49,994 bases of DNA, taken from Candidatus Nomurabacteria bacterium. Its GTDB lineage: Bacteria; Patescibacteriota; Dojkabacteria; SC72; JAHDCA01. Positions 1-49,994 of the stretch are shown one piece after another; within the stretch, counting starts at the first letter, position 1; the number at the start of each line of letters is the position of its first letter. The stretch lies in the NCBI GenBank assembly GCA_020632375.1, contig JACKFR010000002.1, forward strand, positions 1 through 49,994, written 5' to 3'. The notes beneath the pieces were generated by a model, which saw only the letters and a program-made list of their open reading frames with translations, ran no database searches and was not told the origin of the DNA. The translations under genes were made by a program, and so were the position numbers.

Positions 1-97
1 GTTTCAACACTTTGCAAAAGTAGCCCTTAAATTGCTATTAATAATAATCTTTTGAGTTCTAAAGAAATAAAAACAAATTAACTTTGTTCCTAAAAAT

Positions 98-1144
98 ATG
101 CAGATCGGAACAATGCTACATCATAAATATTTCAATGGGGTTGTTCCCACCAATAGATCTTCGGTTTATAAAGACAGAGTGACTGGTTTTACTCAAAGTT
201 TTGGTATGAGAGGAACAGGGATATTTGCTATGGTAGCAACAAAAGGCCCGAGTCCAGATTCATATGAATGGAGGAATGTTGATAAAATAGTAGAATTTTG
301 CGAACGAAATAATTTAAGGCTTCATTATAATACTGTCCTATTTGGCCATCTTGATGGGTATCCCGAATGGTTTAAAGAACTCACTCCAGAAGCCAAACTC
401 AGAGCTTTAGAAAGGCATGTTCGTTTAGTTGTTGGACGATACAAATATAAAGTTGAGTTTTTCAAGCTAATGAATGAAAGCTTAGGTGGAGATTCCATAG
501 ATTTTCTTGGTACAGGTAAAAGCAGAGTTGAATTAATTTCAAATGTTTTTCAATGGGCAAAGGAAACATATCCAGAGGGGAAATATATGTGGAATGAACA
601 CAGTCCAAGTTTTAGAGAAGATACTAGAAATGAGTTTCTGCAGATAGTCCGAGAAGTTCAAGCTAGAGGAGTAAGTCCAGATATAATAGGATTACAGGCA
701 CATATGGGTTATAGACCCCGACCATTTAAATTACCTCCTGATCAGGATATAAAGGATGCTTTAACTGGAATTCATGAAAAAACTGAAGTTCCACTACAGA
801 TTACCGAATTTGATTTGAGTTGGAATAACAATAGACAAGGAGAAGATAAAGCTGAAATGAAGATTGATCCTAACAAACCAATTGTTGTAGACGAAGTTAA
901 ATACAAAACGTGGTTTGAGTATCAAGCATATGCGTACCAGCATTTTGCCGAAATATGCATGGGTTTAGACTTTGTAAAGGGATTTTACTATTGGGCATTT
1001 AATGAAAATGAGCCCTGGGAGAGACCTGATTGTGGTTTGTTTGATGATGACTTTAAACCCAGACCTGAAATGCAAGAGTGGTTATTTGAGTTACAAGAAG
1101 GCAAAGTTCCAAGAGAAGATATGTTGGAAGTCCAGAGGGTCTAA
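98..1144 (+). CDS. Divergent glycoside hydrolase family 10 (xylanase-like TIM barrel)
   Basis: FKLMNE (cf. WDVVNE acid/base Glu), GLQAHM, LQITEFDL (nucleophile Glu) and the C-terminal GLFDDDFKPRP match the GH10 layout. No signal peptide. Confidence 0.8.
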   Translation: MQIGTMLHHKYFNGVVPTNRSSVYKDRVTGFTQSFGMRGTGIFAMVATKGPSPDSYEWRNVDKIVEFCERNNLRLHYNTVLFGHLDGYPEWFKELTPEAKLRALERHVRLVVGRYKYKVEFFKLMNESLGGDSIDFLGTGKSRVELISNVFQWAKETYPEGKYMWNEHSPSFREDTRNEFLQIVREVQARGVSPDIIGLQAHMGYRPRPFKLPPDQDIKDALTGIHEKTEVPLQITEFDLSWNNNRQGEDKAEMKIDPNKPIVVDEVKYKTWFEYQAYAYQHFAEICMGLDFVKGFYYWAFNENEPWERPDCGLFDDDFKPRPEMQEWLFELQEGKVPREDMLEVQRV

Positions 1145-1448
1145 ACGTCAAAGAATTGATAGGAATACTTCTGGAGTAACAACTTTAGCTCAGATTTTTG
1201 ACTTAATACCAAAGTCCGAATAAGTGACCTCACTTCCCGCCAAGCTTTATATTCAGCAAAATTGAAAGATGTTGCCTCGGCGCTTCGCTTGTAATCATTC
1301 GGAGTTTTGGCCAAAAAATGTTCGAACTTCGTTAGAAACACTGCCAGTTGAACTTCGCTCTTCAAGAGAAAGACTCTTCATGTTCCTCGTCTTTCAGGCT
1401 CATATGCATTAAAATACTATATGAGATAAGTTTATAAATGCTGGTAAT

Positions 1449-1778
1449 ATGTTTTCATATTACATCAGCTACATAAAAGACAACCCCAAAGGCTACTGGT
1501 TTAGAGCTAAGTTATATGGTTGGGGGTGGACTCCTGCACGCTGGCAGGGGTGGATTACACTTCTAATCTTTGTTGCAGCGGTTATTACAAACTCCTTGCG
1601 GTTTACTTTTGACTCTGAGCTTGCTTCAAACGCTATGAATGAATTTCTTCTTGAGACTTTTGCAATGACTGCTGTGCTAATTCTTGTTTGTTACATAAAG
1701 GGGGAGCCACCCCGATGGCAGTGGGGTGTGCCAAAGATGTACAGTGCGCCAGAGAGTACCCCAAAGAAGCAAAATTAA
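1449..1778 (+). CDS. Small two-TM membrane protein, hypothetical
   Basis: 109 aa, Trp/Gly-rich WFRAKLYGWGWTPARWQGW motif, two hydrophobic segments, ends PRWQWG. Confidence 0.75.
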   Translation: MFSYYISYIKDNPKGYWFRAKLYGWGWTPARWQGWITLLIFVAAVITNSLRFTFDSELASNAMNEFLLETFAMTAVLILVCYIKGEPPRWQWGVPKMYSAPESTPKKQN

Positions 1779-1926
1779 GGTTTTGTTAGAAATTAACTTT
1801 ACGATTACCGTCAATGAAGGATATTCTCCGTATAGAGAGAGCACTTTTTATAGATTTAATAAAGTCCTATTGAATCTAAGCTATTTAAGGGTTAGTATTG
1901 CCATTAATTTCTTTTATTTGTATCTC

Positions 1927-2187
1927 ATGTCAAAAGAATACAAACAGTGCCAATCATGTGGAATGCCTTTAGAAAATGGCAAGTCTGCTGGAACAGAAGC
2001 AGATGGAACAATGAGCAAAATGTATTGCAATCTCTGCTATCAAAAAGGCAATTTTATAAACCCTGATGCTTCACTCGATGATATGAAAAAAACTGTCGAT
2101 GAAGCTCTCAAGAAAAAGGGTTGGAAGTGGCCGATGAGGTTGCTCGCTCGAATGCAGCTTCCGAGGCTTGAGAGATGGCGTAACTAG
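1927..2187 (+). CDS. Putative zinc-ribbon domain protein
   Basis: CQSCGMP...GTEADG...YCNLCYQKG pattern. ATG at 1927 is preferred over the GTG at 1726, which overlaps the upstream gene. Confidence 0.8.
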   Translation: MSKEYKQCQSCGMPLENGKSAGTEADGTMSKMYCNLCYQKGNFINPDASLDDMKKTVDEALKKKGWKWPMRLLARMQLPRLERWRN

Positions 2188-3122
2188 AAGAAGTCTTTTG
2201 ACGGTTTCTTCTCTGCTTCTAGCTCAACAGACTTTATGCTGAGCTGGCTAATCACTCCTGCTATTACTCCAATTGCTCCTGCAACTATGGCATAAGCTTT
2301 TGTGCTCTTGTAGACTTCATTAAACGCAAATCCAAATAGGTCTCTTATGATCGGGGGTAGGTCTACAAGCTTGGGTAATCGTGAAAGATCTAGAGAAAGT
2401 ACATTTTTAGTGACCTCAGGGTGGTCTTTAAGGTAAGTTGGTCCGAATAAAAGCAGCCCAGCTGAAGTAACAAGTCCAAATCCGACCATTAAAATTCCTT
2501 GGCGGAGAGATGAACCAGATACAAGTAAGGCTGCGGCAATAACCAATGAAACAATCGCCATCTGCTGGGGGAGCTTTTTAAGCTTTGCGTATGCATCTGA
2601 GATATTTATAATTGTGATTTTGTCTGTATTAAGAAGTTTGATAGCCGGCGATATCTCACTGACTTTATCAAAATCAATTATCGATGCAGGCTTGCCTATT
2701 TTGTCGGTAACTAGAGTCTCAAGACTTGGAAGGCCGTTTTTTTGGTCTTTCTTTACCGGTATTACTATTTCCGGCGCTTCAGATTTACCTTCCAGCCAAT
2801 CGTATGTGTTATCAACAGTTGTGTCTATAGCCTGATCGACCCACTCCTTATTTGCTTCTTGGTTAGCAATCTTTTTAAAGTCTGATTTAGATACAATCGG
2901 TTCAAGTATTTCCGCAGGTTTTTCAGAATAGACCTGTTCGGTTAAAACATTTACAAACTCTTCTCTTAATGAAGTTTCTTTTATCCATCTCTTGGCGTTC
3001 TCTTTGTCTGTGAGTATCTCTTTCGCACTGTAAAATAGTGATGTAAGAGTAAGAGAGACCCCAAGCGCTACTGCTAGAGCTATTGTCAGCAGGTAGTTTG
3101 TAAGTTTATTTAATCCGAACAT
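2184..3122 (-). CDS. Hypothetical membrane protein
   Basis: 312 aa with an N-terminal TM, a soluble region and three C-terminal hydrophobic segments. Confidence 0.75.
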   Translation of the reverse strand: MFGLNKLTNYLLTIALAVALGVSLTLTSLFYSAKEILTDKENAKRWIKETSLREEFVNVLTEQVYSEKPAEILEPIVSKSDFKKIANQEANKEWVDQAIDTTVDNTYDWLEGKSEAPEIVIPVKKDQKNGLPSLETLVTDKIGKPASIIDFDKVSEISPAIKLLNTDKITIINISDAYAKLKKLPQQMAIVSLVIAAALLVSGSSLRQGILMVGFGLVTSAGLLLFGPTYLKDHPEVTKNVLSLDLSRLPKLVDLPPIIRDLFGFAFNEVYKSTKAYAIVAGAIGVIAGVISQLSIKSVELEAEKKPSKDFF

Positions 3123-3162
3123 CTTTTCTTGAAATATATCTATTCACAGTATAGTCTATAAA

Positions 3163-4149
3163 ATGCTTGAATTAAAATATTGCGAAATAAAGGACAATAA
3201 GTATTTTTCTTCGATACCTTATTTTGAGATCTGGGGCACCTTAGACGGTCCATCAATTTTTATTTCTGCGGGAGTGCATGGAGATGAAATAAATGGTGTC
3301 TATTTGATCAAAAAGTTCATTGATTGGGCTAAAGAATCGAAACTTGAAGGGCGCCTAAAGGGGAGACTCTTTGTTTTGCCGATACTCAATCTTTCTGGTT
3401 TTCGATCTCGTAAAAGGTATGTGTTAGAAGATAAGAAAGATCTAAACAGGCAATTCGGAAAGACTGATTCAAAAACAATTTCTGCTTTGATAGCTTCAAA
3501 CCTAGTGGATGAAATTTTTTCTAAATGTGATATGGGTGTTGATATTCACGATGCGGGATTTGGGGCCGTTCTTCTGCCTCATGCAAGGATTCATATCTCT
3601 GATAGAGATAATTGTATTTCATGCTCCAGAACCCTTGCTCAGATTTTTGGTACCGAGTTTATTCTCGAGAGAAAAGGAGTTCCTTCGATGATGGCTGTTT
3701 ATATGAATAATATTATGAATAAGCCTGTTATTACTGTAGAGATTGGTGGGGCAGGGCATCTAAATGAGCAGTTAGTTTCTATCGGTTTAAGGGGTTTAAA
3801 GAATGTTTTATTTGCAAATCATATGCTTGACGGAGAAATTGATTTGCCACAACTTCAATATATTCTACATAGTAGAAAGACTATGAGGGTAAATTATACG
3901 GCGGTAATAAAGTTTAATCGCAAATTGGGCGATTGGGTAGAAGAAGGACAACAGATAGGCACACTATACTGCCCAGAAACGACTAAAGAAGAACCTTTAC
4001 TTGCGCATAAGTCAGGAATTCTATTTTCAATTTGGCCTGATAATCAGATTTGTAAAGGGAGACAGATATGTTCAATTGTAAACACGAAATCAAAGAACAT
4101 GACATCTGAAGGGTTGCAGAAAATGGAAAATTACCAGAAGAACATGTAA
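3163..4149 (+). CDS. Succinylglutamate desuccinylase/aspartoacylase (AstE/AspA, M14) family protein
   Basis: GVHGDEING Zn motif, DLNRQF, DIHD, ITVEIGG and a C-terminal biotinyl-like barrel. Confidence 0.88.
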   Translation: MLELKYCEIKDNKYFSSIPYFEIWGTLDGPSIFISAGVHGDEINGVYLIKKFIDWAKESKLEGRLKGRLFVLPILNLSGFRSRKRYVLEDKKDLNRQFGKTDSKTISALIASNLVDEIFSKCDMGVDIHDAGFGAVLLPHARIHISDRDNCISCSRTLAQIFGTEFILERKGVPSMMAVYMNNIMNKPVITVEIGGAGHLNEQLVSIGLRGLKNVLFANHMLDGEIDLPQLQYILHSRKTMRVNYTAVIKFNRKLGDWVEEGQQIGTLYCPETTKEEPLLAHKSGILFSIWPDNQICKGRQICSIVNTKSKNMTSEGLQKMENYQKNM

Positions 4150-4182
4150 TATCATTTAGATATTTAACCTGCCTATTTTCAG

Positions 4183-5625
4183 ATGAATATCGATCCAATC
4201 TATATCAGGTTTCTTCTTGCAGTCAGTCTTGGTGCTTTAGTGGGATTTGAGAGAGATGAAAACCGGAAAAATATTCCGAAAGAAAAAGAGTTAGCGGCAA
4301 GTGCCGATATTGCTGCTCGAAAGTTTACATTTATCAAAGAGGGGCATCCAGCAAATGGTCTTGGTGGCTTTAGGACATATACACTAATCTCGATTCTTGG
4401 TGCACTTGCTGGAGTCGCAAGCACTCTAGGTGCTGGTGCAATTGCATGGGTTGTTGCTGCAGGGATAATTATATTTATCCAGATCGCATTTCTTCTTAAT
4501 TATTTTGATAAGAACTCTCTCGGTCTTACAACAGAGGTATCGATAATTCTTGTTTTCGTTCTATCTTTTCTGCTTCTCGGGACAGATATTTCAGTAAATT
4601 TCATTGTAATGGCGGCTGTTGTGAGTGCTTTCGTTTTGTCTATGAGAAACCAACTGCATGCTTTCTCCGGCCTGTTTTCGCATGAAGAGGTAATTGACAC
4701 TATTAAGTTTCTACTTTTCACTGCAGTAATAATTCCGCTTTTACCGAATAAAGCTTTTGGACTTGCGGATATACCAAAGGTTGGACATCTATTTATGACA
4801 TATTGGGGTACAGGTTTTGTTTCTGCGACTGAAGCATTTAATCCTCAGAGAATTTGGACTGTAGTTGTTATGGTTCTGAGCGTTAACTTCGTAGGCTACT
4901 TCATTGCTAAATTGTTTGGAAAAGGGAAAGGAGTGTCTGTAATCGGGCTTCTAGGAGGGCTTGTTTCAAGTACTGCAGTGACAGAAAATATGTCTTCATT
5001 GAGCAAAGAAGAGAAGGACACCCGTGCAAAAGAACCTTATGTTCTGGCGACAATCCTTTCAAATGCTTCCAGTCTGATGAGAATTCTTGTCGTTGTTTTG
5101 ATTTTAAATTTTCATCTGGCTATTAGAGTCGCAGTCCCCGTTCTTGTGATGTTTCTCACTTCAATCCTGGCTTATGCAGTATTGAAATCAAAATATGACG
5201 GTAAGAAAACTAGCAAAAATGTAACAATATCGAAAGTAAAAACTAATATTCAAAACAAGGCCATGCAGACTCCATTTTCGCTTAAGCCTGCTTTGGTGTT
5301 AGCTGGGATTTTCTTTGCTGTGACACTGTTTACACAGCTTGCTCTCTACTTTTTGGGCGATTCTGGATTTGTACTAGCCTCGATGGCCTCTGCGTTATCT
5401 GGACTCGATGCTGTTGCAGCAAATACATCTTTATTTGCTGGGAGTGTAATTCCGCTAGACTTTGCGGCTGTAGTCCTTTTTGTTGCAATCTGTATGAATA
5501 TGATTGCAAGGCTTGTAATTTCGATATTTTCTGCAGACGAGTATTTTTATAAGAAAATTTTGAGAACTTTCTCATTCAACATTCTATTCGGTATAATAGC
5601 TTTAATCGTCGTTATATACTTATAG
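4183..5625 (+). CDS. MgtC/SapB family membrane protein with DUF4010-type domain
   Basis: LGALVGFERD, GGFRTYTLIS, GLTTEVS, GLLGGLVSSTAVT and LSGLDA motifs. Many TMs. Confidence 0.88.
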   Translation: MNIDPIYIRFLLAVSLGALVGFERDENRKNIPKEKELAASADIAARKFTFIKEGHPANGLGGFRTYTLISILGALAGVASTLGAGAIAWVVAAGIIIFIQIAFLLNYFDKNSLGLTTEVSIILVFVLSFLLLGTDISVNFIVMAAVVSAFVLSMRNQLHAFSGLFSHEEVIDTIKFLLFTAVIIPLLPNKAFGLADIPKVGHLFMTYWGTGFVSATEAFNPQRIWTVVVMVLSVNFVGYFIAKLFGKGKGVSVIGLLGGLVSSTAVTENMSSLSKEEKDTRAKEPYVLATILSNASSLMRILVVVLILNFHLAIRVAVPVLVMFLTSILAYAVLKSKYDGKKTSKNVTISKVKTNIQNKAMQTPFSLKPALVLAGIFFAVTLFTQLALYFLGDSGFVLASMASALSGLDAVAANTSLFAGSVIPLDFAAVVLFVAICMNMIARLVISIFSADEYFYKKILRTFSFNILFGIIALIVVIYL

Positions 5626-5651
5626 ATTGTCTCATTTAACCATTTAATCGC

Positions 5652-7103
5652 ATGAAGGTTACTTTTCTATTGCCGTTTTATGTTCAAAAGGTTGCAAGGA
5701 TGCTTATAAAAGAAGGTTATAAGTGTTATCTAGTTGGAGGGGCATTGAGAGATACTGTAATCGGGCGTATACCTTATGATTATGACCTTGCGACTGATGC
5801 AAAACCAGATGATATGCTTAATATTTTCCCAAAATCAGTATCGACGGGGGCTAGATTTGGCATGGTCTCAGCTCTTGTTCCAGATAAAAATGGCGAGATC
5901 TTTGAGGTTCAAGTGACTACATTCAGAAGTGAAGAGCAGTATATTGATGGAAGATGGCCGTCTAAAGTTGCATTTATAGATGACCTTGATAAAGACCTCG
6001 GTCGCAGAGATTTTACTTTTAATGCTATGGCGGCAGACTTATCTCTTGTAGATCTTTCAGGAGAGGATACTGATTTAGAGCTTGAGTTGTATGACCCTTT
6101 TGAAGGAGTTAGTGACCTAAAACAGAAAGTTGTCAAGGCTGTAGGTACTCCCTTAGAGAGGTTTAAGGAAGACGGATTAAGGGCATTTAAAGCGTGTCGT
6201 CTTGCTTCACAACTTGGCTTCACACTGGAACAAGCCACTTTTGACGCTATCGAAGCTTCAATTCCGATTGCATCGCAAGTATCAATGGAGCGTATAAGAG
6301 ATGAGTTTATGAAAATGCTCGTCAAGTCTCCAATGCCTTCTATTGGAATTGACTTAATGCGTGAAACAGGACTTCTGAAAATCTTTATGCCAGAACTTTT
6401 AGAAGGTTACGGAGTAGAACAGAAGCATTTTCATGCTGATGATGTTTATAGGCACTCGCTGAAAACATGCGATGCTGCTCCCGATAATATTAAATTGGCT
6501 GCATTGCTGCATGATATTGGTAAGCCGAGAAAAGACATGGGGAACGGTCATTTTTATGGACATGATGTCGAGGGTGCAAAGATGACCCGACAGATAATGA
6601 AAAGGTTGAAATTTTCAAACCAGGATGTTGAAAGAGTCGTGATTTTGGTTAAAAACCATATGTTTTACTATCCCCATATTGACGAGAACACACCTGAGGA
6701 AGAAGCTAGAAAGATTGAAGAACATCGTTGGACAGATGCTGCAGTCCGACGGTTTATCTCTAGGGTAGGGGAAGAAAATATCGATGATCTTTTTGCTCTA
6801 AGAATTGCTGACGCTTCAGCAAACCCTAAGTCTTCTTTCAAACCCGAAGAAATTGAGAAGCTGCAAGAAAGGATCTCGGCAGTCAGAGAACAGGATATGG
6901 CCCTCAAAGTCTCAGATTTAAGAATATCTGGTGAAGATATAATGAAACTTGGAGTTAAAAAGGGTCCAGAAGTAGGAAATATACTTGAGTATCTTCTCGC
7001 AGTTGTTATCGAAGAGCCCATTTTAAACTCGCATGAAAGTCTTCTTCGTGAAACTAAAGACTATCTTGCGGGTAAAATAAAAGAAGTCATCCCTCTAAGG
7101 TAG
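5652..7103 (+). CDS. cca: CCA tRNA nucleotidyltransferase (class II) with HD domain
   Basis: VGGALRD, DYDLAT, RRDFTFNAMA, EDGLR and ALLHDIGKP motifs. Confidence 0.92.
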   Translation: MKVTFLLPFYVQKVARMLIKEGYKCYLVGGALRDTVIGRIPYDYDLATDAKPDDMLNIFPKSVSTGARFGMVSALVPDKNGEIFEVQVTTFRSEEQYIDGRWPSKVAFIDDLDKDLGRRDFTFNAMAADLSLVDLSGEDTDLELELYDPFEGVSDLKQKVVKAVGTPLERFKEDGLRAFKACRLASQLGFTLEQATFDAIEASIPIASQVSMERIRDEFMKMLVKSPMPSIGIDLMRETGLLKIFMPELLEGYGVEQKHFHADDVYRHSLKTCDAAPDNIKLAALLHDIGKPRKDMGNGHFYGHDVEGAKMTRQIMKRLKFSNQDVERVVILVKNHMFYYPHIDENTPEEEARKIEEHRWTDAAVRRFISRVGEENIDDLFALRIADASANPKSSFKPEEIEKLQERISAVREQDMALKVSDLRISGEDIMKLGVKKGPEVGNILEYLLAVVIEEPILNSHESLLRETKDYLAGKIKEVIPLR

Positions 7104-7985
7104 TTGAATATATAATCCGCTGTGGTCTGATGTAAGCTTTGGTGCCAAATTCACCTTAATCGGGACGTTGGCTAAGGCATGATCGATAGGTAGGCTGACA
7201 AGTGTTCTATTCATCCACGAGTAGTAGTTCACTTTGCCAAATCGACCAAAGTACCTCCGATACAATCCCGAATAGTAAGTAGAGTTAAAATCTCCTACCA
7301 AGATTACTGGTCTGTTCCCTGCAGCTTTAGAATCATATAGGTCGGAAACTTGTTTGAAAAAGATTTTCTGCTTCGCAAATTGTATATCTGAAAGGGGAGG
7401 ATAAGGGTGCATCGTGATTATGTCAAAGGATTCAAATCTCGCATAGCAAAGAGGGTATTCCAGCTCTTTTATAGCGAGAACTTCTTTCGGTGCAGTTTGA
7501 GAAAATATGCTGCATGACTGCCCCTCTTCGCTTATAGATACAATAGGGGGGCCATATAATTGCGAAAGCTTTTGTTCAATCGCAATATTCGATTCTACGA
7601 TAGCAACGATTTGTGGTCTTGAGTTTTTAATCTCTTCGACAATTGGTTCAAGGTTTTCGTTTCTAAAATTTAGATTCATGTAGTAGATATCTGCCTGAAA
7701 ATTAGTGATTCCGGTTGTCTGAATAGGAATGATGAACACTGTAGAAATTATTATGACGTAGGCGATTGATAATATTGCGATTTTTCGGTCTCCTAAAAGA
7801 TAGACCGCAGGACTGATTAGTAAGAGAGCAAGCATGTATTGCAACTGAAAGTGAGAAAATATATCAAAGACAAAAAGGTTCCTACTCAGCAACAAAGATG
7901 TCCCTGAAAGCATAATTAATATCGTTACAAGTCCTGTAAAAAATATATAAAGAAGTTTTTTAATATTGGCAGTCGGTTTAAGCAT
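7095..7985 (-). CDS. Membrane-anchored endonuclease/exonuclease/phosphatase (EEP) family protein
   Basis: Three N-terminal TMs followed by MNL, VE, HP, GDFNS, IDH and SDH catalytic motifs. Confidence 0.85.
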   Translation of the reverse strand: MLKPTANIKKLLYIFFTGLVTILIMLSGTSLLLSRNLFVFDIFSHFQLQYMLALLLISPAVYLLGDRKIAILSIAYVIIISTVFIIPIQTTGITNFQADIYYMNLNFRNENLEPIVEEIKNSRPQIVAIVESNIAIEQKLSQLYGPPIVSISEEGQSCSIFSQTAPKEVLAIKELEYPLCYARFESFDIITMHPYPPLSDIQFAKQKIFFKQVSDLYDSKAAGNRPVILVGDFNSTYYSGLYRRYFGRFGKVNYYSWMNRTLVSLPIDHALANVPIKVNLAPKLTSDHSGLYIQLP

Positions 7986-8181
7986 CGCTTCAGGATAAAT
8001 TATGGATGATTAAAGATCAATAGTCTTTGAAACTATTTCTGGCTTATTGAATTCAAATTACCTACAAAATACTTGCTAAATACTCAAATTCTTATTGCAC
8101 GTAATTCCGTATTTTGTGGAACAATTCCATTCAATACCTTAAAAGATAGTTTCACGTTTACCTGTACATCCTTGAATATAT

Positions 8182-8211
8182 TTGCTGCACCTTTTAACCT
8201 CGTGATAGAAT
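8182..8211 (+). promoter_or_regulatory. Putative sigma70 promoter of the beta-CASP/R15Pi/AMPpase operon
   Basis: TTGCTG (8182-8187), 18-bp spacer, TAGAAT (8206-8211) with a TGn extension. Confidence 0.45.
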
Positions 8212-8249
8212 GGCTCCAGCCTGATAATAATAATTTATCACCTGCCCAT

Positions 8250-9743
8250 ATGACGATACAATTTTGCGGTGCGGCACGGACAGTAACTGGTTCATGCTTC
8301 CTCCTGAATACAGGAAAAACAAAAATCTTAATTGATTGTGGTGCGTTTCAAGGGACATCTGATTTAGAGTCATTAAATAGAGAGCCTTTTCCTTTTGATG
8401 CAACAGAAATTGAGTATGTTCTTCTCACGCACGCCCATTTTGATCACTGCGGTAGGCTCCCGAAGCTTGTGAAAGAAGGGTTTAGAGGCCGAATCATCTC
8501 TACTCAACCTACTAGAGAATTAACAGAGATTGTTTTAAAAGACGCTGCTAAGCTACAAGCAGAAGAGTATAAGAGGTGGAAGATCAGAGAAAGGAACGGA
8601 CACGATAACAGTCATAATAATAACCATAATGACGCCCACCATTTAGAAAATAACCATCCGAACCATCATATGAATGAGAAGTATTCTGAAGAAGGTAGCC
8701 TTTATGAAGAAAAAGAGCCACTTTATACCGAGGCTGATGTGGATGCGACTATGCAGCTATTTGAAATCTACCCATATGGAAATTCGGTCGCTCTTATGGA
8801 TGGATTAGAATTTAGAATGAGGGACTCTGGGCATATTCTTGGTGCAGCTATGTATGAAATCTGGGTTAAAAATGAACTCGGTCGTACAAGGAAACTCGTT
8901 TTCTCTGGAGACTTAGGTCAGCCTGGACAAAGAATTGTTAGAGATCCAGATATGGTAAGAGAGGCTGATTATGTTGTGATGGAGTCAACTTATGGGAACC
9001 GACTTCACAAGAGTAAGGATGATACTGTATTAGAACTTCTATCTGTATTAAAGAAAGCAAGCAAAGAAGGTGGGAATATTTTAATTCCAACATTTGCAAT
9101 AGAAAGAGCGCAAGAGATTATATACGAGCTGAATCTTTTTTTTGAGAATCAACTTTTAGAAGGCCTGCCTGTTTATTTAGATAGTCCTATGGCTGCAAAA
9201 GCTACTGCGGTGTTTAAAGAATTTCCAACTTTCTATGACGAAGATGCGAGGCGATTGCTCGAAAAGGGCGATGACCCATTTGAATTTGATGGCTTTGAAA
9301 TAATTGAAAGTGTTGAAGACTCTAAAAGACTTGTGGGAAGAAACGGCATTGTGATAATGGCAGGTAGCGGCATGATGACTGGTGGGCGAATTACCCATCA
9401 TTTAGCAAATAATATTGAAAAGAAAACAACTCATATTATTTTTGTCGGTTATCAGGTCAAAGGTACTCTTGGCCGTAGGATTGTCGATAATGAGCCTGAG
9501 GTGAGAGTCAAGGGAAGGAAAATGCAAGTAAAAGCTCAAGTCCATACTCTCGGCGGGTTTTCTGCACATGCCGACATGAGAGACTTGCGATACTGGTTGC
9601 GTGGGTTTGGGCATTCTCCAAGGCAGGTATTTATTGTACATGGTGAAGAAAGCATATCTGTTGGTTTTGCGGCAAACGTGAAACAAGAATTAAGCATTGA
9701 TACTGTGGTTCCAAGCTTAAACGAAGTATTTCAATTAGACTAG
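8250..9743 (+). CDS. MBL-fold beta-CASP ribonuclease-like protein
   Basis: GAARTVTGS, THAHFDHCG (HxHxDH), FSGDLG, MESTYG and GFSAHAD. The start is reassigned from TTG 8073 to ATG 8250, where the canonical fold begins. Confidence 0.92.
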   Translation: MTIQFCGAARTVTGSCFLLNTGKTKILIDCGAFQGTSDLESLNREPFPFDATEIEYVLLTHAHFDHCGRLPKLVKEGFRGRIISTQPTRELTEIVLKDAAKLQAEEYKRWKIRERNGHDNSHNNNHNDAHHLENNHPNHHMNEKYSEEGSLYEEKEPLYTEADVDATMQLFEIYPYGNSVALMDGLEFRMRDSGHILGAAMYEIWVKNELGRTRKLVFSGDLGQPGQRIVRDPDMVREADYVVMESTYGNRLHKSKDDTVLELLSVLKKASKEGGNILIPTFAIERAQEIIYELNLFFENQLLEGLPVYLDSPMAAKATAVFKEFPTFYDEDARRLLEKGDDPFEFDGFEIIESVEDSKRLVGRNGIVIMAGSGMMTGGRITHHLANNIEKKTTHIIFVGYQVKGTLGRRIVDNEPEVRVKGRKMQVKAQVHTLGGFSAHADMRDLRYWLRGFGHSPRQVFIVHGEESISVGFAANVKQELSIDTVVPSLNEVFQLD

Positions 9744-9747
9744 TCAA

Positions 9748-10701
9748 ATGGATTTCTCTAGATATAAAACAGTAGAAGACATTGTAAGCGATATAAAGAA
9801 AGTCAAAATCCAAGGGGCGACTAATGTTGCTCTTGCAACTTTTGAAGGTTTGAAACTGTATTTGAAAAATTACCCGTCTAATGCTGACTACGAGAATTTT
9901 ATAAATGATATCGAGAAGACCGGGGAGCTTCTTTCTAAAGCAAGACCAAACGAGCCTCTCGCTAGAAATGGTGTGAAGTTCCTCTTAAATATGCTTAAAA
10001 TCAGATACCCCGAGATTGATACTTTTGAAGAGGCGCGCAATAAAATTGAAGAGCTAGCAGATGAATATCTTGGATTGATTAAGGCATCAAAAGACAATAT
10101 CGTTCGAAACTCTTCAGAAGTTTTAACTCCAGAAATTGATCAGATTCTGACTCACTGCCACTCATCTACAGTTGAAAGGCTAATAATGTCCCACAAACAT
10201 ACTGTCGATCGTCTTCAGGTAGTATGCACTGAGACTCGACCTCTTTTCCAAGGGCGCATAACTGCAAAGAATCTTTTAGGAGAGGGTGTTGACACGACAC
10301 TGATAACTGATGGTGCAGCTGCTTCGTATATTACTGGCAAAGGCTCAACTGATATTGATATTGTTTTTATTGGCTGCGACCAGATAAGCATGAAAGGTGA
10401 CTGTATAAATAAGATTGGGAGCTGGTCTATAGCGCTCGCAAGCTACTATGCGAGCAAGCCACTGTATGTAGTGACTTCAATTTTAAAGACAGATATTTCA
10501 ACGGCATATAAGAAAGTTGAGATTGAAATGAGGCCAGGAGAAGAAATCTGGGAGGAAGCTCCAAAAGGGTTGAAATTAATTAATCCCGCTTTTGAGCTTG
10601 TGAACCGTGAATTAATAACAGGCTTTATTACCGAAATTGGGGTTTTAAAACCTAGTGATATTGAGAGAGCTATTCAAAAAGAATACAGTTGGTTATTTTA
10701 A
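9748..10701 (+). CDS. Ribose-1,5-bisphosphate isomerase (eIF2B-like family)
   Basis: KIQGA, THCHSSTV (catalytic Cys), ETRPLFQG, GCD (catalytic Asp), NKIG. Adjacent to AMP phosphorylase. Confidence 0.85.
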   Translation: MDFSRYKTVEDIVSDIKKVKIQGATNVALATFEGLKLYLKNYPSNADYENFINDIEKTGELLSKARPNEPLARNGVKFLLNMLKIRYPEIDTFEEARNKIEELADEYLGLIKASKDNIVRNSSEVLTPEIDQILTHCHSSTVERLIMSHKHTVDRLQVVCTETRPLFQGRITAKNLLGEGVDTTLITDGAAASYITGKGSTDIDIVFIGCDQISMKGDCINKIGSWSIALASYYASKPLYVVTSILKTDISTAYKKVEIEMRPGEEIWEEAPKGLKLINPAFELVNRELITGFITEIGVLKPSDIERAIQKEYSWLF

Positions 10702-10713
10702 GATATTTATTAA

Positions 10714-12222
10714 ATGGCACTATATCTTCAATCAAAAAAATTCGATGGCGAGACAGGTGATTCTATGTCAATTATGCTCAATGGGGTTGATGCTGACAAA
10801 GTTGGGATTAATAAAGGAGACAAGGTGTTGCTCTTCTGGAGAGATCTCTCTTTGTATGTAGATGTAATTATAACTGATACAGAAACTCAGCCAGGGTCTG
10901 TTGGAATTTTTGAAGACATCTGGTCAAAATATCAGCTTCCGAGTGGGGAGACCGTGACTGTAGATCTTTTCGACCGGCCAAAATCAATAGAGTTTATAAA
11001 AGACAAGCTGTTAGGTAAGAAGCTTACAGAAGATGAACTTGCTGTAATTACGAGCGATATTTCTTCCCGCAAAATCCGTGAAACTGAAATCGCTTATTTT
11101 ATGGCAACATTTTTTAATCCGGGTTTTGATGACGAAGAAATTCTCTGGACAATAAAAGGAATGGCAAATGCGGGTGAGATTCTTGATTTCCGAAATATTC
11201 GTGATAACGGGAATATGGTTGTAGACAAGCATTCTATTGGTGGTGTTGCAGCCAAAGGTATCACACCTCTTCTTGTACCGATTGTTGCTTCTTTTGATTT
11301 GGTAATACCGAATACGTCTACACGAGCTATTACAACGCCGGCCGGAACAACAGATATTCTGGAAGTCGTAATGCCAGTTACTCTTACTTCTCAAAAAGTA
11401 ATGGAGGTTGTGAAAGAAGTTGGAGCTTGCATGATATGGGGTGGTGCGCTAAAGCTTTCACCTGCTGACGATGTTTTAATAAATGTTGAGCGGGGTCTAC
11501 ATATCCAATCTTTTCAAAAGATGCTTGTAAGTATCGTTGCAAAGAAGGTCTCAATGGGAATCACTCATATAATAATCGATATCCCATATGGCCCTGGGAC
11601 AAAGGTTGAAAAACCTGATGATGTTGTTGAGTTAGAGAAAGGCTTTAAAAAACTTTTCCATAAAGTAGGAATCGAATGTGAAGTGTTTAGTCGTCATGTC
11701 ACTGCACCGGACGGTATGGGAATTGGCCCGTCGCTTGAAGTTCGAGATATTCTTTGGGTTTTTGAAAGAGATGAAAAGAGGCCGATTAAGCTTGAAAAAA
11801 CAGTTGTTGAGATGGCAGGAAAGCTTTTAGAAATGACTGGCAGGGTTGATCCTGGTAAGGGACGAACCGCTGCAATGGAAAAGCTGGAAAGCGGGGAGGC
11901 GTATGAAAAATTCTGGGAGATTGCAATGGCACAAGGTGCTAAGAAAAGAATTGATTCTTCTTCAATAGAGGTCGGGGAATATGTGAGTACCTTTAAAGCA
12001 AACAAATCGGGAACTATTAAGTTTGTTGATAACAAGGAGATTGTAAATGTCGCTCGTGGGCTTGGTAATCCGTTTATTAAAGAAGCAGGTGTATACCTTT
12101 ATAAAACATCTGGTGATAGAGTCGAAAAAGGCGAACCTCTGATGGAAATATATGCCTCAAGCCAAGAGCGTTTAGGCACTGGAACTGACGCTGTAGATAT
12201 CGATCAAATCTTTCGCTTATGA
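10714..12222 (+). CDS. deoA: AMP phosphorylase (archaeal-type thymidine phosphorylase family)
   Basis: N-terminal extra domain, DKHSIGGV, TSTRAITTPAGT, SIVAKK and GVYLYK. 502 aa. Confidence 0.9.
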   Translation: MALYLQSKKFDGETGDSMSIMLNGVDADKVGINKGDKVLLFWRDLSLYVDVIITDTETQPGSVGIFEDIWSKYQLPSGETVTVDLFDRPKSIEFIKDKLLGKKLTEDELAVITSDISSRKIRETEIAYFMATFFNPGFDDEEILWTIKGMANAGEILDFRNIRDNGNMVVDKHSIGGVAAKGITPLLVPIVASFDLVIPNTSTRAITTPAGTTDILEVVMPVTLTSQKVMEVVKEVGACMIWGGALKLSPADDVLINVERGLHIQSFQKMLVSIVAKKVSMGITHIIIDIPYGPGTKVEKPDDVVELEKGFKKLFHKVGIECEVFSRHVTAPDGMGIGPSLEVRDILWVFERDEKRPIKLEKTVVEMAGKLLEMTGRVDPGKGRTAAMEKLESGEAYEKFWEIAMAQGAKKRIDSSSIEVGEYVSTFKANKSGTIKFVDNKEIVNVARGLGNPFIKEAGVYLYKTSGDRVEKGEPLMEIYASSQERLGTGTDAVDIDQIFRL

Positions 12223-14109
12223 AGTTGCTGATCTGTTAGCTTTTTTAATCCATTGTAACGGCAAAGCAATTAGTACCCACAGAGCGACGAAAACCAGCAC
12301 TACCGGTGTTGTGATAATTATTGCTTTGCCAAACCGTGTAGTCTTCAGAAATAACTCTGTACTGGTGGTTTTCTTACCTGTAAAATCTTTAATTACATCA
12401 TCTAGTGACTGGAGACTTGTTTCACCAGGATAGTCAGCAGCAGAGAGAGCCTGGAGATACACATCATAACCACTTAAATTCCCATCATCTACTGGGTCTG
12501 CTGTATTTAGCTCTGTTGAGGCTCTTTCAGTAGATGTTTGTCCGACAGTATACCAAAGCAAATGGTCTAAGTTTCCTCCAATATAGGTTCTACCTGTTTC
12601 ACCCCATGTTGGATCTACAGACATCCATCCGTATTCGGGGACCCAGACTTGCAGCCATTGGTGACCAATCTTCTGTTCAAGCGGTGTATTAGTTCCTATC
12701 TCGTTTTCAATTCCTGTTGGGTCATTCCCGTACCCGATCGCTGCTCGAGCGGGTATTCCTTGTGCCCTGAGTAAAGCGATCATTGCATCTGAATACTCCA
12801 TGCAGACACACTCAGCGCCCTTAAAGGCTGCGAGGGCACCATATCTGGTGTTTTGACCGATGCTTTTCTCTTCGCTGTAATCAAAATTGTCAATAATATA
12901 ATTGTAATCGGCTTTAATAAGCTGTTGCAGAGTACTTGGATTCTTTTCAAGTTTTGTAGCGAGTTCTTGAATTAAAGGTGAGTCAGACTCCCAGTATTTA
13001 TCTGGTGTTGTGTAGGGCTTAAACTTACTATCATCCTTAATGTCTGCTCGGTAAAGGTCTAAATTCTTATCAGGGAGGCTGTTGAAGTCGCTATCATACT
13101 TGAGTACAATGTATCCCCTAATTACAATCTTTGACTCTTCGTTGGCAGGCACTTCAAATGATGCGGTTAAATTGCCTTCATCATCTCTTTCGATATCTGT
13201 AGGCTTTGGGGATATTTCTGAAAAGAAAACTTTTTGTCCTGTTTCACTGTGCTCTTTAGGTAGAGGGATCTTAACTATGTTTGTTGAAATAAGGTCTGAA
13301 TACTTACTTATCTCTTTAGGTATGAGGTTGTCAGTTTTGGGAGTCTTTTGTATTATTTCAAAGTAATAGTACTGCTCTTTTCCAAGCTGTACCCATAAAG
13401 TTTCATTAATTCTATTTTCAGCTGGGAAACTGTATACAATGCGATCTTTTTCATTAACTGGCTTTATTGAATCAATAGAGATATAGGAAGCTTTAGGTAG
13501 ATTGCTATCAACCGATAGATCTGTCTCATAGACAACTCTTGTCGTTAAACCGGTATCCGTATCGGTTTCTGTAAACTTAGTTCCTTCTTTTAACCCTGGA
13601 ACATAAAGATTCGAAATATTTCCATTAATATTGACCAGCTCGTGAGTAGAGTACTCCAAGTTTATTGTAAGTGGCGAGTAGGAGGTAATATCATTGTAAT
13701 AAGGCACTTTGATCTCAATCCCTGTCTCTTGATCGCTTCTTTTATACTTGAGGTTATTGCCATAAAGGTCTCTTACTTTAAGGCTTTTGAGTTTGAATGC
13801 TCTTTCTTCGAGTTTCGCTTCATCACTTTGGTATTCCAGTTTATAATCAGGGATAATAAATACAATTTCTTCTCCTCCTGCGAGATAATAGTCAGAATTA
13901 TCTACGCTTATTTGTCTACGTTCATAGATCTTGGTCATATTTCCACCGTCGTAGAGCACTGAATAATTCACAGAAATAGTAAAGTCATGAGAAACGTTTT
14001 TTTGAGAGTCGGCATATACCCCTATGGGTATATTTATCCCTATAAGTAGTAATATTGTTAATAGGGATATTATTGTTTTATTTTGTATACGGGATTTCTC
14101 TCTATGCAT
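12217..14109 (-). CDS. Secreted/membrane-anchored transglutaminase-like (Cys-His-Asp) protein
   Basis: N-terminal signal/TM, VCMEYSDAMIALLRAQGIPAR, GHQWLQVWVPEYGWMSVDPTW and a C-terminal TM. Confidence 0.85.
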   Translation of the reverse strand: MHREKSRIQNKTIISLLTILLLIGINIPIGVYADSQKNVSHDFTISVNYSVLYDGGNMTKIYERRQISVDNSDYYLAGGEEIVFIIPDYKLEYQSDEAKLEERAFKLKSLKVRDLYGNNLKYKRSDQETGIEIKVPYYNDITSYSPLTINLEYSTHELVNINGNISNLYVPGLKEGTKFTETDTDTGLTTRVVYETDLSVDSNLPKASYISIDSIKPVNEKDRIVYSFPAENRINETLWVQLGKEQYYYFEIIQKTPKTDNLIPKEISKYSDLISTNIVKIPLPKEHSETGQKVFFSEISPKPTDIERDDEGNLTASFEVPANEESKIVIRGYIVLKYDSDFNSLPDKNLDLYRADIKDDSKFKPYTTPDKYWESDSPLIQELATKLEKNPSTLQQLIKADYNYIIDNFDYSEEKSIGQNTRYGALAAFKGAECVCMEYSDAMIALLRAQGIPARAAIGYGNDPTGIENEIGTNTPLEQKIGHQWLQVWVPEYGWMSVDPTWGETGRTYIGGNLDHLLWYTVGQTSTERASTELNTADPVDDGNLSGYDVYLQALSAADYPGETSLQSLDDVIKDFTGKKTTSTELFLKTTRFGKAIIITTPVVLVFVALWVLIALPLQWIKKANRSATS

Positions 14110-14120
14110 GTTTAAGTGAC

Positions 14121-14129
14121 ATTATATCA
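14121..14129 (-). promoter_or_regulatory. Extended -10 promoter (TGATATAAT) of the transglutaminase-like gene
   Basis: Perfect TGnTATAAT on the - strand, 11 nt before the ATG at 14109. Confidence 0.6.
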
Positions 14130-14200
14130 GGAAAGTCTTATTGCTGCGATTAAAAAGCCTTATGATTTAAGCATGAATTGCTGCAAAATGGTGCCCTTTT

Positions 14201-14209
14201 TGCTATTAT
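14201..14209 (+). promoter_or_regulatory. Extended -10 promoter (TGCTATTAT) of ychF, leaderless geometry
   Basis: TGnTATTAT ends 6 nt before the ATG at 14216. No SD sequence. Confidence 0.55.
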
Positions 14210-14215
14210 CGCTAC

Positions 14216-15331
14216 ATGTCAGTAACACGATCACACTCATTATCTATAGGGATTGTTGGTTTGCCTAATGTCGGTAAATCGACGCTGTATAATGCTTTAA
14301 CTAAGAACTCGGTTCCTGCAGAAAATTTCCCGTTTTGTACGATAGACAAAAACGTTGGTGTGGTTGAAGTAAAAGATGAAAGGCTTACTAGGCTTGCGAA
14401 TATGTTTAACTCTGTGAAAGTTGTATATCCTGCGATAAAGTTTGTTGATATTGCAGGTCTTGTAAAAGGCGCATCAAAAGGTGAAGGGCTTGGCAACCAG
14501 TTTCTGTCACATATTAGAGAGGTAGATGTCATCATGTATGTTCTTAGGGCTTTTGATAGCGAAACTATCTCACATGTATACAACAAGGTTAGTCCAGTTG
14601 ATGATCTTGAGATTGTTCAGTCAGAGCTTATACTCAAAGATATTGACACTGTTTCGGTAAAATTGGGCGATTTAAAAAAGAAACATAGGGTTAATCCTGA
14701 TAAAGAAGCTCAAATGAAAATTACTTCATTAGAAGCATTGCTAGACGGTTTAAACCGCGGAATCCCTGCAATTGAAATCTCTGTAGACCCCGATATTGAA
14801 AATTTCGTAAGAGAACTCTGGCTGCTCACAAGGAAAAAGAGAATTTTTGTACTAAACAGCAGAGAAGGGGTTGAAAATAGATTCCAAGATGCAATTGCAC
14901 AGCTACGCGAGGTTTTGACTGAAGATGACCGAGGTTTTGTTTTACCGATTGATGTAAAGCTTGCAGGAGATCTGGCAGACCTTCCCAACCAAGAGCTTGA
15001 AGAAACCCTGAACCTTCTAGATCAAAAGCCTGTTCTTTTGGCAGATCTTATTCAAATGGCTTTTGAGCGTCTAGACTTAGTGACCTTTTATACAGGATCA
15101 GAAAAAGAAGCAAATGCTTGGTCAATTATAAGAGGTGCAAATGTAAAAGAGGCTGCAGGAGTAATTCATACAGATTTATCTGAAAACTTTATAACAGCAG
15201 ATATTATCAATGTTGAAGTGCTGATCGGGCATGGCGGACTTGTTCAAGCAAGAGAAAAAGGATTAGTTAAAAACCACGGGAAAGACTATATAGTTAATGA
15301 TGGTGATTATGTAATTATCCATGCACATTAG
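14216..15331 (+). CDS. ychF: Redox-regulated ATPase YchF
   Basis: GIVGLPNVGKSTL, NFPFCTI, DIAGLVKGASKGEGLGNQFL, IHTD and a TGS-like C-terminus. Confidence 0.96.
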   Translation: MSVTRSHSLSIGIVGLPNVGKSTLYNALTKNSVPAENFPFCTIDKNVGVVEVKDERLTRLANMFNSVKVVYPAIKFVDIAGLVKGASKGEGLGNQFLSHIREVDVIMYVLRAFDSETISHVYNKVSPVDDLEIVQSELILKDIDTVSVKLGDLKKKHRVNPDKEAQMKITSLEALLDGLNRGIPAIEISVDPDIENFVRELWLLTRKKRIFVLNSREGVENRFQDAIAQLREVLTEDDRGFVLPIDVKLAGDLADLPNQELEETLNLLDQKPVLLADLIQMAFERLDLVTFYTGSEKEANAWSIIRGANVKEAAGVIHTDLSENFITADIINVEVLIGHGGLVQAREKGLVKNHGKDYIVNDGDYVIIHAH

Positions 15332-15386
15332 ATCAGGATTGGGTTTGAATGATTACAGTAGCATTATTCCCATCCAACGACTTTTC

Positions 15387-15395
15387 TGCTACAAT
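15387..15395 (+). promoter_or_regulatory. Extended -10 (TGCTACAAT) upstream of rpsF-ssb-rpsR
   Basis: TGnTACAAT about 40 nt upstream of rpsF. An AAGGA SD-like sequence precedes the ATG. Confidence 0.45.
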
Positions 15396-15436
15396 TCGAG
15401 CGCTTTATCAAAAAGATAAATTAAAGGAAGTCAGTA

Positions 15437-15790
15437 ATGGCTAGAAGCAAGAGTGAAAAATATGAAATCATGGTCGCATTGAAACCTCTGTTACCAGATG
15501 ATGTCAGGAAATCAATGCATAAGGAAGTAATAGATCTTGTCAAAGACCAAAAAGGAGAGGTTGATGATGTAGATGTTTGGGGGAAAAGGTATTTGGCATA
15601 TGAGATAGAAGGTCATAATGAAGGGTATTACATTCTTTATCAAGCGAGTATTCCCGCTGTATCTATTGCCGAAATAAAAAGACAACTCGGTTTAAAGCAA
15701 GAGATCCTAAGGTTTATGATAATTCGAGTTGATGACCCTGCTGAGCTGAAAAAGAAGCTTAAGAAAAAAGATATTCAGCTTGACGAATAG
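15437..15790 (+). CDS. rpsF: 30S ribosomal protein S6
   Basis: YEIM...WGKRYLAYEI...GYY...ILRFMII pattern in rpsF-ssb-rpsR synteny. Confidence 0.96.
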   Translation: MARSKSEKYEIMVALKPLLPDDVRKSMHKEVIDLVKDQKGEVDDVDVWGKRYLAYEIEGHNEGYYILYQASIPAVSIAEIKRQLGLKQEILRFMIIRVDDPAELKKKLKKKDIQLDE

Positions 15791-15863
15791 TTTAGAAATA
15801 GTTAAGAAAAATTTAAGAAGAAGACTGTATCATTAGGATATAGATAAATTGAAAGATAAGTAA

Positions 15864-16388
15864 ATGGCCACAAGATCACTAAATAAGGTAATGCTGATTG
15901 GAAATGTCACTAGAGACCCTGAGATGCGCTATACAGCGAGCGGTACTCCAGTTGCAACATTTGGACTTGCTACTAATCGCTACTGGAAAGATAAAAATGG
16001 TGAGAAACAAGAGTCAACGCAATTTCATAATCTTGTCGCATGGGATAAGATGGGTGAAATTTCCAATCAGATAGTCACTAAAGGTGCCAAAATATATGTT
16101 GAGGGTGAACTCGTTACACGATCTTGGGAAGGGGATGATGGCGTCACGAGGTATAAGACAGAGATACGTATAAATGAAATGATCCTTTTAAGCAGTAAAA
16201 ATGACTTCTCTTCATCCTCTCAGTCCACAGATGATGATGTTTTCGATGACAATGATAAGCAGAAAAAGAAGTCAGAGAAAAAAGACGCAGATCCCGAAGA
16301 TGAGGCCATGCCAGAAGATCCAGATGAGTCAGAGCCTGATGATATTGATGACTCTGAAGATCCTACTGATGATGAATTGCCATTTTAA
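15864..16388 (+). CDS. ssb: Single-stranded DNA-binding protein
   Basis: LNKVMLIGNVTRDPE, W motifs, IYVEG and an acidic tail ending DELPF. Confidence 0.97.
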   Translation: MATRSLNKVMLIGNVTRDPEMRYTASGTPVATFGLATNRYWKDKNGEKQESTQFHNLVAWDKMGEISNQIVTKGAKIYVEGELVTRSWEGDDGVTRYKTEIRINEMILLSSKNDFSSSSQSTDDDVFDDNDKQKKKSEKKDADPEDEAMPEDPDESEPDDIDDSEDPTDDELPF

Positions 16389-16413
16389 GTGTTTAAATTT
16401 TTTTGGTTGAGAA

Positions 16414-16719
16414 ATGCCTAAAGAAGAATTAGAAAAGAAAGATGATACATTAGAGTCTTCTACAGAGGATACTTCTTATAAAAGAAGATCAAGGAAAAAA
16501 AACGTCAAACTAGATCTAAAATGTCCTTTGTGTGAATCTGGAATTAAATGTTTGACATACAAAGATATCTACCAGCTTAAAAAGTTCACTTCTGTTAGGG
16601 GGAAAATTATTTCTTCAGAGAAGTCTGGTATGTGTAGTAAACACCAGAGACAACTTCGCAAATCTATTCAGAGAGCAAGATTTATGGCTTTGTTGCCATA
16701 TGTCGCTTTAGATTCCTAG
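16414..16719 (+). CDS. rpsR: 30S ribosomal protein S18 (Zn-binding type)
   Basis: CPLC...YKD...RGKI...GMCSKHQR...RARFMALLPY. Confidence 0.95.
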   Translation: MPKEELEKKDDTLESSTEDTSYKRRSRKKNVKLDLKCPLCESGIKCLTYKDIYQLKKFTSVRGKIISSEKSGMCSKHQRQLRKSIQRARFMALLPYVALDS

Positions 16720-16742
16720 AGTCTTTCTTAATCAGTTTGGCA

Positions 16743-16771
16743 TTGAGGCTTTTTCTTATTGAAGGTATACT
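16743..16771 (+). promoter_or_regulatory. Putative sigma70 promoter of the GlmL-like gene pair
   Basis: TTGAGG, 17-bp spacer, TATACT, about 35 nt upstream of the TTG at 16807. Confidence 0.5.
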
Positions 16772-16806
16772 TGTTACCAGAATAATTACTTATTTAACTG
16801 CCTGTT

Positions 16807-18150
16807 TTGAGAAAGCTACCCTTACTTGAAAAGAATGCGATTCTTTCTATTGAAGTCAGTCGAAATTCGATTAGCTCGGTTCTTGCATACTCACATTATG
16901 AAATAAATAGAAATTATCTTCTCACCGATAAGAGTGTGATTGATTCCGAAGCTGATCCTGTAGGAGAGTCTGAATTCTGGAGCAACTATTTCAACGCTTT
17001 GTCTAAAAAGTTTAATTGGGATTTTTTAAATCAGTCTCCTAAAGATTATTTTCTCGGTAAGATTATGGCATTTGAAGACGAAGGCCAAGGGCTTGGTGCT
17101 ATACAGATTCAGATAAGTCCTTCAATCAAAAAGGAGAAAGAGATCTTTGTTGCTCTGCATAATTTTTTGCCTGGTGCTGATCTGTCTGCTTCCGGCATTA
17201 CCGAAGACAATACTCAACTTGCTAATCTTGCAGAAAAGCTAGGCTATGATGAGCTTATTATGCTCGATATGAATCTTATGAGGTTTGATTTGTCTTGGGT
17301 TTACAATTCTAAGAAAGACAAAAGTTGGCAGGAATTTCATTCAAAAATAGATTGGGATAAAAAATTACCACTTATTGATGCTATAAGAGATTCTAGACTA
17401 AAGGCTTTTTCTACAATGGATTTGGAAAACCCTCAAATATATAACAAGTGGGCAAACTTTATTCTCAAACCTGTCATGAAAACTAATGATGCAGTTATAC
17501 AAGACTTGCTGAGATCGTATGTAACTGTCCAATTGTTAACGATTCACAACAATGCTCAAAACAGACTAAATAACTTCGCTATAAAGCGAAAAAAATCTGG
17601 ACTTATTTTGAAGGGAGATGTTTTAGGTCTTTTGCAATATAAACAGCTGGTTCTTTCTGTTTTAGATGGATTACAGATTAGGGGTGCTTTTGATCTTCTC
17701 GTTGACTACAATAATGTATTTACTCTTCTAGGTCGGCAATACTCAGAAGGAATTAATGCTACAAAGTTTATTGTCACAAAGAGTGTCGTTTTTGACTCAA
17801 AAGATCGGGTATATGTGTTTGAAGTGCCTGGTAGACATGAAGAAAAGAAAGCTGTTTTTCTGGGTAGTGCTTCATCAGTAAATTCCAAATCAAGAGACAT
17901 ATCTGCAGTAAGCGGAGAATTTGTGATCAAAGATCTTTCAGGTTTCGCATCAGGGGAATCATATGTTTTTGAAGGAAGTTTTGCAAAGGGTGCTTATGTA
18001 GAGGGTTTTGATAAAAAAATTGAATTTACATCGGGTAATGAGCAGGACTCAATATCAAAAGTAATCTTAGATACAAGGCATAAACCAGTTACATACGGAC
18101 CTGACTATCGAAGCAATTTACGTAAATTCAGCCGTTGGTTCGTTGAATAG
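16807..18150 (+). CDS. Hypothetical protein, divergent GlmL (glutamate mutase L)-like ASKHA fold
   Basis: LSIEVSRNSISSVL occupies the position of the DxGSTTTK strand. NKWANFILKP and LDGLQIRGAFDLLVDYNNVFTLLG resemble Chloroflexi-type GlmL-like proteins as recalled. Paired with the usual partner gene. Confidence 0.55.
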   Translation: MRKLPLLEKNAILSIEVSRNSISSVLAYSHYEINRNYLLTDKSVIDSEADPVGESEFWSNYFNALSKKFNWDFLNQSPKDYFLGKIMAFEDEGQGLGAIQIQISPSIKKEKEIFVALHNFLPGADLSASGITEDNTQLANLAEKLGYDELIMLDMNLMRFDLSWVYNSKKDKSWQEFHSKIDWDKKLPLIDAIRDSRLKAFSTMDLENPQIYNKWANFILKPVMKTNDAVIQDLLRSYVTVQLLTIHNNAQNRLNNFAIKRKKSGLILKGDVLGLLQYKQLVLSVLDGLQIRGAFDLLVDYNNVFTLLGRQYSEGINATKFIVTKSVVFDSKDRVYVFEVPGRHEEKKAVFLGSASSVNSKSRDISAVSGEFVIKDLSGFASGESYVFEGSFAKGAYVEGFDKKIEFTSGNEQDSISKVILDTRHKPVTYGPDYRSNLRKFSRWFVE

Positions 18151-19207
18151 GAAAGAAACTATTTGGAAAATTGAATCAAAGTTTGATTATCGGATCCCTC
18201 TGCGAGGAAACAATCGTCTTTATGTAGAAGTTGGAGATAATGTTGCCCCGGGGAGTAAGCTTTTCAATGCCGAGCATAAAAAGCTTATGGAAACATACCA
18301 TCTTCCATCTTTGCTTGGAATAAAAGCTGATAATGTGAAAGATTATGTGGGTCGAATAAATGGTGAATACATATCTAAAGGAGACTTAATTGCAGAAAGA
18401 CTTATGTCAGGAGGTCTGGCGAGCAAAAGAGTTATATCAGGATCTGATGGAATTGTAAGTCTCACCAGGGTCGGCTCGGGTTATGTAGATATTCTATCTG
18501 AATCTGAAGATAAAGAAGTTACAAGTCCAGTTAATGGCACTGTAAGTGAGATTTCTCTCAACAACTATATATCTCTGTCTACTTCGGCAGTGGGACTTGA
18601 ATATGAAGTGTCTAAAAATTTAGAGAAACCGGGGTCTCCTCTTAACGGACAAATTCAGGGAGAGCTAGAATTGATCGGGAATGGTGACTCAGTTTATACT
18701 GAAAAAGATCTGAATAGTAACTATTCGGATAAAATTGTTTTTGCAGGTAGATATTTACCTCTTGATCTCCTGATTAAACTTTATGAAAGAGATTGCTCTT
18801 TGGTTTTGGCATATTCACTGGACTATTTAGACTATAAGAAAACTGATATGCCGGTAGTAATTCTTGGGGGATTTGGGCAACTCTCGCTTCCAAAAGAGAT
18901 TCTCAAGTTCTTTCAAAAAGCAGCTGGTAAACACGTAGTTATTCCAACAGAGGAGGATAGTCATGTTTATTTTCTGCTGGACAGGAAGCAAAAAGGACAC
19001 ATAAATCGAGAGTGGTTTGCATCTGGAATTGAGAGGGGGGCTTTTGTAAGGGCTCTTGAGCCTTCTAGTTTTGGCTTTACAGGCGAGGTTGTATCAGTTG
19101 ATCCGGAAGAAGGAGTTGATTATATAGTTGCAAAAGATCTCAAAGGAAAAAGTATGTTGCTTGACCAAGATACTGTTGTTGAGATCAATAAATTGGAAAA
19201 ATTGTAA
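18143..19207 (+). CDS. Hypothetical protein with barrel-sandwich hybrid repeats and C-terminal KOW-like domain (GlmL-like cluster partner)
   Basis: LYVEVGDNV, GEYISKGDLIAE...SPVNGTVSEI, VILGGFG and GAFVRALEPSSFGFTGEVV. Overlaps the upstream gene by 8 nt. Confidence 0.6.
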   Translation: MNRKETIWKIESKFDYRIPLRGNNRLYVEVGDNVAPGSKLFNAEHKKLMETYHLPSLLGIKADNVKDYVGRINGEYISKGDLIAERLMSGGLASKRVISGSDGIVSLTRVGSGYVDILSESEDKEVTSPVNGTVSEISLNNYISLSTSAVGLEYEVSKNLEKPGSPLNGQIQGELELIGNGDSVYTEKDLNSNYSDKIVFAGRYLPLDLLIKLYERDCSLVLAYSLDYLDYKKTDMPVVILGGFGQLSLPKEILKFFQKAAGKHVVIPTEEDSHVYFLLDRKQKGHINREWFASGIERGAFVRALEPSSFGFTGEVVSVDPEEGVDYIVAKDLKGKSMLLDQDTVVEINKLEKL

Positions 19208-19261
19208 TCAAATTAGTAGAGGATTATAATTCTTAGGTTATATAATTTTTAGCTTTTTGTA

Positions 19262-20551
19262 ATGTCTTCACGTCAGAAAAACAGTGATAAGAAAATCTTT
19301 TCCTATATAGGAATCTTAATGGTAATAGTCGTTTCTTTTGGGGTTGGCATAATGTTTGGAAGGATTGTCGAACCAACTGGCAATCTTTTATCGAGACTCT
19401 TTAGCACTTCACCGTCAAAGATAAAAGAAGTTTCATTTGCAGGAAACACTAGCGGAGAGGATGAGATTACCGAAGTAGACTTTGATGTCTTCTGGAGTGT
19501 CTGGAATATAATGAAAAACGAATATGTTGACGCAAGTGCAGTAGATGAAAAAGAGATGTTTTATTCTGCAATCAAAGGTTTCGTAAATTCTTTTAATGAT
19601 CCTGCGACAGTTTATCTTGATCCTGATGAGACAAAGACTTTTAACGAAGGGACAGAAGGTAAATACTTTTCTGGAATTGGTGCGGAGCTTGGCTATAAAG
19701 ACAATCAGGTTGTTGTGATTTCACCATTAAAGGGATCTCCTGCAGAAGAAGCAGGGTTGAGAGCAGGAGATATTATTATTGCAGTTGACAGTGAAGAACT
19801 AAGCCAAGAAGAGAGTTTGTATGATATTGTTTCTAAAATCAGAGGTGAGGAAGGGAAAGAGGTTGTTTTGACTGTTGTAAGAAAAGATAGCGATAAGCCA
19901 TTTGATATTTTGATAGTTAGAGGGCAGATTACGGTGCCAAGTATGGATTATCAAATGAAAGATGATATTGCTGTAATGAATGTCTCTAGGTTCACTGACT
20001 CTTCACTCAAGGCTTGGGATTCAGAATGGGATACATTGGTTGAAGAAGTTTTGAGTAAAAATCCTGACGGAATTATTTTAGATCTACGAGGAAATCCCGG
20101 CGGCTTTTTCGATGCCGCAGTATACGCAGCAAATGACTTTTTGCCTAAAAAGACAATAGTCGTGAAACAAGAAGACCGTGAGGGTAGAGTAAAAGAATTC
20201 AAAGTTACTAGAAATGGTCGTCTTTTAGATATCCCTGTTGTAGTGGTTGTTAATGAAGGGAGTGCATCGGCATCGGAAATATTGGCCGGAGCACTTCAGA
20301 TGAATAGTCGCGCAGAAGTTATAGGTGTTGAGACCTTTGGAAAAGGAACTGCACAAAGTGTAATTGATACATTGCCGGATCAGTCAAGTGTTCATGTTAC
20401 TGTCGCTAAATGGCTATTACCTGATGGGAGCTGGCTAAATCATGATAATCCAATCGTTCCAGATAAAAAGGTTGAGTTTACTGATGAGCAGTTTAAAGCA
20501 GGGGGAGATCCACAGATGGATGCTGCTCTAGAAATTCTTGGTTCAAAGTAA
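19262..20551 (+). CDS. ctpA: Carboxyl-terminal processing protease (S41) with PDZ domain
   Basis: N-terminal TM, GIGAEL PDZ, LDLRGNPGG, NEGSASASEI and TFGKG. Confidence 0.94.
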   Translation: MSSRQKNSDKKIFSYIGILMVIVVSFGVGIMFGRIVEPTGNLLSRLFSTSPSKIKEVSFAGNTSGEDEITEVDFDVFWSVWNIMKNEYVDASAVDEKEMFYSAIKGFVNSFNDPATVYLDPDETKTFNEGTEGKYFSGIGAELGYKDNQVVVISPLKGSPAEEAGLRAGDIIIAVDSEELSQEESLYDIVSKIRGEEGKEVVLTVVRKDSDKPFDILIVRGQITVPSMDYQMKDDIAVMNVSRFTDSSLKAWDSEWDTLVEEVLSKNPDGIILDLRGNPGGFFDAAVYAANDFLPKKTIVVKQEDREGRVKEFKVTRNGRLLDIPVVVVVNEGSASASEILAGALQMNSRAEVIGVETFGKGTAQSVIDTLPDQSSVHVTVAKWLLPDGSWLNHDNPIVPDKKVEFTDEQFKAGGDPQMDAALEILGSK

Positions 20552-20575
20552 ATAATTTTAATACGATTTATATTT

Positions 20576-21850
20576 ATGGATCAGATTGACTCAAAAGAGA
20601 CGAAGATGCCATCTAGTTCTTCTTCTGCAGAAAATAAACAACCACAGCCTGATTCTTCTAGTAAGATAACGCTTTTGAAAGAGGGTCGGATGAAGAAGCG
20701 AAAAGGATATGCGGGTCTTGGTTGTGCAATGGGGTCTATATTTACTTTGATTTTGCTTACGGTCGGTGTTATCGGTGGAATGTATGTTTATCCGTCCTTT
20801 AATAACTGGTTAGATGACAGGGGGGTTGTTCTTTTCCCATCTCAAAGTCAGACTCTTGATGGCGGGTCGACCGATACAAATAAAAGCTCTTCATCTACAG
20901 TTGTTTCGTCAGACGAAGAATCAATAATTAATGTTGTTAAAGAAAATTCCGAATCAGTTGTCAGTGTGGCTATAACGCAGCTTGAGTTTTCACCGGACTC
21001 TGGCGTTATTAACCAAAATAGCAATATTGGTTCTGGATTTATTGTAGATGGAAACGGTTTGATAATAACTAATCAGCATGTGGTTTCTGACACAGCTTCT
21101 AATTATGTTGTAATAACATCTGACAGTAAAGAGTATAAGGTAAAAGAAATTTTAAGAGATGACCTTAATGATATTGCTTTGCTTAAAATCGATGCAGAAG
21201 GTCTTAAACCGTTGACTCTTGGAGATTCTTCGGCAATTCTAGTAGGGCAGAGGGTCGTAGCTTTTGGTACTCCACTTGGAGAGTTTGCAGGGAGTGTTAC
21301 AACAGGAATTGTTAGCGGCTTAAATAGATCAGTCACAACGGGGACAGGAAGCTTCTTTGGTGTCTCAAAGACATTTGAAGACGTGATCCAGACTGATGCA
21401 GCAATAAATCCTGGGAATTCAGGTGGTCCTCTTTTAAATCTAAGCGGAGAGGTGATAGGTATTAATTTTGCGACTTCATCTGGCGCTGATAATATCTCTT
21501 TTGCTCTGCCTATAAATCGTGTCAAATCGAGGCTTGATGAGTATCGTAAATTCGGGAAATTTGTAAAACCTTATATCGGTATTGAGTACCAAATAATTAC
21601 TGAAGCAAACGCAGCTTCATTTTCAGATATTGTTCCTGGAGCATTTATTCGAAATGTCGTACCCGGAAGTCCAGCCGAGAAAGCCGGCCTCAAAAATGGG
21701 GATATTATAACAAAGGTTGGTGACGAACAAGTAGATACACTTTTCGCTTTTCTGCTTCAACAATACAAAGTAGGGGATAAGGTTGATATGACAGTCTGGA
21801 ATAATAATAAAGCCCGTACGGTTACAGTAACTCTTGGCGAAGCAGAGTAG
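20576..21850 (+). CDS. htrA: HtrA/DegP-like trypsin serine protease with PDZ domain
   Basis: GSGFIV, TNQHVV, DIALLK, QTDAAINPGNSGGPL and a PDZ domain. TM anchor. Confidence 0.94.
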   Translation: MDQIDSKETKMPSSSSSAENKQPQPDSSSKITLLKEGRMKKRKGYAGLGCAMGSIFTLILLTVGVIGGMYVYPSFNNWLDDRGVVLFPSQSQTLDGGSTDTNKSSSSTVVSSDEESIINVVKENSESVVSVAITQLEFSPDSGVINQNSNIGSGFIVDGNGLIITNQHVVSDTASNYVVITSDSKEYKVKEILRDDLNDIALLKIDAEGLKPLTLGDSSAILVGQRVVAFGTPLGEFAGSVTTGIVSGLNRSVTTGTGSFFGVSKTFEDVIQTDAAINPGNSGGPLLNLSGEVIGINFATSSGADNISFALPINRVKSRLDEYRKFGKFVKPYIGIEYQIITEANAASFSDIVPGAFIRNVVPGSPAEKAGLKNGDIITKVGDEQVDTLFAFLLQQYKVGDKVDMTVWNNNKARTVTVTLGEAE

Positions 21851-21851
21851 G

Positions 21852-22703
21852 CTAAGAGCATTTAATAAATCTTGGTCGGTTAAATCTATCCGGGAGTATT
21901 TGAACCGATGAGTAGCTTTGCCTAACATATTCTGCAAGCTGGTTTATTGATCTAGAGTGAGTCTCGATGATTCCACTGAATGAGTGCTTTTTAGATTGTT
22001 CTTTGAGCTGGTCGAAAAGCCTTTTGTAAATATTTATACCGTCTTCGCCACCGTCTAATGCTAGGCGGGGTTCATACTCTTTGACTGAGGGTTCTAAATC
22101 AGACATCTCTGTAACAGGAATATAAGGTAGATTGGCAACAATAAAGACTGTCTTGTGTTGGAATTTGAGATCTGCTAAAAGATCAGATTGGATGAGCTCG
22201 ATTGCTTCGGGTTTGATTAGATTTTCTGAAATGTTGGCTCTTACGACATCGAGAACTGAAATACTTACATCTGAGGCGAGAAACTTCACACGAATCCTTT
22301 GCACCAAAAGTCTTTTATACAAGGAAATAATTACTGCGCCAGACCCTGTTCCGAGATCAATGATTGAAATCTTTTCTTGGTATCTTTGCAGTAAATCTAA
22401 GATAGCAGCTTCAGCAGCCTCTACTAGATCTTCAGTTTCGACTCTTGGTATAAGAGTGTCTTTAGAGACCTTGATTTTGTTGCCGTCAAATATTGTCCAG
22501 CCTCTTATATACTCCCAAGGCTTATTTGCCGCAATATCTGCTAGAACTATGTCTATTTTTTCTAAGTCTCCGCCGGTAAACTCGATAATTTCTTTTGAAA
22601 TGCGACTCGAATCAACATAGCCCGACTGTTCAAGCAGCTGGATAATCTTTGCTTGTTTTTGAAGTAAAGGCTGAGAGGTGAAGTCTCGCTTATTGTGATG
22701 CAT
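21852..22703 (-). CDS. prmC: Release factor glutamine methyltransferase PrmC/HemK
   Basis: PWEYI, TLIPRVETE, DLGTGSG, ANLPYI and EPRLALDGG. ATG 22703 is preferred (14-nt overlap with prfA). Confidence 0.92.
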   Translation of the reverse strand: MHHNKRDFTSQPLLQKQAKIIQLLEQSGYVDSSRISKEIIEFTGGDLEKIDIVLADIAANKPWEYIRGWTIFDGNKIKVSKDTLIPRVETEDLVEAAEAAILDLLQRYQEKISIIDLGTGSGAVIISLYKRLLVQRIRVKFLASDVSISVLDVVRANISENLIKPEAIELIQSDLLADLKFQHKTVFIVANLPYIPVTEMSDLEPSVKEYEPRLALDGGEDGINIYKRLFDQLKEQSKKHSFSGIIETHSRSINQLAEYVRQSYSSVQILPDRFNRPRFIKCS

Positions 22704-23811
22704 TTTCTTGCGCTTTAACTTTTTCCAAGAGTTGCTTGAGGAGTTCTGAGCTAATCTCTTGGAGCATATCTTCAATTTCGCCGTTCATTATACTTTCAAG
22801 GTTGTGCCATGATTTTTTAATCCTGTGGTCTGTAACTCTGCTTTGCGGAAAATTATATGTTCGAATCTTTTCTGCTCTCATTGCCGAGCCAATTTGTGAA
22901 CTTCTTAAATCTGATCGCTTTTGAGCTTCTTCTTGTCGTTTTTTTTCATAAAGTCTGGCTCTCAAAATTTCCATTGCCTTTTCTTTATTCTGTTGCTGAA
23001 CTTTAGTATCTTGGCAGCTTACCACTATGCCAGTTGGGATATGAGTGATTCTCACTGCAGATGTTGTTGTGTTGACAGATTGGCCTCCTGGCCCAGAAGA
23101 CCTCATAGTGTCGACTCTTAAATCTTCCTCTCTAATGTCAACTTCTATGTCTTTTGCTTCAGGTAAAATAGCAACTGATGCCGTTGATGTGTGTATTCTT
23201 CCACTAGACTCTGTAGATGGAATTCTTTGCACGCGGTGAACACCGCTTTCATGTTTTAGATACTTATATACGCTTGGGCCTTTTATTTGTGCGACTAGCT
23301 GCTTAAAACCACCTGACTCACTTATACTTGAGTCAATTATGCTTACTGCCCAATTCTGCTTAACAGCAAAAGCCTTGTACATTCTGAACAAATCTGCAGC
23401 AAAAAGTGCTGCTTCGTCACCACCAGCACCGGCTCTAATCTCTAAGACAACAGATTTTGAGTCGTCAGGGTCGCTTAGTTTTTGTTTAATCTCTTTTTCT
23501 TCGATGTCTGTAAGGAGAGTTTCAATTTCTTGAGTTAATCCTTCTTGTTCAGACTTAGCTATTTCAATAAGCTCTCTCTCAGATCCTGCTTTGATAATAT
23601 CTTCATTTTGCTTGAAAATGCTAAGCTTTCTTACAAGCGAGTTATATAAATCCACCATTTCTGTAGCTTCTGCTAGTTCGGCATTTAAAGATGAGATGTC
23701 TAGATGATCTTCGTGGGCATGAGAAAGTTTCTTTTCAAGCTCAGATTTTTTTTCTTGCAAAGATTTTGACTGCTCTTTGGTTTTATTAGTGAGTAATTCA
23801 AGCTGAAACAT
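22690..23811 (-). CDS. prfA: Peptide chain release factor 1
   Basis: EIRAGAGGDEA, ESGVHRVQRIPST (PxT), GGQ and IRTYNFPQSRVTDHR. Confidence 0.97.
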   Translation of the reverse strand: MFQLELLTNKTKEQSKSLQEKKSELEKKLSHAHEDHLDISSLNAELAEATEMVDLYNSLVRKLSIFKQNEDIIKAGSERELIEIAKSEQEGLTQEIETLLTDIEEKEIKQKLSDPDDSKSVVLEIRAGAGGDEAALFAADLFRMYKAFAVKQNWAVSIIDSSISESGGFKQLVAQIKGPSVYKYLKHESGVHRVQRIPSTESSGRIHTSTASVAILPEAKDIEVDIREEDLRVDTMRSSGPGGQSVNTTTSAVRITHIPTGIVVSCQDTKVQQQNKEKAMEILRARLYEKKRQEEAQKRSDLRSSQIGSAMRAEKIRTYNFPQSRVTDHRIKKSWHNLESIMNGEIEDMLQEISSELLKQLLEKVKAQENASQ

Positions 23812-23864
23812 TTTTATGCTTAAAACAGAATTAAGTACCTAGTAAGAGAGTAGACTGATAAATC

Positions 23865-24206
23865 TTATTTATCAAGCTGTTTAATCATATCCTTGAGAGT
23901 AAGGCCCTTTGTTTGTGGAGTCTTATTACTTTTCGCTGCGAGTTGTTTAGCTCTTCTTGCCATTTCTTTCTCACGTTTAGACCTAAAAGAAGAAGTACTC
24001 TTCTTCTTTTCAACCTGCTTCAGGTATTTATCAATCATACCTTGTGAGTCGACAAGTTTCTGTGCACCGGTAAAGAAAGGATGACACTTAGAACAAAGCT
24101 CTGTTACTATATCTCCGTCTGAGGTCGACCCTATATAGAAAACATTACCACAGGAGCAAGTTACCTTTACATTATTACTATATTTTGGATGAATTCCCTT
24201 TTTCAT
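23865..24206 (-). CDS. rpmE: 50S ribosomal protein L31 (Zn type) with basic C-terminal extension
   Basis: [13 protein letters not shown] and [10 protein letters not shown]. Confidence 0.96.
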
Positions 24207-24215
24207 AACGTGGTG

Positions 24216-24224
24216 ATTATATCA
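24216..24224 (-). promoter_or_regulatory. Extended -10 promoter (TGATATAAT) of rpmE-prfA-prmC
   Basis: Perfect TGnTATAAT, 9 nt before the ATG at 24206. Confidence 0.65.
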
Positions 24225-24298
24225 GAAGTCATTTATTTTGGGAACTCCAGGTATTAAAGTCCGAAAGATGATGTAAGTTAACCACTTTAAGATCTTGC

Positions 24299-24327
24299 TT
24301 GACCTGATACCCCCGGGGGTATATTCT
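24299..24327 (+). promoter_or_regulatory. Sigma70 promoter with CsoR/RcnR-type operator in the spacer
   Basis: TTGACC (24299-24304), 17-bp spacer, TATTCT (24322-24327). The perfect 16-bp palindrome ATACCCCCGGGGGTAT lies at 24307-24322, directly upstream of a CsoR-family gene. Confidence 0.8.
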
Positions 24328-24364
24328 TGATTGGAAAGCTCTGCTAATTTTATATAAATCAATT

Positions 24365-24601
24365 ATGCCTAGAAAAGGACCATCGACTTTGCAAGAGCGT
24401 TTACATCGTATTGAAGGCCAGGTAAGAGGAGTAGAGAAGCTCTTAAATAATTCGGAGAGTACTGAAAAGATCTCTGTGCAGATTCAAGCCATAATCTCAT
24501 CTCTTGAGAGTGTAAAAATTGAAATTATAAAAAAACAGCTTAAAGAGGAACTTAATAGAAGCGTTGAGTCTGTAGAAAGCCTTATTGACAAAATCAAGTA
24601 A
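24365..24601 (+). CDS. CsoR/RcnR/FrmR-family transcriptional repressor lacking Cys ligands
   Basis: RLHRIEGQVRGV...QIQAIISSL family signature. 78 aa with no Cys. Confidence 0.85.
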   Translation: MPRKGPSTLQERLHRIEGQVRGVEKLLNNSESTEKISVQIQAIISSLESVKIEIIKKQLKEELNRSVESVESLIDKIK

Positions 24602-24699
24602 GGCGCAAGAACAAATTAATGGGAAACTACACGTTAGCGTCTTTATACTGTAGAATTAAGCTAAGCTGCCTCTTGTAAATTTATTTTCTAGATAATGAA

Positions 24700-25341
24700 A
24701 TGAAGATCAAAAGAATCGGATTTGTAACCTTCAAGCTTTCTTTTAACGAAGTAGACTTAATAACAGACCCACTTTTCTCAATTGATGCTGGTGTAAAGAT
24801 TCCTGCTTTAGATACAGAGATGGTAATTCACAGTTCGCCCGAATATAAAGGAGTTTTAGCACCGCTTGCTGATGCGAAAGTTAGGCAGATAACACCTAAG
24901 AAGAGAGATTTCATTTTAGAAATTTCAAGCCCAGGTGACTATGAATTAGGCGGAGTGATTGTGCGAAGGCCACTTAATTCAGACTTTTTTGTAATAGATG
25001 AAGACACTGTCCGGGTTGTCTATATGGGAGAGGTGTCTCATACAATCGAGCCGAAAGAGCTTGAAAATCTTGGGGATGTAGATGTTTTGATAATGCCAGT
25101 TGGAAATGGAGCTTCATTCCCTAATTATGAAAGGTTAGAGAAGATAGTTTCTGCGATTGACCCTACTTATTTAATCCCAAGCGGGTACAAGGAGAGCGGT
25201 GTTACAATCGTCGATTTGAAAGGTGTTGATGAGTTTGTTAAAAACTTCGGCTATACAAATGTCAAAGAAGAGAACGTACTAAAGGTTAGTGACGGTACTT
25301 CTGTTGAGAATAAAGTCGTTGAGGTAGTTGTTTTAAAATAA
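24700..25341 (+). CDS. Degenerate MBL-fold (Lactamase_B_3-like) protein
   Basis: ITDPL, SPGDYELGGV, YMGE, LGDVDVLIMPVG and PTYLIPSGY follow the MBL layout, but there is no HxHxDH motif. Confidence 0.7.
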   Translation: MKIKRIGFVTFKLSFNEVDLITDPLFSIDAGVKIPALDTEMVIHSSPEYKGVLAPLADAKVRQITPKKRDFILEISSPGDYELGGVIVRRPLNSDFFVIDEDTVRVVYMGEVSHTIEPKELENLGDVDVLIMPVGNGASFPNYERLEKIVSAIDPTYLIPSGYKESGVTIVDLKGVDEFVKNFGYTNVKEENVLKVSDGTSVENKVVEVVVLK

Positions 25342-25361
25342 ATACAGTCGGTTTATAAAAC

Positions 25362-26696
25362 ATGGAGAAAGTCCCTCCACAAAATATTGACGCTGAGAAA
25401 TCTGTACTCGGCTCAATGCTGCTTGATAAAGACGCAGTAATAAATGTTGCCAATATTCTCAGGCCAACCTATTTTTATGATCCCGCACATCGTGATATCT
25501 ATACAGCAGTTACAGAATTGTTTGAAGAGGGTATGCCAATAGATATAGTGACTCTTTCAGACAGGCTTAAAGCAAAAAAGCTTTTAAAAAAGATTGGCGG
25601 AAGAACCTATCTAACTGATCTCGTTGCGATTGTTCCCACTGCTGCACACGCTGAAGAGTATGCAAATATAGTCCGTGCAAGTGCATTGAGAAGAGAGCTT
25701 ATCAGCTCCGCTTCTAAGATTACTCAGTTATCATTTGACGAAGAGATGGATGTTCAAGAAGTTGTTGACCAGTCCGAGCAGCTTCTCTTTGGTGTCGCTC
25801 AGGCAGGGATCTCTTCAAATTTTATTCATATTAAAGACCTTTTAAAGGATGCTTACGAACGAGCTGAAAAAGCAGACCAGCAGGTTTCAAGCCTTGGTAT
25901 CTCTACTGGTTTTAAAGGACTTGACCTTCTTTTAGGTGGCTTCCAGAATTCTGATCTGCTTATTCTCGCTGCACGCCCTTCTGTCGGTAAGACCTCTTTA
26001 TCACTGGATTTCTTGAGGCATGCTGCACTCATCGAAAAAAAGAAGGTTGCATATTTTTCACTTGAGATGGGTAAGAACCAGATTGCAGATAGATTAGTCG
26101 GAATGCAAGCGGAAGTTCCTTTTTGGGAAGCCAGGACAGGTCGCTTAGATGATGAAAAGTTTGAACGGATGGCTAATGCAATGGGAAGATTAGCAGAGTC
26201 TGAAATCTATATTGACGATAAGCCGGGGCAAAGTATAAATGAAATAAGGACAAAGGCTCGCAGATTAGCTTTGGAGAGGGGTATAGAGATTGTATTTGTC
26301 GATTATTTACAACTACTCCATGCAGACAGCAGAGATGGTCGTACTCAAGAAGTCTCAATGATATCTCAGGGTTTAAAAAATATCGCTAGAGAGCTTGATG
26401 TCCCTGTTATAGCTCTATCACAGTTATCAAGAGCAATTGAAAATCGTCAGTCTCGCCGACCCCAACTCTCTGATTTGAGAGAATCAGGGTCGATCGAACA
26501 AGATGCTGATGTTGTGATGTTTATTGACCGAGAAGAAACTTATAATCCAGATACTGAAAGAAAAGGGATTGCAGATCTCATCGTCGCTAAGCATAGAAAT
26601 GGCCCGACTGGAGATCTAGAACTCGCATGGCTTCATAAAATTGCCAGTTTCAGAAATCTGAGAAAAGAAATCCCGAAAGCAGATAATAAAAGTTGA
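25362..26696 (+). CDS. dnaB: Replicative DNA helicase
   Basis: PPQNIDAE, AARPSVGKT, FSLEM, VDYLQL, LSQLSR, SDLRESGSIEQDAD and AKHRNGPTG. No intein. Confidence 0.98.
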   Translation: MEKVPPQNIDAEKSVLGSMLLDKDAVINVANILRPTYFYDPAHRDIYTAVTELFEEGMPIDIVTLSDRLKAKKLLKKIGGRTYLTDLVAIVPTAAHAEEYANIVRASALRRELISSASKITQLSFDEEMDVQEVVDQSEQLLFGVAQAGISSNFIHIKDLLKDAYERAEKADQQVSSLGISTGFKGLDLLLGGFQNSDLLILAARPSVGKTSLSLDFLRHAALIEKKKVAYFSLEMGKNQIADRLVGMQAEVPFWEARTGRLDDEKFERMANAMGRLAESEIYIDDKPGQSINEIRTKARRLALERGIEIVFVDYLQLLHADSRDGRTQEVSMISQGLKNIARELDVPVIALSQLSRAIENRQSRRPQLSDLRESGSIEQDADVVMFIDREETYNPDTERKGIADLIVAKHRNGPTGDLELAWLHKIASFRNLRKEIPKADNKS

Positions 26697-26704
26697 TCTC
26701 TTTT

Positions 26705-26732
26705 TTGAATCAAAGAAGATCGGTGATATAAT
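26705..26732 (+). promoter_or_regulatory. Promoter of tRNA-Leu
   Basis: TTGAAT, 16-bp spacer, TATAAT with a TGn extension (TGATATAAT 26724-26732). Confidence 0.6.
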
Positions 26733-26745
26733 GGGCAAAATGAAC

Positions 26746-26829
26746 GGTCGAGTGGTGGAACTGGCAGACACGCGGGACTCAAAATCCCGTGCTGGCAACA
26801 GCGTGAGGGTTCGACTCCCTCCTCGACCA
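26746..26829 (+). tRNA. tRNA-Leu(CAA)
   Basis: Acceptor GGTCGAG/CTCGACC with discriminator A, D-arm with TGG, anticodon stem CGGGA/TCCCG around loop CTCAAAA, long variable arm, GGTTCGA T-loop. CCA is not encoded. Confidence 0.96.
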
Positions 26830-26860
26830 CATATAGAGATAATTTTGTAGACAAAGTGAA

Positions 26861-27559
26861 ATGAGCTTGGAAGCGACTATATTGGATTTGCTTGACTCAA
26901 TAGGAAAATTTGATTTTACAATCTTGATACAGTTTCTCGCATGGAGTCTACTGCTTATTTGGATTTTTGTTGTTGTGTGGGTTTGGAACGATGCTAAATC
27001 TAGAACAGAAAGCTTCTTTTTTCGCTTCATATGCGCTCTGCTTGTTCTCCCTTTGAATCTTCCAGGTTTGATAATCTATTTTATAATTAGGCCTCAAGAG
27101 ACACTCGAACAGAGCTACTGGACTGATTTAGAAAAAAGGTATCTGCTTTACGAGACTGCAGATTTAGGCTCTTGTGAGCAGTGCGGTTTTGATCTTGGGC
27201 CTGGGTTTAATATCTGTCCTAACTGCAAATTTCAAATAAAAACAAAATGTACCGGATGCGAAGTCATGATTGATAAAGGCTGGCTATTTTGCCCGTTTTG
27301 TGGAGCTGAGTCGGGGAGAGAAGGTTCGAACAGAGTAGATCCAGTTCAGCCGCTTTCTGCAAGACAGACTAAAAGAAAATTTCACAAGAGTGTTAACCCA
27401 GAGTCATCCAGAGAAATACAGAAGTCAGAGTTTTATACAAAATTAGGTCAATCAATTATAAATGTCGTGCAGAAGTTGCGAAAAAGAAGAATTACTGCCA
27501 CTAAATCAAAAAAAGAAAATAAAGACGATTCGTCAAAAGATCCTATGCTAAACGAATAG
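26861..27559 (+). CDS. Membrane protein with double zinc-ribbon domain
   Basis: Two N-terminal TMs, four CxxC pairs (CEQC, CPNC, CTGC, CPFC) and a basic tail. Confidence 0.82.
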   Translation: MSLEATILDLLDSIGKFDFTILIQFLAWSLLLIWIFVVVWVWNDAKSRTESFFFRFICALLVLPLNLPGLIIYFIIRPQETLEQSYWTDLEKRYLLYETADLGSCEQCGFDLGPGFNICPNCKFQIKTKCTGCEVMIDKGWLFCPFCGAESGREGSNRVDPVQPLSARQTKRKFHKSVNPESSREIQKSEFYTKLGQSIINVVQKLRKRRITATKSKKENKDDSSKDPMLNE

Positions 27560-27580
27560 ATTTAATCTCTCTCGGATATT

Positions 27581-28450
27581 ATGGGGGCTGACTTGTACCA
27601 AAGCATAATACAGTTTTTACAAGGCTGGGGGTTTCTTCCATCACTTGGAATTGTCTATGTACTTTCGCTGGTTTTGTTCTGGTATGAGAGCAAGCATGTA
27701 AATAAGGATAGTAACTCAGTCTTTGACCAATGGTTTGTTGCTACCTTTGTAATGATGATTTGGGGTAGGGTTGCTTATGTCATTAATAACTGGGGTGAAT
27801 TCTCAAACTGGTATTGGTTTTATATTCCATATGAAAAATATGGCGATCAAGTTTATTTATTCAGAGCTATGCCATGGAAGCTGTTTAGATTTTGGGATGG
27901 GGGCTTTCTTTTTATTCCAATGTTTCTCTGTTATTTAGTTATAAGCTATCTGTTTGTAGTCTATTATAAGCGGTGGAGATGGCGTGAGATGATGATTGCG
28001 ATATTAGGATCTGCAAATTTCATGCTTGCTCTCACACTTATTTTGTACGGGATATTTATAAATGATGATAATATACGTAATTACGGTATATTTATTTTAA
28101 TTCTGGTTGCAGCATATCTCATTATCACAGCAATACTAAAATTCCTTTATAAAAAGAAAAGAGATATTTTTGTGAAGCTTGGACAATTTATAATTGTGCT
28201 TTTCACGCTTGGAGATATCTGGTTGATCAGCTATATTTTCCTTTCGAGAGGTATTACTGATATCGATACTTACCACGTATATGGTTTTGTTATTTTTGCG
28301 TCATTTATGCTTATGGCGTATATCTATGATGTAAGATCAAACCTCGATCCTGGTGCTGAAGAGTCGGTTCAAAGCTTGGATAAAAAAGAGAGGGGATACA
28401 GCATATTTTTAAGACAAGCAAAGAAGAGTAAGCAGAGTGAAGATAAATAA
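27581..28450 (+). CDS. Divergent prolipoprotein diacylglyceryl transferase (Lgt)-like membrane protein
   Basis: WGRVAYVI...FRFWDGG resembles the N-terminal half of Lgt. Sits upstream of lspA. Canonical catalytic motifs are not recognisable. Confidence 0.6.
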   Translation: MGADLYQSIIQFLQGWGFLPSLGIVYVLSLVLFWYESKHVNKDSNSVFDQWFVATFVMMIWGRVAYVINNWGEFSNWYWFYIPYEKYGDQVYLFRAMPWKLFRFWDGGFLFIPMFLCYLVISYLFVVYYKRWRWREMMIAILGSANFMLALTLILYGIFINDDNIRNYGIFILILVAAYLIITAILKFLYKKKRDIFVKLGQFIIVLFTLGDIWLISYIFLSRGITDIDTYHVYGFVIFASFMLMAYIYDVRSNLDPGAEESVQSLDKKERGYSIFLRQAKKSKQSEDK

Positions 28451-28835
28451 ATTAAAGTCAGTAATCGTCGGTGTCTCTACGACCGGAATTTTGATTCATC
28501 ACTTAATTACGAAGTTTTCTATACGACTTTGCACTGTAAATTCTGGGATATCACTCATAGGGAACACTTTCGGAACAGTCTCTTATACCATAGTTTTAGC
28601 AAATGTTTTTGCCATAGTAATCGTTTTGCTTTCTTTCCTGTATTTTCATAAGAGCGGTTTTATAATTGTCTTTATCGGTGGATTATCTAATCTTGTTGAC
28701 AGAATATTTCTGGGTGGCGTTTGCGATTATTTAAGAATTGGTGCATTGAGATATAATATAAACGACGTTGTTATTGTTATTGGAATAGTTTTTATCATCT
28801 ATGAAATCTTACGAGAAAATACTCAAAATAGTTGA
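28437..28835 (+). CDS. lspA: Lipoprotein signal peptidase II
   Basis: NSGIS, GGLSNLVDRI, VCDY and YNIND (both catalytic Asp present). Confidence 0.82.
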   Translation: MKINKLKSVIVGVSTTGILIHHLITKFSIRLCTVNSGISLIGNTFGTVSYTIVLANVFAIVIVLLSFLYFHKSGFIIVFIGGLSNLVDRIFLGGVCDYLRIGALRYNINDVVIVIGIVFIIYEILRENTQNS

Positions 28836-29844
28836 ATCTGATGCAGGGGAGAGGCTTGATCGGTACGTATACCTTTACTTGAAGAGAGCTCTTTCTTCCG
28901 AAATCAGTCCCTTGATCTCAAGGTCTTTGGTTACCTCAAATTATCAAGCAATTGCAAAGGTAAGAGGTAAGAATAAGACAAAGGCTTCTTACGCTCTCAG
29001 AGAAGGTGATGAAATTGCGATTAATTTAAAGCTTGTCCAAAAGCTTCTCGATGAAGAAGCTGATAAGCGCATTGCACAAGATAGAATCGTTGCTGAAAAT
29101 GGACCTCTGAATATCATCGAAGAGACAGATAGATATATCCTTTTAGACAAACCTTCCAATTTAGTAATGCATCCTGGTACCGGGAATTCATCAGGAACTC
29201 TTGCAAATTTTATAAAAGGTTACTTGTTGGAAAAGGGCGAATTCGATAAGGGTCTTGAGAGAGCAGGGATTGTACACCGACTTGATAAAGGTGTCAGCGG
29301 GTTGGTAATTGTTGCAAAAAGCAGAACCTATCAGCTTTTTCTTAAAAAAATCTTTGAGCAGCATAAGGTTACGAAGATCTATGTTGCGGATATTGAAAAG
29401 ACAAGAGATACATATTTTACAAAAAAGTTAGAAGAAGTTCTTGAGGAAGGTAATTATATACCCAATGAGGTCTTGGACTTAATCACAAAAAGTTTTCCAC
29501 GCAATCCAAAGCTGCCTTGGCTAAAAGTTAGTGGATATATTGGCAGAGATCCTTCTAATAGGTATGTTAATAAATTCACCATAGGCAAGCCACTGAACAG
29601 AGCTACTCGAAATGCTGTTTCGTATTTTTTACTCTTATCTAAGGATCAGATTGCAATAAAAATTGAAACAGGAAGAATGCATCAGATAAGGGCTACGCTA
29701 AAGAGAATAGGTTACCAGATTATTGGCGACACACTTTATGGTAAGCCATACAAAAGTTCAAATAAAACAGAGATTCACCTCCGTTCTCGCATATTAGCTT
29801 TTATCGATAAAAACGGAGATATATTCAGACGACTCATTAAATAA
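28801..29844 (+). CDS. RluA/RluD-family pseudouridine synthase
   Basis: S4-like N-terminus (RLDRY), DKPSNLVMHP, HRLDKGVSG and ETGRMHQIR. Confidence 0.93.
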   Translation: MKSYEKILKIVESDAGERLDRYVYLYLKRALSSEISPLISRSLVTSNYQAIAKVRGKNKTKASYALREGDEIAINLKLVQKLLDEEADKRIAQDRIVAENGPLNIIEETDRYILLDKPSNLVMHPGTGNSSGTLANFIKGYLLEKGEFDKGLERAGIVHRLDKGVSGLVIVAKSRTYQLFLKKIFEQHKVTKIYVADIEKTRDTYFTKKLEEVLEEGNYIPNEVLDLITKSFPRNPKLPWLKVSGYIGRDPSNRYVNKFTIGKPLNRATRNAVSYFLLLSKDQIAIKIETGRMHQIRATLKRIGYQIIGDTLYGKPYKSSNKTEIHLRSRILAFIDKNGDIFRRLIK

Positions 29845-30199
29845 CTCTATAGGGTGCGATACGGTTTGAATAAAGAAATTTGACTAATATTTTAGGGTGA
29901 GACTGCCATTATCGATAACCTACAAGAACAGTAAGGTAAATGTCTCCATATAAAGAAATTATTTGAGAGTAATATAGTTATACATAAATCTTGAATAGAG
30001 TGATATGTGAATGAGAAACCAAATAAAACTTAAGTGCCCCTATACGTTTAGTTTGTAATATATGGATTATGACTTGGAGAGAATATCTAATTGTAACATA
30101 ATAGTAACTACCTATTTTTCTTCGAGGTTATCGAGCCAAAGGGTAGGGTTATATTATGGGGTATGTTGCTAATCGGCATCTAATCTAATAGTATTAGCT

Positions 30200-31381
30200 G
30201 TGGCAAGATCTAAAAGAATCTCATATCGAGCAAATTCTACAAAGAACAAAAGATCTAAGAAAAAGGCAGCTTTAAAAACCCCGATAGGAGGGTTGATTCT
30301 TGCTGTAGGAGTTGTTTTAGGCATATTTTTCATTTTACAAAGCATTAAAGCAACGCTAGACAGTTATAGAGGTGTTCGTATAGAAGATCCCGTTAAAAGC
30401 GATGAAAAATTGCTTTTTGATAAGAATGAAGGCGTTCAGAAAACACTTTTTGTATTCGAGACACCTAGATCAGGAGGTGGGAGCGAGATTGCTTCTTTGT
30501 ATTTGTTCGCTGAAAATAAGAATAACGCTCAGTCGGCGGCCTTCTTTATACCCGGCTGGGTATATATTCCCGTAGAGGGCAGTGATTTGGCGACTGTCTC
30601 AAGTATTCGTAATCTTTCTTATTTCGCTGATCTTACATCTTCTAAAAAACCTTATTCATATTTTATTTGGGAAGTACAAAATGTCTTAGGAGTTAAGATA
30701 GATGATTATGTATGGGTTAGAGAAGATGCGAGTAGCGCATTAGGGGAGACGTTTGAGTCAGAGAGCACAGAAGGGCTTGAGTTTTTTGCTAGATTTCTTA
30801 GAGTTACGCAGATTACTAGATTAATTACTAAACAAGATCAGACAAGCATAATACTAAGAAATATTTACTCTGATTTGAGTCCTGTCGGATTATATAATTT
30901 AACAGGGCAGATAAGCGATGGCCTAAAGCAAGAAAATCTAACTTTTATTGATTTTACAGATGGGGATTATCTTGTAGAAAAAACACTTGATAGCGGTGAT
31001 ACAGTTAGTCTTTATAACCAAGTAGCCGCTGATAAAGTGATTTTAGACCTTGATACTGTTTTTGTAGATCGAAGCATTGAAAAAGAGCAAGCAAAGGTTG
31101 AAGTTTATAATGGGAGTGAGATTAATGGGCTTGCATCAAGATATGCAAGAGTAATTCAGAATGCAGGGCTTCCTGTCGTTAGATCTGAAAATTCTCCAGA
31201 TAGTTACAAAGAGACAGTAGTATATGTCTCTGTAGAGAATAAATTCGTATCTAGCCTAGAATTAGTTCAGTCACTAATACCAGTCGATGCAAAGGTTATT
31301 GTCGGTCGACCGGACTTTCTTACAACTGCAGATATAATGGTAATTCTTGGCGACGACGTTACTAATGAATACACATGGTAA
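30200..31381 (+). CDS. Membrane-anchored LCP-like protein with LytR C-terminal domain
   Basis: Basic N-terminus, one TM, and C-terminal VEVYNGSEINGLAS...ADIMVILGDD (LytR_C). Confidence 0.8.
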   Translation: MARSKRISYRANSTKNKRSKKKAALKTPIGGLILAVGVVLGIFFILQSIKATLDSYRGVRIEDPVKSDEKLLFDKNEGVQKTLFVFETPRSGGGSEIASLYLFAENKNNAQSAAFFIPGWVYIPVEGSDLATVSSIRNLSYFADLTSSKKPYSYFIWEVQNVLGVKIDDYVWVREDASSALGETFESESTEGLEFFARFLRVTQITRLITKQDQTSIILRNIYSDLSPVGLYNLTGQISDGLKQENLTFIDFTDGDYLVEKTLDSGDTVSLYNQVAADKVILDLDTVFVDRSIEKEQAKVEVYNGSEINGLASRYARVIQNAGLPVVRSENSPDSYKETVVYVSVENKFVSSLELVQSLIPVDAKVIVGRPDFLTTADIMVILGDDVTNEYTW

Positions 31382-31437
31382 ATTAGGTTATTTTCTATTA
31401 TCTCAAGGTGTCGCTATATTCATTCTTGCAGGATTTC

Positions 31438-31446
31438 TGGTAGAAT
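31438..31446 (+). promoter_or_regulatory. Extended -10 promoter (TGGTAGAAT) of the VirD4-like gene
   Basis: TGnTAGAAT, 8 nt before the ATG at 31455. Confidence 0.55.
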
Positions 31447-31454
31447 GAGTTACT

Positions 31455-33971
31455 ATGTTCTCATTCTTTATGGCTATTTTATTAGCCTTCTCGATAGGTT
31501 TTACAATTTTTGTTTTCACTTACGGAAAGAAACCCAAGGAAACCGTAGAAGTTTTTGAAGAGGTTCGTAGCCCCATCATACTACAGGTTTTAGTGCCAAG
31601 AGAAAATGACAAGACACCTCTTGCCGCAGAACAGATGTTTGCTTCTATACATGGAATTTTAAGAGATTCCAAGAAGTCTCTTGATATGATTAGTTTTGAG
31701 ATTTCATCAAGCGGAAAAAGCGGAATTCGGTTTTATGTCGTGACTCCTAAGCATCTTAAAAAGTTTATTGAAGGGCAAATTTATGCTCAATACCCGAATG
31801 CAGAAATTCAAGAAGTTGCAGATTATACGAGAACATCTGCACCTGAGAAGCTTTCGTCTGGTGAGCCATATAAAGCTTTTGTTACTACAGGAGAAGTAGA
31901 ACTAGAAAAAGATTACATATTCCCGATCAAGACGTTTAGAAGTTTTGATGTCGATCCACTGGCAGCAATTACCAGTGCTATGGCAGAGCTGAAAGAAGGG
32001 CAATCGGTATGGGTTCAGATTTTAGTGAGGCCGATTGCAAACTATTGGCAAGATGCTTCCAAAGATTATATTACAGCAATAAAAGAAGGGCGGACACCTG
32101 GAGGGATGAGTCTTCTAAATAAATTTGTCGAAGATATGGGGAAAACACTTTCTAATCTTGGCAGCACTCCTTCAGAAGCCGCAAAGAAAGAGGTAGTGAA
32201 ACTTGTACCAGGTCAAGATGAAGAATTGAGGCAAATAGAAGAAAAGATGCTTAAACCTGGATTTGAACTAAAGATTAGGCTGGTGACAAAGGCTCAGGAC
32301 CAGTTTACCTCTGAACAGCTTCTTAGAGATATTGTTGCTAGTTTTAAACAATTTACTACTTCTCACTTAAATAACTTTGTTCATTCGAATCCGGAAAAGG
32401 GTGGGGAAGAAATATATAAAGAATATCTTGACCGCCATTTGCCTGCTGAACCAATAGATATAGTCAATATTGAAGAGCTCGCCTCTATATTCCATCTTCC
32501 AAACAACTCTGTTGAGACTCCTACAATTAACTGGAGTAGGGCGAGGAAAGCCGAGCCTCCAATGAATCTTCCAGTGAGTATTGACGATGATATTACGTTT
32601 TTTGGGGAAACAGATTATCGTGGAGATAGATATGCATTCGGTATTAAACGCATCGATCGAAGAAGGCATATGTATTTGCTCGGAAAAACTGGAGTCGGAA
32701 AGTCTTCTACTTTTAAAAATATGTTTGTAGCAGATGTATTAAAGGGAGATGGTGCTTGTTATATTGACCCTCATGGTCAGGATTTAGAAGAGCTTTTAGA
32801 CTATATTCCGGAAAATAGAATAGATGATGTGATCTATTTTGATCCGTCCGATTCTAATTATCCTGTAGGATTTAACTTATTAGAACTTGATGAATTAAAC
32901 CAGAGAGATCTTGTCGCTGACGGAGTTGTAGCAGTTTTCAAAAAAGAGTTCGGTAATTCTTGGGGACCAAGGCTTCAATATATTTTGCAGAATGCAGTCT
33001 CTACGTGCCTTGAAGCACAAGGTACTACTTTATTGGCGGTTCAAAGAATTCTTGTAGATAGCAATTTCCGCAAGTTTATTTTGAAGCAGGTTAAAGACCC
33101 AGTACTTCTTAAATTCTGGAGTGAGGAGTATGCCCAGATGTCCCAGAACTCTAGGCTTATTACCGAAGCTGTTGCGCCAATCCAAAATAAGGTTGGAAGG
33201 TTTATATCTTCAGCTGTAATTAGAAATATCGTTGGTCAGGTTAGGTCTACGATTAATCTTCGGGAGGCAATGGATAACAAGAAGATTTTAATGGTTAATC
33301 TTGCGCAAGGAAAGATAGGTGAGGAGAGTGCTTCTCTCCTGGGCGGACTTCTGATTACAAGATTGCAGGCAGCAGCTTTGCAGCGTGTTGATACTCCAGA
33401 AGACGAGAGAAACGATTTCTTTTTGTATGTAGACGAGTTCCAAAACTTTGCAACAGACTCATTTGCAAAGATTTTATCTGAAGCAAGGAAGTTTAGACTT
33501 AATCTTACAATGACAAACCAGTATATTGAGCAAATTCCTTTGACAGTGCGCAATGCTATCTTCGGTAATGTTGGAACTCTTGCCTCGTTTGTGGTCAGCC
33601 AAGCTGACGCAGGAATTCTCGGGCATGAGTTTGCTCCTATTTTCGATCAGGATGACTTAGTATCTCTTGAGTCACATTCAATGTATGTTAAGCTGTGTAT
33701 TGACGGCATGACATCTAAACCCTTTAGTGCAAAGTCATTAGATTACCGTACTAGACTACAGAAGTTCGGGCTTAAGGAACAGGTTGTTCAATCATCAAGA
33801 ACAAAGTATGGAACCTCGAGAGAAGAGATTGAAGACAAGATTAGGAGGTGGTCAGAGCAGACTTATAGCGATAAAGGGAATAGATCGATGAATGCTAAAG
33901 AAAGAAAGTTACAAGAGAAACCGAACGAATCTTCTGGAAAGGCTAAATCTCCTCGTATAGAGAAGCTATGA
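31455..33971 (+). CDS. VirD4/TrwB/TraG-like coupling ATPase (type IV secretion DNA-binding domain protein)
   Basis: N-terminal TM, RRRHMYLLGKTGVGKS (Walker A), YIDPHG, LYVDEFQNF (Walker B), SEARKF and NQY. Confidence 0.88.
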   Translation: MFSFFMAILLAFSIGFTIFVFTYGKKPKETVEVFEEVRSPIILQVLVPRENDKTPLAAEQMFASIHGILRDSKKSLDMISFEISSSGKSGIRFYVVTPKHLKKFIEGQIYAQYPNAEIQEVADYTRTSAPEKLSSGEPYKAFVTTGEVELEKDYIFPIKTFRSFDVDPLAAITSAMAELKEGQSVWVQILVRPIANYWQDASKDYITAIKEGRTPGGMSLLNKFVEDMGKTLSNLGSTPSEAAKKEVVKLVPGQDEELRQIEEKMLKPGFELKIRLVTKAQDQFTSEQLLRDIVASFKQFTTSHLNNFVHSNPEKGGEEIYKEYLDRHLPAEPIDIVNIEELASIFHLPNNSVETPTINWSRARKAEPPMNLPVSIDDDITFFGETDYRGDRYAFGIKRIDRRRHMYLLGKTGVGKSSTFKNMFVADVLKGDGACYIDPHGQDLEELLDYIPENRIDDVIYFDPSDSNYPVGFNLLELDELNQRDLVADGVVAVFKKEFGNSWGPRLQYILQNAVSTCLEAQGTTLLAVQRILVDSNFRKFILKQVKDPVLLKFWSEEYAQMSQNSRLITEAVAPIQNKVGRFISSAVIRNIVGQVRSTINLREAMDNKKILMVNLAQGKIGEESASLLGGLLITRLQAAALQRVDTPEDERNDFFLYVDEFQNFATDSFAKILSEARKFRLNLTMTNQYIEQIPLTVRNAIFGNVGTLASFVVSQADAGILGHEFAPIFDQDDLVSLESHSMYVKLCIDGMTSKPFSAKSLDYRTRLQKFGLKEQVVQSSRTKYGTSREEIEDKIRRWSEQTYSDKGNRSMNAKERKLQEKPNESSGKAKSPRIEKL

Positions 33972-34056
33972 TAGGGTTGTCTCTTTAAATCTTGGATGTT
34001 TTTGAGTAAGATTATGCCCATAGGTATTAAGGTCAATAAATTTCATAAAGTTGTTT

Positions 34057-34857
34057 ATGTCGGGACACTCCAAATGGTCGAAAATTCGGCATAAAAAGGG
34101 AATAAAAGACGCTAAACGTGGAAAGCTTTTTTCAAAGATGGCTCAGCAGATCACTATTGCGGCTAGAGATGGAGGAGGTGACCCGGATGCAAACTTCTCA
34201 CTTCGTCTGCTTGTTGATAAAGCGAAATCTGCAAGTATGCCTGCTGATAACATTAAACGTGCAATCGATCGAGGCATAGGTAAGGGAGAAGGCGGGCAAT
34301 TGGAAAATGCTTTATATGAGGCATATGGGCCTGGGAAAGCATCAATGATTGTTGAGGCGGTAACTGATAATAAAAATCGGACAGTCGCAGAACTTAGAAA
34401 GCTTTTTTCGGATTCTGGAGGAAATCTCGCAGAATCGGGCTCTGTTTCATGGAATTTCGATCAAAGAGGACTTGTAATCGTTGAGTCTGCAAAATTAAAA
34501 AAATCTGATAAATATGGCGAACCAGATATTCATGTCCCAGAAGATCCTGAAGAAACAATGCTCCAGCTTATTGAGATTCCTGGTGTTGTTGATGTGGATA
34601 CAATTGATTACGAAGAAGAAGATTCTGCTGAAGAAAGGGTCCATTTACAGCTAATAACTCAAGCTCAAGACCTTATTTCAGTGCGAGATCAAGTTCATAA
34701 CCTAGGATATATAGTTAAAGATGCCGAACTTACGTGGATCCCAAGGAGCTATAAAGAAGTTTCGCCGGAAAGTAGGGAAAAGCTTCATAATTTTCTTGAA
34801 AGACTTGATGAGGTTGAAGATGTACACAATATCTGGATGGATGTTAAACTTGATTAA
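34057..34857 (+). CDS. yebC: YebC/PmpR family protein
   Basis: MSGHSKWSKI, DPDANFSL, YEAYGPG and TDNKNRT. Start taken at ATG 34057. Confidence 0.95.
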   Translation: MSGHSKWSKIRHKKGIKDAKRGKLFSKMAQQITIAARDGGGDPDANFSLRLLVDKAKSASMPADNIKRAIDRGIGKGEGGQLENALYEAYGPGKASMIVEAVTDNKNRTVAELRKLFSDSGGNLAESGSVSWNFDQRGLVIVESAKLKKSDKYGEPDIHVPEDPEETMLQLIEIPGVVDVDTIDYEEEDSAEERVHLQLITQAQDLISVRDQVHNLGYIVKDAELTWIPRSYKEVSPESREKLHNFLERLDEVEDVHNIWMDVKLD

Positions 34858-34883
34858 GAAACATATTTAATAAGGTTTGATTA

Positions 34884-35372
34884 ATGAGAATCCTTGGAAT
34901 TGATCCTGGATTTGCTTTAGTGGGGTGGGGTGTTATTGAATTTCACTCATCGAGTATATCTTTAATTGATTATGGTGTTCTAAGTACAGATAAGTCTCTT
35001 GAACACTCAGATCGATTGCTTGAGATCTTTAAAGATATGCGAAGCCTTTTAGAAGATTTCAACCCGGATTGTGTTGGGATTGAGACACTTCTTTTCCATA
35101 GGAATATTACTACGGCAATGGGTGTCAGTGAAGCTCGAGGTGTTATACTTATGGCTGCCCGTCTCAGAGATAAGATAAGAATTCAAGAAGTGACTCCTTT
35201 GCAAGTTAAAAACTCGGTATCAGGCTATGGAAGAGCGACAAAAAAGCAGATGCAGGAAAATGTTCGGATTATATGCGGTCTGGATGCCGTCCCCGAGCCA
35301 GATGATGCAGCTGATGCGATTGCTGTTGCAATCTGTGCACATGATCTTATTTCATCTAGTCAACTAAGCTAA
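34884..35372 (+). CDS. ruvC: Holliday junction resolvase RuvC
   Basis: ILGIDPG, GIE, GYGRATKKQ and DDAADA. Confidence 0.96.
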   Translation: MRILGIDPGFALVGWGVIEFHSSSISLIDYGVLSTDKSLEHSDRLLEIFKDMRSLLEDFNPDCVGIETLLFHRNITTAMGVSEARGVILMAARLRDKIRIQEVTPLQVKNSVSGYGRATKKQMQENVRIICGLDAVPEPDDAADAIAVAICAHDLISSSQLS

Positions 35373-35983
35373 TGATTGTATATATAAAGGGAATGGTTAT
35401 TGCTCTCAGCGCAAGAGACAAAGCAGTGTATGTCGATATAGCTACTCAGTCAGGAGTGGGGTACAGGGTTTTTGTCTCTTCTCTCCCTATAGGAGCAAAG
35501 ATTAGTGATGAGATCGAACTATATACAAGCCTCCAGGTGAGAGAAGACAGTCAGACTCTTTTTGGCTTCGACAGCGAGGGTAAAAGAGACTTTTTTGAAT
35601 TGCTTATTTCTGTATCTGGAGTCGGCCCTAAAATTGGTATTGCACTTCTTTCTGCATTTGATACTGAAGAGTTGCAGGAACTTATCTCATCTGGAAATTA
35701 TAAAGAACTGAGTAAAGTTCCCGGGCTCGGAGAAAAAAGTGCTAAAAGAATAATCATTGAGATTCAGCCTAAACTTGAGATTGATCTGAGTCTTGAACAG
35801 AAAAGCTGGGAAGATAATAATAAGAAACAGATTACGGAACTTCGTTCTGCTTTAAAATCGCTTGGATTCAGTAAAGAGGAGATATCTGAACAGCTTGAAG
35901 TAGTCAGAACTACGATTGAAAACAATAGTGAGATGACAATCAGCTCTGAAGAGCTGCTCCGGATAATTCTGAAATCAAAGTAA
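35372..35983 (+). CDS. ruvA: Holliday junction branch migration protein RuvA
   Basis: GVGY, VRED...LFGF, LISVSGVGPK and VPGLGEKSAKRI. Confidence 0.95.
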   Translation: MIVYIKGMVIALSARDKAVYVDIATQSGVGYRVFVSSLPIGAKISDEIELYTSLQVREDSQTLFGFDSEGKRDFFELLISVSGVGPKIGIALLSAFDTEELQELISSGNYKELSKVPGLGEKSAKRIIIEIQPKLEIDLSLEQKSWEDNNKKQITELRSALKSLGFSKEEISEQLEVVRTTIENNSEMTISSEELLRIILKSK

Positions 35984-35990
35984 AAATTTT

Positions 35991-37070
35991 ATGGTTATTT
36001 CAAACAATAATAAAGTCAAAAATTCAAAATCGCCCTCCAGAAAGAGATCCTCCTCTGCGGCTAAAGTAGCTTCTAAAGACTCATCTGTCAGTGATAACTC
36101 AGTAACTGACTCTTTCCGTCCAAGAAACTTCAAAGATATTATTGGGCGGTCAAAAGAAAAGAAGACTTTGAACATAATGATTCAGGCTGCTCAACAAAGA
36201 GGCGAGGCACTTGACCATATCCTCTTTTATGGGCCTCCTGGCTTAGGCAAAACTACATTTGCAATGTCAATAGCTAATGAGATTGGCACGAATATAAGGA
36301 TTACTTCCGGCCCAGTAATCGAGAGACAGGCGGATTTAGCAGCAATTCTGACAAATCTAAAGAAAGGAGATATTCTTTTTATTGATGAGATTCATAGACT
36401 TTCAAAAACAGTCGAGGAAATGCTTTACCCAGTCATGGAAGATGGAGTAATAGATATAGTCATGGGCAAAGGTCCATCGGCGAAAAGTATTCGATTGAGT
36501 CTTGAGCCTTTTACACTTATTGGCGCGACTACACAAATAGGGAGGATAGGCTCTCCGATGAGAGATCGTTTCGGATATATTCGCAGACTTGATTATTTCT
36601 CTAATGAAGAAGCTGAAAAGATTGTAAAAAGAGCTGCAAGTATAAGTGGTATTAATATAACCTCAGATGCTGTCGCTGCAATTGCGAAAAGATCTAGAGG
36701 AACGGGTAGGGTAGTTTTAAGGCTTTTCAAACGTATCCGTGACTATCATGAATCCGAAAGTGGTAAGAAAAGCGATGGTGAAATAACACTTATTACTGCT
36801 TTAAAGGCGCTAGAGCTTATCGGGGTAGACGAGTTAGGTCTTGAAGAGATTGATAGGAAAATACTCCATGTTATTTATAATCAGTTCGATGGTGGACCAG
36901 TAGGCCTTTCGACTATTTCTGCTGCGATCTCAGAGGATTCTTCTACTATAGAAGATGTGTATGAGCCTTTCTTAATGAAGCTTGGTTTAATAAAAAGAAC
37001 GACACGAGGTAGAATAATAACAGAAAAAGGGGCGCAAGTGATTTCGGGTAATCTTTTAATCGATAATTGA
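35991..37070 (+). CDS. ruvB: Holliday junction branch migration helicase RuvB
   Basis: FRPRNF, GPPGLGKTT, FIDEIHR, GATT, RDRFG, GGPVG and RTTRGR. Confidence 0.98.
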   Translation: MVISNNNKVKNSKSPSRKRSSSAAKVASKDSSVSDNSVTDSFRPRNFKDIIGRSKEKKTLNIMIQAAQQRGEALDHILFYGPPGLGKTTFAMSIANEIGTNIRITSGPVIERQADLAAILTNLKKGDILFIDEIHRLSKTVEEMLYPVMEDGVIDIVMGKGPSAKSIRLSLEPFTLIGATTQIGRIGSPMRDRFGYIRRLDYFSNEEAEKIVKRAASISGINITSDAVAAIAKRSRGTGRVVLRLFKRIRDYHESESGKKSDGEITLITALKALELIGVDELGLEEIDRKILHVIYNQFDGGPVGLSTISAAISEDSSTIEDVYEPFLMKLGLIKRTTRGRIITEKGAQVISGNLLIDN

Positions 37071-37071
37071 T

Positions 37072-37884
37072 ATGGCAGAAGTAAGTATTTATACAGATAG
37101 TGGCAAAAGGGGGAGGCTTTTCGTGCTTGCTTCACTTCTCGCTATCTCTTTATTTTTTGTCAGAAACGCTTTTGACATAGACTTGAGATCCATTTCGCAC
37201 TTAGCGGGTCTGACTGCTAGCTACTTTGTAGCTGTGTATATCCTGTTACTGTGGGCTTTTCGTTTTCAATTTACTCGAAGTAGTTTACTCGTAGTTATTC
37301 CTCAAAGTGCTCTTTTTGTTTCGCTTCAAATGGTCTTTCTTTTACTTTTCTTTTTTGCAGACCTTCAAAGAGTTTATCAGTTTGTAATAATTTTCATACT
37401 CTCTTCGTTTGTTTTTGTGACGACATATATAAGTTTTCTTATGTCGAATATATTTAATGTCTCAACCTTTAAGCCACTTCCGCTTATTGAAGTTGCGAGG
37501 ACAACTTCATACATCTTGACTCTACTTACAACGTACTTTGTAACTTTTTCTATTGTTTACTCTTTAGAGAACTTCTTGACTATTTGTATAGTTTTATTTG
37601 GGCTTTACTTTATTATAGTTCTTTTACATTTAACTCATCTTGGTGGTGCTATACCTAAAACCACACAATATGCCTCTATAATAGCTTTCGTAATGACTCT
37701 CTCGGCTGTTTCACTTTTTTTATGCGGTGTTAGAATCGAACTACTCGGTATTGTCCCAACAGCAGTATCATTCGGTTTAATTGGCATTGAAATGGCAAGC
37801 ATAAAGAATTCGGTTAGGACAATGCTTTTATTACAGTATTCAGCAATATTCATTGCATCAATAATTTTTTGCCTATCTTTATAA
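37072..37884 (+). CDS. Hypothetical polytopic membrane protein
   Basis: 270 aa with about 8-9 hydrophobic segments. Starts 1 nt after ruvB. Confidence 0.8.
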   Translation: MAEVSIYTDSGKRGRLFVLASLLAISLFFVRNAFDIDLRSISHLAGLTASYFVAVYILLLWAFRFQFTRSSLLVVIPQSALFVSLQMVFLLLFFFADLQRVYQFVIIFILSSFVFVTTYISFLMSNIFNVSTFKPLPLIEVARTTSYILTLLTTYFVTFSIVYSLENFLTICIVLFGLYFIIVLLHLTHLGGAIPKTTQYASIIAFVMTLSAVSLFLCGVRIELLGIVPTAVSFGLIGIEMASIKNSVRTMLLLQYSAIFIASIIFCLSL

Positions 37885-38101
37885 GAGTAGGGGGGCGCTG
37901 CCCTATAGTACTATGTTTACCCTAAGTCCTATAGCAAGTAGGGCGATGTGGATAAATTTAGGAAGTATCCCGATAAAGAAATTCTCAAAGCGTAGCGATA
38001 TGCTTTAGTTTAATAATATCTTGCCGGATAGAGTACTTAACCTTGGTGCACCTGTGGGTAAACCCTTTTCATTGTTATGTATATATGTTACGCTTAATGT
38101 G

Positions 38102-38129
38102 ATCGAGTATAATCGACCTTATATGCGGC
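38102..38129. other. Candidate dif-like Xer recombination site (11-6-11)
   Basis: ATCGAGTATAA-TCGACC-TTATATGCGGC, with symmetric TATAA/TTATA flanking a 6-bp spacer. Lies 225 bp upstream of a Xer-family gene. Confidence 0.6.
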
Positions 38130-38353
38130 AGACAGTGTGGGTTTGTAACTTGTGGAAGTTTTCAGTGCATATTATAACTTTAAGCACAGCCTTAATCATA
38201 TATCCAAGTTGGCAGAAATGAAAAAAAATTTTATAAATTAACAAGTTTACTATACTTTATTGAATTATGCCTTTATGACAAGATATCTTGTGAAACTCTT
38301 CCCTACTTGTTTCACAGGGCTGATTTAGTAATAAATTAACTAATAGTGCTACT

Positions 38354-39697
38354 ATGATAATGTTTCCCAAGCTTCCTGATCAAGATGACTACCTTTTAGA
38401 CCTTCAAAATAACAACTATTCAATGAAAACTGTTTATAACTATGCAAGAGATTTGTGTATTTTTGCTTCTTTCCTCAGCTCGCATAAAGTTTCTTTTGAG
38501 AATCTCGATAAAAAAACAGTTACAATTTATAAAGGCTATCTGAAAAACGGAGATCATCTCATTGATTTGAATGATTTTAGAGAAAATATTGCTAAAAACG
38601 CTGGACTGTTAGGGAAATCAGTTGCGAGGCTCTCTAAGGGGTCTAAAACGAACGAAATATATCCAAGTACTGGTTCTATACCTGTTGAAGAGCCTCAAAA
38701 TTCGGATTTATCAGGAAATTACTTAGATGACGTTTACAAAAAAGTCTACGGGAGTCTTGGACTTATACAAACTCGTGTGCAGAAGCCTAAGTCAACAAAT
38801 GGTCTTGATGCACGGAGCATTAATCGGATGCTTTCTGCTTTGAGATCGTATTTGAAATACCGCATTGACTTTGAACTTGAAGTCCCGATTCCGCCAGATG
38901 CGATCAAATTAATAAAGACGATCAAGAAGAAATCTCAAGTAGCAGAGTTTGAAGAGCTGGTGAAACTCATTGAATGTCCGACCGAGTTTGAAAAAGATTT
39001 TAAGATTGGATTGAGGAATCGGACTATGCTGGAAATACTTTTTTCAACTGGAATGCGAATTTCTGAACTAATTGGTTTAGACCTAGAACAGATAAATTCT
39101 GAAGGAAAACTGTTTATTCTTGGCAAAGGTAAGAAACAACGGTTTGTTTATCTGACTGATAGAGCCCTTGGCTGGCTTGATAAATATCTTACAGTAAGAC
39201 TTCGTTATGCAAATGCTTCAGGTAATCATGGCAAAGAGCTTATTGATCGTGAAACGCATATGGACAAAAGTGTTTCACAGGATCTTGTCCAAAGCAGCTC
39301 AAACAGCCTTCCTGAAGTTCAAGATGCTTCCGGTGGCAATAAAAATATTGTTCTAGTAGAGAATTATCGCTCGAGTGGGTTCCTGAGTAAATTCGACTCC
39401 CCTGCCCTCTTTATTCCTTTTGGCGGTAGGAGATCTGGTAAACGGGATGCAAGAATATCTACTAATTATTTCCAAGAGAAGATCGCTGATTATAGACGTA
39501 GATTGGGGATTCAGGTTCCGACTTCGGCGCATAGTTTGAGGCATGGTTTCGCAACTTATCTTGCAGAGAATGGCGCAAGCCCTGCCGCAATACAGGTTTT
39601 GCTCGGGCATGAAAGCCTAAATACGACTACAAGGTATGTGCATGCCAGTGATAAGTTTGCGGAGGAACAGCATCGGAAAAAGCATCCGTTGGGGTAG
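38354..39697 (+). CDS. XerC/XerD-family tyrosine recombinase with two large insertions
   Basis: YSMKTVYNYARDL SAM-like N-domain, then the catalytic R (GMRISEL), K (GKGKKQR), HxxR (HSLRH), H (LLGH) and Y (TTRYVH). Confidence 0.93.
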   Translation: MIMFPKLPDQDDYLLDLQNNNYSMKTVYNYARDLCIFASFLSSHKVSFENLDKKTVTIYKGYLKNGDHLIDLNDFRENIAKNAGLLGKSVARLSKGSKTNEIYPSTGSIPVEEPQNSDLSGNYLDDVYKKVYGSLGLIQTRVQKPKSTNGLDARSINRMLSALRSYLKYRIDFELEVPIPPDAIKLIKTIKKKSQVAEFEELVKLIECPTEFEKDFKIGLRNRTMLEILFSTGMRISELIGLDLEQINSEGKLFILGKGKKQRFVYLTDRALGWLDKYLTVRLRYANASGNHGKELIDRETHMDKSVSQDLVQSSSNSLPEVQDASGGNKNIVLVENYRSSGFLSKFDSPALFIPFGGRRSGKRDARISTNYFQEKIADYRRRLGIQVPTSAHSLRHGFATYLAENGASPAAIQVLLGHESLNTTTRYVHASDKFAEEQHRKKHPLG

Positions 39698-39826
39698 TAT
39701 TTATTACTTTTCAAGAGTTGAGTAAATATACCCATCGAAATCTGTTGACTGGAGTATCCATCCCGAAACTTTGACAGATTCCTCTTTTTATAGGCTCTCT
39801 TTAAGATTCCATTGAGTATCCTGTTA

Positions 39827-40035
39827 TACCCTTCATTGAATCATATTTGGGTAGGGATTCAAACATCACCTATGAATACCGTCTAGACAATATATCAGAG
39901 ATCATTCCCCTCTTTGCTTTCAGTAGAATTCTCTTTATCGTTTATCTCCAAGCTTTTACTTATCGCCCGCTTTTGAGGATTTTTCTCCAACATCAGTATG
40001 CAATATCCATCCGATTAACTCCTCAATGAAGGGTA
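39827..40035. repeat. 13-bp perfect inverted repeat pair
   Basis: TACCCTTCATTGA (39827-39839) and TCAATGAAGGGTA (40023-40035). Confidence 0.85.
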
Positions 40036-41371
40036 CTGAAGCATGTGCATCAGTGTCTTGATCAGTGTAATAATTATCTCTTTGATAAAGGTGGTTGCGA
40101 CTTATCTCTTTTGCAGAGAACAAGAGGGAGAGAGCATGTTTATACTCCTTCTGACTGGATAAGTACCTGGCATAAAGCACGTATGAAGGGATGAAGAAAT
40201 GGTCGTGTCTAATTGACTTCTCTAAATACTTTTTTTGTGTTGAGAACTTCTCCTTTTTCATCTCGCCATTAACGAATGCCAACCGAAAGTAGATGTAAGG
40301 TAGGTACTTCTTGTTTTCGTTTGGATTTGATAACACTGGATGTGACAATATCTCCGAAAGAACAGACAATGCCTTGTCAGGATCTTCTTTAGCGTGTTTG
40401 AAGCTTAAAGCTAGTCCCTCATCGACTAAGTAAGGAAGGTACTCCGAAAATTCGCTTTCGAATTGTGTAACTGTTCTGGTGCTGTGTGAATTAACAAAGC
40501 TTTTATACTTGTTAAGTGTACTCTTCTTTTGGACAAACTTTTTGTAGTAAGGGCTTGAATAAAGGCTTGGAAATCCTTTTATCATTTGGTTTAATGCTAG
40601 ATCAAAATGGTGTCGGTCGTAGAGACAGTAACACGCTGATATAATGTTAAAATAGATATCATTTTTCTTCTCTTTCACTTCATTGCTTAACTCCTCGTTT
40701 TTCTTGTATCGATGCCATATCCAGATGTTGGGATCAAAATAACAGTCAAACCCGAAAAGGTATGCTGTTAAAGAAAATGTACGATCTTCTGGCCCCCATT
40801 TCTCAATATAATCTCCAAAGCCGTGAACCTTTTCAAACACTTCTCTTCTAACGATAAGGCTTGCAGCAATTACAAATGGAACTCGAAAGATCCTGCGTGT
40901 CGTTTTCTTGGGTATTATCCATCTTGGAGAGAAAAAAGTTCTGTCAGAATTTGTATAAATATTAATAGTAGATAAATCCGGTGAATCTGAGTAAAGACTT
41001 TCATCTAGACAGTGAATTCCTAGAATAGCTATTTTAGGCGAATTCTTTAAACGACTTTCAACCTTACTTAGAAGGTTTTCCGGAAATATCATGTGAGCAT
41101 CAACAAACATAAAGACCTCGCCTTTAGCTGATTTCGCCCCTAGGTTTCTCGCTTTTGCCACACCAAGGCCTACTTCATTTCGTAATAACTTTACCTTTGA
41201 GTACTCTTTATTTTGGTTAGTAATGAATTTTGTGGATCCATCTGTAGATCCGTCGTCAACTATAATAATCTCATAATTTACTTTTCTCCCTTTACAGGAA
41301 CTTATTAAGGAATCAACAGTCTTTTTTAGCCAGAAACCCTCATTAAAAGTCACAATTATAACTGATATCAA
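39956..41371 (-). CDS. GT2 glycosyltransferase (ppGalNAc-T-like motifs) with C-terminal TPR-like region
   Basis: IIIVDDGSTDGS, ARNLG, FVDAH (DxH), WGPED and WH. The helical tail YLEKSIRHDHFFIPSYVLYARYL is TPR-like. TTG start. Confidence 0.88.
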   Translation of the reverse strand: MISVIIVTFNEGFWLKKTVDSLISSCKGRKVNYEIIIVDDGSTDGSTKFITNQNKEYSKVKLLRNEVGLGVAKARNLGAKSAKGEVFMFVDAHMIFPENLLSKVESRLKNSPKIAILGIHCLDESLYSDSPDLSTINIYTNSDRTFFSPRWIIPKKTTRRIFRVPFVIAASLIVRREVFEKVHGFGDYIEKWGPEDRTFSLTAYLFGFDCYFDPNIWIWHRYKKNEELSNEVKEKKNDIYFNIISACYCLYDRHHFDLALNQMIKGFPSLYSSPYYKKFVQKKSTLNKYKSFVNSHSTRTVTQFESEFSEYLPYLVDEGLALSFKHAKEDPDKALSVLSEILSHPVLSNPNENKKYLPYIYFRLAFVNGEMKKEKFSTQKKYLEKSIRHDHFFIPSYVLYARYLSSQKEYKHALSLLFSAKEISRNHLYQRDNYYTDQDTDAHASVPFIEELIGWILHTDVGEKSSKAGDK

Positions 41372-41504
41372 GGCAATAGGTATAAGAAGTAAACTTGTGG
41401 GTAAAATTGAAAGTAAGACAAAGAACCTTAATCTAAAATGACGTATGTAATATTCTCTCTTATCTTTATTCTTAACTGTATATTCCTAGTAGTTGTTGAT
41501 CTCT

Positions 41505-44500
41505 TTAGCCCTGTATCGTTGGGAGAGGAATGTCATCATCTCGATCTAGCGGTTCTAAAGGTGAACTAACAATAACTGGAGCTTTGATTGTTTCATCGTC
41601 TGTTGTTCCAACGGCTGATTCATCGGTTGTTGGTACTTCGGGTGATGGTTCATCGGGTGGTCTTACTTCAGTTGTTGGCATCTGAAATGAAATTCTTTCT
41701 TCAGGCATGCCTCCTTCTATAAGTAGCGATTTAATTAACCTTCGTGCTTTCTTAGGTAAACCTCCTCCTTGGATTACAATGCTTCCTCTATCGAGTTTGT
41801 ATCTAGCTTTGTAAGACTCTTCACCTCTCCTTACTAATATCCTTGAGTCATCTGCGCTGATTCCGGCTTCTCCTCTTAGTTGTCCTCCTCTAGATGTCCC
41901 TTTAGGATAATAAAAATTGTCTTCTCCTAGGGCTCTTCCTTGTCCTTTTAACAAGTTTGTTCTTAGAAGTGAGGGAAGAGAATATATGGGGGGGAATTTC
42001 CCAGTTATTGGTACATCGGCTGTTGTTCCAACGGCTGTTGTTTCATCGGTTAGTGGTACTTCGGCTTGTGGTTCAACGGCTGGTGGTTCCTCGGTTGATC
42101 CATCGGCTAGTGGTTCATCGGCTAGTGGTTCATCGGCTGGTGATTTACCGGTTGGTGGTACATCGGCTGGTACCTCGGCTGGTGGTACCTCGGCTGGTAC
42201 CTCGGCTGGTGATTCCTCGGCTGGTACCTCGGCTGGTGATTCCTCGGCTGGTGATTCCTCGGCTGGTGATTCTGATACCTCTCGGCTGGTGATTCCTCGG
42301 CTGGTGGTGATTTACCGGTTGGTGGTACCTCGGCTGGTGGTACCTCGGCGGCGGCTGGTGGTACCTCGGCTGGTGGTACCTCGGCTGGTGGTACCTCGGC
42401 TGGTGGTACCTCGGCTGGTGGTACCTCGGCTGGTGGTACCTCGGCTGGTGATTCCTCGGCTGGTGATTCCTCGGCTGGTGATTCCTCGGCTGGTGATTCC
42501 TCGGCTGGTGATTCCTCGGCTGGTGATTCCTCGGCTGGTGATTCCTCGGCTGGTGATTTACCGGCTGGTGGTTCATCGGCTGGTACCTCGGCTGGTGGTA
42601 CCTCGGCTGGTGGTACCTCGGCTGGTGGTGGTACCTCGGCTGGGGTACAACGGCTGGTTGATCCATCGGCTGGTGATTTACCGGTTGGTGGTACCTCTGG
42701 CTGGCTGGTACCTCGGCTGGTACCTCGGCTGGTGGTACCTCGGCTGGTGGTGGTACCTCGGCTGGTGGTACCTCGGCTGGTGATTCCTCGGCTGGTGATT
42801 TACCGGTTGGTGGTACATCGGCTGGTACCTCGGCTGGTGGTACCTCGGCTGGTGGTTCCTCGGCTGGTGATTTACCGGTTGGTGGTACATCGGCTGGTAC
42901 CTCGGCTGGTGGTACTCGGCTGGTGGTACCTCGGCTGGTGGTTCCTCGGCTGGTGATTCCTCGGTGGTGATTACCTCGGCTGGTGGTCCTCCTCGGCTCG
43001 GCTGGTGATTCCTCGGCTGGTGATTCCTCGGCTGGTGGATTCCTCGGCTGGTGATTCCTCGGCTGGTGGTACCTCGGCTGGTGATTGGTACTCGGCTGGT
43101 GGTACATCGGCTGGTACCTCGTACCTCGGCTGGTACCTCGGGTGGTGGTTCCTCGGTACCTGGTACCTCGGCTGGTGGTACCTCGGCTGGTGGTTCAACG
43201 GCTGCTGGTGATCGGCTGGTGGTACTCGGTGGTGGTACTTCGGCTGATGGTACCTCGGTGATGGGCTTGGTGATGGACAACGGTGATGGGCTCGGTTGGT
43301 GGTACTTGGTGATGGGCTCGGTGATGATTTCGGTTGAGGTGGGTGGATGGGCTCGGTGATACCTCGGATGGGCTCAGTGGATCGGCTGGGCTCGGTGATG
43401 GGCTCGGTGATGGGCTCGGTGATGGGCTCGGTGATGGAGCTCGGTGATGGCTCTCGGTGATGGTGATGGTGCTCGGTGATGGGCTCGGTGATGGGCCTGG
43501 TGATGGGCTGGTGATGGGCTCGGTGACGGGCTCGGTGATGGGCTCGGTGATGGGCTCGGTGATGGGCTCGGTGATGGGCTCGGTGATGGGCTCGGTGATG
43601 GGCTCGGTGATGGGCTCGGTGATGGGCTCGGTGATGGGCTCGGTGATGGGCTCGGTGCTGATGGGCTCAGTGATGATGGGCTCGGTGATGGGCTCAGTGG
43701 TGATGGGCTCGGTGACGGGCTCGGTGATGGGCTTGGTGATGGGCTCGGTGATGGGCTCGGTGATGGGCTCAGTGATGGGGCTCGGTGATGGGCCTGGTGA
43801 TGGGCTCGGTGATGGGCTCGGTGATGGGCTCGGTGAGCTCGGTGATGGGCTCGGTGATGGGGGTGATGGCGGCTCGGTGATGGGCTCGGTGATGGGCTGA
43901 TGGGTGATGGGTGTGATGGGCTCGGTGATGGGCTCGGTGATGGGCTCGGTGATGGGCTCGGTGATGGGCTCGGTGATGTCGGTGGTGTCGGTGGTGTCGG
44001 TGGTGTCGGTGGTGTCGGTGGTGTCGGTGGTGTCGGTGGTGTCGGTGGTGTCGGTGGTGTCGGTGGTGTCGGTGGTGTCGGTGGTGTCGGTGGTGTCGGT
44101 GGTGTCGGTGGTGTCGGTGGTGTCGGTGGTGTCGGTGGTGTCGGTGGTGTCGGCGCTGCTGGCGGATTACCTCCTCCTACAGTTCCCATCCCGCCCGGGA
44201 CTGCATTCTGACTAATATCATTTGCAACCAAAGCGCCCATTAATAAGCCTCCAGCCGCTGGACCAACAAGTGCTCCTGCAGTACTTAGGATGTTGTCAGA
44301 AGCGGGGTTCCCAATGTCTGAAGGCCCCGGTAAGCCCCATGCTGAAGCTGCACCGCCAATTACTTGGTTCCCTAGATCGCCTAGATTGATCATAGGGATC
44401 TCATGAGTGTCATATGTGCCCATCTGATGTGCAAGGTCAAACTGCCCACCAGCAGTTCCGGAGGTTCCGTTTACAACTGCTCCCCATTTAGCAAGTGAGT

Positions 44501-47500
44501 TCGGAGCGAGCACGTTTAAGTTAATTTCCTCTCCAATATGTACTGTGTGATAATTATCTGGGCGAGGTGCGTTTTGTTGCATTTCTGCCCAAGCTTCATT
44601 TGCGAATCTTCCCGAGTCTCCATCTGATAATCCAGATTCACGTCCTATTCTTGCAAGATTTCCCCAAATAGTACTATTTTCTGCAACGCCTTCTTCGGCC
44701 ATATCTGCACTCCAGTCCTGGGTTATTTTGAAGACACCCGGCAGAGAACCTCCACCGCCAACTGAAGCTCCTGAATTTAGTAGAGTTTGACCAGTTGTAA
44801 GATCTTGAACCAGAACATTATGACCGTTCTGGCCGAAACTATTTATTACATGATACTGTCCATCAGGCTGGCGTTCGATTCTTATTGCTTCAGTAAAGCT
44901 TGACTGGACTCCTTGTGGTACTGCTCCTCCGCCTGCTGCTGCTACATGTATTGCGGTTGCTTGATCTAAATCTTGTATTGTTCCGACATGCACATGTCCA
45001 GATGTATCTACTTCATAGAACATATGGATATCTTTTCCGTCTACTGCACTTCCTGCTTGTAGATTTTGAGCCGCAGCGTGATTTATTATTGCTCCTGTCA
45101 GATGTAATCCATTAGCTCCTGGAGTTCCAAGCTGTACTACATCGATATCTGAAACATGTTTTCCGAGTTCAAATGCAGCTACTGTATGCATTACTTCGGG
45201 GTTGGCTCCTGCTCCTTGAGCGAGAACAATATGACCGGTGTCGACATGTAAGTACTGATCTACATCAAAACCAGGAGGTGTTGTGTGCGAAGAAAGAGCC
45301 TGAAGTGCGTGCTGGTCTACTGGAACCCATACGTCTGTTTGTCCATCGTGCATGCCTGCTGCATGTGGTCCGCTTAGGTCTAAGCCAACTGCGTAACCAG
45401 CGTGACTATTTCCTGCTGCATCAGTATATGAGTACTCCCTTACGTCAGTAACATCTGCATCTACACCATGTTCAGCTTTCCATTCGGCGTCAACCTTTTT
45501 GTTCATTTCTTCAAGGCTGGCTTTGCTTCGATACTTTTCTATCGCATGGACGTTTTTCCCTGCTTCTGTATAAGCTGCTAGAGCTCTCAATGCAGCAGTC
45601 CCAACCGTAGCGGTTATAATTTTCCCTGCATTGTATGCCGCATGAGCACCGGTTGCAGTGAGAGCTGCGTCTCCCTTTATAACTTTTGCTTCAAGAAGGC
45701 CTCTTTGGAGTTCAAATTTTTCTTCTTTGAGCTGTGCTTTTACGATTTCTCCAAATTGATTAAGGAGGACTCTGTTTCCTCTGTTTCTAGCTGCTTCTCG
45801 TGCTGCAAGGACCTGAGAAACTCTTTGATCTCTTGTCGCTCCTACAGGAACAGTAATTGAAAATAGGCTCTCTATTCGTGCAAGGTCAGCATCAGGAATT
45901 TTTGTTGTGTCTTTAAGTAGCGTTTCAACTTTCCCATCGTAGGCTACGACCTTATCTTTGAGGAGTTTGTATGCATCTAGGTCACCTTCGTATTCGATTT
46001 TTGCCTTTACCATTTCTAACACAACATCTCCGGCTATTCTAAGTCCCCAACTTACACCTGGTAGTGGAACCGCCATTGAAATACCAGATAATGCGCCACC
46101 GAAGATTGCAGCACCCCAAGAGTACTTGTTAAATTTAGATAAGCTCGCATTACTACCTAAAGCAGCTTTAGCTTTTCTTACTCCTTGTACAGCTTTTACA
46201 GCACCATATATACTCATTAGGCCTCCCGCTGCTAACAATAAAGGTGCTCCTCCGACTGCACTAATACCGGCCGCTCCTGCAGTGTAAAGCAAACTGACTC
46301 CAAGTTGTTTTAGATACTTTGACTTGTTCTTCCAGATCTTCTTTAAGGCTCCTTTAAGCCAGCCTTTTTCAGTCGGATCTTCCAGTGCTTCAACTGTTGC
46401 AGCGATTTCTTCTGAACTTTGTATCCCTGGGATCTCACCTGCTGGAACCATTTCCCCTGGGTTGGCGGGGTTTGGTACCTCGACTCTTTCTACTGCATCG
46501 AGGAAGTCTGCGACAGTAGTAGATAGTGCCTCTTTTCTTGTCTCTTCAGGAGATTTTCCAGACCTGACATATTCAAGCAGATATTTGAGGTTTGTCGCAT
46601 ACGGTGTTGAAAGAGCTTCCAAATCACCGTTGATCCGGCCATCGCTTAGGCCTTTGATTGTTTTACCTGCGACTAGATTGGGGTTTGCAACTGTGCCGGC
46701 GGCTTCTTTTAGTCTTTGTTCAAGCTGTGCCTTATCTGCTGGAGTTAAGGTTGTTAGATCATAACCAAGCTTCTGAAGAACAGGGTCAAAGTTTGCTCCT
46801 GTTTTAGCTCGATTAAGAATATCTGCAGCCATTTTGAAGTGGGCGACTGTACGCAGCCCGCTCCACATGCGATTAAGGGCTTCATTTTCTTTACTGCCGT
46901 ATGCTTTAACTTTGAGTTCGCCTGTTGGAATTGTTTCGCCTGCTGCCTGGTCTGCGAGTCGAAGATCATTAAGCATCGATCCTGCAGCGTTTGGTACTGT
47001 GAGTGTAAGGCTTGAAGGGTCTTTATCAAAGAAGAGATCCATAAGGCTCTCAGCAAGGGCTTCAGGTCTGGCTGCTCCACCAGTTGCGATCGGCTCCATG
47101 ATAAAGTGTGAAAAGAGCCCATACATTGTTTGCTTATCTATATCTTTACCTCTTGGTGCTTTCTCTTTCGCAATATCTTTTATCCCTTTTGCCAATATTG
47201 CCGTCTGGACAAGAGTTGCGACTTTGTCAGCAAGGGCTTTGTCTACAGCTGCTACTGAGAGTAGCCTGTCATATACAACTGGGTTCTGAGAGTCACTTTC
47301 TACCAGTGCTCTGAGTGCAGTTATATCTAAGGCTGCAAGCTCCGGATCTGGAGGAGGACCGGCTTTTTTCGCTTCAATTTCGGTCACTGCTTTTTCAAGG
47401 GCTATTTTTTGTATAGTCTCAACAGCGTATTCAGGGTTTGCCGTGTTGTCGAATTCTTGGGCAAGCTTCTTGACTTCAGTATCTGAAGTCGGAAGCTCTT

Positions 47501-48866
47501 TAATTGCTCGACTTGCCTTTAGGCCTGCCATAGTTCTTTCCCGGTGACTTTTAGTACTGTCACCCATGCCACGAGCTCCTTTAAGCCCAATTGCAATTAT
47601 TTTTCGACCATTCTTACCATTATTTGCTCGAATCGCTTTATCCATTTGTTCGAGGAGTTTTTTGGCTTCTGCTCCGGTTGCTCCTCCTGGGGCTGCTGTT
47701 ATGCCTTTGTAGAGGACTTCACCAGAATTGATCCAGTCGTTAATCTGACCAACGCCGTTGTTATCGGTTACATTGAGGCTATAGCCACCTGCGGGGTTTG
47801 TGATCGGCTGGGTTGATGCTGCTTTCGTGTTAATTGTTGTCGGCGTCGGTACTGATGTATCTGTATGATTGAGTGTAAGCGTCGTTACTTTGCCATTCAT
47901 TCTATTAACAAGTACCTTTCGATTAGCCTTTACATTTGCTCTGCTGTTTGCTGAGTATGCCCCTACAACGGTGTCTCTCAAATATGGTGCAAGTGCTGGA
48001 TCGGCAGCTGCCAAGTCAATGGCTTTTTTCTGAATAAGAAGCTGAACGGTTTTCTTAAATGAGTCGTCTCTAAAAAAATCTTTAGGGTTCGCAGAATTGA
48101 GAAGCCCTAGAAACTGTTCTACTGCATGAGGGTCAGTAAGTCTTATAAAGATTGCTGCTGCAATTATTTCTTGGGCATGAGTATCGTTTACTGTCGGCGG
48201 TGTGCCAGTAGACTCAGGAGATAATCCAGCAACTGCTGCTTTAATATCATTAAATACAGCTGCATTTCTTAATGCGACTAGTGTACTAGGATCTACTCCA
48301 AACTTACTTTGGATAAGCTCTTCTATTTTTGAAGAAAAGTTGTTTCCCGCTGAATCTTTGCCATAAATCCCATCGACCACCTCTTTAGCAGTGAATTCGA
48401 TTGCTCCCATTGATCTGAGATCTTCAGCAGGATCAATCTCTAGAAGCGGATCAGGGTTTTCCATAATTTTCTCGATCTCCATATCTGCTGCGGGATGGTT
48501 GGAATCCTTGTCATACAGCTGTCCTTGACGAGCCTTCTTCTCACCTGTATTCTCCCACTTTACCGCTTCCATCATATCTGTAGAAGCAATCTTTAGAGCT
48601 TCTTGTACCGCTCCTGCTAGTTCAGCTTTCTTAGTTTTACCCTTTTCATAAACTAAAGCTGGATCAGTGACTTGAGGCCTCTGAGCTTCTGGGACGTCTT
48701 TAAGATGGCTCGGAACACCAGTATCAGCAAGATAGTGTGGGACAATTGCTGCCGCCTGTAAAAGGTCTGCTGCTTCATGGCTTTTTGCTTGTGCTTCGTT
48801 GGGAAGTTTTTTGGTGTCTATAGTTGCAGGACCGCTAGCTCTGCGAAATGGATTGGGCATTGGCAT
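41505..48866 (-). CDS. Giant (~2,450 aa) repeat-rich surface-type protein, reading frame interrupted by indels within its repeats
   Basis: The ORF track gives 43374-48866 (1830 aa). The frame of the 41505-41954 ORF stays open upstream to 42311 and reads AEESPA/AEVPPA repeats. The intervening ORFs flip between frames of the same repeat units, and there is no intergenic gap. Confidence 0.75.
42078..43256 (-). repeat. Degenerate 15-bp coding repeats (EVPPA/EESPA) with a 72-bp higher-order unit
   Basis: Units GGCTGGTGGTACCTC and GGCTGGTGATTCCTC on the + strand. The GGTGATTTACCGGTTGGTGGTACATCGGC block recurs near 42139, 42794 and 42866. Boundaries are approximate. Confidence 0.92.
43257..43980 (-). 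repeat. 12-bp coding tandem repeat (SPSP)
   Basis: (GGTGATGGGCTC)n on the + strand. On the - strand it reads SPSP, EPIT or AHHR depending on frame. Boundaries are approximate. Confidence 0.93.
43981..44151 (-). repeat. Perfect 9-bp tandem repeat x19 encoding (PTP)n
   Basis: (GGTGGTGTC)19 = 171 bp with no variant copies. Confidence 0.97.
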
Positions 48867-49467
48867 TTTTCTTTGCTTGATAAATTAAGGCAATTGCTTC
48901 TTCTTCGTTGCCTTCATCGAACAGAGCAACGACCTTTTCGAAGTCTTCTTTTGGCAGCTGAGATAGGTGCATTACAATTTCAGATTCTTTTTCAATTGCT
49001 TGGGTAAGTTCTTTTGTTGCGGTTTCTAATTCGGCATCAAATACATCGTCAAAGGTTTTTTGCATGACAGCTTCACAGAAATGATTAAGCAAAACGAATT
49101 GCTGGAGGACATTGGGTTTGTGGAGTAAAAGATTGTTCCACTTAGCTTTTACTTCAGGTGGCATCGCTTTGCTGATTTTGTCTTCAGATCTTAACAGTGC
49201 GACATCTGTAACCTTACCCACTATATCTAAGACTGTTTCTTCGCTGACTCCCCTACTTTTGAGAAACTCAATGAGTTTCGTGAGTCGATCTTGGCCTTTG
49301 GTGAGTTTGAAAAAGTCATCGTCCAGGCCTCGAAGCATTTCTGCTATTTCTTTAGAATCAGCATCGCCTTGAGTTTCAAGGTCACTTGCAATTTGCATCA
49401 CCTGGTCTTTAGTAAGATTGAAGATCTGATTGAGATCTTCAGGGAATTTGAAGTCTGAGTTGGCCAT
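48835..49467 (-). CDS. Hypothetical acidic all-helical protein (possibly DUF5663-like)
   Basis: 210 aa, no TM. Overlaps the giant gene start by 32 nt. The DUF5663 resemblance is only a recalled pattern. Confidence 0.78.
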   Translation of the reverse strand: MANSDFKFPEDLNQIFNLTKDQVMQIASDLETQGDADSKEIAEMLRGLDDDFFKLTKGQDRLTKLIEFLKSRGVSEETVLDIVGKVTDVALLRSEDKISKAMPPEVKAKWNNLLLHKPNVLQQFVLLNHFCEAVMQKTFDDVFDAELETATKELTQAIEKESEIVMHLSQLPKEDFEKVVALFDEGNEEEAIALIYQAKKNANAQSISQS

Positions 49468-49509
49468 AGTTTATAAGGCAGTTTAGAAGTTATTAATACT
49501 TTCTCTACC

Positions 49510-49538
49510 AATATATATAGTAGAAAGGGGTGTGTCAA
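49510..49538 (-). promoter_or_regulatory. Near-consensus sigma70 promoter of the giant-protein unit
   Basis: TTGACA (49538-49533), 17-bp spacer, TATATT (49515-49510), about 43 nt upstream of the ATG at 49467. Confidence 0.75.
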
Positions 49539-49668
49539 ACAAAAGTTCCCCTTTGAGGTAGGGTTTTGGAAGGTTTCTGGTGGCTTTTGGCGGTTGGCTT
49601 GAGTGGGTTTGAGGAGGACGAGAAGGAATGGCTTGAGGGAGGCTTTGATATGGGCTTTTATCCGGAGT

Positions 49669-49994
49669 TTATCTTAAACGTAAAACACCGTTTATGGTTT
49701 CTGCGAGATCACCGTTTGAGATGTCTGCAGGATGGGTGTTGAAGAGGATTCCAGGTCGGTGCCCATATAGTCTTAAATAACTTAAAATCTGACCTACATG
49801 AGGAAGTCGTAAAGTGGATACACTTAACGGTACTCCCATTGTTACTGACATGGCCGTTTTTTGTCCAAATGTGTGATTCTCGGGATTATCATCGGTTGCG
49901 AAAGGAGATATTTCAATTTCACCTATTAATTCTGGATTTGTTAACACAAATGTCACGATTTTGCTTAAGGCATCTGAATAAGTGTAGCTTGGAT
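49669..49994 (-). CDS. 3' end of a hypothetical protein truncated by the window edge
   Basis: The frame of the 49669-49956 ORF stays open to the window end (...PSYTYSDALSKIVTFVLTNPE...). Confidence 0.65.
   Translation of the reverse strand, partial: PSYTYSDALSKIVTFVLTNPELIGEIEISPFATDDNPENHTFGQKTAMSVTMGVPLSVSTLRLPHVGQILSYLRLYGHRPGILFNTHPADISNGDLAETINGVLRLR

Follow-up and report, generated by a model that had tools for sequence, protein, structure and literature searches.

In model bacteria, dif and the point at which the FtsK guide words converge coincide with the replication terminus, and this coincidence has been used to argue that termination takes place at dif. A dif site generally comprises 28-31 bp, with a pair of inverted arms of some 11 bp flanking a centre of 6-8 bp. 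Among the described systems, the closest to the locus of the present study are XerCD/dif with FtsK and KOPS, known in E. coli and, with CodV/RipX, SpoIIIE/SftA and SRS, in B. subtilis; the XerA/dif system of archaea; and the XerS/difSL and XerH/difH systems of streptococci and lactococci and of epsilon-proteobacteria, respectively. In L. lactis, where the system requires FtsK, KOPS is a heptamer (PMC3384302); archaeal dif is often located at 122-144 degrees from oriC, not at 180 degrees (review PMC5357621). For the candidate phyla, a preprint describes the 'Cand' simple tyrosine recombinases, which are related to Xer, occur in candidate phyla only and are presumed to be dimer resolvers (Smyshlyaev et al., bioRxiv 10.1101/542381).

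Chromosome segregation in CPR/Patescibacteria, which make up a large share of bacterial diversity, is essentially unstudied, and the literature on these bacteria that we searched describes neither a dif site nor a KOPS word. In the present study, a candidate dif site, which had been predicted from a single stretch of DNA of a bacterium of the Dojkabacteria (WS6), was compared with the corresponding loci of related genomes, and its position was related to the polar words and to the compositional skew of the chromosome.

Materials and Methods

The window is the whole stretch of 49,994 nucleotides that was analysed, and corresponds to bases 1-49994 of the 184-kb contig C7 in a draft genome of 735 kb and 14 contigs. 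The relatives used for comparison carry the source annotations Candidatus Dojkabacteria or candidate division WS6. For the skews and the words, two rebuilt complete genomes were used, G029 (748,838 bp) and G027 (733,750 bp). The replication component of the skew (R) was taken as the mean of the skew of plus-strand genes and that of minus-strand genes, by which the coding-strand component is split off. For the polar words, k-mers were ranked by strand bias in G029 and G027, using only the regions that flank the origin. The window's contig was scanned for polarity with no preset word, and counts were made in 2-kb bins in order to suppress the tandem repeats of a giant repeat-protein gene. For G152, which is a closed genome from another order of the class, the evidence consists of word positions and dnaA only.

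Results

The dif-type site lies at 38102-38129, with no strand assigned, and its 28 bp, ATCGAGTATAATCGACCTTATATGCGGC, are arranged as 11-6-11 with a left arm ATCGAGTATAA (38102-38112), a centre TCGACC (38113-38118) and a right arm TTATATGCGGC (38119-38129). The layout and the ATAA-N6-TTAT core are exactly those of the original prediction, and the uniqueness proposed there as a check was confirmed, since the 28-mer occurs as one copy in the whole 735-kb draft genome. Within the 50-kb window, TATAA-N6-TTATA was observed once against 0.12 expected, and 12 of 100 shuffled sequences had at least one match. The motif alone is only weakly significant and is little proof; the significance of the site rests on the comparison with relatives. 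No second att copy or inverted partner of the site was found in the genome, each genome having one copy, and a search for XDS-like half-site arrays gave only scattered matches to either arm, at chance level. A perfect TATAAT is contained in the site, which is on the same strand as xer and precedes it by 225 bp; an additional role as promoter or operator is possible.

Several other candidates were tried and rejected. The canonical bacterial dif, searched for with a degenerate consensus, was matched at best at 22-24 of 28 positions in the window's genome, G029 and G027, and none of these matches was common between genomes; the three genomes thus have no canonical dif, in keeping with the 28-mer as the dif site. 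A dif-like match near the skew maximum of G029 (G029:367593) overlaps a gene start and its promoter, and is absent from G027 and from the window's genome. Reading the arms as an RNA hairpin gave no more covariation than shuffled data, of which 95 in 500 were as high as the real alignment, and the variation is nearly all on one arm.

The neighbourhood upstream of the site is conserved and contains the Holliday-junction genes ruvC (34884-35372), ruvA (35372-35983) and ruvB (35991-37070), all on the + strand and above the curated cut-offs of NCBIfam and Pfam; yebC is also located upstream. Between ruvB and the site lies the gene of a 270-aa protein (37072-37884, +), a place that is conserved among the relatives. 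This protein had no family match in Pfam or NCBIfam, and its counterpart in G028, a 272-aa ORF at the same place, is hydrophobic and multi-pass when judged by eye. The long Xer-type tyrosine recombinase gene (38354-39697, +) starts 225 bp past the site, and the adjacency that had been likened to the xerS/difSL arrangement was thus confirmed. Up to xer, most ORFs of 100 aa or more are on the + strand, and from 39956 to the end of the window all of them are on the - strand, hence the gene-orientation switch reported at the Xer gene is real. From 41000 to 45000 the window has a GC content of 0.49-0.62, against about 0.38 elsewhere, and an AT skew down to -0.52; the ORFs there are 42145-43107 and 43374-48866, both on the minus strand, and the rise in GC lies over a giant repeat-rich ORF of 1830 aa. 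The Rfam search of the window gave a tRNA only.

The long enzyme has 447 aa, with a Pfam Phage_integrase domain (E = 7.5e-34) and an N-terminal SAM-like domain. Its top NCBIfam models are XerC (171 bits) and XerD (167 bits), both below the curated cut-offs because two inserts interrupt the protein. These inserts, at about aa 86-148 and 288-327, vary in length and have low model confidence, and they are probably disordered; the AlphaFold model as a whole has a mean pLDDT of 64. The closest solved structure is E. coli XerD (1a0p), and in 26 orthologs the catalytic residues R235, K258, H393, R396, H419 and Y428 show little or no variation. Orthologs of the enzyme are present in 40 of 41 related Dojkabacteria/WS6 genomes, with 53-68% identity.

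The original prediction had spoken of a single Xer recombinase, which is true within the window only. A second Xer-like recombinase of 297 aa is encoded elsewhere in the same genome (contig C9:68648-69550, -); it is single-copy in 39 of 41 relatives and, with 62-75% identity, is better conserved than the long enzyme, to which it is only about 22% identical. In G029 and G027 its gene is near the origin, 27-39 kb from dnaA. When a separate site for this recombinase was sought, the sole conserved non-coding element nearby looked like a tRNA; this element, judged by eye, lies about 650 bp upstream of the 297-aa gene in about 27 of 30 relatives.

The conservation of the site upstream of orthologous xer genes, another check that had been proposed, was borne out. 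TATAA-N6-TTATA was found once in the xer loci of 26 of 30 relatives, each time about 230-450 bp upstream of the gene, and in an alignment of 27 genomes the conservation is confined to about 28 bp, with flanks that do not align. The consensus of this alignment is ACCGAGTATAATCACCCTTATATGCGGT, that is, ACCGAGTATAA-TCACCC-TTATATGCGGT, from which the window's site differs at three positions. Positions 4-12, 17-22, 25 and 27 of the 28-mer are invariant and the central 4 bases are variable; the left arm is essentially fixed, and the right arm varies as TTATA[T/C][G/T]C[G/T/A]GT. The left consensus arm ACCGAGTATAA and the reverse complement of the right arm, ACCGCATATAA, are identical at 9 of 11 positions, and in some genomes both arms form a perfect 11-bp palindrome. 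In a genome-wide search, the exact core GAGTATAAT-N4-CTTATA was found once per genome, next to xer, in about 33 of 41 relatives, and a reversed control pattern gave almost no matches. In a phylum-wide sample of 301 Patescibacteria, all 17 members of the class have the exact core and the 284 others lack it.

The site is linked to xer in 25 of 26 genera. In genus g18 (G028 and G020) the site, TACCGAGTATAATCACGGTTATATGCGAC, has one mismatch and lies about 179 kb from xer or on a different contig. It is still found behind ruvB and the membrane-protein gene, its flanking polar words are kept, and the downstream genes run the opposite way. As the site is kept behind ruvB while xer is elsewhere, it follows that the gene moved and the site stayed.

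Some departures from this pattern were also observed. In G001, of the same family, the site (C1:204573-204591) has a C at an otherwise invariant T (GAGCATAAT), and the long Xer (P0060) deviates from all others across the HxxR catalytic motif (AHSSEAWLCNLLWLRMVLLQRRFRCC) in a manner that resembles a compensated double frameshift; these deviations may come from an assembly error or from decay of the system in that lineage. In G002, xer is closely followed by a second site in direct orientation, GAGTATAAGTAAACTTATA, which has one mismatch, so that the two cores, C17:5633-5651 and 7731-7749, bracket the gene; this may be due to chance, to an IMEX-like event (a mobile element that exploits Xer) or to a duplication. 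In addition, GAGTATAATATC[C/T]CTTACA is common to four genomes of three other families (G172:C45:2550, G224:C1:572584, G257:C1:7299 and G065:C3:6016), and two other Patescibacteria, G266 and G308, have [C/G]AG[T/C]ATAATGCACCTTATA in common. Motifs of these two types may be related dif variants of other CPR classes.

The ranking by strand bias in G029 and G027 placed one family of 6- and 7-mers on top, namely GTAGGG, AGTAGG, AGTAGGG and GAGTAGG, and on the window's contig the top words were AGTAGG, GTAGGG, AGGGGAG, GAGTAGG and AGTAGGG. In the window, the polar word GAGTAGGG is present at 37885-37892 (+), 2 nt past the stop codon of the upstream gene, and its AGTAGGG (37886-37892) points at the site. 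A further AGTAGGG at 37937-37943 (+) points at the site from about 160 bp to the left, and another at 38301-38307 (-), which reads CCCTACT on the + strand, points back at it from 171 bp to the right, before the start of xer. The remaining copies in the window, which span 21241-49257, begin at 21241, 21769, 32535 and 34771 (+) and at 49251 (-), with one exception to the polarity at 25161 (-). On the window's contig, the ratio of + to - copies is 6:1 before the site and 0:11 after it (Fisher exact p = 3.8e-4), and the eleven copies past the site run from 38301 to 180838.

The same convergence was found in the complete genomes. From the origin to the skew maximum (at 370 kb in G029), from there to the site, and from the site back to the origin, the ratios of + to - copies of AGTAGGG are 35:3, 23:2 and 0:53 in G029, and 30:5, 39:4 and 0:34 in G027. 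The site lies between the nearest copies of opposite orientation, which are about 400 bp apart, at 551,528 (+) and 551,913 (-) around the site at 551,692-551,710 in G029, and at 617,057 (+) and 617,466 (-) around 617,232-617,250 in G027. At most loci, inward-pointing copies lie 197-212 bp to the left and 150-165 bp to the right of the site; for the window's locus, the nearest are at 156 and 171 bp, respectively. The orientation of the word flips at the site in seven relatives (G029, G027, G026, G001, G005, G037 and G028), and in G028 the flip is at the site and not at the unlinked xer. G152 has a flip at its site as well, which is less clean. On C1 of this genome, dnaA is at 137 kb; AGTAGGG keeps to the minus strand over the next 25 kb or more, the change to the plus strand comes only at about 190-300 kb, and the origin-side flip of the word does not closely coincide with dnaA.

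The polarity does not depend on the strand of the gene, the word being present in both sense and antisense contexts; in the stretch of G029 that runs from the skew maximum to the site, plus-strand genes contain 4 copies and minus-strand genes 16. The skew of the word towards the site is 0.96 in G029, 0.92 in G027 and 0.94 on the window's contig, and that of known KOPS is 0.79-0.91; GAGTAGGG also fits the B. subtilis consensus GAGNAGGG (PMC3384302 for both). Read 5'->3', the copies point to the site, as KOPS do in their permissive orientation. AGTAGGG is 2.7-fold over-represented in G029 and G027, and in the window's genome it is polar though not over-represented (61 observed against 63 expected). 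The window's genome encodes FtsK with a gamma domain (99 bits; cut-off 30.6), as do all 6 of the relatives in which it was sought. It is suggested that (G/A)AGTAGGG is a candidate guide word for FtsK of the KOPS/SRS type.

A GC-skew maximum near 38 kb had been proposed as a further check, and the cumulative curve has none there, since on the 184-kb contig it rises to about 124 kb. The GC3 R of the window's contig is significantly positive over all 184 kb, so that the skew switch is not on this contig, with +0.12 to the left and +0.10 to the right of the site, and the AT3 skew is -0.09 to the left and -0.16, -0.15 and -0.12 to the right. In G029, GC3 R is +0.13 to +0.18 over 30-360 kb, flips at 360-390 kb and is then negative through the site; in the 60 kb beside the site, R is -0.14 [-0.20, -0.07] to the left and -0.24 [-0.34, -0.09] to the right. 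The GC3 R of G027 is close to zero immediately ahead of the site and negative beyond it, AT3 is unchanged across the site, and both flip at about 400 kb. In both complete genomes the GC3 and AT3 flips fall at 360-420 kb, near the point opposite the origin and 160-230 kb from the site, and the intergenic skew agrees with AT3 and GC3. Two more genomes were sampled: in G026, R is positive for about 100 kb past the site, and in G001 it is negative to one side and close to zero to the other, with no clear sign change. In 5 of 7 relatives the raw GC skew steps sharply at the site, because a strongly one-sided gene orientation gives way there to a mixed one.

Word and skew both have their other flip at dnaA. 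The angle of the site from dnaA is 101 degrees in G029, 79 in G027, 91 in G026 and 96 in G001, and in G152, too, a long distance separates the site from the point opposite dnaA. The compositional terminus is not at the site, and the skew switch, where bacterial dif sites are normally found, lies elsewhere. An inversion is ruled out as the source of this pattern, since words and skew would have turned together. The mismatch between word and skew means that over about one quarter of the chromosome the guide words oppose the direction of replication implied by composition. As a side observation, genes in these stretches (370-552 kb in G029 and 400-617 kb in G027) slightly favour the strand with the words, at 54-55% of coding bases, an orientation that is head-on to replication as judged by the skew.

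Discussion

We believe that the 28-mer serves this Dojkabacteria bacterium as its chromosomal dif site, with a probability of about 85%, as judged from comparative sequence analysis. This reading is strongly supported by four lines of evidence, which we count as independent: the layout together with its conservation, the single copy per genome, the retention of the site in genomes where xer is no longer beside it, and a KOPS-like word that converges on it in bacteria with an FtsK gamma domain. In the light of these findings, the dif/Xer/FtsK module is regarded as genuine, and for CPR it is undescribed in the searched literature.

By the mechanism we propose, the long enzyme, possibly together with the 297-aa enzyme, would bind both nearly palindromic 11-bp arms, and strand exchange at the edges of the 6-bp centre would convert chromosome dimers to monomers. 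FtsK, as the presumed reader, would be steered to the site through its gamma DNA-reading domain by (G/A)AGTAGGG. With regard to the enzymes, one recombinase binding both arms is favoured by the nearly palindromic arms and by the linkage of the long gene to the site, and a pair like XerC/XerD is favoured by the unequally conserved arms and by the presence of two core recombinases.

Other explanations of the palindrome were weighed against the dif reading. It might be merely a promoter or an autoregulatory operator of xer and no recombination substrate, as would fit the TATAAT inside it, its place 225 bp upstream on the same strand and its linkage to xer in nearly all genera. We consider this very improbable, since G028 and G020 keep the site and its flanking words though xer is elsewhere and the downstream genes are reversed, no -35/-10 promoter is predicted at the site on the + strand, and there is no rationale for a genome-wide polar word to converge on an operator. 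Moreover, the 11-6-11 arrangement with a variable centre is the layout of a recombination core. The site could also be the attachment site of an integrated element or the end of an invertible segment, with the long enzyme as its integrase or invertase. A tyrosine recombinase beside its site is indeed typical of integrative elements, and the genes after xer are compositionally odd, with GC up to 0.62. This is the least probable of the explanations weighed here, because each genome has a single site with no second att or inverted partner, the gene and the site are core, single-copy and syntenic with ruvCAB across the order (the site is core across the class), and the best scores are to the XerC/XerD models and the XerD structure and not to phage integrases.

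A further alternative accepts dif and differs on its position. The site may be both dif and the true replication terminus, with unequal replication arms of about 100 and 260 degrees and a skew that misleads over the next 160-230 kb. The polar word and the local convergent switch of gene orientation are both centred on the site, which would agree with this explanation, as would the step of the raw GC skew in most relatives and the near-zero corrected GC3 skew just before the site in G027. Nevertheless, in G029 and on the window's contig the corrected GC3 skew is significant and has the same sign on both sides of the site, AT3, which is an independent measure, and the intergenic skew agree with it, the skews of G029 and G027 flip only at 360-420 kb, and that of G026 is still positive about 100 kb past the site. 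A terminus at the site is thus considered unlikely. The original prediction of a dimer-resolution locus and terminus is upheld in its first part, by a dif-type site with a converging word; its second part is not, as the corrected skews run through the site unchanged.

Returning to the reading of the site as dif, we hold at slightly better than even odds that throughout the class Dojkabacteria replication ends independently of where dimers are resolved, with neither the site nor the chromosome-wide polarity tied to termination, and that the forks meet near 180 degrees. We know of no bacterium with FtsK and KOPS for which a dif away from the terminus has been described. If the uncoupling is true, this class would stand as a natural exception to the view that in bacteria dif has to sit at the end of replication, and selection would align the guide words on dif and not on the terminus. 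A lineage with dif apart from the terminus asks which constraint matters, the end of replication or the polarity read by FtsK. For the whole class, the locus offers a site, ACCGAGTATAA-TCNNCC-TTATAYKCGGT, two candidate recombinases and a candidate guide word, GAGTAGGG. In practical terms, the polar word and the site may be used for the orientation and ordering of contigs and for checking CPR assemblies.

When the locus is compared with known systems, it resembles XerS/difSL and XerH/difH in that the recombinase gene adjoins the site and the enzyme is longer than XerC/XerD. In contrast to the present locus, these are single-recombinase systems at the terminus; difSL is 31 bp of another sequence, and the long enzyme scores 86 bits with the NCBIfam XerS model against a cut-off of 267. 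The 'Cand' recombinases are a comparison at the level of proteins, since the accessible part of that work classifies proteins only and mentions no site, polar word or chromosomal position (bioRxiv 10.1101/542381).

The likeness to the XerA dif sites of Thermococcales, which had been noted in the original prediction, was supported by the P. abyssi site ATTGGATATAATCGGCCTTATATCTAAA, used in binding and cleavage assays (Cortez et al. 2010, PMC2958812), with which the window's site is identical at 19 of 28 positions. At the centre the identity is 16 of 17, TATAATCG[A/G]CCTTATAT, most of the spacer included. Nearly palindromic arms are shared with the archaeal system, as is a linked xerA/dif module in some archaea. 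In its appearance, the site is closer to archaeal XerA dif than to the bacterial consensus, which bears on the evolution of the Xer systems. Unlike archaeal XerA, which is reported to be FtsK-independent, the present system belongs to a bacterium with FtsK gamma, a KOPS-like word and two recombinases, not one. Neither recombinase reaches the curated score of the XerA family (NF040815; long enzyme 131.9 bits, short enzyme 154.2, cut-off 220), and both score higher with the bacterial XerC/XerD models, also below the cut-offs.

Compared with XerCD/dif and FtsK-KOPS, the locus differs in its nearly palindromic arms (9/11), in the one xer that adjoins the site and has two long inserts, in the low identity of the two recombinases (about 22%) and in a site that lies off the compositional skew switch. 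E. coli dif matches the window's site at only about 13 of 28 positions. Nonetheless, the likeness to this bacterial system extends over the 28-bp 11-6-11 layout with its ATAA-N6-TTAT core, the two Xer paralogs, the FtsK gamma domain and a G-rich polar word of 7-8 letters that converges on the site.

Follow-up and report, generated by a model that had tools for sequence, protein, structure and literature searches.

A GT27-like glycosyltransferase gene behind a giant repeat-tailed membrane protein in Dojkabacteria: a candidate cytoplasmic O-glycosylation system

Introduction

To our knowledge, mucin-type O-glycosylation started by DxH-type GT-A enzymes is regarded as a eukaryotic invention, and the bacterial protein O-glycosylation that we know of relies on other enzyme classes (oligosaccharyltransferases, the GT4 enzymes GtfA/B, GT41, GT-C/PMT and the GT2 glycocin enzymes). 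The ppGalNAc-Ts of family GT27 prefer Thr/Ser residues flanked by Pro, and the IgA1 hinge, PSTPPTPSPS, is a classical substrate. In family GT60, the cytoplasmic Gnt1 adds alpha-GlcNAc to a hydroxyproline of Skp1 in Dictyostelium and Toxoplasma. The serine-rich-repeat (SRR) adhesins of streptococci and staphylococci are long Ser-rich repeat proteins that are glycosylated in the cytoplasm by the products of adjacent glycosyltransferase genes; the enzymes are GtfA/B, of the GT4/GT-B type, and the adhesins themselves bear a long signal peptide and an LPXTG motif and are exported via SecA2/SecY2. Glycocin enzymes such as SunS are soluble GT2 enzymes of the GT-A fold, encoded beside their substrate, a ribosomal peptide that they modify in the cytoplasm before export. 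GT60 has been cited together with GT27 as an example of DxH replacing DxD, both families being polypeptide Ser/Thr transferases (PMC7185993), and the C-terminal His that completes the metal site of ppGalNAc-Ts is His344 in mouse T1 (PMC4202792).

Here, we analyzed a stretch of 49,994 nucleotides (the window) from a Candidatus Nomurabacteria bacterium of the Dojkabacteria. A preliminary description of this DNA had proposed that three of its genes, encoding a helical partner, a giant Pro/Thr/Ser-repeat protein and a ppGalNAc-T-like glycosyltransferase (GT), make up a dedicated O-glycosylation system.

Results

The three genes are co-oriented on the minus strand and encode a partner of 210 aa, a giant protein whose ORF as assembled spans 43374-48866 (1830 aa) and a GT of 471 aa (Table 1). 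The promoter that had been placed in front of them is present. It is the best-scoring site within positions 39500-49994 and lies about 43 nt 5' of the partner ATG at 49467, although sigma-70-like sites overall are not enriched (14 observed vs 12 expected in shuffled sequence). The gap from the giant's stop at 41505 to the GT start at 41371 also has the length reported before. Just upstream of the partner gene lies an envelope-glycan cluster (one GT2, two GT4s and large polytopic proteins), and the slot occupied by the module ends on the other side at xer-ruvAB; xer is the same neighbor in G001, G003, G005 and L029. No sec genes were found in the neighborhood of the giant gene. Extreme P/S/T tracts are confined to a single ORF of the 735-kb genome, namely, the giant, which immediately precedes the GT.

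Table 1. Features of the locus (positions in the window)
Feature	Position	Strand	Remark
Promoter candidate, sigma-70-like TTGACA-17-TATATT	49510..49538	-	11/12 positions matched
Partner gene, 210-aa acidic protein (pI 4.6), no signal peptide	48835..49467	-	3' end overlaps giant start by 32 nt
Giant residues 1-854, Ala/Lys/Glu-rich N-terminal region, no signal peptide, predicted cytoplasmic	46305..48866	-	
Giant residues 855-939, Gly/Ala-rich hydrophobic cluster (hairpin + third helix)	46050..46304	-	
Giant residues 940-1525, middle domain, predicted extracytoplasmic	44292..46049	-	Conserved motif DQDW..DM..GVA.NST.WGN...FAN.A.AE
Giant residues 1526-1549, last (fourth) hydrophobic helix	44220..44291	-	Directly before repeats
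(PTP)x20 repeat, 9-nt unit x20.4	43970..44153	-	99% matches between copies (TRF)
(SPSP) repeat, 12-nt unit x~60	43254..43978	-	Phase slips read AHHR
(PPAEV/SPAEE) repeat, 15-nt unit x~83	42009..43258	-	Out of frame with 1830-aa ORF as assembled
C-terminal non-repeat region of giant gene, 149 aa	41505..41954	-	No homologues, no family match
Giant-GT gap, 133 nt	41372..41504	-	No terminator-like hairpin on coding strand
Soluble 471-aa GT2-family GT-A glycosyltransferase, helical C-terminal region	39956..41371	-	Residues ~318-459 are helix pairs in model
Xer-type tyrosine recombinase gene	38354..39697	+	Convergent with GT; conserved edge of slot

The GT belongs to the GT2 family (Pfam PF00535, Glycos_transf_2: E 1.3e-28, 100.5 bits against a cut-off of 23.3, residues 3-181) and carries the motifs that had been read from it, namely, FVDAH (89-93), WGPED (192-196) and WH (219-220). 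Its supposed likeness to ppGalNAc-Ts held up in sequence and in fold: phmmer matched many of these enzymes across residues 3-226 (E ~2e-9 to 1e-5), and in a Foldseek comparison against the PDB, the top 50 matches were all GT27 (E 4e-14 to 5e-11). FVDAH aligns to DCH of GalNAc-T12, and H220, which is invariant in the alignment of the DxH subfamily, aligns to the His of GHVF in the same enzyme. WGPED aligns to WGGEN (Pfam Glyco_transf_7C scored 16.1 bits, below the cut-off of 23), but its ED ending matches inverting GT7/GT2 enzymes rather than GT27. Regarding GT60, Pfam at E <= 0.01 gave only GT2-type families besides this subthreshold match, and the top 50 folds included no GT60 enzyme. No SunS-like chain occurred among the PDB sequence matches at E <= 0.01.

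The GT starts at its first beta-strand (MISVIIVTFNE), and no signal peptide or membrane helix was detected in it. There was no family match to a lectin domain, and residues 225-459 are all-helical in the model. As for the TPR-like tail attributed to this protein, helical repeats are indeed predicted (seven paired helices in the model, pLDDT 40 to 76), but the TPR assignment found no counterpart in Pfam, where residues 231-471 gave no TPR match even at E <= 1; one weak match to a HAT-repeat protein (9l5r_J, E 0.0033) was obtained.

We then looked at relatives of the GT. Among 5.8 billion proteins, we found one true orthologue, P0002, with 70% identity and a fusion to a methyltransferase. The expectation that orthologous GTs co-occur with repeat giants was not borne out here: the 3.1-kb contig of P0002 shows no giant gene, and the 50 visible C-terminal residues encoded upstream are not Pro-rich. 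A scan of genome contigs with the GT matched only a generic Methanosphaera GT2. More distant DxH-type relatives share about 30% identity with the GT. L046 adjoins an NHLP lanthipeptide precursor with the core KSEPKPTTEPAPSPEPT..., and P0004 lies between an amidohydrolase and an NHLP precursor with LanM. L048 adjoins an S8 peptidase with (TPF)n, L060 a protein ending in PPIAPLPPVATLPPPGTVVP, and L061 a sedolisin with a P/A/E/T tail together with P4H-like and JmjC oxygenases. L108 adjoins a membrane protein ending in PTS-rich repeats; we considered this protein as a homologue of the giant and rejected it (BLASTP E 1.6). Finally, L050, L062 and the plasmid match H1 adjoin spore-surface genes. For a case-control comparison, we scored an upstream co-oriented gene as positive when a 30-aa C-terminal window held at least 30% Pro, and we used as controls the ordinary DxD GT2s that made up 78 of the 80 loci in a metagenome scan. 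Such C termini were found at 3/7 DxH loci vs 0/62 DxD loci (Fisher p = 7e-4, with thresholds set post hoc and n=7). Next to distant DxH-type bacterial GT2s, genes with Pro-rich, Thr/Ser-bearing tails are thus far commoner than next to DxD GT2s.

We weighed these results against a role of the GT in envelope-glycan synthesis. Its acceptor would then be a lipid-linked oligosaccharide or a wall polysaccharide on the inner side of the membrane, and an accidental insertion into a variable slot would have brought the GT gene next to the giant gene. Such a role would be natural, since the locus adjoins the envelope-glycan cluster. The slot 3' of the giant is indeed variable, holding a K+ channel gene in G005 and nothing in G001 and G003. 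The methyltransferase fusion of P0002 recalls some glycan-modifying enzymes, and one of the DxH relatives, L060, is encoded within a GT/methyltransferase cluster. In addition, the N-terminal half of the GT matches polysaccharide and polyprenol GT2s (EpsD, PgaC, WcaE, PglI and DPM synthase), and the best single phmmer match is a dolichol-phosphate-mannose synthase. However, these matches are restricted to the generic nucleotide-binding half, and those to polysaccharide enzymes, including the ones in NCBIfam, fall far below the family cut-offs, whereas the proteins matching over the whole catalytic domain are ppGalNAc-Ts. Moreover, the DxH relatives mostly lie outside classical polysaccharide clusters, beside peptides or proteins with Pro-rich tails. 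We regard a glycan acceptor as less likely than a polypeptide acceptor, which is our preferred reading for the GT.

The proposed substrate raises a question of its own, as the giant gene is neither intact nor a single ORF as assembled. The 1830-aa ORF terminates at a TGA (43374-43376) inside the SPSP array, and about 11 frame changes, none of them outside the ~2.2 kb of repeats, are needed for a continuous tail up to the stop at 41505. The repeat counts given previously (19 PTP and roughly 100 SP) were close for PTP, of which there are 20 either way, and depend on the reading for SP, with 59 in frame and about 112 on reading through; the read-through tail contains ~20 PTP, 112 SP and 50 PAE. 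The 3' half of the gene could thus be a decaying or phase-variable pseudogene, with real breaks and a real TGA. The product would then be 1830 aa long and end in PTP/SP/AHHR, translation would not reach the PPAEV repeats or the 149-aa end, and expression of the GT, if any, would depend on its own signals. The frame changes and the in-frame TGA of the deposited contig fit such a gene, as do the TRF indels, which reach 11% in the 12-nt and 15-nt arrays vs 0% in the 9-nt array, and the slips inside the 1830-aa ORF, which are compensated so that the frame stays open. On the other hand, all breaks are confined to the repeats, and the 5.5 kb of unique sequence is intact. In three further assemblies of this organism, the breaks fall exactly at these repeats. 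One of them, the independent assembly L023, keeps the final 225 codons in frame and has one extra PLADGSTEE unit; since its unit count differs from that of our contig, the array has not been reliably assembled. The PPAEV reading continues in frame into the 149-aa end, whose ORF is intact. Assembly errors are more likely than real breaks, and we consider a pseudogene the less likely reading. The continuous tail is the reading that we retain below.

Homologues of partner and giant were found together at six loci (G001, G003, G005, G091, P0121 and P0123). A partner homologue of 213 to 225 aa lies immediately upstream of every giant homologue, overlapping or abutting it; in G001, the partner position is held by a 307-aa ORF that was not aligned. 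Five of the six loci adjoin xer and/or ruvAB, and when 400 genomes from across the phylum were searched with a profile, no further giant homologues came up. Partner and giant form a conserved but rare two-gene module, which we detected in no more than a few genomes, all of the class Dojkabacteria. The module has a fixed slot, with an envelope-glycan gene cluster on one side and xer-ruvAB on the other. The GT is present at none of the six loci, nor beside the repeat-less giant homologues of G001, G005, G091, L028 and L029. This contradicts the idea of a conserved three-gene system, as partner and giant are kept without the GT in 6/6 cases. The nearest giant homologue, that of G003, carries (A/V)PTP repeats; between its probable C-terminal exon-like fragment and xer there is no GT, and no GT orthologue was found in this genome, which is 97% complete. 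Because the GT is missing from all six homologous loci, it represents a lineage-specific insertion. Among the genomes compared, it occurs only where the giant has the PTP/SP expansion.

Neither protein of the module resembles a described family. The partner gave no match in Pfam or NCBIfam, the giant homologues gave none in Pfam, and a PDB search with the giant-family profile gave only ATP synthase b-subunit noise. A word-indexed homology search with the giant also returned no match, its low-complexity words having probably swamped the search. The Gly/Ala-rich cluster is the most conserved part of the family and is spanned by the top-scoring alignments, to P0121 and G091. The motif of the middle domain looks LysM-like by eye; this likeness stays a by-eye lead because the AlphaFold model of the domain reached a pLDDT of only 48.7. 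Two further ideas for the giant, a phage tape-measure protein and a type III/IV effector paired with its chaperone, were dropped: the surroundings contain no phage or secretion genes, and the locus is chromosomal, with synteny kept across genera. The module would most likely be an envelope-spanning scaffold.

The giant has neither an LPXTG motif nor a signal peptide. In all homologues, the 15 residues preceding the first membrane helix are Lys/Arg-rich, and the helix equivalent to the fourth one is followed by RPRKKK or KRR in G091 and P0121. Positive-inside analysis of the homologues places what follows the last membrane helix (the tail) on the cytoplasmic side, within reach of a soluble GT. 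In this particular giant, the fourth helix has no Lys/Arg flanking it, which leaves its orientation undecided by the positive-inside rule. The view of the tail as a surface stalk for host attachment is nevertheless doubtful, as it is weakened by the lack of a signal peptide and by the predicted topology of the homologues. In streptococci, O-glycosylation has been described for disordered, S/T-rich extracytoplasmic regions of membrane proteins (PMC11092751). A comparable arrangement here seems quite improbable. The tail would be an extracellular stalk, glycosylated, if at all, by a GT-C-type enzyme that works on the outer side of the membrane with a polyprenol-phosphate sugar, and the 471-aa GT would serve another target. 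A small DPM1-like GT2 (251 aa) and large polytopic proteins lie within 10 kb upstream, the candidates being this GT2 and a polytopic protein of 957 aa, and the unfixed fourth helix leaves room for such a reading. However, the 957-aa and 565-aa membrane proteins match no GT-C family and no Pfam entry at all, the homologues with a fourth helix are strongly basic after it, an N-in start with 3+1 helices puts the tail inside, and the presence of a GT27-like soluble enzyme directly after the tail would be left unexplained.

Discussion

We propose the following scenario for this locus. Its older part would be a Dojkabacteria-restricted small acidic helical protein that is translationally coupled to a giant polytopic membrane protein. 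The latter would consist of a cytoplasmic N-terminal region of ~850 aa, a three-helix cluster and an outer domain of ~590 aa, to which some members add a fourth helix and a variable tail. Two changes would be confined to the present lineage: the tail after the fourth helix would have grown to ~2.2 kb of PTP, SP and PPAEV repeats, and a soluble GT with a helical-repeat tail and a GT-A domain of the DxH, GT27/GT60-like type would have been inserted directly downstream. The GT would be co-transcribed with the giant gene and would work with a UDP-sugar as donor and with a divalent metal bound by D91, H93 and H220. It may then O-glycosylate Thr/Ser residues of the Pro-rich tail, which would either be permanently cytoplasmic or be modified before export.

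It is the gene neighborhood that suggests this substrate, as an enzyme resembling the mucin-initiating transferases directly follows a giant with a repeat tail. We give O-glycosylation of the tail by the GT in the cytoplasm close to an even chance, though somewhat less than that. More tentatively, the GT could be one member of an as yet undescribed bacterial family of soluble DxH-type (GT27/GT60-like) polypeptide glycosyltransferases that place mucin-like O-glycans, in the cytoplasm, on the Pro-rich Thr/Ser tails of proteins encoded next to them (proteases, RiPP precursors, spore-surface and membrane proteins), here recruited to the IgA1-hinge-like tail of ~700 residues of a lineage-specific giant envelope protein; we see this as possible without leaning toward it.

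If this is true, GT27 and GT60 would gain a prokaryotic model and possibly their evolutionary root, and a simple soluble enzyme would be at hand for producing mucin-like glycopeptides. It would also suggest that ultra-small bacteria of the candidate phyla carry glycosylated disordered regions on their largest envelope proteins. Partner and giant, for their part, are a conserved gene pair without any annotation at a fixed chromosomal site in Dojkabacteria.

Compared with the systems described so far, the locus shares features with several. Like the SRR adhesins, it follows the logic of adjacent GT genes, which was that of the preliminary description. However, the enzyme here is a GT2, the giant lacks the signal peptide and sorting motif of the adhesins, and their sec genes have no counterpart nearby. 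Like the glycocin enzymes, our GT is a soluble GT2 of the GT-A fold encoded next to its proposed substrate, and the DxH relative P0004 is encoded beside an NHLP precursor and LanM; the substrate in our case, however, would be a membrane protein of 2400 aa rather than a small peptide. With respect to GT60, our GT gave no GT60-type Pfam match, and the window holds no prolyl hydroxylase gene, but Gnt1 is likewise soluble, cytoplasmic and protein modifying, and the P4H-like and JmjC oxygenases next to L061 recall the P4H1-Gnt1 pathway. With regard to GT27, our enzyme has a predicted helical-repeat region in place of the ricin-type lectin domain, lacks the type II membrane anchor and the lumenal site of these enzymes, carries WGPED with the xED of inverting enzymes and shows an identity of only 16 to 21%. 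Nevertheless, it is GT27 that provides the best folds in the PDB, and the two share a GT-A domain with DxH, a putative WGxE(D/N) motif of the Gal/GalNAc-T type and a metal-binding C-terminal His. The PTP/SP tail of the giant, in turn, resembles the hinge of IgA1.

Gene organization and reading frame of the giant gene

The stretch belongs to a genome of 735 kb in 14 contigs, and the related genomes, as classed by the database, are all 0.5 to 1.6 Mb. The genes for a partner protein, a giant protein, and a glycosyltransferase (GT) lie head to tail, and the end of the partner gene overlaps the ATG of the giant gene by 32 nt. As the preliminary description had it, these three co-oriented genes stand behind a TTGACA-17-TATATT candidate promoter; promoter-consensus matches overall are not enriched (14 found versus 12 expected from shuffled sequence).

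Features of the partner-giant-GT region (window coordinates)
Feature	Coordinates	Strand	Description
Candidate promoter, TTGACA-17-TATATT	49538..49510	-	11/12 positions; upstream of partner gene; best site of the region
Partner gene	48835-49467	-	210 aa
Giant ORF	43374-48866	-	1830 aa
PTP array in giant gene			9-nt unit, 20.4 copies, 99% matches
SPSP array in giant gene			12-nt unit, about 60 copies
PPAEV/SPAEE array in giant gene			15-nt unit, about 83 copies
GT gene	39956-41371	-	471 aa

The G+C content of the repeat region is 61 to 64%, versus 38% in the genome. As assembled, the giant ORF stops at a TGA at 43374, and a continuous Pro/Ser/Thr/Ala/Glu/Val tail up to the stop at 41505 takes about 11 frame changes, every one of them within the repeats. 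The tail read through in this way has about 20 PTP, 112 SP, and 50 PAE units, followed by a 149-aa nonrepeat end. The repeat counts and the 133-nt gap to the GT gene reported earlier hold for this read-through giant only and not for the ORF as assembled. In three further public assemblies of this organism, the contigs break exactly at the repeats. One of these, an independent NCBI assembly (L023:1-680, versus window 41505-42200), has the last 225 codons in frame and a further PLADGSTEE unit where the array ends, reflecting either copy-number variation or assembly uncertainty. Because the other assemblies break there and L023 is in frame with an extra unit, we consider errors of assembly the likelier source of the frame breaks. 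That the 3' half of the gene is really broken, as the assembled stop would have it, is doubtful, and this question is partly independent of what the GT modifies. The 1830-aa ORF has no cysteine, and its unique part is 43 to 51% G+C (about 38% in the genome).

Distribution and topology of the partner and giant proteins

Neither the partner nor the giant matched a family in Pfam or NCBIfam. Three relatives came out of an exhaustive HMMER scan covering 1.84 billion representative proteins. When 221 genomes of the same class were searched with profiles, only four had homologues (G001, G003, G005, and G091), and none turned up among 400 genomes across the phylum. At all six homologous loci, namely, those of the four genomes and of proteins P0121 and P0123, an upstream protein gene immediately precedes the giant gene, overlapping or abutting it. 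The upstream protein has 213 to 225 aa except in G001, where the ORF of 307 aa was left out of the alignment; the five aligned proteins are 22 to 31% identical to the partner, with W110, Q122, and D140 invariant. The pair adjoins xer and/or ruvAB at five of the six loci (neither is visible at L028), and in G001 and G003 it also adjoins the same envelope-glycan cluster as in the window (two GT4 genes and large polytopic proteins).

Members of the giant family share a long N-terminal region that lacks a signal peptide, a hydrophobic cluster rich in Gly and Ala that comprises a hairpin and a third helix, and a middle domain in which the motif DQDW..DM..GVA.NST.WGN is conserved. The tails are variable: G091 has an RGG tail, P0121 has none after helix 4, G001, G005, and P0123 lack the fourth helix and have large acidic domains, and G003 has (A/V)PTP repeats within which its contig ends. 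Lys/Arg-rich segments are found before helix 1 and after helix 2 in every member, and the fourth helix of G091 and P0121 is followed by RPRKKK or KRR. According to the positive-inside rule, these patterns place the N terminus inside, the middle domain outside, and the part after helix 4 inside. Helix 4 of the window giant has no flanking charge; judging from the charge patterns of its relatives, its tail would most likely be inside the cell. The surface mucin stalk for host attachment that had been proposed is thus the weakest part of the first reading.

The GT gene is missing after the giant gene at all six homologous loci, and the three genes are therefore not a conserved system. The position of the window GT, between the giant gene and xer, is taken in G005 by the gene for a 270-aa K+ channel (Ion_trans_2 plus TrkA_N; L037:13245-14057), and in G001 the giant gene is followed directly by xer. 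The xer contig of G003 carries no GT; its convergent 562-aa open-ended ORF, starting PASEAQPEPQAEQPEAP, probably represents the end of the giant itself. The position is an insertion hot spot. In the window and its relatives, the single Xer-type recombinase has 447 to 549 aa (window 38354-39697, L037:14156-15637, L044:16755-18287, L057:807-2255, and L059:1626-3260); it matches XerC/D models in two pieces, indicating a variable-length insertion between the two halves of the Xer catalytic domain.

No GT orthologue was found in 60 related genomes (best match, 27% identity, GT-A domain only). The sole orthologue among 5.8 billion proteins, P0002, is 70% identical and has a methyltransferase fused at its C terminus; its 3.1-kb contig shows no Pro-rich reading frame in the 290 nt upstream. 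The co-occurrence of orthologous GTs with P/S/T-repeat giants, which had been put forward as a check, thus fails at the orthologue level.

Similarity of the GT to polypeptide GalNAc-transferases

The suggested likeness to eukaryotic polypeptide GalNAc-transferases (ppGalNAc-Ts) was confirmed, including by the Foldseek comparison proposed at the time. In a phmmer search against PDB, many ppGalNAc-Ts aligned to residues 3 to 226, the whole catalytic domain (E values of 2e-9 to 1e-5), with FVDAH, WGPED, and WH corresponding to DCH, WGGEN, and GH. With the AlphaFold model (mean pLDDT, 77.6; above 90 across most of residues 1 to 310), the top 50 Foldseek matches in PDB were all GT27 (E values of 4e-14 to 5e-11). 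GT27 and GT60 have been cited as examples of DxH enzymes and placed in a single clade together with GT7 and a subgroup of GT2 (PMC7185993), and the listed hallmarks of GT27 are DxH plus His344 and a ricin-like lectin domain (PMC4202792). The window GT has the metal triad in common with GT27. It has neither a lectin domain nor a membrane anchor, and instead of the ending of WGGEN it has xED, the inverting-type form. We file it as a GT2-family enzyme predicted to work like GT27, not as a GT27 member. Of the TPR-like tail, the helical nature stood (paired helices at residues 318 to 459 of the model, at low confidence), with one weak HAT-repeat match; no TPR family was matched.

Gene neighbors of related DxH-type GT2s

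The closest nonorthologous relatives (about 30% identity) have DxH, (W/Y)GxE(D/E), and H(L/Y)F(R/K) in common. One of them, P0004 (L046:8001-13214; contig ERZ27256843 k141_522152), is encoded directly upstream of an NHLP-type lanthipeptide precursor, next to which comes a LanM synthetase; a C39 ABC exporter is encoded in the vicinity. The precursor core after the GG cleavage site, KSEPKPTTEPAPSPEPTRECCGFCMGTTTTGPEDYK, is Pro/Thr/Ser/Glu-rich, and we regard the locus as a candidate cluster for an O-glycosylated lanthipeptide. An S8 peptidase containing (TPF)n repeats is encoded 10 nt upstream of P0008, and the upstream neighbor of P0010 ends PPIAPLPPVATLPPPGTVVP. P0011 and its paralogue (L061:2214-8855; JGI 3300078365 Ga0643802_0002392) are tandem DxH-type GT2s after a sedolisin with a P/A/E/T-rich tail, flanked by a P4H-like 2OG oxygenase and a JmjC/cupin hydroxylase, a cassette reminiscent of the protist prolyl-hydroxylase and GT60 pathway that modifies Skp1. 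At L108:1758-3896 (Ga0181512_1185465), a DxH-type GT2 follows a 306-aa membrane protein that has Gly/Ala-rich helices and, at its C terminus, a PTS-rich repeat (...TPSPPPTTFGPPPTTFGPPPT), ending ...PSPAPGGTLPPTSGPGSTPSPPPTTFGPPPTTFGPPPT; its resemblance to the window giant and GT is one of analogy and not of homology. P0005 and P0009 occur in triplicate next to a CsxB-like spore protein. On a Cytobacillus spongiae plasmid (NZ_CP089998.1; L143:5986-7923), a DxH-type GT2 gene precedes one for a "galactosyltransferase-related" protein with GWGGEDD (GT7-like). In their vicinity are cotE and a 395-aa protein in which TPTPTPTG occurs twice, and the pair may act in the glycosylation of spore-surface protein.

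As controls, we took 78 loci of ordinary DxD GT2s from the same metagenome scan, 62 of them with a co-oriented upstream ORF. An upstream co-oriented gene with at least 30% Pro in a 30-residue window within its C-terminal 150 residues was present at 3/7 DxH loci versus 0/62 DxD loci (Fisher P = 7e-4, with thresholds set after the cases were seen). A looser two-sided definition gave 3/7 versus 2/63 (P = 0.006), one of the three cases being a doubtful ORF in 70% G+C DNA. Given the small numbers and the thresholds chosen after seeing the cases, the enrichment is suggestive, not established.

Acceptor of the GT

We tentatively favor the window GT as a candidate modifier of the giant's tail. The gene is adjacent to and co-oriented with the giant gene, with no terminator-like site in between; the giant is the genome's only extreme P/S/T protein, and the GT is found only where the PTP/SP expansion is found. 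Both the enzyme class and the behavior of the subfamily point to protein acceptors, and a soluble GT is compatible with a probably cytoplasmic tail. However, the arrangement is not conserved among orthologues, the PT repeats of G003 come without a GT, a glycan cluster lies next door, and xED is of the inverting type. That cluster would suit a GT acting in envelope-glycan synthesis, its adjacency to the giant gene being incidental, which we consider rather unlikely. That an enzyme other than this GT glycosylates the tail outside the cell, on the opposite side from the tail's most likely location, is improbable.

The original observation was largely real apart from the broken frame, and its interpretation is partly supported. 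Specifically in this lineage, a soluble transferase resembling GT27 is paired with a tail of Pro/Thr/Ser repeats, the pairing being grafted on an older, unannotated two-gene envelope module. We know of no description in bacteria of this enzyme type in substrate-adjacent cytoplasmic protein glycosylation. The latter is the known kind of system that the predicted pairing of GT and tail resembles.

Follow-up and report, generated by a model that had tools for sequence, protein, structure and literature searches.

A giant membrane protein gene in a Candidatus Nomurabacteria draft genome, probably misrepresented in its repeat array

Positions 48866 to 41505 on the minus strand of the DNA discussed here are most likely one gene, a reading that is well supported. 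The window, i.e., the whole stretch that was analysed, comprises the first 49,994 bases of a 184-kb contig (C7) of a Candidatus Nomurabacteria bacterium. The gene would encode a membrane protein of about 2,400 residues or more. Its parts would follow each other as a body of 1571 residues, a last membrane helix, a stalk of TPP, SPSP and EVPPA-EESPA repeats, and an orphan alpha/beta domain at the C-terminus. In the deposited sequence the stalk is disrupted by 11 to about 25 small indels (43904-42283), which are most likely missing from the DNA of the organism. We consider it probable that the assembly misrepresents the array of a single gene for a protein of about 2,400 residues. The errors would have arisen in sequencing, assembly or consensus polishing of a GC-rich array whose repeats leave no unique placement for reads. 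We expect the true array to keep its frame from end to end, possibly with another copy number than the contig shows.

Genomic context

The draft genome consists of 14 contigs, amounts to 735 kb with 38% GC, and is 80.5% complete. Open reading frames of at least 100 aa make up 91% of the genome and, on the contig to which the window belongs, 93% of the sequence. A screen for split genes yielded no candidate in the window besides the giant gene; with this coverage and this screen, the original prediction that the other genes of the window look intact is borne out. Genome-wide, the screen returned a handful of candidates, all of them accessory genes. Isolated frameshifts are seen in an IS1595 transposase gene, at an A6 run, and in a SAM methyltransferase gene.

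Between 42.0 and 44.2 kb the GC content reaches 61-64% and stands out from the rest of the window. According to TRF, the array at 42.0-44.2 kb is the sole large tandem array of the 735-kb genome, which therefore offers no second array for internal comparison.

Anatomy of the gene

All features described below lie on the minus strand. The series begins with a promoter-like site (TTGACA-17-TATATT, 11 of 12 positions) at 49510-49538, which is likely the start of the operon that includes the giant gene. It lies upstream of a partner gene (48835-49467) that codes for a helical protein of 210 aa and overlaps the start of the giant gene. The partner has no match in Pfam or NCBIfam.

The giant gene, as deposited, is an open reading frame of 1830 aa (43374-48866), which starts with an ATG at 48866 and ends with a TGA at 43376-43374. 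About six frame flips, recognisable as AHHR stretches, are already contained in its last 260 or so residues. Its non-repeat body of 1571 aa (44154-48866) is without any frame problem. The N-terminal 850 residues or so are rich in alanine and lysine. Hydrophobic segments follow: a first membrane segment or hairpin at residues 859-893 (46188-46292), a second one at residues 917-938 (46053-46118) and the last one at residues 1526-1551 (44214-44291), directly before the repeats. The body also holds a conserved DQDW...GVAxNSTxWG module.

At the other end, a frame of 268 codons (41505-42311) is open, just as had been noticed. It runs from the last in-frame repeats through the C-terminal domain to a TAA at 41505-41507. 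The gene of a GT2 glycosyltransferase (39956-41371; Glycos_transf_2, 1.3e-28) begins 134 nt past this stop, and its product may modify the Ser/Thr/Pro stalk. The giant gene product is likely a membrane-anchored protein in which a proline-rich spacer, about 700 aa long in the assembly, extends from the last helix. This spacer would likely present the small orphan alpha/beta domain, in the manner of a stalk with its head.

The repeat arrays

The stalk is encoded by three arrays, for which TRF reports periods of 9, 12 and 15. The first one, at 43977-44153, consists of about 20 copies of the 9-bp unit ACACCACCG (TPP); its 177 bp are perfect and lesion-free. Then come 62 units of the 12-bp repeat GAGCCCATCACC, which reads SPSP in the canonical frame (43255-43978). 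Recurrent in-frame types account for 36 of these 62 units, and in 16 the length is not divisible by three. This array includes a tract of 130 bp in which the 12-mer is perfect. The third array (42000-43262) has about 85 units of the 15-bp repeat GAGGTACCACCAGCC (EVPPA) with the variants EESPA, EVPA, EVPPPA, DVPPT and GKSPA, arranged in a higher-order unit of 72-75 bp. In its core, 14 units deviate from a length divisible by three. Its 3' edge (42134-42003) is richer in AT and has diverged mostly by substitution (14 substituted versus 5 indel bases), and every unit in it has a length divisible by three. Indels amount to 11% in the two long arrays and to 0% in the TPP tract. The 12-bp unit is free of stops in all three frames, the 15-bp units in two of three.

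The lesions

A three-frame translation of the minus strand displays the flips that had been noticed at the outset: between SPSP, AHHR and EPIT in the 12-bp array, and between EVPPA, RYHQP and GTTSR in the 15-bp array. A frame-tracking Viterbi analysis counts 11 shifts when these are penalised very heavily and about 25 under a moderate penalty. A minimum of four frame switches is needed just to escape the stops. Every frame-breaking lesion, conservatively 11 and at most about 25, lies on the minus strand within 42283-43904, and the claim that indels are restricted to the repeats thus holds. The 4.7 kb upstream, the TPP tract, the last 780 bp and the remainder of the window are free of them; they end exactly where the sequence turns unique. 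Individual lesions are placed at 43877, 43782, 43508, 43473, 43454, 43441, about 43344, 43258, 43226, 43213, 43121, 43039, 42993, 42917, 42702, 42658, 42645 and 42283. The final one is an extra CT (GA in the coding strand) at about 42283-42284, which had also been noticed.

Nearly all lesions are one-offs: GG becomes G, CCC becomes CCCC, a lone G or A is lost, GA is added, or complex patches appear. The exception is CCGAGTACC, which accounts for three of the lesions. In plus-strand terms, GGTACTCGG is present exactly at 42911, 43087 and 43221, as the original prediction had it, and is to be compared with 30 copies of GGTACCTCGG. Of the 137 core units, 86 are recurrent variants (EVPA, EVPPPA, GKSPA, SPGP and others); they are in frame by construction, the reference set having been selected as recurrent and 3n in length. 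In 30 core units the length is not divisible by three. Of the non-recurrent core units, 22 show indels without substitutions, 7 show substitutions without indels, and 19 show both. Counted as bases, there are 83 in indels against 43 substituted ones, and insertions are about as common as deletions.

The 1830-aa open reading frame and the open frame 42311-41505 share one frame (coordinate mod 3 = 2). The indels therefore sum up to zero modulo 3. Of course, this net zero could be accidental, with a chance of one in three. Five in-frame stops separate the start at 48866 from the terminal codon at 41507, namely TGA 43376, TAA 42680, TGA 42575, TAA 42560 and TAA 42314. Recoding of stop codons was considered and rejected, as three of the five are TAA.

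One gene or several

The region past the arrays encodes 171 non-repeat residues (41508-42020), of which residues 15 to 113 or so are predicted to adopt an alpha/beta fold. An AlphaFold model from the single sequence attains a pLDDT of 80-86 in this core (residues 15-113). Degenerate EVxP-like units follow the predicted fold, and in-frame repeats are thus found on both of its sides. A base-composition estimate puts the chance that 171 non-repeat codons at 38% GC stay open at about 1e-5; the domain therefore is coding or was so until very recently.

Could it be a gene of its own? An independent promoter or start for the segment between 41.5 and 42.3 kb was sought, and no credible one was found. 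The sole in-frame starts of the C-terminal frame are TTG 41954, ATG 41708 and ATG 41681, all of which fall inside or past the start of the predicted folded domain; the first of them sits in the region of its predicted first helix. It is this TTG-started fragment of 149 aa that the deposited annotation calls as the only product of the C-terminal piece. Between 41.2 and 44.3 kb, the minus strand has no promoter-like or terminator-like site. We reject an independent C-terminal gene, which would have no start ahead of the domain and no promoter; nor is there a gap after the array. The proposal of one giant gene has stood up well, with a frame shared by both ends, contiguous arrays, no intergenic gap, and neither promoter nor start for the distal part.

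The domain itself is an orphan. A six-frame search of 60 related genomes revealed no relative, nor did searches of genome contigs and of metagenome contigs. A word search in 5.8 billion proteins, with the domain alone or as part of the full-length read-through query, found no relative either; the domain alone retrieved only its own 149-aa open reading frame. Pfam and NCBIfam hold no match, and Foldseek against the PDB returned nothing below E = 0.07 for its fold.

Relatives of the body

The body has relatives, which are few and whose architecture agrees with the reading of a single gene. The family was detected in 4 of the 221 genomes of the class, the relatives being found in G003, G005 and G091, and a profile search of 1.84 billion representative proteins gave 6 matches only. 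The homologue in G003 (CAZINM010000007.1, a SPAdes NODE contig) shares 32% identity over residues 21-1484 (E = 1.2e-117). Right past the equivalent helix it enters a PVPTPA repeat, and there the contig stops; the remainder of this repeat is assembled nowhere in the G003 genome. G005 has an intact homologue of 1961 aa that is repeat-free; its neighbours are the same, namely a similar-sized upstream gene, a GT2 and a Xer gene. In both G003 and G005, a gene that resembles our partner gene in size (213 and 225 aa) lies directly upstream of the giant gene.

The distant profile matches P0003, P0005, P0006 and P0007 are single polypeptides; each has the helical N-terminal region, hydrophobic segments in a pair, a last helix and then a tail of low complexity. 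A hydrophobic segment placed like residues 1526-1551 and then followed by a low-complexity tail recurs in G003, P0003, P0005, P0006 and P0007. In P0007 a proline-rich linker leads to a further region of about 330 aa, all in one open reading frame. By this architecture, which includes a conserved module after the paired segments and was read from their sequences, our protein belongs to one family of giant membrane proteins with G003, G005 and P0003-P0007. Among the homologues of the 221 class genomes and the 6 profile matches, none presents an independently assembled, intact stalk. Look-ups for proteins identical to the 1830-aa open reading frame or to the GT2 gene product, in records other than those of this genome, gave no hit.

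Origin of the lesions

Two observations point to a technical cause. The lesions are restricted to the repetitive core and its flanks are clean, and their spectrum is dominated by indels and, CCGAGTACC excepted, non-recurrent. Natural decay in bacteria, in contrast, is dominated by substitutions. The original prediction of sequencing or assembly errors is favoured by this internal evidence; the mechanism it named, unpolished long reads, has become doubtful, since the contig ends resemble short-read breaks.

The assembly indeed behaves like a short-read graph, as judged from the positions of contig ends, the small contigs and the accurate homopolymers. One contig ends about 80 nt into a 16S gene, two others on entering proline-rich repeats of the PDPT type, and several contigs measure only 4-12 kb. 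Homopolymers look accurate and display a normal length spectrum up to 8 nt. An A8 run at infC/rpmI was discussed as a signature of long-read errors and rejected; rpmI reads correctly across it. Overlaps of at least 20 nt between contig ends are absent, so that the k-mer size is not revealed by them.

The behaviour of the array in such a graph deserves attention. The deposited version has no repeated k-mer at k of at least 121 outside the TPP tract, and a short-read graph could therefore have built the contig. An idealised in-frame version, by comparison, would contain repeated k-mers at k = 127-151. Every k-mer of a contig, lesions included, must exist in the reads if the assembly is purely of the de Bruijn type. 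The irregularities of the array may thus be what allowed its assembly, and hence be real; the same observation also fits a long-read fill or a mapping-based consensus.

If the organism does carry the lesions, its gene has undergone truncation or become a pseudogene within the stalk. The cell then makes the 1830-aa protein with a short Ser/Pro- and His-rich tail, and the downstream array together with the C-terminal domain is a recent, decaying remnant. This reading can appeal to the contig breaks, which look like those of a short-read assembly, where the k-mers of a contig come from reads, and to the few isolated frameshifts elsewhere, in the IS1595 transposase and the SAM methyltransferase, which may be true pseudogenes. 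We nevertheless regard it as unlikely. It demands at least 4 and probably 11-25 independent indels of non-3n length within 1.6 kb, while the adjacent domain of 513 bp has none. A uniform rate would predict 3-8 indels in that domain, and P is about 0.03 to 0.0004. The excess of indels, with as many insertions as deletions, does not look like natural decay. Neither does the distribution: 1571 N-terminal and 268 C-terminal codons are open, and lesions are seen in the core of the array only. Finally, streamlined CPR genomes rarely retain 2 kb of dead tandem repeat, as this reading would have it.

A second alternative sees the array as hypervariable in the population, with respect to copy number and order of units. 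The contig would then be a chimeric or collapsed consensus of in-frame alleles and no single cell's sequence. The fragmented state of the draft, with its 14 contigs and 80.5% completeness, agrees with this idea. So does the 130-bp perfect 12-mer tract, since a collapsed loop that is traversed minimally at k = 127 would be expected to leave a tract of this length; the two other contigs that stop at proline-rich repeats suggest branching of the graph. A k-mer graph, however, joins whole units of in-frame alleles, and indels of 1-2 nt are not to be expected from it. A consensus step would still be required, and the idea, which we hold to be rather improbable, thereby folds into the explanation by artefact.

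Could the frame mosaic be real without being a sign of decay? Compensated indels might be tolerated in a stop-poor linker, and stalks would switch between the SPSP, AHHR and EPIT and the EVPPA, RYHQP and GTTSR registers and occasionally be truncated. The chemistry of a surface tether, by His-rich blocks, and its length would then vary heritably, as a kind of protein diversification or phase variation by a route other than slippage of units. We deem this mosaic very improbable.

The flips might even be functional: alternative linker frames, such as the His-rich AHHR, could be tolerated or exploited, ribosomes could shift frame, or the C-terminal piece could be a separate gene. The stop-free frames of the repeat units and the restoration of the overall frame at the end are compatible with this proposal, to which we give hardly any credence: read-through in the frame of the open reading frame is blocked by five stops, of which three are TAA; at least 4 shifts at sites without a common slippery motif would be needed; the C-terminal frame lacks both a start ahead of the domain and a promoter-like site; and the annotation offers nothing but the 149-aa fragment started by TTG.

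Slipped-strand variation, which had been put forward as the alternative to sequencing errors, fails on arithmetic. The units of 9, 12 and 15 nt are all multiples of three, and repeat slippage or unequal exchange therefore keeps the frame and cannot cause the flips. Slipped-strand phase variation is rejected for the same unit lengths. Phase-variable contingency genes share with our case tandem repeats in a surface-protein gene and an apparent on/off truncation. Their units of 1, 2, 4, 5 or 7 nt, however, change the frame; here we have units of 9, 12 and 15 nt and scattered one-off indels.

Comparison with known systems

The closest parallel to an artefact in the array is found in polished or consensus bacterial assemblies. 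As outlined in the work on Polypolish (PMC8812927), errors in repeats survive polishing or arise in it. Our case resembles such assemblies: the small indels are confined to sequence without unique read placement, the rest of the genome is clean, and genes in the affected part look frameshifted. What differs from such cases is that the contig breaks of our draft are short-read-like; candidate routes to the errors are a long-read fill, polishing by read mapping, or an update of the consensus.

Surface proteins provide further examples. The PE_PGRS and PPE-MPTR genes of Mycobacterium tuberculosis are GC-rich, repetitive and notoriously mis-sequenced. Like the gene described here, they have GC-rich coding repeats of low complexity, and apparent frameshifts are common in drafts. 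Organism and protein family are unrelated, and the repeats are made from Gly, Ala and Asn there and from Pro, Ser, Thr and Glu here.

As to the protein, TonB has a rod of Glu-Pro and Lys-Pro repeats, and surface proteins of Gram-positive bacteria have proline-rich regions that span the wall. In these proteins, as in ours, a long X-Pro repeat comes after a membrane helix and would form an extended spacer for the presentation of a terminal domain. Our protein has no sequence homology to them, neither a sortase/LPXTG signal nor the C-terminal domain of TonB, and its three-tiered stalk, with about 700 aa in the assembly, far exceeds theirs in length.

Significance

The cause of the breaks being probably technical, the finding is an ordinary one, a caution about how an orphan gene of some interest in other respects is annotated. 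For annotation it means that the deposited 1830-aa protein with its odd His-rich tail and the 149-aa orphan are probably pieces of one stalked membrane protein. Were the lesions true, the locus would represent something rare for a streamlined CPR genome, namely a surface-protein gene truncated very recently, or linkers with a mosaic of frames. Dojkabacteria have few giant envelope proteins, which may serve in contact with host or partner cells. Work on them should make use of the joined architecture and distrust both the sequence and the copy number of the repeats.

Frame Oddities Elsewhere in the Genome

Oddities of reading frame are also met in this draft genome outside the window. The infC gene (C7:128009-128731, on the same contig as the giant gene) has no stop codon where IF3 normally ends and is extended by about 58 Lys-rich codons that run across rpmI out of frame. 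The frame of rpmI itself is normal through its A8 run; the infC oddity is, therefore, no simple homopolymer error. An IS1595-type transposase (C1:106199-106849) is split at an A6 run and a class I SAM methyltransferase (C7:59856-60985) at its ...RVL(K)PGG motif. Each split is an isolated frameshift of 1 nt in an accessory gene, and these two genes could be real pseudogenes.

Ends of Contigs

The right end of contig C9 carries about 80 nt of a 16S rRNA gene, reaching past the 27F-like region, and there the contig stops. This is a short-read-style break; alternatively, an insertion within this CPR 16S gene is possibly involved. The right ends of contigs C12 and C14 both stop at the entry into a Pro-rich repeat of the PDPT type. 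The terminal peptides are ...CEAEPAPDP in C12 and, on the reverse strand, PDPTPEPQVVPGDINQDGEVSLADYA in C14, the latter containing a dockerin-like DINQDGxxSxxD motif. Probably, the two ends belong to one further secreted protein with repeats, cut in half where the assembler was unable to get across.

The C-Terminal Domain and the Repeat Stalk

Within the C-terminal domain of the giant gene, a perfect GAAGGAGG is found at 41709-41719, 1 nt ahead of an in-frame ATG at 41708. As a ribosome-binding site it is rejected, the spacing to this ATG being too short; it codes for IEGGM. At the known starts of genes in the vicinity, no Shine-Dalgarno sequence is seen.

The repeats at 42000-44153 use GC-rich codons (GCC, CCG, GAG, AGC) within a genome of 38% GC, and the diverged units at the edge drift to AT-rich ones, which suggests that the core units expanded recently. 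In the genome with the closest homologue (L002/L011, CAZINM010000007.1, bases 1-270), the contig ends within the homologue's own in-frame PVPTPA repeat, the remainder of which is assembled nowhere in that genome. The stalks of this family are generally hard to assemble.
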